Source: Tolypothrix tenuis PCC 7101 (GTDB lineage: Bacteria > Cyanobacteriota > Cyanobacteriia > Cyanobacteriales > Nostocaceae). From it: a stretch of DNA of 10,755 nucleotides. The DNA lies in contig AP018248.1 of assembly GCA_002368295.1 (NCBI GenBank), positions 4,225,396 through 4,236,150 of the forward strand, given 5' to 3'. A program made the position numbers and the translations under genes. Shown here in pieces: positions 1-10,755 of the stretch (position 1 is its first letter; each line of letters opens with the position of its first letter). The notes below the pieces were generated by a model. That model was not told the DNA's origin. It worked only from the letters and a program-made list of their open reading frames with translations, and ran no database searches.

Positions 1-378
1 GATGTTGCTAATAGCCTCAACAATCTGGCGCAACTCTACAAATCCCAAGGCAGATACAGCGAAGCCGAACCTTTGTATGTGCAAGCTTTATCACTCAGGC
101 GACGCAGCTTGGGGGAATCACATCCAGATGTTGCTAATAGCCTCAACAATCTGGCGGGACTCTACGATTCCCAAGGTAGATACAGCGAAGCCGAACCTTT
201 GTATGTGCAAGCTTTAGAACTAACGCGACGCAGCTTGGGGGGATCACATCCAGATGTTGCTACTAGCCTCAACAATCTGGCGCAACTCTATCGTTCCCAA
301 GGAAGATACAGCGAAGCTGAACCTTTGTATGTGCAAGCTTTGGATATTTGTGAGCGTAGTTTAGGAGTGGGTCATCCT
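1..378 (+). repeat. 126-nt (42-codon) in-frame tandem repeat, 3 copies, encoding the TPR modules
   Basis: Copies at 1-126, 127-252 and 253-378. Copies 1 and 2 differ at about 11 of 126 positions by hand count. Confidence 0.9.
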
Positions 379-435
379 TCAACAATAATAGTACGAAGCA
401 ATTATGCTATTTTCTTAAAGCAAGCATATCTTTAA
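1..435 (+). CDS. TPR (TPR_12 / kinesin-light-chain-type) repeat protein, C-terminal 144 codons; 5' end lies outside the window
   Basis: Frame 1 is open from nt 1 to the TAA at 433-435. The track ORF 73..435 is only the part after an internal TTG. The translation repeats a 42-aa module, DVA(N/T)SLNNLAxLYxSQGRYSEAEPLYVQALxLxRRSLGxSHP, three times. This is the classic NNLAxLYxxQGxYxEAEPLY TPR signature. Confidence 0.85.
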   Translation, partial: DVANSLNNLAQLYKSQGRYSEAEPLYVQALSLRRRSLGESHPDVANSLNNLAGLYDSQGRYSEAEPLYVQALELTRRSLGGSHPDVATSLNNLAQLYRSQGRYSEAEPLYVQALDICERSLGVGHPSTIIVRSNYAIFLKQAYL

Positions 436-500
436 AATAGCATTTGCTTCATCACTGTAAAAATTCAAGTTCTCAACCGCATCAATCAAGCTTTTATCTC

Positions 501-700
501 CGAGTTCCGTGTTCAGAACTTGAAGTTTCCTGTTGCAAACGAGAACGTTCCTGTTTTTAGCTCGAAGTTTTGTGTTCAGAACTCGAAGCTTCCTGTTCCA
601 AATGAGAACATTGCTGTTTTTAGCTCGAAGTTCCGTGTTCAGAACTCGAAGTTTCCTGTTGCAAACGAGAACATTGCTGTTTTTAGCTCGAAGTTTCCTG
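501..700. repeat. Intergenic tandem repeat, 63-bp period, about 3.2 copies, with an internal ~21-bp sub-period
   Basis: Copies at 501-562 (62 nt), 563-625 and 626-688, plus a partial copy at 689-700. Copies 2 and 3 differ at 5 of 63 positions. Each unit splits into three related 21-mers: CGAAGTTCCGTGTTCAGAACT, CGAAGTTTCCTGTTGCAAACG and AGAACATTGCTGTTTTTAGCT. Confidence 0.9.
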
Positions 701-997
701 CTCTGAGGTGGAATGATGGAGTTATGAAGGCGATGCTCTCTCAAAATTGAATAAACTTGGTGTTAAAGATAATTATATCGACTGTCTTAAAAGTCAAGCG
801 ATGCACTTGACATTCAAGACAGCCGCTACCAGCACAAAATCTGAATCTTATTATTTACAGTTTTTATTATTTTTTGATTTTTAACAATGAATTAAGAATC
901 AAAATCTATCTTTTGGCTGAAGTATTTGCGATACCAATATCAATATTCTGATAATAAGTGCTAAAAATAGATTTATTTTTGGCAGATAATCTTACTA

Positions 998-1037
998 TTT
1001 ATGCTAATAATCACACATTTATGCCAATAATCACACA
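998..1037. repeat. Tandem direct repeat, 2 x 20 bp (TTTATGC[T/C]AATAATCACACA)
   Basis: 998-1017 and 1018-1037 are identical at 19 of 20 positions. They lie in the AT-rich region about 490 bp upstream of the regulator gene. Confidence 0.85.
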
Positions 1038-1448
1038 AATCTAGATTTTTTAGCACATAAGCTGTTAAAAGTATTTATTCGCAAAAGGAGTAATCTTGAT
1101 ATTTATCAAAACAACTGAAAACACAGTTTAAATTAAGCTAGGCTGACAGTATCCATTTTGAAAAACTTTTAAACCGATAGCTTTTTAAACCTGTAATTTG
1201 TGATTGCAGTAGATTATCTTGTCGCGGCATGAGTTCAGAAAATTAATCTAAATTACAATAAACTACTGTTTTTCAGGTTAAGGCGGTTTATATAGCAGTT
1301 CTCAATCAGTTGTATAAAATAGGCTAGATTTATAAATTATTATTTCCTGTTCCCTAACTCAACAAGTAATTTTACAACTACTACTAATATTGCTATATAG
1401 TTTTTCATCTTTAATATAGGACTCATATTTGATTTGAATTTCAGGTAG

Positions 1449-1506
1449 GATGCGTTAGCGATAGCGTAACGCATCAGCGCCAAAGCTTTTCGTGCGTTAC
1501 TATAAT
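1449..1506 (+). promoter_or_regulatory. Operator-like palindrome plus a third half-site abutting a consensus -10 box, upstream of the regulator gene
   Basis: GATGCGTTA (1449-1457) and TAACGCATC (1467-1475) form a perfect 9-bp inverted repeat around a 9-nt spacer. A third GCGTTAC copy at 1494-1500 is followed directly by TATAAT (1501-1506), 19 nt before the ATG at 1525. There is no convincing -35 hexamer and no obvious Shine-Dalgarno sequence. Confidence 0.3.
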
Positions 1507-1524
1507 TTGCGGTTATGAGCCGCC

Positions 1525-3990
1525 ATGAGAATTTTATTAGTTGAAGATGATGAAGCGATCGCAGAACCACTTGCTAAATCTTTGACAACTCAACACTATG
1601 CTGTTGATGTTGCCAAAGATGGGCAAGAAGGTTGGGATTTGGCAGAGTTATTTACCTATGACTTAATTCTGCTAGATGTGATGTTACCCAAGCTGAACGG
1701 CATTAATTTCTGTCAGAGATTACGTGCAAACGGTAATCAAACACCTGTTCTTTTATTAACCGCCCAAGATAATAGTGTAAATAAAGTCATGGGTTTGGAT
1801 GCAGGTGCAGATGATTATGTTGCCAAGCCTTTTGATTTTCAGGAATTATTAGCCCGTATTCGTGCTTTATTACGTCGGGGTGGTTCTACTTTACCGCCGC
1901 TTTTAGAGTGGAAAAATTTGCGCTTAGATCCCAGCAGTTGCGAAGTCACCTGTGATGGAAAACTTGTGCATTTGACTCCCAAAGAATACGGCTTGCTTGA
2001 GCTTTTTCTTCGCAATAGTCAGCGAATTTTTAGCTGTAGTGCCTTAATAGATCATCAATGGTCATTTGAAGAACCGCCTACAGATGATACTGTCAGATCC
2101 CACATCAAAGGTTTACGGCAAAAACTGAAAGCAGCAGGAGTTGCAGACGAGCCTATTGAGACAGTTTATGGCATTGGCTATAAACTCAAGCCAGAACAAA
2201 AGAATGTAGACCAAGATAAAAAAGCCAAGGGATTAGGAAAAACCAAATTAACCTCCTCATCTCCCTCGCCTGTACCACAACAAAATCAGGTAGCGACTGG
2301 GGTGAGCAAAGTCTGGGAAGCAGTAGCGCAGAAACTTGAAGAACGAGTGGCGACGAATGAGCAAGCCTTAACGCTTTTGCAACAAGGTCAACTTAGTGAG
2401 GAAATGCGAGCTAGCGCGAGAATGGAAGCTCATAAGCTAGCTGGATCTATGGGGATGTTTGGTTCTGATGAAGGTTCTCAGTTAGCGCGAGAAATAGAAT
2501 CTCTGTGGGAAATTCAGACTCCGCTTGAGCCGCAGGTAATACAGCAGCTATCGCAATTTGTGGCGGCGTTGCGTCAAGAATTGCAACTGTTAAATTCTGA
2601 GTATAAGCAGGAGTCGCAGCCAGAACATCCCGTACAAGGAAATGGTGTTTTTGGGCATAGCGAAGAAATTACCAATGCCCCATCCCCTATGCCCGAAGCG
2701 GCGGGGCGATTGTCTGTTTCCACCCACAAGAAAATCGAGTTTCCCACCGCTTTCAATCAACGCCCCTTACTGTTGGTTGTGAATCGCGATCGCAAATTAA
2801 CTGAAGCTTTAGCCAAAGAGACTGATATTTGGGGCATACAAGTACGCTTCGCACAAACTGCGCGATCGCCCATTTCCTCCGCTAGAGAATTGATTGCTGA
2901 ATATTCCCCAGATGTCGTATTACTCGACCTTGGCAGCACTGACACCTCAGAAACTAATCTCGCTTTACTAGCAGAACTCAATGCTAGTAACTCCTCAATA
3001 CCAGTGATAGTTTTAACAGATAAAGATAGTTTGCTTGACCGGGTCAAAGTGGCGCGCTTGGGTGGTAGCGGGATTTTACAAAAGCCTGTTTCCCCTATCC
3101 AAGTATTAGAAACAGTAAATCAAATATTACAGCGCACTCGCCCTACAGCAGCAAAGGTGATGGTTGTCGATGACGATCCCCATATCTTAGCTGCTCTGCA
3201 AACCTTACTCGTGCCTTGGGGAATGAAGGTTTACACCTTAGAGAACCCCTTGCGGTTTTTGGAAGCGATCGCAGCTGCTCAACCAGATCTGTTGATTTTA
3301 GATGTGGAAATTCCAGAGATTAGCGGTATAGAACTATGCCAAGTTGTGAGGAATGATCCCCAATGGAGTGGGCTGCCCATCTTGTTTTTGACTGCTCATA
3401 ACGATACCAAAACTAGACAGCAGGTCTTCGCCGCAGGTGCCGATGACTACATCAGCAAACCCATTGTTGAACCAGAACTAATTACGAGGATACTAAATCG
3501 TTTAGAGCGATCGCGCTGGCTACGCAATCTCGCAGAATTGGATGGACTAACCCAGGTAGCGAATCGGCGTAAATCTACTCAGGATTTAAATTGGTATCTG
3601 CAATTAAGCGATCGCCACCAACAACCGCTTTGCTTCGCTATTGTGGAGCTAGACAGCCTCAAAGAAATTAATCACAAGCATGGTCATGCAGTAGGCGATC
3701 GCGTGTTATCCCAACTAGGGGAACTGTTACGACAAACTTTCCACACTCAAGATGTAGTTGGTCGTTGGGGAGGTACAGAATTTGTGGTGGGAATGGCAGG
3801 AATGACCAAAACTGATGGAGAACGGCGGCTTTTGGAACTGCTCAAAAGGCTACGCCAAATTGAATTCACGGGTGCTAATAGCCAAAAGTTTCACGTTACC
3901 TTCCGTACAGCCGTAGTTGAGTATCCTCAAGATGGTGCTAATCTGCAAGCGCTTTATCAGGCGGCGGATCGGGGAATGGGGAATGGGTAA
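1525..3990 (+). CDS. Composite two-component response regulator: REC - OmpR/PhoB wHTH - HPt - degenerate REC - REC - GGDEF (GGTEF variant)
   Basis: 821-aa ORF running from ATG 1525 to TAA 3988-3990. REC motifs: LLVEDDE, DLILLD(51)VMLP, LLLTA, AKP. wHTH motifs: LTPKEYGLLELFLRN, TVRSHIKGLRQKL, ETVYGIGYKL. HPt motif: AH(303)KLAGSMGMFGS. Third REC: VMVVDDDP, DLLILD(593)VEIP, LFLTAH, ISKP. GGDEF domain: GLTQVANRR, ELDSLKEINHKHGHAVGDRVL, RWGGTEFVV. Confidence 0.9.
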   Translation: MRILLVEDDEAIAEPLAKSLTTQHYAVDVAKDGQEGWDLAELFTYDLILLDVMLPKLNGINFCQRLRANGNQTPVLLLTAQDNSVNKVMGLDAGADDYVAKPFDFQELLARIRALLRRGGSTLPPLLEWKNLRLDPSSCEVTCDGKLVHLTPKEYGLLELFLRNSQRIFSCSALIDHQWSFEEPPTDDTVRSHIKGLRQKLKAAGVADEPIETVYGIGYKLKPEQKNVDQDKKAKGLGKTKLTSSSPSPVPQQNQVATGVSKVWEAVAQKLEERVATNEQALTLLQQGQLSEEMRASARMEAHKLAGSMGMFGSDEGSQLAREIESLWEIQTPLEPQVIQQLSQFVAALRQELQLLNSEYKQESQPEHPVQGNGVFGHSEEITNAPSPMPEAAGRLSVSTHKKIEFPTAFNQRPLLLVVNRDRKLTEALAKETDIWGIQVRFAQTARSPISSARELIAEYSPDVVLLDLGSTDTSETNLALLAELNASNSSIPVIVLTDKDSLLDRVKVARLGGSGILQKPVSPIQVLETVNQILQRTRPTAAKVMVVDDDPHILAALQTLLVPWGMKVYTLENPLRFLEAIAAAQPDLLILDVEIPEISGIELCQVVRNDPQWSGLPILFLTAHNDTKTRQQVFAAGADDYISKPIVEPELITRILNRLERSRWLRNLAELDGLTQVANRRKSTQDLNWYLQLSDRHQQPLCFAIVELDSLKEINHKHGHAVGDRVLSQLGELLRQTFHTQDVVGRWGGTEFVVGMAGMTKTDGERRLLELLKRLRQIEFTGANSQKFHVTFRTAVVEYPQDGANLQALYQAADRGMGNG
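1528..2190 (+). other. Domain: receiver (aa 2-117, phospho-Asp D51 = GAT 1675-1677) plus OmpR/PhoB-type winged-helix DNA-binding domain (aa 126-222)
   Basis: Motifs as listed for the CDS. On its own this segment is a complete OmpR-family regulator. Confidence 0.85.
2308..2574 (+). other. Domain: HPt (histidine phosphotransfer), candidate phospho-His H303 = CAT 2431-2433
   Basis: EAHKLAGSMGMFGSDEGSQLAREIE fits the HxxKGxxxxxG HPt signature, as in the CheA P1, ArcB and Ypd1 types. The flanking sequence looks helical. Confidence 0.7.
2629..2757 (+). repeat. Diverged copy of the dispersed hairpin/heptamer repeat element seen at 8164-8371, embedded in frame in the CDS (aa 369-411)
   Basis: 2681-2757 aligns without gaps to 8295-8371 with 63 of 77 identities by hand count. 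2629-2660 matches 8181-8208 plus 8223-8224 at 27 of 30 aligned positions with a 2-nt indel. 2661-2680 matches 8273-8293 at about 18 of 21. The total length is 129 nt, which is 43 codons. Confidence 0.8.
2764..3132 (+). other. Domain: degenerate receiver (aa 414-536), with the acidic pair replaced (VVNRDR instead of VDDD)
   Basis: LLLVVNRDRKL, DVVLLD(468)LG, VIVLT(498)D and LQK(520)P. The Asp, Thr and Lys positions are kept but the Mg-binding acidic pair reads N-R. Confidence 0.6.
3154..3504 (+). other. Domain: canonical receiver (aa 544-660, D593)
   Basis: KVMVVDDDPHIL, PDLLILDVEIPEISG, ILFLTAHND and DYISKP. Confidence 0.85.
3526..3969 (+). other. Domain: GGDEF-type, with GGTEF at the signature position (3769-3783) and HTQD in place of the RxxD I-site
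   Basis: DGLTQVANRR, ELDSLKEINHKHGHAVGDRVL and HTQDVVGRWGGTEFVVGM. The codons are GGA GGT ACA GAA TTT. Confidence 0.8.
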
Positions 3991-4110
3991 TGGGGAATGG
4001 GTAATGGGTAATGAGTAATGAGTAATGAGTAATGAGTAATGGGTAATGAGTAATGGGTAATGAGTAATGGGTAATGAGTAATGGGTAATGAGTAATGAGT
4101 AATGGGTAAT
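3971..4110. repeat. STRR-type heptamer tandem array, 20 copies of G(G/A)G(G/T)AAT
   Basis: Unit-by-unit count: GGGGAAT x3, GGGTAAT x8, GAGTAAT x9, all in strict 7-nt register from 3971 to 4110. The TAA stop of the upstream CDS (3988-3990) lies in the third unit. Confidence 0.95.
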
Positions 4111-4203
4111 TGGGTGTTTGGGGTTTGTCATTAATTATTTCTCCCCTGCTCCCTGCCCCCCTGCCTTACTCCGTCTCCCCTTATTGTTAAGGTAGGATGC
4201 TAT

Positions 4204-4560
4204 ATGTTTGAATTATTAGATATTTTTTTTACATCTATAAGCTTTATATCTCAGTTAAATTACCATTTCGGCAATCAAGGGTTGATATGGTTACATTTGT
4301 TATCTGATTGCTTAATTTCTCTGGGGTATTATGCGATTTCTGCGATATTGGTCTATTTCGGGAATCAGCGCCAAGATTCGCCTGCAAAAAATCTGTTGCT
4401 GTTGTTTGGAGCGTTTCTAGCGGTTTGTGGCACAACTCATCTGATGGCAGTTTGGACATTTTGGGATGCAAATTATTGGGTATTTGGGGTTCAGAAAGCC
4501 CTTACTGCAATAATTTCAATTTATACTTTTGTAGCGCTATTAAAATTATTGCCCAAATCC
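4204..4560 (+). other. Domain: three-helix membrane module resembling the ethylene/Cu(I)-binding domain of plant ETR1 and cyanobacterial SynEtr1
   Basis: LSD(35)CLISLGYYAISAILVYF, FGAFLAVC(75)GTTH(79)LMAVWTF and QK(98)ALTAIISIYTF. Compared with ETR1 from memory: ISD(25)FFIAIAYFSIPLELIYF, FGAFIVLC(65)GATH(69)LINLWTF and AK(91)VLTAVVS. The Asp-to-Cys spacing is 40 residues in both. Confidence 0.75.
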
Positions 4561-7500
4561 CTAGAAAAACCTAGTAAAACTGAGTTAGAAGCAGCTAATC
4601 AAAAATTGCAGCAGCAAATCAGCGAATATCAAAGGCTTGAGGAGGCTTTGCGCCAAAGCGAATATCAGTATGTAACTTTAGCTCAAACCGCACCAGTGGG
4701 CATTTTCCGTACCGATGCTGCTGGAAACTGCACTTTTATGAATGAGCTAGCCTGTCAGATTATGGGTGCTTCTTTAGAAAAGGCGCTGGGAAAAGGCTGG
4801 ATAGAATCATTGCATCCAGAAGACCGCGATCGCGTGATTAGGCAATGGCAAGAAACTACACAGCAAAACTTACCCTTTAAATGCGAGCATCGTTTTCGCA
4901 ATCCCCAGGGTAAAACTGTTTGGGTGTTAACTCAAGCAGTACCGGAGGCGGGAAGTCAAGGAGAATTTACAAATTTTATTGGCACTATTACAAATATTAG
5001 CGATCGCAAACGCACTGAAGAAGCTCTCAGTCAAAGTGAAGCCACCCTCCGCAGCTTCTTTAATAGCGCCTCAATGCTGATGGGAATTGTGGAAATTGTG
5101 GATCATGATGTCTTGCATATTTCTGATAACCTAGCAGCCGCGAACTTTTATGGACTAACACCAGCCGCAATGCAGAATCGGCTAGCCAGCGAAATGGGTG
5201 CGCCGCAAGAGTATATCAACCAATGGATTGAGAAATATCGGGAAGCTGAACACACCCATGCTCCCGTTCGCTTTGAATATACTCACGAGACTCCCACCGC
5301 TAAAAAATGGCTGTCAGCGACAGTTTCAGCAATTAATAGCGATTGCAGTGGTCGTCAACGATTTTCTTACGTAGTTGAAGATATTAGCGATCGCAAATCA
5401 GCAGAGGAAGAATTACAAAAACAAGCATTTCTCCTGGACTTGACTCACGACTGCATCATGGTTCGCAATTTCAACGGTGAGATTGACTTTTGGAATCGTG
5501 GTGCAGAGGAGATGTACGGTTGGACGAAACAAGAAGCGATCGGCAAAATTTCTCATGATTTCTTGCAAACTCAATTTCCCCAACCGCTAGCCGAAATTGA
5601 AGCCGAACTTTTGCAAACCGGACGTTGGTCAGGTGAACTCGTACATACTAAACGTGATGGTACTCCTATTGTGGTGTCGAGTAGTTGGGCGTTACAGCGC
5701 GATGAACAAGGTAAACCAGAGAGAACTCTGGAAATTAATAACGATATTACCGAACGCAAGCGCGCTGAAGAAGAACTTCGCCACCTCAGCACAGCCCTAA
5801 CAAGCGCAGTAGAAGGTATCTCACAGTTAGATAAGGAAGGACGTTATATCAAGGTCAATCCCGCTTATGCCAACATGGCTGGTTATCAGCCAGAGGAAAT
5901 GATTGGTGTGGACTGGCTATTGACTGTCCATCCAGAAGATGCAGAAAAATTGCGGGTTGCGTACCAACAAATGCTAGTTAATGGCAAAGTGGAAGCGGAA
6001 GCTAGAGGCGTGCGGAAAGATAAAACAGTTTTTGATAAACAAGTAGTGATGGTCACAGCCTATGATCGCCAACAGCAATTCATCGGCCATTATTGCTTTA
6101 TGAAAGACATTAGCGATCGCCGCGAAATTGATCGCCTCAAAGATGAATTTGTCTCGATAGTTAGCCATGAATTGCGAACACCCCTCACTTCTATTTCCGG
6201 TGCATTAGATTTATTAGCAGGTGGAGTGCTGCAAACCCAACCAGAAGAAGCGCAACGGATGTTAAATATTGCGGCGAGTAATACCGATAGGCTAGTACGT
6301 CTAATTAATGACATCCTCGATATCGAGCGCATTGAGTCTGGTAAGGTACAAATGACTCCGGAACACTGCGATGCTGCCGATTTGATGAATCAATCAATAG
6401 AAACAGTAGAGGAAATGGCAGAGCAAGCAGGGGTAAAATTAGCAGTTTATCCCCTATCCGCGCCCCTTTGGGCTGATCCAGACCGCATTATTCAAGTTTT
6501 CACCAACTTACTCAGCAATGCGATTAAATTTTCCCCTGAGGGTTCTACGGTTTCATTGAGTGCGGAAATTACAGCCGAGAAAGCAGCACCCTCCAGCAAA
6601 CAAATTTTGTTCAAAGTTAAAGACCAAGGTCGAGGTATCCCAGCAGAGAAACTAGAATCGATTTTTGAGCGTTTTGGACAAGTTGATGCCTCAGACTCCC
6701 GCCAAAAAGGCGGTACAGGTTTAGGTTTAGCTATTTGTCGCAGTATTTTGCAGCATCATCAAGGGCAAATTTGCGTTGAAAGTACCTTAGGAGAAGGCAG
6801 CACATTCTTCTTTACCTTGCCTATTGCCTCAAAAGATGACACAGAAACTATAGAACCAGAAAACACAGGCGATCGCAAAAATATCAATCCATCTTTACTT
6901 CCAACAGAGAATAAATTCGCTGTTCTCCCTTTAGTAATTGAGTGTGACGATGACCCCTCAGTGCGGGTTGTCGTGCAAACCATGCTAGAACGACAGGGTT
7001 ATCGCGTCTTAGCAGCTGCATCAGGACAAGAAGCTGTAGAACAGGCAAAATTGCATCATCCTGATGCAATTATTCTCAACTTGATGATGCCAGATATGAA
7101 CGGTTGGGAAACCCTAGCGATTCTCAAACAGCAGCCACACACCCAAAACATCCCGGTGATTATTCTCAGTGGTTTGTTACCCGATGCTCATAAAAGTCTG
7201 CCACACAACATTAGCGACTGGATTGTCAAACCTCCCACTAGCAAGTTGTTGTACCAAGCCTTAGAAAAAGCTACCGCTAGCCAAAATCAATCAATCAAAG
7301 TTTTGATTATTGAAGACGACACAGATTTGGCACAGGTATTGATTGCTTTATTCAATCGTCACAACATCCTCACCTTTTATGCCCAAACCGGAAAAGAAGC
7401 TATTCAAGTCAGCCAGAACATCATCCCTGACTTATTAGTACTGGATTTGGGATTGCCAGAAAATGACGGTTTTGCCGTAGTCGATTGGCTACGACAACAT

Positions 7501-7707
7501 CAACGCCTATGTCACGTGCCTTTAGTTGTGTACACAGCACGCGATTTAGATGATAGCGATCGCGATCGCTTAAAGTTAGGGCAAACCCTCTTCCTCACTA
7601 AAGGGCGCATTACTCCCCAGGAATTTGAACAGCGAGTGATTAACTTACTCAACCGCATGATTGGTAGCAATAGCCAAGTTAGCCCCTCCGGAGAATTCAA
7701 AATTTAA
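4204..7707 (+). CDS. Hybrid sensor histidine kinase: ETR1-like ethylene-binding membrane domain - coiled coil - 4 PAS - HisKA - HATPase_c - receiver (Asn at phospho-site) - receiver
   Basis: 1167-aa ORF. AGGTAGGA lies 7 nt upstream of the ATG at 4204. H-box SIVSH(655)ELRTPLTSI, N-box NLLSNAIKFSP, G1 KDQGRGIP, G2 GGTGLGLAICRSI. The PAS blocks end in ISDRK, ISDRK, ITERK and ISDRR junctions. Confidence 0.92.
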   Translation: MFELLDIFFTSISFISQLNYHFGNQGLIWLHLLSDCLISLGYYAISAILVYFGNQRQDSPAKNLLLLFGAFLAVCGTTHLMAVWTFWDANYWVFGVQKALTAIISIYTFVALLKLLPKSLEKPSKTELEAANQKLQQQISEYQRLEEALRQSEYQYVTLAQTAPVGIFRTDAAGNCTFMNELACQIMGASLEKALGKGWIESLHPEDRDRVIRQWQETTQQNLPFKCEHRFRNPQGKTVWVLTQAVPEAGSQGEFTNFIGTITNISDRKRTEEALSQSEATLRSFFNSASMLMGIVEIVDHDVLHISDNLAAANFYGLTPAAMQNRLASEMGAPQEYINQWIEKYREAEHTHAPVRFEYTHETPTAKKWLSATVSAINSDCSGRQRFSYVVEDISDRKSAEEELQKQAFLLDLTHDCIMVRNFNGEIDFWNRGAEEMYGWTKQEAIGKISHDFLQTQFPQPLAEIEAELLQTGRWSGELVHTKRDGTPIVVSSSWALQRDEQGKPERTLEINNDITERKRAEEELRHLSTALTSAVEGISQLDKEGRYIKVNPAYANMAGYQPEEMIGVDWLLTVHPEDAEKLRVAYQQMLVNGKVEAEARGVRKDKTVFDKQVVMVTAYDRQQQFIGHYCFMKDISDRREIDRLKDEFVSIVSHELRTPLTSISGALDLLAGGVLQTQPEEAQRMLNIAASNTDRLVRLINDILDIERIESGKVQMTPEHCDAADLMNQSIETVEEMAEQAGVKLAVYPLSAPLWADPDRIIQVFTNLLSNAIKFSPEGSTVSLSAEITAEKAAPSSKQILFKVKDQGRGIPAEKLESIFERFGQVDASDSRQKGGTGLGLAICRSILQHHQGQICVESTLGEGSTFFFTLPIASKDDTETIEPENTGDRKNINPSLLPTENKFAVLPLVIECDDDPSVRVVVQTMLERQGYRVLAAASGQEAVEQAKLHHPDAIILNLMMPDMNGWETLAILKQQPHTQNIPVIILSGLLPDAHKSLPHNISDWIVKPPTSKLLYQALEKATASQNQSIKVLIIEDDTDLAQVLIALFNRHNILTFYAQTGKEAIQVSQNIIPDLLVLDLGLPENDGFAVVDWLRQHQRLCHVPLVVYTARDLDDSDRDRLKLGQTLFLTKGRITPQEFEQRVINLLNRMIGSNSQVSPSGEFKI
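4666..6123 (+). other. Domain array: four PAS/PAC modules (aa ~155-268, 280-397, 405-520, 528-640)
   Basis: Each module is about 115 aa with PAS-like cores, for example APVGIFRTDAAGNCTFMN, DCIMVRNFNGEIDFWN and EGISQLDKEGRYIKVN. PAC-like ends (FIGTITNISDRK, TLEINNDITERK, FIGHYCFMKDISDRR) are followed by charged coiled linkers (EEAL, EEEL). Confidence 0.8.
6130..6825 (+). other. Domains: HisKA (H655 = CAT 6166-6168) and HATPase_c
   Basis: The H, N, G1 and G2 boxes listed for the CDS. Confidence 0.9.
6922..7269 (+). other. Domain: receiver with Asn (AAC 7078-7080) at the phospho-acceptor position
   Basis: VIECDDDPSV, PDAIILN(959)LMMPDMNG, VIILSG and IVKP. The canonical motif would read LD. Confidence 0.7.
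7297..7653 (+). other. Domain: canonical C-terminal receiver (D1081 = GAT 7444-7446)
   Basis: KVLIIEDDTDL, PDLLVLDLGLPENDG, LVVYTARD and FLTKG. Confidence 0.85.
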
Positions 7708-8163
7708 GCCGAAAATTCTCTCCCCTACTCCCTCTGCGGCCTAAGGTGTACACCAAGTCTTATAACTTAGCCCCGTAAAGTTTCGATCCTCCCTGATTCC
7801 CCTTTTTAAGGGTATTTAGGGTATCTAACCAAACGTAAATCATTTTTTATAAAGACCAGATAAATTATCTATTAAGAATACATTAACCTTCGTAAAAATA
7901 CTGGGATATTGCTCTGGTACATGATAAATTTTCATCAAATTTAAGTATTAATCATGAATTGTCTAAATTAGTAATCAATAAAAATACAAACAAACGTTTT
8001 ATTGATTAGTCATGACAGTATCGGGGATTTTCCCTGAAACTCTTATGCTTAGGTAACAAACGTCATCAGCTGATTCCTCTTTAGGGTGTCTAGGTGCTTC
8101 TATATTTCTCTATGTACATCATTGGTTTTCTTCTCCCTAATGCCAAAATGCTGATTACTAATT

Positions 8164-8371
8164 CCCAATGAAAAACTCCACCCACAAGGTGATGGAGTTT
8201 TTGGGCATTGGGAATTGGGCATAGGGGAGGCAGTGCGTTGCTGGTTTCCAGTATTGTGCAAACTGCCGTCAGGGGAAAGAAAATACCAATGCCCTATGCC
8301 CTATGCCCCAAGCGGCGGGGCGGCTATCCCTCTCCACCCACAAGGGGATGGAGTTTCCCGCCGCTTTCAAT
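8164..8371. repeat. Compound dispersed-repeat element: two related hairpins, heptamer arms and a nested 42-nt hairpin insertion
   Basis: Hairpin 1: CCCAATG-AAAAACTCCA (8164-8180) pairs with TGGAGTTTTT-ggg-CATTGGG (8193-8212). Hairpin 2: AAGCGGCGGG (8310-8319) pairs with CCCGCCGCTT (8357-8366), with an inner stem CTCCA (8332-8336) / TGGAG (8349-8353). Heptamer-like arms GGGCAT(T/A)GGG on the left face CCCTATGCCC on the right. The central hairpin GGCAGT (8229-8234) / ACTGCC (8262-8267) is flanked by the direct repeat AGGGGA (8223-8228 and 8271-8276). Confidence 0.8.
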
Positions 8372-8519
8372 GAATAGTAATTGGCAGCTTTTTTATGTTC
8401 ATCTCTCCAATTCATAATTAATACTGAAATTTCACATCAATTGTGTACATAGCTCTGGCAACAATCGCAAGCTATAACAAATCACTTTATCTATTCCTGG
8501 ATTTAATTAAGGTATGAAC

Positions 8520-9731
8520 ATGAGTCAAGAAAAATATTTGATGACACCCAAGCTACATTCTATTTCCCATAATCAATCACGCATTTTGATAGTATCAATG
8601 CGTGAAGTTGCTAAGTTAGTAGGGTTTTGTAGCTTATATGAATTTGAAGATGTCATCTGCGATGCTGATGCTGCTGATATGCTCACACCTTTGAGTACAG
8701 ATGATGGTATCGTTAGAAAAATCTACAAATTAGCTAAGTATTTAACTAATTCTAAAAAATTAGCAAATTTCTTAGTACCGGGAACTAATCCATACTTTAT
8801 TGAACAAGAGTATGAATTGTTTTTTCCAGTATTTAATTCTCCCTTTGAACTTTTCGCACTACACGCGTTTAAAAATTGGCGACAAAAATGTAGCCAAGCA
8901 GTTTGTTATATAGATGAATTTTGGGAAACATATCTTCAGCCATCCAGTCTCTATTTTCTGGAATATTTAAAAGATTTCGACCATATTTTTCTCGGCAATA
9001 AAAATTCAGTTGAAGCAGTTGCTAAAATTACAGGTCGTCCTTGTAGCTATCTACCACCTGGGATTGATACATTAAAATTCTGTCCATATCCACAGTTACC
9101 TCACCGCAGTATTGATGTTTCCTATTTGGGTCGGCGTTCACCTGTAACTCATCAAGCTCTATTAGAGTATGCACAACAGCAACAAATTTTTTATTACTAC
9201 GATACAATCAAAGTCTCCGGAACTAAAAATGCGGCTAAACAACAAACATTTGCGGTGAATAATGCCCGAGAACACCGCATTTTGTTTGCTAATTTAAACA
9301 AGAGAAGCCGTTATTTCTTTGCTAACCGCGCACGCATTAACGAAGCAGAAGCGACAAAAAATAAACAAGAGTTTGGCCCACGCTTCTTTGAGGGTGCGGC
9401 TGCTGGTGCAGTCCTCATTGGTGATCCACCAATGACAGAGGAATTCTACAAACATTTTGATTGGCCGGATGCAATTATCAAAGTTCCCTTTGATGCTCCA
9501 GAAATTGGCGAGATTATTTCTGATTTGGATTCACAGCCTGAGCGCTTGGCAAGAATTAGCAGAGATAATGTTGTCAATACATTACTCCGACACGACTGGG
9601 TATATCGCTTACGCACAGTATTTGAGACAATAGATGTTAAACCTAGCCAAATCATGTTAGCTAGAGAAGCTAAGTTAAAGAAACTAGCTTATGAAATCCA
9701 GCACACATCAAATGCATCATTAGTTAATTAG
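8520..9731 (+). CDS. CgeB-family / Glyco_trans_1_2-like putative glycosyltransferase (hypothetical protein)
   Basis: The longest ORF starts at ATG 8514. ATG 8520 is preferred for two reasons. AAGGT (8509-8513) sits 6 nt upstream of it, and the paralogue at 10454 aligns residue for residue from this Met. The C-terminal part, FGPRFFEGAAAGAVLIGDP...FDWPDAIIKV...ISDLDSQPERLARISRDNVVNTLLRHDWVYRL, resembles the R-x-FE-x-x-A-x-G...HT/W-x-x-R pattern of the Glyco_trans_1_2 (CgeB-like) family. The upstream motif IDVSYLGRR also fits. The assignment comes from remembered motifs only. Confidence 0.6.
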   Translation: MSQEKYLMTPKLHSISHNQSRILIVSMREVAKLVGFCSLYEFEDVICDADAADMLTPLSTDDGIVRKIYKLAKYLTNSKKLANFLVPGTNPYFIEQEYELFFPVFNSPFELFALHAFKNWRQKCSQAVCYIDEFWETYLQPSSLYFLEYLKDFDHIFLGNKNSVEAVAKITGRPCSYLPPGIDTLKFCPYPQLPHRSIDVSYLGRRSPVTHQALLEYAQQQQIFYYYDTIKVSGTKNAAKQQTFAVNNAREHRILFANLNKRSRYFFANRARINEAEATKNKQEFGPRFFEGAAAGAVLIGDPPMTEEFYKHFDWPDAIIKVPFDAPEIGEIISDLDSQPERLARISRDNVVNTLLRHDWVYRLRTVFETIDVKPSQIMLAREAKLKKLAYEIQHTSNASLVN

Positions 9732-9778
9732 AAACTCATGATTATTTTGTACAAGCCATTTTAAGTGCCTTGTGTATG

Positions 9779-9814
9779 GGGAAAGTAAATTGAAACTTTT
9801 CCCATTTTATTTTT
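9779..9814 (+). terminator. Candidate intrinsic terminator downstream of the 8520-9731 CDS
   Basis: The stem GGGAAAGT (9779-9786) pairs with ACTTTTCCC (9795-9803): 8 bp with one bulged T. The loop is AAATTGAA and the tail is ATTTTATTTTT (9804-9814). Confidence 0.5.
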
Positions 9815-9833
9815 GCAGAATCAAATTATATTC

Positions 9834-9978
9834 AGGACTTACGCAACTGGCACAGTGATCCTCTGGCATAAGAGTCAAGAGTCAAGAGTCAAGGGTCAAA
9901 AATTTAGGTTTTTTGGACTCTTGACATTTGACCCTGGACAAACATAAACGAAAAAAATATGACACTTGCGTAAGTCCT
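9834..9978. mobile_element. MITE-like non-autonomous element (145 bp) with perfect 13-bp terminal inverted repeats and an internal heptamer hairpin
   Basis: AGGACTTACGCAA (9834-9846) is the exact reverse complement of TTGCGTAAGTCCT (9966-9978). Inside, AAGAGTC x3 plus AAGGGTC (9870-9897) face the inverted partner GGACTCTTGACATTTGACCCT (9915-9935). There is no ORF. Confidence 0.5.
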
Positions 9979-10453
9979 AATATTTTATAAAATATTCGGC
10001 TGATTGATATTTATGATTGAAAACATAGCAATTTAAAATCAAGAATGCAACAGTAGGGAGACAGCAATGCTGTGACCTCTAGAATATATTGATGTTTCGC
10101 AAACATTATTTGATTAAATTTTAAAAAGCTTTTCAGCAAAAGATTAGCAACTAACCTATAAGTTTTTCTAAATTACTGACATTCTCTTACTCCTTGTCTA
10201 TTTTTAGATAGTAGTGTATAGATATAATTAAAATTTATTCTGGCTCTACTAGGTTCTCAAATTTCATAATTCTTTAGTTTCTAACTGTAGATTACGTGTT
10301 TTGATATAAGAAGTTCCTCAAAGCTTGTGAAAGTCAAAAATCACATTTCAAAATTCAATTTTCAATCATAAAAATCCTAAATTTGGGAAAAGAAACAATT
10401 TACTAGCGACAAGTAGCTTGCTGTAAAACACTTTATTAAATCAGGGTAATATC

Positions 10454-10755
10454 ATGACCAACAATAAATATTTAATAAAACCTAAATTTAATTCTTTTTC
10501 TAATGAAAAATCACGCATTTTGTTAGTATCAATGCGTGAACTGGCTAACTTAGTGGCTTTTTGTACCTTATATGAATTTGAAGATGTACTATATGATACC
10601 GATGCTGTTGATATGGTTCAACCATTGAGTGCTAACGACGGTATCTTAAGAAAAATCTACAAACTAGCTAAGTATTTAACTAACTCCAAGCAATTGGCTG
10701 AGTTACTTGTTCCAGCGAATCATCCATACTTGCTTGAGCAAGAATATGAACTATT
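10454..10755 (+). CDS. Tandem paralogue of the 8520-9731 protein, N-terminal 100 codons; 3' end outside the window
   Basis: The frame is open from ATG 10454 to the window end. It is absent from the ORF track because no stop codon is reached. AGGG lies 8 nt upstream. The translation MTNNKYLIKPKFNSFSNEKSRILLVSMRELANLVAFCTLYEFEDV...RKIYKLAKYLTNSK...EQEYEL is 67 of 100 identical, without gaps, to residues 1-100 of the 8520 protein by hand count. Confidence 0.8.
   Translation, partial: MTNNKYLIKPKFNSFSNEKSRILLVSMRELANLVAFCTLYEFEDVLYDTDAVDMVQPLSANDGILRKIYKLAKYLTNSKQLAELLVPANHPYLLEQEYEL

What the first reader, a model, noticed from the sequence alone, without database searches (positions are those of the whole stretch)
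1525..7707. The adjacent regulator and hybrid kinase contain every part of a His-Asp-His-Asp phosphorelay, possibly branched
The two same-strand genes are separated only by a 213-nt spacer filled with a heptamer array. Together they contain a kinase His (H655), a canonical kinase-borne receiver (D1081), an HPt His (H303 on the regulator) and two canonical terminal receivers (D51 gating the wHTH, D593 gating the GGDEF). Each protein also carries one degenerate receiver. The parsimonious inference is a relay H655 -> D1081 -> H303 -> D51 and/or D593. The input would be an ethylene-receptor-like domain plus PAS sensors, and the output would be dual. The pairing is inferred only from adjacency and domain complementarity.
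Basis: inference. Interest (0 to 1): 0.65.

Follow-up and report, generated by a model that had tools for sequence, protein, structure and literature searches.

The report
RcaC-like regulator paired with hybrid kinase
Two neighbouring cyanobacterial signalling genes really do hold every part of a four-step phosphate relay and stay together in many genomes, so they are very likely partners, but this is a variant of a known relay type and its supposed second output (c-di-GMP synthesis) looks inactive.

Summary
So are the 213-nt spacer and its heptamer array.

The pairing now rests on more than adjacency. Regulators with this architecture (REC-wHTH-HPt-REC-REC-GGDEF) have a histidine kinase gene directly downstream in 19 of 27 informative loci. 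In 15 of those 19 the kinase is kinase core-REC-REC. In all 16 such kinases checked, the first receiver has Asn at the phospho-site and the second has Asp. Some relatives have overlapping stop and start codons.

Three corrections apply.
1. Relatives have a very conserved single-domain receiver after the kinase. It resembles the receiver that follows the kinase next to GGDEF-less, RcaC-type regulators. It is missing from the window and from 10 kb downstream in the source genome. The route through D1081 is therefore plausible but not the only one.
2. The GGDEF domain is degenerate: GGTEF, no RxxD, and a last helix replaced by the heptamer array. Dual output through c-di-GMP synthesis is unlikely.
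3. The "degenerate" receivers are conserved and under purifying selection, so they are functional modules rather than decay.

I score it as a new variant of a known kind, of moderate interest.

The parts
1525..3990 (+). Complex response regulator gene, 821 aa: REC1-wHTH-HPt-REC2(degenerate)-REC3-GGDEF(degenerate).
   Evidence: ORF, Pfam. It is 96% identical to a Tolypothrix sp. PCC 7910 protein. The family is widespread in filamentous cyanobacteria.
1525..1878 (+). REC1, a canonical receiver. D8/D9, D51 (codon 1675-1677), T79, K101.
   Evidence: D51 is kept in 34 of 35 family members.
1960..2187 (+). OmpR/PhoB-type winged-helix DNA-binding domain, the likely real output.
   Evidence: Pfam Trans_reg_C, 73.6 bits. 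NCBIfam matches of PhoB/RppA/CreB type over residues 1-222.
2314..2577 (+). HPt domain, with H303 (codon 2431-2433) in HKLAGSMGMFG.
   Evidence: Pfam Hpt 34.3 bits against cut-off 24.6. H303 is invariant in 26 of 26 and 35 of 35.
2663..2760 (+). 98-nt dispersed repeat inserted in frame in the linker between HPt and REC2. A second copy lies at 8277-8374.
   Evidence: Self-BLAST, 84% identity. It corresponds to a roughly 40-aa insertion seen only in the window and PCC 7910 proteins.
2758..3138 (+). REC2, a degenerate receiver. The acidic pair is replaced by N420/R421, and D468 is kept.
   Evidence: Across the family the acidic pair, Thr and Lys positions vary and D468 is kept in 30 of 35. It is still constrained: dN/dS 0.10 against PCC 7910.
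3154..3510 (+). REC3, a canonical receiver. D549-551, D593 (codon 3301-3303), T623, K645.
   Evidence: D593 is kept in 35 of 35. dN = 0 against PCC 7910.
3535..3978 (+). Degenerate GGDEF domain. The motif is RWGGTEF (T751, codon 3775-3777). E708 sits at the position I align with PleD D327. HTQD replaces RxxD. The last helix is missing.
   Evidence: (profile positions 2-151 of 161). dN/dS 0.06.
3971..4115 (+). Heptamer tandem array (GGGTAAT/GAGTAAT, 20.6 copies). It overlaps the regulator's 3' end and supplies its stop codon.
   Evidence: PCC 7910 has a different heptamer (GGGGATT/GGGGACT) at the same place.
3991..4203 (+). Intergenic spacer of 213 nt: a G-rich array, then a C-rich stretch, then the purine-rich AAGGTAGGA upstream of the kinase ATG.
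   Evidence: The consensus scan finds no promoter-like or terminator-like site on the + strand here.
4204..7707 (+). Hybrid histidine kinase gene, 1167 aa: ETR1_N-PAS(3-4)-HisKA-HATPase_c-REC1(Asn pseudo-receiver)-REC2.
   Evidence: It is 95% identical to a PCC 7910 protein. The exact protein is encoded on NCBI record AP018307.1.
4282..4563 (+). Ethylene-receptor-like membrane domain, with D35, C75, H79 and K98.
   Evidence: Pfam ETR1_N, 113 bits. Residues. The roles of ETR1 D25, C65, H69 and K91 are from PMC10266040.
4651..6123 (+). PAS sensor region with 3-4 PAS folds.
   Evidence: Pfam PAS, PAS_3, PAS_4 and PAS_9. Own HMMs.
6139..6825 (+). Kinase core: HisKA with H655 (codon 6166-6168), plus HATPase_c.
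   Evidence: The His is kept in 16 of 16 partner kinases.
6925..7281 (+). Kinase REC1, a pseudo-receiver. Asn959 (codon 7078-7080) sits at the phospho-site, and DDD and Lys are kept.
   Evidence: Asn is found in 16 of 16 kinase core-REC-REC partner kinases. dN/dS 0.05.
7297..7653 (+). Kinase REC2, a canonical receiver. E1037/D1038, D1081 (codon 7444-7446), Thr, K1133.
   Evidence: Asp is kept in 16 of 16. It is the most conserved domain of the set, with mean pairwise identity 0.75.

Best explanation
**What it is.** The two genes are the first two genes of a conserved cyanobacterial signalling cluster. In relatives the full cluster runs: complex regulator, hybrid kinase, small single-domain receiver, a protein of about 145 aa, then a Mo-nitro_C protein.

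**How it most likely works.** The two proteins act as partners in a multistep His-Asp-His-Asp phosphorelay.
1. The kinase senses through a copper/ethylene-receptor-like membrane domain and its PAS domains.
2. It autophosphorylates on H655.
3. It passes the phosphoryl group to a receiver Asp. In this genome that is most likely its own second receiver, D1081.
4. H303 of the HPt domain carried by the regulator takes the group.
5. H303 delivers it to D51, which switches the winged-helix DNA-binding domain. It possibly also delivers it to D593.

**Output and accessory modules.** The output is transcriptional. The GGDEF domain is most likely not a cyclase. The Asn pseudo-receiver on the kinase, REC2 on the regulator and the degenerate GGDEF are conserved accessory or regulatory modules.

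**Shown versus inferred.**
- Shown: the domains and residues, the conserved gene linkage, residue invariance, and purifying selection.
- Inferred: every phosphotransfer step, the signal, and the DNA targets.
For: **Domains and residues:**

**Synteny**
- A kinase gene lies directly downstream in 19 of 27 informative loci of this regulator family (21 of 27 if a split and a truncated kinase are counted). In 15 of the 19 it is kinase core-REC-REC.
- Named genomes with the same order: Tolypothrix PCC 7910 (15), Nostoc NIES-4103 (16), Nostoc flagelliforme (18), Leptolyngbya ohadii with a 4-nt overlap (19), Chlorogloeopsis fritschii PCC 9212 (50).
- The longest-contig lengths listed for closest regulator and kinase homologues coincide for at least nine pairs, some as short as 6.8-44 kb.
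- The sensor part of the kinase changes between lineages: ETR1_N+PAS, PAS only, or Ser/Thr kinase-AAA-GAF. The core-REC-REC part and the neighbouring regulator stay.

**Residue invariance:** H-box His 16/16, kinase REC2 Asp 16/16, HPt His 35/35, D51 34/35, D593 35/35.

**Selection:** both genes have dN/dS of about 0.12 against PCC 7910.

**The small receiver is not detected here**
- It is absent from the window.
- It is absent from 10 kb downstream of the kinase in the source record.
- No member from that record appeared among its closest clusters.
- This leaves D1081 as the only receiver in sight to feed the HPt.

**Experimental precedent in a related organism:** in Anabaena CdgK, REC1 is dispensable. 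The phosphoryl group passes from H1149 to REC2 D1604 in vitro; mutants of the HPt His (H1757) and of CdgS D60 share the small-cell phenotype, and the authors model the onward steps H1757 -> D60 (PMC9927289).
Against: - No phosphotransfer was or can be tested here.
- Relatives always carry the small, extremely conserved receiver after the kinase (16/16; 73-100% identity). It averages 53% identity to the receiver found beside GGDEF-less, RcaC-type regulators. In the published Rca and Rfp relays that small protein, not a fused receiver, is the shuttle (PMC5737509). The ancestral route to the HPt may therefore bypass D1081.
- Its absence from this genome is not proven.
- The linkage is not universal. 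The regulator is an orphan in Nostoc NIES-2111, and the kinase cluster lacks the regulator in NIES-3756.
- The 213-nt spacer leaves co-transcription open in this strain.
- A crude mirror-tree comparison did not single out any donor for the HPt.
Confidence: 0.55

Rival explanations
1. Rca-type route. The kinase His phosphorylates the small single-domain receiver, which would be encoded elsewhere in this genome. That receiver shuttles the phosphoryl group to H303 of the regulator. The fused D1081 receiver acts as a phosphate sink or an autoregulatory domain rather than as the donor to the HPt.
For: - The small receiver follows the kinase in 16 of 16 hybrid-kinase loci.
- It is more conserved than any other part, at 73-100% identity over its best 120 hits. 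For example it is 77% identical in Leptolyngbya ohadii, where the regulator is 56% identical.
- It averages 53% identity to the receiver that follows non-hybrid kinases next to GGDEF-less regulators.
- The kinase-small receiver link survives even where the regulator is elsewhere.
- Published models have RcaF and RfpC as shuttles (PMC5737509).
Against: - No such gene is in the window or within 10 kb downstream in the source record.
- None from that record appeared in the closest clusters.
- Kinase REC2 is itself invariant at the Asp and is the most conserved fused domain. That is more than a dispensable sink would need.
Confidence: 0.27
2. Ordinary two-component pair plus extras. H655 phosphorylates D51 of the regulator directly, as in OmpR/PhoB-type pairs. 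The HPt, REC3 and the kinase receivers serve cross-talk from other hybrid kinases, or phosphatase and sink functions.
For: - REC1-wHTH is a standard PhoB/RppA/CreB-like module.
- Adjacent kinase and OmpR-type regulator pairs usually signal directly (general knowledge of two-component systems).
- From memory, not checked here: RcaC D51 was reported as the dominant site, with smaller roles for the HPt His and the C-terminal Asp (Li and Kehoe 2005).
Against: - H303 and D1081 are invariant across the family, which argues that they lie in the main path.
- Hybrid kinases normally phosphorylate their tethered receiver (general knowledge).
- In Anabaena CdgK, the REC2 Asp and the HPt His are both required (PMC9927289).
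Confidence: 0.13
3. Neighbours only. The two genes sit side by side by chance, or share regulation only, and signal in separate pathways.
For: - The 213-nt spacer contains a repeat array.
- The regulator is an orphan in NIES-2111, and the kinase cluster lacks the regulator in NIES-3756.
Against: - The same-strand linkage is conserved across distant cyanobacteria.
- Overlapping reading frames occur in relatives.
- The regulator subtype matches the kinase subtype: the degenerate-GGDEF subtype goes with core-REC-REC kinases in 16 of 22 loci, against 0 of 5 for the canonical-GGEEF subtype (Fisher p = 0.006).
Confidence: 0.04

Closest known systems
RcaE-RcaF-RcaC (type 3 chromatic acclimation, Fremyella diplosiphon) and RfpA-RfpC-RfpB (far-red acclimation)
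   Same: - The large regulator carries an N-terminal receiver, an OmpR-type winged helix and further CheY-like receivers. RcaC is described as having three CheY-like receivers plus a winged helix (PMC4390838).
- The regulator, not the kinase, carries the HPt (for RcaC this is my own knowledge).
- A kinase, a small CheY-like shuttle and the regulator are encoded together, and the published model is a relay through the small receiver (PMC5737509).
- GGDEF-less regulators with the same REC1-wHTH-HPt-REC2-REC3 order sit next to a non-hybrid PAS kinase plus one or two small receivers in 20 of 36 loci.
   Different: - Here the kinase is hybrid, with an Asn pseudo-receiver and a true receiver fused to it.
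- The sensor is ETR1_N plus PAS, not a bilin-binding GAF.
- The regulator carries an extra degenerate GGDEF domain.
- In this family the regulator gene comes before the kinase gene.
- The small receiver is missing from this locus.
- Sequence orthology to RcaC itself was not tested, because no RcaC sequence was available to the tools.
CdgK-CdgS of Anabaena sp. PCC 7120
   Same: - A Nostocales hybrid kinase with kinase core-REC1-REC2, in which REC1 is dispensable and REC2 is the working receiver.
- A His-Asp-His-Asp relay ending on a receiver-GGDEF protein.
- The genes are co-transcribed (PMC9927289).
   Different: - In CdgK the HPt is fused to the kinase, whereas here it sits on the regulator.
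- CdgK REC1 keeps an Asp (D1462), whereas here REC1 has Asn.
- CdgS is a simple, active REC-GGDEF cyclase. Here the GGDEF is degenerate and the regulator also carries a DNA-binding domain.
Ethylene receptors: plant ETR1 and cyanobacterial SynEtr1 (Slr1212)
   Same: - An N-terminal membrane domain matches Pfam ETR1_N (113 bits).
- It has the Asp, Cys, His and Lys that in ETR1 bind copper and ethylene and transmit the signal (D35, C75, H79, K98).
- The domain is fused to a histidine kinase.
   Different: - PAS domains follow, rather than GAF or phytochrome-like domains.
- Two receivers are fused to the kinase.
- The ETR1 Pro36 position is Ser46 here (aligned by eye against ETR1 recalled from memory).
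- Ethylene binding is untested.
- Most related kinases in this cluster lack ETR1_N, so it is a lineage-specific input.
ShkA-ShpA-TacA of Caulobacter crescentus (own knowledge; PDB 6qrj)
   Same: A hybrid kinase of the form DHp-CA-pseudo-receiver-receiver that hands over to a separate HPt carrier. In ShkA the pseudo-receiver is a regulatory module that binds c-di-GMP.
   Different: - Only the kinase core of 6qrj matched by sequence. The receivers did not stand out.
- In that system the HPt is a separate small protein.
- Nucleotide binding by the Asn pseudo-receiver here is pure speculation.
Classical hybrid-kinase relays (ArcB, TorS-TorR, BarA, Sln1-Ypd1-Ssk1)
   Same: His-Asp-His-Asp logic with a receiver tethered to the kinase. 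The kinase core gives sub-threshold NCBIfam hits to ArcB, TorS and BarA models.
   Different: In those systems the HPt is on the kinase or on a free protein. Here it is embedded in the terminal regulator, between its DNA-binding domain and further receivers.

Membership tests
Multistep His-Asp-His-Asp phosphorelay | Kinase with an H-box His in a DHp domain and an ATP-binding CA domain | tested here: met
   HisKA 73.5 bits and HATPase_c 103.8 bits. H655 lies in SHELRTPL.
Multistep His-Asp-His-Asp phosphorelay | Receiver on the kinase with an acidic pocket, a phospho-acceptor Asp, Thr/Ser and Lys | tested here: met
   Kinase REC2 has E1037/D1038, D1081, Thr and K1133. The Asp is kept in 16 of 16 partner kinases.
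Multistep His-Asp-His-Asp phosphorelay | HPt domain with a conserved His | tested here: met
   Pfam Hpt 34.3 bits against cut-off 24.6. H303 is invariant.
Multistep His-Asp-His-Asp phosphorelay | Terminal receiver coupled to an output domain | tested here: met
   REC1 (D51) is followed by Trans_reg_C.
Multistep His-Asp-His-Asp phosphorelay | Demonstrated sequential phosphotransfer between these proteins | not testable with these tools
   This needs purified proteins and labelled ATP.
RcaC/RfpB-type complex regulator systems | Regulator with an N-terminal receiver, an OmpR-type winged helix, an internal HPt and further C-terminal receivers | tested here: met
   The published description of RcaC is in PMC4390838.
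RcaC/RfpB-type complex regulator systems | Small CheY-like shuttle receiver encoded with the kinase and regulator | tested here: not met
   It is present in 16 of 16 related hybrid-kinase loci. It is absent from the window and from 10 kb downstream in the source record.
RcaC/RfpB-type complex regulator systems | Partner kinase is a bilin photoreceptor (GAF/phytochrome-class) | tested here: not met
   Pfam finds no GAF domain. The kinase has ETR1_N and PAS only.
RcaC/RfpB-type complex regulator systems | Sequence orthology to RcaC or RfpB themselves | not tested
   No RcaC or RfpB sequence could be obtained with the tools. Only an architectural comparison was made.
Receiver-controlled diguanylate cyclases (PleD, WspR, CdgS) | GG[D/E]EF active-site motif | tested here: not met
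   The motif is RWGGTEF, with T751. In members with the hybrid-kinase partner the third position is T, A, G, S or R.
Receiver-controlled diguanylate cyclases (PleD, WspR, CdgS) | Metal-binding Asp (PleD D327), the C-terminal Lys/Arg helix that binds phosphate, and the RxxD inhibitory site | tested here: not met
   The window has E708 at the D327 position. The domain ends at profile position 151 of 161, and its tail is replaced by repeat-encoded GMGNG. HTQD stands in place of RxxD. PleD residue numbering is from memory.
Receiver-controlled diguanylate cyclases (PleD, WspR, CdgS) | Cyclase activity | not testable with these tools
   This needs an enzyme assay.
Ethylene-receptor-type sensors (ETR1, SynEtr1) | ETR1_N membrane domain above the curated threshold | tested here: met
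   113 bits against a cut-off of 27, residues 27-120.
Ethylene-receptor-type sensors (ETR1, SynEtr1) | Equivalents of ETR1 Asp25, Cys65, His69 and Lys91 | tested here: met
   D35, C75, H79 and K98. Their roles are from PMC10266040. The alignment to ETR1 was made by eye from a remembered sequence.
Ethylene-receptor-type sensors (ETR1, SynEtr1) | Saturable ethylene binding that depends on copper | not testable with these tools
   This needs a 14C-ethylene binding assay.
ShkA-type hybrid kinases | DHp-CA followed by a pseudo-receiver and then a true receiver | tested here: met
   N959 in REC1 and D1081 in REC2. This holds in 16 of 16 relatives.
ShkA-type hybrid kinases | c-di-GMP binding to the pseudo-receiver relieves auto-inhibition | not testable with these tools
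   Only the kinase core of 6qrj matched by sequence.

The most novel reading that the evidence does not exclude
The three "dead" modules may form a second, nucleotide-dependent control layer on an ethylene/copper-sensing relay. The modules are the invariant-Asn pseudo-receiver on the kinase, REC2 on the regulator, and the degenerate GGDEF. For example, c-di-GMP or GTP could bind to the pseudo-receiver, as in ShkA, or to the GGDEF remnant.

The HPt carried by the regulator may also be a shared docking point for several HPt-less hybrid kinases of Nostocales. That is the kind of "missing HPt" invoked for CdgKA-CdgSHA in Anabaena.

The evidence does not exclude this. All three modules are under purifying selection (dN/dS 0.05-0.10). 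The degenerate GGDEF subtype also co-occurs with the pseudo-receiver kinase (16 of 22 loci against 0 of 5).
Probability: 0.12. Interest if true: 0.7.

Novelty: new variant of a known kind. Interest (0 to 1): 0.4.

Why it matters
Heterocyst-forming cyanobacteria encode many hybrid kinases and few obvious HPt carriers. The recent Anabaena work on CdgKA-CdgSHA explicitly lacks the bridging HPt (preprint 10.64898/2026.09.11.750938).

The regulator-hybrid kinase arrangement studied here recurs across distantly related filamentous cyanobacteria, and I found no paper describing it. Its HPt sits on an RcaC-like DNA-binding regulator. Its partner kinase has a fixed Asn pseudo-receiver.

This family shows one way such relays are wired. 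It also offers a natural comparison. Most relatives have the small shuttle receiver, whereas this strain apparently does not. That contrast could settle whether fused or free receivers feed the HPt.

In a subset of Nostocales the input is an ethylene-receptor-like domain. The family would therefore also be a tractable entry point to what these domains do in bacteria, with a transcriptional read-out.

None of this overturns current ideas. It extends the Rca/Rfp and CdgK paradigms.

Tried and rejected
- **Genome-collection scan with the full regulator alignment.** The tool chose generic receiver motifs (LDAGADDY, MRILLVEDD). I recovered by scanning metagenomes with an alignment restricted to HPt-REC2.
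- **Mirror-tree correlation of HPt distances with candidate donor domains.** Spearman values were 0.38-0.66 for all domains, highest for the regulator's own wHTH. The test does not discriminate.
- **PDB sequence searches of the kinase C-terminus.** ShkA (6qrj) matched only through the kinase core, and gave no support for a specific pseudo-receiver relationship.
- **NCBIfam.** Apart from the generic PAS-domain model (TIGR00229) and PhoB, RppA and CreB equivalog models that the regulator's REC1-wHTH reaches at or above cut-off, no model names either protein. The 145-aa cluster protein has no Pfam or NCBIfam hit.
- **Rfam and tRNA scans of the window.** Nothing found.
- **Promoter and terminator scan and RNA fold of the spacer (z-score +2.8, less stable than shuffles).** Neither gives a signal for or against co-transcription.
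- **Look-up of the Anabaena PCC 7120 kinase homologue P0140.** Not on record.
- **Kehoe and Grossman 1997 (PMC179199).** Not held.
- **Literature searches for this architecture.** No paper found.
- **The dpx operon (PMC13492139).** Considered and rejected. It is a different cluster: a cyanobacteriochrome kinase, a single receiver and a hybrid kinase.
- **"The degenerate domains are decaying".** Considered and rejected because of their low dN/dS.

Full report
**1. Observation**

The window has two long same-strand ORFs, 1525-3990 (821 aa) and 4204-7707 (1167 aa).

Pfam finds the following domains:
- In the first protein: three receiver stretches, an OmpR-type Trans_reg_C domain (146-221), an Hpt domain (264-351; 34.3 bits against a cut-off of 24.6) and a GGDEF domain (671-818).
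- In the second: ETR1_N (27-120; 113 bits against 27), three to four PAS folds, HisKA (646-713), HATPase_c (758-874) and two receiver stretches.

I aligned the five receivers with CheY and PhoB and read the codons.
- Regulator REC1 and REC3 and kinase REC2 have the full acidic pair, Asp, Thr and Lys signature.
- Kinase REC1 has Asn959 at the phospho-site.
- Regulator REC2 keeps Asp468 but has N420/R421 where the metal-binding acidic pair should be.

The spacer is 213 nt. The heptamer array (GGGTAAT/GAGTAAT, 20.6 copies, 3971-4115) begins inside the regulator ORF and supplies its last five residues and its stop codon.

**2. Where the window comes from**

The kinase protein is encoded, residue for residue, on NCBI record AP018307.1, an 8.46-Mb chromosome in assembly GCA_002368055.1. 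The window is 93-95% identical in DNA to Tolypothrix sp. PCC 7910 over 1-999 and 1500-7676. It is not collinear downstream of the kinase.

**3. Is the pairing more than adjacency?**

The regulator architecture is common in filamentous cyanobacteria. All of the best 120 of 5,516 hits cover 65-100% of the query at 50-96% identity.

I fetched loci from named genomes. I also scanned metagenomes with an alignment restricted to the family-specific HPt-REC2 region. I then annotated all 168 loci with HMMs built from the window's own domains.

Of 27 loci with a regulator of the window's type and at least 3 kb of downstream sequence:
- 19 have a histidine kinase gene starting within 1.2 kb on the same strand, and two more have a split or truncated one.
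- 15 of the 19 kinases are kinase core-REC-REC.

The same order is seen in Tolypothrix PCC 7910, Nostoc NIES-4103, Nostoc flagelliforme, Chlorogloeopsis fritschii PCC 9212 and Leptolyngbya ohadii. In L. ohadii the two genes overlap by 4 nt.

The sensory N-terminus of the kinase differs between lineages. It is ETR1_N+PAS in some Nostocales, PAS only in most, and Ser/Thr kinase-AAA-GAF in one. The core-REC-REC part and the neighbouring regulator persist.

The relay residues are nearly invariant: H-box His 16/16, kinase REC2 Asp 16/16, HPt His 35/35, D51 34/35, D593 35/35.

Exceptions exist. The regulator is an orphan in Nostoc NIES-2111. The kinase cluster lacks the regulator in NIES-3756.

I conclude that the two genes are functional partners.

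**4.

In relatives the cluster continues after the kinase with three more genes: a receiver of about 125 aa, a protein of about 145 aa with no Pfam or NCBIfam match, and a Mo-nitro_C (PF06967) protein.
- The small receiver is present after the kinase in 16 of 16 hybrid-kinase loci.
- It is canonical (DD, D, T, K).
- It is remarkably conserved, at 73-100% identity over its best 120 hits.

A sister set of regulators has the same REC1-wHTH-HPt-REC2-REC3 order without GGDEF. In 20 of 36 loci these sit next to a non-hybrid PAS kinase, and most of those kinases are followed by one or two small receivers. The first of those receivers averages 53% identity to the small receiver of the window's family.

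This is the layout of the Rca and Rfp systems. In those, the kinase is said to phosphorylate the complex regulator through the small protein RcaF or RfpC (PMC5737509). RcaC is described there as having three CheY-like receivers plus a winged helix (PMC4390838).

The window's regulator is therefore best described as RcaC-like with an added GGDEF domain. Its kinase is an Rca-type kinase that has acquired two fused receivers.

**5. The small receiver is not at this locus**

No free receiver, 148-aa protein or Mo-nitro_C gene lies in the window. None lies within 10 kb downstream of the kinase in AP018307.1, which instead has two glycosyltransferase-like genes, pdxJ and ycf54. In PCC 7910 the small receiver sits 2.6 kb downstream of the kinase, after inserted genes.

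Among the closest clusters of the small receiver, none of the listed members is attributed to AP018307.1. The one member whose contigs I looked up (P0372) was not found in the sequencing run that holds the window's kinase. This is indirect, so loss is likely but unproven.

Both window genes are under purifying selection against PCC 7910 (dN/dS 0.12 each). If the small receiver is truly gone, D1081 is the only receiver left to feed H303.

**6. The GGDEF output**

The signature is RWGGTEF. From my own knowledge of PleD and WspR, the third position must be Asp or Glu for catalysis.

The window also has:
- E708 at the position I align with PleD D327;
- HTQD instead of an RxxD inhibitory site;
- no C-terminal helix with the phosphate-binding Lys and Arg. 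The Pfam match stops at profile position 151 of 161, and the tail is encoded by the heptamer array.

Across the family there are two subtypes.
- A few members have GGEEF, RxxD and an intact AK..GR tail. None of these is followed by a core-REC-REC kinase.
- Members with that kinase have GG[T/A/G/S/R][E/K/Q/L]F. One further partner locus (L100) reads GGEAF.
- The association is 0 of 5 against 16 of 22 (Fisher p = 0.006).

The domain is nevertheless constrained (dN/dS 0.06). It probably has a non-catalytic role. A c-di-GMP output gated by D593 is unlikely.

**7. The "degenerate" receivers**

Asn at the kinase REC1 phospho-site is fixed in 16 of 16 partner kinases, with the DDD and Lys positions kept. 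Its dN/dS is 0.05, and regulator REC2 has 0.10. These are maintained modules, not decay.

The layout kinase core, pseudo-receiver, receiver recalls two known kinases:
- Anabaena CdgK, where REC1 is dispensable and REC2 D1604 and the HPt His are required (PMC9927289);
- Caulobacter ShkA (own knowledge), although only the kinase core of its structure 6qrj matched by sequence.

**8. Input**

The ETR1_N domain has D35, C75, H79 and K98. These are the equivalents of ETR1 Asp25, Cys65, His69 and Lys91, which bind copper and ethylene and transmit the signal (PMC10266040). Copper and ethylene binding is plausible but untested. The domain is a lineage-specific addition to a conserved relay core.

**9. 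Co-transcription**

A consensus scan finds no promoter-like or terminator-like site on the + strand of the spacer. The spacer RNA is less structured than shuffled controls.

The purine-rich AAGGTAGGA ends 9 nt upstream of the kinase ATG. Relatives have short or negative spacers.

The long spacer here and in PCC 7910 is due to fast-evolving heptamer arrays, with different units in the two strains. Co-transcription is likely but not shown.

**10. Verdict**

- The partner inference is well supported.
- The exact route is open. It could run through D1081, through the small receiver, or directly.
- The dual-output idea is not supported.

The closest known systems are RcaE/F/C and RfpA/C/B, and CdgK-CdgS. 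This is a new variant of that kind and is of moderate interest.

Noticed in passing
window 3971-4115; L081 12455-12590; L170 7920-7950: The heptamer array at the regulator's 3' end has a different unit in the 93-95% identical Tolypothrix PCC 7910 (GGGGATT/GGGGACT against GGGTAAT/GAGTAAT). Chlorogloeopsis fritschii has about four GGTNACA-like heptamers at the same place. In the window and PCC 7910 the array has replaced the last helix of the GGDEF domain. The site looks like a hot spot for fast-evolving heptamer repeats that reshapes a protein C-terminus.
   Followed up: partly
window 2663-2760 and 8277-8374: A 98-nt dispersed repeat (84% identity) has one copy in an intergenic region and one inserted in frame in the regulator's HPt-REC2 linker. 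The in-frame copy adds about 40 residues that only the window and PCC 7910 proteins have. It looks like a small mobile element tolerated inside a coding linker (dN/dS of that stretch is 0.47).
   Followed up: partly
window 8176-8200 and 8332-8356: A 25-nt element, CTCCACCCACAAGG(T/G)GATGGAGTTT, occurs twice (96% identity). It is an imperfect hairpin, and one copy lies inside the 98-nt repeat.
   Followed up: no
window 7676-10755 against L081 and L171: Collinearity with Tolypothrix PCC 7910 ends right after the kinase stop. The source genome has two paralogous glycosyltransferase-like genes here (8514-9731, and a second starting near 10448; 8501-8816 against 10435-10750 is 77% identical). PCC 7910 instead has DUF1963 and acetyltransferase genes, then the small receiver, a 148-aa protein, Mo-nitro_C and gyrA.
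   Followed up: partly
L170 11679-12969; L169 11076-12409; L082 16906-18418; L087 15689-16504: A conserved trio follows the kinase in relatives: a 124-126-aa receiver (73-100% identical across its best 120 hits), a roughly 145-aa protein with no Pfam or NCBIfam match, and a roughly 97-aa Mo-nitro_C (PF06967) protein. The function of the last two is unknown, and their link to a phosphorelay is unexplained.
   Followed up: partly
window 1-435: This is the 3' end of a large TPR-repeat protein gene, built from 126-nt (42-aa) tandem units (2.7 copies at 92% identity in the window). The PCC 7910 homologue has 940 aa and many such units.
   Followed up: no
window 492-700: An intergenic 63-nt tandem repeat, 3.3 copies at 88% identity, is also present in PCC 7910. 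The 109-aa minus-strand ORF at 415-744 that overlaps it is probably spurious.
   Followed up: no
window 1000-1500 and 10001-10500: These are AT-rich stretches (GC 0.31 and 0.27). The first, upstream of the regulator gene, is the only part of 1-7676 that does not align with PCC 7910. It may hold the promoter region and an indel.
   Followed up: no
L088 12463-22358 (JGI metagenome-derived genome): In one relative the regulator is followed by a 2024-aa Ser/Thr-kinase-AAA-GAF-histidine kinase-receiver protein, and then by a second large REC-PAS hybrid kinase. The conserved regulator can evidently be wired to very different sensors.
   Followed up: no

What the first reader, a model, noticed from the sequence alone, without database searches (positions are those of the whole stretch)
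4204..4578. Hybrid kinase starts with a plant-ethylene-receptor-type (ETR1-like) copper/ethylene-binding membrane domain
The first ~120 aa form three hydrophobic helices. Their conserved residues line up with my memory of Arabidopsis ETR1: LSD35CLISLGYYAISAILVYF vs ISD25FFIAIAYFSIPLELIYF; FGAFLAVC75GTTH79LMAVWTF vs FGAFIVLC65GATH69LINLWTF; QK98ALTAIIS vs AK91VLTAVVS. The Asp-to-Cys spacing (40 residues) and the Cys-x3-His copper ligands (TGT 4426-4428, CAT 4438-4440) are preserved. Cyanobacterial ethylene-binding-domain proteins are known. Synechocystis Slr1212 (SynEtr1/UirS) binds ethylene and affects phototaxis and surface properties, but there the domain is coupled to a cyanobacteriochrome GAF domain. 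Here it is wired to four PAS domains, a kinase core and two receivers, with no GAF or bilin module that I can see. This may be a differently wired gas or copper sensor.
Basis: partly seen in the sequence, partly recalled or inferred. Interest (0 to 1): 0.7.

Follow-up and report, generated by a model that had tools for sequence, protein, structure and literature searches.

The report
Ethylene-receptor-type sensor kinase in a cyanobacterium
The gene really does begin with the same copper/ethylene-binding membrane domain as plant ethylene receptors, but this domain and its pairing with PAS, kinase and receiver modules are already common in cyanobacteria, so it is an ordinary, slightly unusual member of a known family.

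Summary
Observation confirmed. ORF 4204-7707 (+) encodes 1167 aa. Residues 27-120 match Pfam ETR1_N (PF25487) at E 8e-33, 113 bits against a cutoff of 27, without gaps. D35, C75, H79 and K98 align with ETR1 D25, C65, H69 and K91. Four PAS domains, HisKA/HATPase_c and two receivers follow. No GAF is present.

The "differently wired" reading is only partly supported. An exhaustive search finds 6783 representative proteins with this domain. At least 18 protein clusters, mostly Nostocales, share EBD + PAS + kinase + receiver without GAF. An EBD-PAS-kinase protein, AzoEtr1, has been shown to bind ethylene.

- The gene sits in a cluster conserved across Nostocales. Directly upstream is a REC-wHTH-Hpt-REC-REC-GGDEF protein, which supplies the Hpt a hybrid kinase needs. 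The kinase's first receiver has Asn at the phospho-acceptor position.
- This EBD is a derived variant, shared with three related strains. It has lost the near-invariant N-terminal PHGHCYLW motif. It is also substituted at two positions reported essential for ethylene binding in ETR1 (P36 to S, I62 to L). It remains under purifying selection.
- Ethylene binding is therefore plausible but not assured.

This is a new member of a known kind, of modest interest.

The parts
4204..7707 (+). Hybrid sensor histidine kinase gene, 1167 aa: EBD, coiled-coil linker, 4 PAS, HisKA, HATPase_c, REC1 (pseudo-receiver), REC2
   Evidence: ORF. Pfam and NCBIfam domains. 95% identical to the 'PAS domain S-box protein' of Tolypothrix sp. 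PCC 7910 (P0009).
4204..4281 (+). N-terminal tail, aa 1-26. It stands in place of the PHGHCYLW motif of other bacterial EBDs and reads F-I-S-Q-L-N-Y-H-F-G here.
   Evidence: Cys is present in 150/150 representatives and His in 147/150, but both are absent here. dN/dS is 0.4-1.5 among four close strains. pLDDT is below 50 for aa 2-16.
4282..4563 (+). ETR1_N ethylene-binding-type domain, aa 27-120, three transmembrane helices. Key residues: D35 (4306), Y42, I45, S46 (Pro in ETR1), L72 (Ile in ETR1), C75 (4426), H79 (4438), K98 (4495).
   Evidence: PF25487 at E 8.4e-33 and 113 bits. BLASTP against ETR1 at E 4e-16. Hydropathy. AF2 helices. dN/dS 0.13-0.38.
4564..4650 (+). Coiled-coil or signalling-helix linker, about aa 121-149, between TM3 and the first PAS domain
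   Evidence: AF2 helix 125-139 with pLDDT 77-91. The sequence TELEAANQKLQQQISEYQRLEEAL is conserved in orthologues.
4651..6135 (+). Four PAS domains, approximately aa 150-273, 280-402, 410-523 and 530-644, each ending in an I(S/T)(D/E)R(K/R) motif
   Evidence: PAS_4 gives 4 stretches and TIGR00229 sensory_box gives 4 stretches. Motif positions. Boundaries are approximate.
6139..6825 (+). Kinase core: HisKA aa 646-713 with H-box HELRTPL (His655, nt 6166), and HATPase_c aa 758-874 with N, G1 (DQGRGI) and G2 (GGTGLGL) boxes
   Evidence: dN/dS 0.05 against Tolypothrix PCC 7910.
6925..7293 (+). REC1, about aa 908-1030. Asn959 occupies the position of the CheY Asp57 phospho-acceptor, so this is a probable pseudo-receiver.
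   Evidence: 'AIILNLMMP' is conserved in all full-length orthologues read.
7294..7683 (+). REC2, about aa 1031-1160, with the canonical E/D/D1081/T/K quintet. This is the probable internal phospho-acceptor.
1525..3990 (+). Upstream same-strand gene, 821 aa: REC (D51), OmpR-type wHTH, Hpt (His303 in HKLAGSMG), REC, REC, then a GGDEF domain whose motif reads GGTEF. Probable phosphorelay partner.
   Evidence: Pfam, NCBIfam, residues. The same gene lies directly upstream of the orthologous kinase in Tolypothrix PCC 7910, Nostoc NIES-4103, Chlorogloeopsis PCC 9212 and Nostoc carneum NIES-2107. GGTEF is conserved in all five.
3971..4115 (.). Heptamer tandem array (GGGTAAT/GAGTAAT, 20.6 copies) in the 213-nt spacer between the two genes
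   Evidence: It is not part of the sensor, but it occupies the spacer and overlaps the upstream stop codon.

Best explanation
The gene encodes a membrane-anchored hybrid histidine kinase. Its N-terminal three-helix domain is a true homologue of the copper-dependent ethylene-binding domain (EBD) of plant ETR1, Synechocystis SynEtr1 and Azospirillum AzoEtr1. It belongs to an orthologous group conserved in heterocystous cyanobacteria (Nostocales).

Most likely mechanism, step by step:
1. A Cu(I) ion is held by Cys75 and His79 of helix 2 and Asp35 of helix 1. It binds ethylene, or a similar small unsaturated ligand, inside the membrane.
2. The change passes through the Asp35-Lys98 bridge to helix 3, then through the coiled-coil linker and the four PAS domains.
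3. This alters autophosphorylation at His655.
4. The phosphoryl group moves to Asp1081 of REC2. REC1, with Asn959, cannot accept it.
5. It then moves to His303 of the Hpt domain in the protein encoded directly upstream, and on to that protein's receiver domains.
6. This controls the partner's OmpR-type DNA-binding domain and its GGTEF (variant GGDEF) domain.

Shown here: homology, residue register, domain order, presence of catalytic residues, conserved gene neighbourhood and purifying selection. Inferred: copper and ethylene binding, the direction of regulation, the phosphotransfer route and the physiological output.

The EBD is a derived variant, so its affinity or ligand may differ from canonical receptors.
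For: - **Homology and register:** PF25487 at 113 bits, E 8e-33, ungapped. BLASTP to ETR1 at E 4e-16 with D/Y/I/C/H/K aligned. The same columns are near-invariant in 150 representatives.
- **Fold:** three TM helices.
- **Family size:** 6783 representatives at E<=1e-3 and 4316 at E<=1e-10, with the match at or near the N-terminus in all 150 listed.
- **Architecture is common:**
- **Experimental precedent:** AzoEtr1, an EBD-PAS-kinase, binds 14C-ethylene and signals to a neighbouring response regulator (PMC11819568). SynEtr1[1-130] binds ethylene (PMC6682694). D25 and K91 have roles in Cu/ethylene binding and signal transfer (PMC10266040).
- **Kinase and receiver residues are present:**
- **Conserved neighbour:** the REC-wHTH-Hpt-REC-REC-GGDEF gene lies directly upstream in four other genomes. 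A diguanylate-cyclase-domain gene also neighbours GeiEtr2 (PMC6682694).
- **Selection:** EBD core dN/dS is 0.13-0.38 among four strains, so the domain is maintained by selection.
- **Relay precedent:** in Anabaena CdgK/CdgS the route His, then REC2, then Hpt, then REC-GGDEF was demonstrated, with REC1 judged a pseudo-receiver (PMC9927289).
Against: - Two positions reported essential for ethylene binding in ETR1 are substituted. P36 is Ser46 here, as in only 7/150 representatives. I62 is Leu72, found in 0/150 (essentiality per PMC6586836, citing Wang et al. 2006).
- The PHGHCYLW motif ahead of helix 1 is entirely replaced, although its Cys is present in 150/150 representatives.
- The domain deviates at 15 of 51 columns that are at least 90% conserved. 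The median representative deviates at 1 and the maximum is 9.
- EBD identity to canonical orthologues is 47-58%, where the C-terminal core is 70-84%. Among canonical orthologues the two track each other, at 64-76% against 70-80%.
- dN in the EBD is 3.5 times that of the rest of the gene.
- The purifying selection seen could reflect only a need for membrane helices.
- The partner's GGTEF motif lacks the usual acidic third residue, so cyclase activity is doubtful.
- In this window the small single-domain receiver gene found downstream in relatives is absent.
- No binding or phosphotransfer data exist for this protein.
Confidence: 0.55

Rival explanations
1. The domain is a re-tuned EBD. It still holds Cu(I) through D35/C75/H79. 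Loss of the HGHC motif, P36 to S, I62 to L and the new Cys36 next to Asp35 have changed what it reads. It may be a lower-affinity, faster-releasing ethylene sensor, or a sensor of copper status, redox state or another small ligand.
For: - The Cu-ligand triad and K98 are retained, while many otherwise invariant positions have changed.
- The derived state is shared by four strains and kept under purifying selection, with omega 0.13-0.38. That fits a maintained new function better than decay.
- Cys36 is present in all four strains but in only 3/150 representatives.
- There is precedent that a single natural substitution, D25N, lowers affinity about 100-fold yet leaves a working receptor, most often in cyanobacteria (PMC10266040, PMC11971883).
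Against: - No direct evidence for any alternative ligand.
- AtETR1 itself lacks the PHGHCYLW motif and deviates at 21/51 of the same columns, yet binds ethylene with nanomolar affinity (PMC10266040). Divergence alone therefore predicts little.
- Ser for Pro and Leu for Ile were not the substitutions tested in ETR1, which were alanines.
Confidence: 0.25
2. The EBD no longer senses anything. It survives as a three-helix membrane anchor and dimerisation module, and the four cytoplasmic PAS domains provide the real inputs.
For: - Evolution of the EBD is accelerated relative to the rest of the protein. dN is 0.063 against 0.018, and Fisher p is 0.02 for aa 1-125.
- The N-tail evolves nearly neutrally, with omega up to 1.5.
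- The universally conserved Cys and two binding-essential residues are lost.
- Four PAS domains offer ample alternative input.
Against: - D35, Y42, I45, C75, H79, K98, T101 and A102 are all retained in four strains. An anchor would not need polar or charged residues within the predicted membrane helices.
- The stretch LLLLFGAF..CGTTHLM around the Cu site is nearly identical in all four strains. Only the two residues before Cys75 differ in one strain.
- Omega of the core stays well below 1.
Confidence: 0.17
3. The resemblance to ETR1 is a chance similarity between hydrophobic helices.
For: None beyond the general risk that membrane helices align spuriously.
Against: The Pfam score is 113 bits against a cutoff of 27, with E 8e-33. 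There are 4316 homologues at E<=1e-10. The polar signature residues are in exact register.
Confidence: 0.01

Closest known systems
AzoEtr1 of Azospirillum brasilense (EBD-PAS-histidine kinase; PMC11819568)
   Same: An N-terminal three-helix EBD is followed directly by PAS and a kinase core, with no GAF. The key residues even share numbering (D35, C75). A response-regulator gene is adjacent. AzoEtr1[1-130] binds 14C-ethylene.
   Different: AzoEtr1 is 525 aa with one PAS domain and no receivers. It is reported to keep all seven binding residues. The window protein has four PAS domains and two receivers, Ser and Leu at two of the seven positions, and an Hpt-containing multidomain partner.
SynEtr1 / UirS / PixA (Slr1212) of Synechocystis PCC 6803, and GeiEtr1/GeiEtr2 of Geitlerinema PCC 7105 (PMC6682694)
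   Same: These are cyanobacterial EBD histidine kinases. GeiEtr2 also has PAS and a C-terminal receiver, and a diguanylate-cyclase-domain gene nearby. Ethylene binding has been demonstrated for SynEtr1 and for whole Geitlerinema cells.
   Different: These proteins carry a GAF domain, which in SynEtr1 is a bilin-binding cyanobacteriochrome. They keep one N-terminal Cys. The window protein has no GAF and no Cys in its N-terminal tail.
Arabidopsis ETR1 (plant subfamily 1 ethylene receptor)
   Same: The EBD is homologous at 32% identity, with D25/C65/H69/K91 equivalents present. Both are hybrid kinases with a C-terminal receiver.
   Different: ETR1 is EBD-GAF-kinase-REC, has Cys4/Cys6 disulfides and signals through CTR1/EIN2. 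The window protein has PAS domains instead of GAF, two receivers, and a bacterial Hpt/response-regulator partner.
Canonical Nostocales orthologues, e.g. Nostoc sp. 106C (P0012), Nostoc sp. NIES-4103 (P0015) and Chlorogloeopsis fritschii PCC 9212 (P0025). All are annotated only as 'PAS domain S-box protein' or 'hybrid histidine kinase'.
   Same: They form the same orthologous group. The C-terminal 530 aa are 70-84% identical. They share EBD-PAS(n)-kinase-REC-REC, the same Asn in REC1 and the same upstream REC-wHTH-Hpt-REC-GGDEF(GGTEF) gene.
   Different: They keep PHGHCYLW, Pro36 and Ile62, and have 3-6 PAS domains. Where a locus was read, a single-domain REC gene lies downstream, directly after the kinase in four of the five genomes. 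The window clade (this window, Calothrix membranacea FACHB-236, Tolypothrix PCC 7910 and Nostoc carneum NIES-2107) has the derived EBD.
CdgK/CdgS (All2875/All2874) phosphorelay of Anabaena PCC 7120 (PMC9927289)
   Same: The logic matches: a membrane hybrid kinase with multiple PAS domains, a pseudo-receiver REC1 and a functional REC2, then Hpt, then a REC-GGDEF protein encoded next door.
   Different: This is an analogue, not an orthologue. CdgK senses through TM-CHASE and has a GAF and its own Hpt. CdgS is a simple REC-GGDEF with an active GGEEF-type site. Here the Hpt is on the partner, and the partner's motif is GGTEF.

Membership tests
ETR1_N / ethylene-binding-domain (EBD) protein family (Pfam PF25487) | Significant match to the family profile over its full length | tested here: met
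   113 bits against a cutoff of 27, E 8.4e-33, profile positions 2-95 of 97, ungapped.
ETR1_N / ethylene-binding-domain (EBD) protein family (Pfam PF25487) | Three transmembrane helices at the extreme N-terminus | tested here: met
   Hydrophobic segments at aa 32-50, 63-84 and 98-117. AF2 helices at 25-55, 61-85 and 89-120.
ETR1_N / ethylene-binding-domain (EBD) protein family (Pfam PF25487) | Cu(I) ligands Cys-x3-His in helix 2, plus Asp in helix 1 and Lys in helix 3 | tested here: met
   C75, H79, D35 and K98 are in register with ETR1 C65, H69, D25 and K91.
Functional ethylene receptor (binds ethylene) | The ETR1 residues reported as essential for ethylene binding are all conserved. The set is D25, Y32, I35, P36, I62, C65 and H69. 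That list of seven is from my memory of Wang et al. 2006. PMC6586836 confirms I35, P36, I62, C65 and H69 as essential. | tested here: not met
   Five of seven are identical. P36 is S46 and I62 is L72. Among 150 representatives, Pro occurs in 142 and Ile in 149.
Functional ethylene receptor (binds ethylene) | Saturable, copper-dependent 14C-ethylene binding by the isolated domain | not testable with these tools
   This needs expression of aa 1-130 and radioligand assays, as done for SynEtr1 and AzoEtr1 (PMC6682694, PMC11819568).
Bacterial/cyanobacterial EBD subfamily | Conserved N-terminal (F/Y)-I-P-H-G-H-C-Y-L-W motif with a single Cys ahead of helix 1 | tested here: not met
   The window reads F-I-S-Q-L-N-Y-H-F-G. 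Cys occurs in 150/150, the first His in 147/150 and Trp in 148/150 representatives. More distant bacterial EBDs (P0005-P0008) also keep an (H/Q)-C pair there.
Plant ETR1-type receptor architecture | A GAF domain directly after the EBD, and N-terminal Cys pair for disulfide-linked dimers | tested here: not met
   No GAF family at E<=1. No Cys in aa 1-35.
SynEtr1/UirS-type dual light/ethylene receptor | A cyanobacteriochrome GAF domain with a bilin-binding Cys | tested here: not met
   No GAF or PHY family was detected.
Hybrid histidine kinase (HisKA family) | H-box His, N/G1/G2 ATP-binding boxes, and a receiver with the D-D-D-T-K quintet | tested here: met
   H655 in HELRTPL, NLLSNAIKF, DQGRGI and GGTGLGL. 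REC2 has E/D/D1081/T/K, while REC1 has Asn959 at the acceptor site.
Nostocales EBD-kinase / REC-wHTH-Hpt-REC-GGDEF gene cluster (unnamed orthologous group) | The same upstream partner gene on the same strand | tested here: met
   Window 1525-3990. The same arrangement is found in L001, L002, L004 and L007.
Nostocales EBD-kinase / REC-wHTH-Hpt-REC-GGDEF gene cluster (unnamed orthologous group) | A single-domain REC gene, a 145-aa gene and a Mo-nitro_C gene downstream | tested here: not met
   These are absent from window 7707-10755. Homology to relatives stops at nt 7673.

The most novel reading that the evidence does not exclude
A small clade of Nostocales carries a re-engineered ethylene-binding domain. 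The clade is this strain, Calothrix membranacea FACHB-236, Tolypothrix PCC 7910 and Nostoc carneum NIES-2107. Its EBD has lost the otherwise universal HGHC motif, changed two binding-essential residues, and gained a Cys next to the Cu-ligating Asp. The domain stays under purifying selection and may have acquired a different affinity or ligand, such as fast-release ethylene sensing, copper or redox status, or another small gas. It would be a natural experiment on what the conserved N-terminal motif and Pro36/Ile62 do.
Probability: 0.2. Interest if true: 0.6.

Novelty: new member of a known kind. Interest (0 to 1): 0.3.

Why it matters
- **Family size.** The finding shows that plant-type ethylene-binding domains are a large bacterial sensor family. 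There are thousands of representatives, fused to many outputs, and databases label most of them only as "PAS domain S-box protein".
- **Hidden domains.** At least one orthologue, and by sequence several more, has its annotated start inside the domain. This hides the domain from annotation-based surveys.
- **A testable pathway.** No ethylene receptor of a heterocystous cyanobacterium turned up as characterised in the papers searched here. The conserved cluster with an Hpt-bearing REC-wHTH-GGDEF partner gives a concrete, testable pathway from a membrane gas sensor to transcription, c-di-GMP-type output, or both.
- **A cheap comparison set.** The derived EBD variant can be compared with canonical orthologues to learn what the PHGHCYLW motif, Pro36 and Ile62 contribute.
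- **Limits.** None of this changes the current picture of ethylene sensing. It adds one member and one variant.

Tried and rejected
- **PDB sequence search** with aa 1-149 gave no hit even at E<=10. No relative of this domain has a solved structure in that copy of the PDB, so I did not run a structure-library comparison on the pLDDT-70 model.
- **Word-indexed homologue search** with the 133-aa domain returned only 8 short proteins. It was too insensitive, so I replaced it with the exhaustive phmmer search.
- **EBD decay in orthologues.** I suspected that the EBD is decaying or truncated in many orthologues, because P0010, P0011, P0014, P0018, P0022 and P0023 start inside helix 2. I rejected this for the one case I could check. 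Upstream DNA of Nostoc sp. T09 encodes an intact in-frame EBD with its own Met, so that truncation is a start-codon call. The Anabaena PCC 7120 and Calothrix NIES-2100 orthologues could not be checked because their DNA was not on record.
- **CdgK/CdgS identity.** I suspected the locus might be the known CdgK/CdgS (all2875/all2874) system. I rejected this because CdgK is TM-CHASE-PAS5-GAF-kinase-REC-REC-Hpt and CdgS is a plain REC-GGDEF (PMC9927289).
- **Original papers.** Wang et al. 2006, Lacey & Binder 2016 and Binder 2020 are not held in the library. The full list of seven residues therefore rests partly on my memory and partly on PMC6586836.
- **RNA and signal scans.** Rfam, tRNA and promoter/terminator scans of the window gave nothing relevant.
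- **NCBIfam.** It has no model for the EBD.
Full report
**1.

The window has one long + strand ORF at 4204..7707, encoding 1167 aa. ATG 4204 is the first possible start after the upstream stop. An AGGTAGGA-like stretch lies a few bases upstream.

GAT at 4306 is D35, TGT at 4426-4428 is C75 and CAT at 4438-4440 is H79.

Pfam's ETR1_N model (PF25487, "Ethylene receptor 1-like, N-terminal domain") matches aa 27-120 to profile positions 2-95 of 97. The score is 113 bits against a gathering cutoff of 27, with E 8.4e-33. Ninety-four residues align to 94 positions, so the register is unbroken.

It pairs D35/D25, Y42/Y32, I45/I35, C75/C65, H79/H69 and K98/K91.

Hydropathy gives three membrane-length segments at aa 32-50, 63-84 and 98-117, and none later. 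An AlphaFold2 model (mean pLDDT 70, from a shallow 9-sequence alignment) gives helices 25-55, 61-85 and 89-120, followed by a confident linker helix 125-139.

The rest of the protein is four PAS domains, HisKA (646-713), HATPase_c (758-874) and two receiver domains. No GAF family appears even at E<=1. This is far beyond chance.

**2. The domain family is large and this wiring is common**

An exhaustive phmmer search with aa 1-133 covered 1.84 billion cluster representatives. It found 6783 proteins at E<=1e-3 and 4316 at E<=1e-10. In all 150 listed, the match lies at or near the N-terminus.

A search with the whole protein found a 95%-identical protein in Tolypothrix sp. PCC 7910, annotated only as "PAS domain S-box protein". 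It also found a series of Nostocales orthologues: Nostoc sp. 106C, T09, NIES-4103 and NIES-3756, Chlorogloeopsis fritschii PCC 9212, and others.

Going by the precomputed Pfam sets in that table:

| Domain set | Clusters (90% identity) |
|---|---|
| ETR1_N + PAS + HisKA/HATPase_c + Response_reg, no GAF | 18 |
| ETR1_N + PAS + kinase, no receiver, no GAF | 14 |
| ETR1_N with a GAF | 13 |

These Pfam lists are sets of domains, not ordered architectures.

The literature already covers this ground:
- GeiEtr2 of Geitlerinema is EBD-PAS-PAC-GAF-kinase-receiver (PMC6682694).
- AzoEtr1 of Azospirillum is EBD-PAS-kinase with no GAF. Its first 130 residues bind 14C-ethylene, and D35A and C75A mutants were built (PMC11819568).

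It is not a new one.

**3. Genomic context points to a phosphorelay**

*The partner gene.* The gene directly upstream on the same strand (1525-3990, 821 aa) has this domain order:
- a receiver domain;
- an OmpR-type winged helix;
- an Hpt domain;
- two more receiver domains;
- a GGDEF domain.

The Hpt has the expected His (H303 in HKLAGSMG). Receiver domains 1 and 3 have full acidic pockets. Receiver 2 keeps the Asp but lacks the acidic pair.

A hybrid kinase needs an Hpt to pass phosphate on, and the neighbour supplies one. The same gene lies directly upstream of the orthologous kinase in Tolypothrix PCC 7910, Nostoc NIES-4103, Chlorogloeopsis PCC 9212 and Nostoc carneum NIES-2107.

In all five genomes its GGDEF motif reads GGTEF. 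This is a conserved variant lacking the usual acidic third residue, so cyclase activity is uncertain.

*The kinase.* It has an intact H-box (His655) and N/G1/G2 boxes. Its first receiver has Asn959 where CheY has the phospho-acceptor Asp57. This substitution is seen in every full-length orthologue I read. The second receiver is canonical, with Asp1081.

*The analogue.* The Anabaena CdgK/CdgS system works by the route His, then REC2, then Hpt, then REC-GGDEF, with REC1 judged a pseudo-receiver from genetics (PMC9927289). It is an analogue and not an orthologue, because CdgK senses through a CHASE domain and carries its own Hpt.

*Downstream.* In the five relatives whose loci I read, a small single-domain receiver gene lies downstream of the kinase. 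In three of them a 145-aa gene and a Mo-nitro_C gene follow it directly. In this window, homology to relatives stops at nt 7673, just before the stop codon. The downstream region is different.

**4. This EBD is a derived variant**

I aligned the window with the 150 best-scoring representatives.

*The N-terminal motif.* The segment ahead of helix 1 is almost invariant in the representatives: F/Y-I-P-H-G-H-C-Y-L-W. Cys occurs in 150/150, the first His in 147/150 and Trp in 148/150. The window reads F-I-S-Q-L-N-Y-H-F-G, so every conserved residue from Pro to Trp is replaced. More distant bacterial EBDs also keep an (H/Q)-C pair there.

*The binding residues.* Inside the domain, Pro36 of ETR1 is Ser46 here (Ser in 7/150). 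Ile62 is Leu72 (Leu in 0/150). I35, P36 and I62 are listed among the residues essential for ethylene binding in ETR1, by Schott-Verdugo et al. citing Wang et al. 2006 (PMC6586836). The complete list of seven (D25, Y32, I35, P36, I62, C65, H69) is from my memory of Wang et al., which the library does not hold.

*Overall divergence.* The window deviates at 15 of 51 columns that are at least 90% conserved. The median representative deviates at 1 and the maximum is 9.

*Caveat.* AtETR1 deviates at 21 of those columns and lacks the N-terminal motif altogether, yet binds ethylene at nanomolar affinity. Divergence by itself does not show loss of binding.

**5. The variant is shared and under selection**

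A scan of one genome per species found the same variant in two more strains:

| Strain | EBD identity to the window |
|---|---|
| Calothrix membranacea FACHB-236 | 99% |
| Nostoc carneum NIES-2107 | 77% |

With Tolypothrix PCC 7910, that makes four strains. They are about 94-95% identical in nucleotides across the gene.

Pairwise Nei-Gojobori estimates among the four strains:

| Region | dN/dS |
|---|---|
| EBD core, aa 27-120 | 0.13-0.38 |
| N-terminal tail, aa 1-26 | 0.4-1.5 |
| PAS region | 0.05-0.17 |
| Kinase and receivers | 0.08-0.11 |

Against Tolypothrix PCC 7910, dN in the EBD core is 0.063 and in the rest 0.018. The excess of non-synonymous changes gives Fisher p = 0.02 for aa 1-125 and p = 0.08 for aa 27-120 alone.

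Against canonical orthologues the EBD is 47-58% identical while the C-terminal 530 aa are 70-84% identical. Among canonical orthologues the two regions track each other, at 64-76% against 70-80%.

All four strains keep D35, Y42, I45, C75, H79 and K98. All four also have Cys36 next to Asp35, which only 3/150 representatives have.

My reading is this. The domain evolved quickly on the branch leading to this clade. Its N-tail now drifts. Its core, and especially the copper site, is still maintained.

**6. Explanations**

*Best-supported, about 0.55.* A Cu(I)-dependent EBD senses ethylene or a close analogue in the membrane. It modulates the kinase through helix 3 (the Asp35-Lys98 bridge proposed for ETR1 in PMC10266040), the coiled-coil linker and the PAS array. 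Phosphate then flows from His655 to Asp1081, then to the partner's His303, then to the partner's receivers. The output is DNA binding, the GGTEF domain, or both.

What is shown and what is inferred:
- Shown here: homology, register, catalytic residues, conserved synteny and purifying selection.
- Inferred: ligand binding, the sign of regulation, the phosphotransfer route and the phenotype.

*Rivals.*
- A re-tuned EBD with altered affinity or ligand, about 0.25.
- An EBD reduced to a membrane anchor, with the PAS domains as the real sensors, about 0.17.
- Chance similarity, which is excluded.

**7. Novelty and score**

The domain family has a curated Pfam model and has been studied experimentally in plants, Synechocystis, Geitlerinema and Azospirillum. 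The architecture is widespread. This protein is a new member of a known kind.

What is mildly new:
- the conserved Nostocales cluster with an Hpt-bearing REC-wHTH-GGDEF(GGTEF) partner;
- the derived EBD clade that has lost the PHGHCYLW motif.

No paper found in these searches described either one, though my access to the key papers was incomplete. Interest is 0.3.

**8. Source**

The window is from a heterocystous cyanobacterium close to, but not identical with, Tolypothrix sp. PCC 7910, Calothrix membranacea FACHB-236 and Nostoc carneum NIES-2107.

Noticed in passing
window 3971-4115: About 20.6 tandem copies of a heptamer (GGGTAAT/GAGTAAT) fill most of the 213-nt spacer between the response-regulator gene and the kinase gene, and overlap the upstream stop codon at 3990. 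This resembles the short tandemly repeated heptamers I recall from heterocystous cyanobacteria. The spurious minus-strand ORF 3850-4131 (PITHYSLLITHYSL...) is just this array.
   Followed up: partly
window 6925-7293 (kinase REC1, Asn959): The first receiver domain of the kinase has Asn where the phospho-acceptor Asp should be (AIILNLMMP). All full-length orthologues read share this. It is a probable pseudo-receiver, as was concluded from genetics for REC1 of Anabaena CdgK, although that domain keeps its Asp.
   Followed up: partly
window 3769-3783 (partner protein aa 749-753); also L001, L002, L004, L006, L007: The GGDEF domain of the upstream partner reads GGTEF in all five related genomes and in this window. 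This is a conserved variant of the catalytic motif, so the domain may not make c-di-GMP.
   Followed up: partly
L005 (Nostoc sp. T09) about 540-770; proteins P0010, P0011, P0014, P0018, P0022, P0023: Several database orthologues are annotated as starting at an internal Met inside helix 2 (M-S/A/T-I/V-W-T-L-W). In Nostoc sp. T09 the upstream DNA encodes the complete EBD in frame with its own Met. The public annotation therefore hides the ethylene-binding domain there.
   Followed up: partly
window 7673-8514: Similarity to all three close relatives ends at nt 7673, about 35 nt before the kinase stop codon. The last 11 residues and the downstream region differ. In Nostoc carneum NIES-2107, the one close relative read there, and in more distant orthologues, a single-domain receiver gene follows the kinase. 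Here there are about 800 nt without a convincing ORF, bounded by 25-nt inverted repeats (7937-7961 / 8408-8432). A glycosyltransferase-like ORF follows at 8514-9731 (PF13524, E 1e-10). This may be an insertion or rearrangement scar.
   Followed up: partly
window 4216-4815 compared with L006 (Calothrix membranacea FACHB-236): Identity to C. membranacea is mosaic, at 84-99.5% per 200 nt. The EBD-coding stretch is 98-99.5% identical while the gene as a whole is about 94% identical. This suggests recent recombination among related strains over the 5' end of the gene.
   Followed up: partly
window 1-435 and 492-700: A TPR_12/TPR_10 repeat ORF with a 126-nt period occupies the first 435 nt. In Tolypothrix PCC 7910 the corresponding region aligns at many offsets, indicating many more repeat copies. 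It is followed by a separate 63-nt-period tandem repeat (3.3 copies, 88% matches) that looks non-coding.
   Followed up: no
window 4309-4311 (Cys36): A Cys directly follows the Cu-associated Asp35 (S-D-C) in all four strains of the derived clade, but in only 3 of 150 representative EBDs. It appears together with the loss of the universal N-terminal Cys. Whether the two changes are linked is unknown.
   Followed up: no
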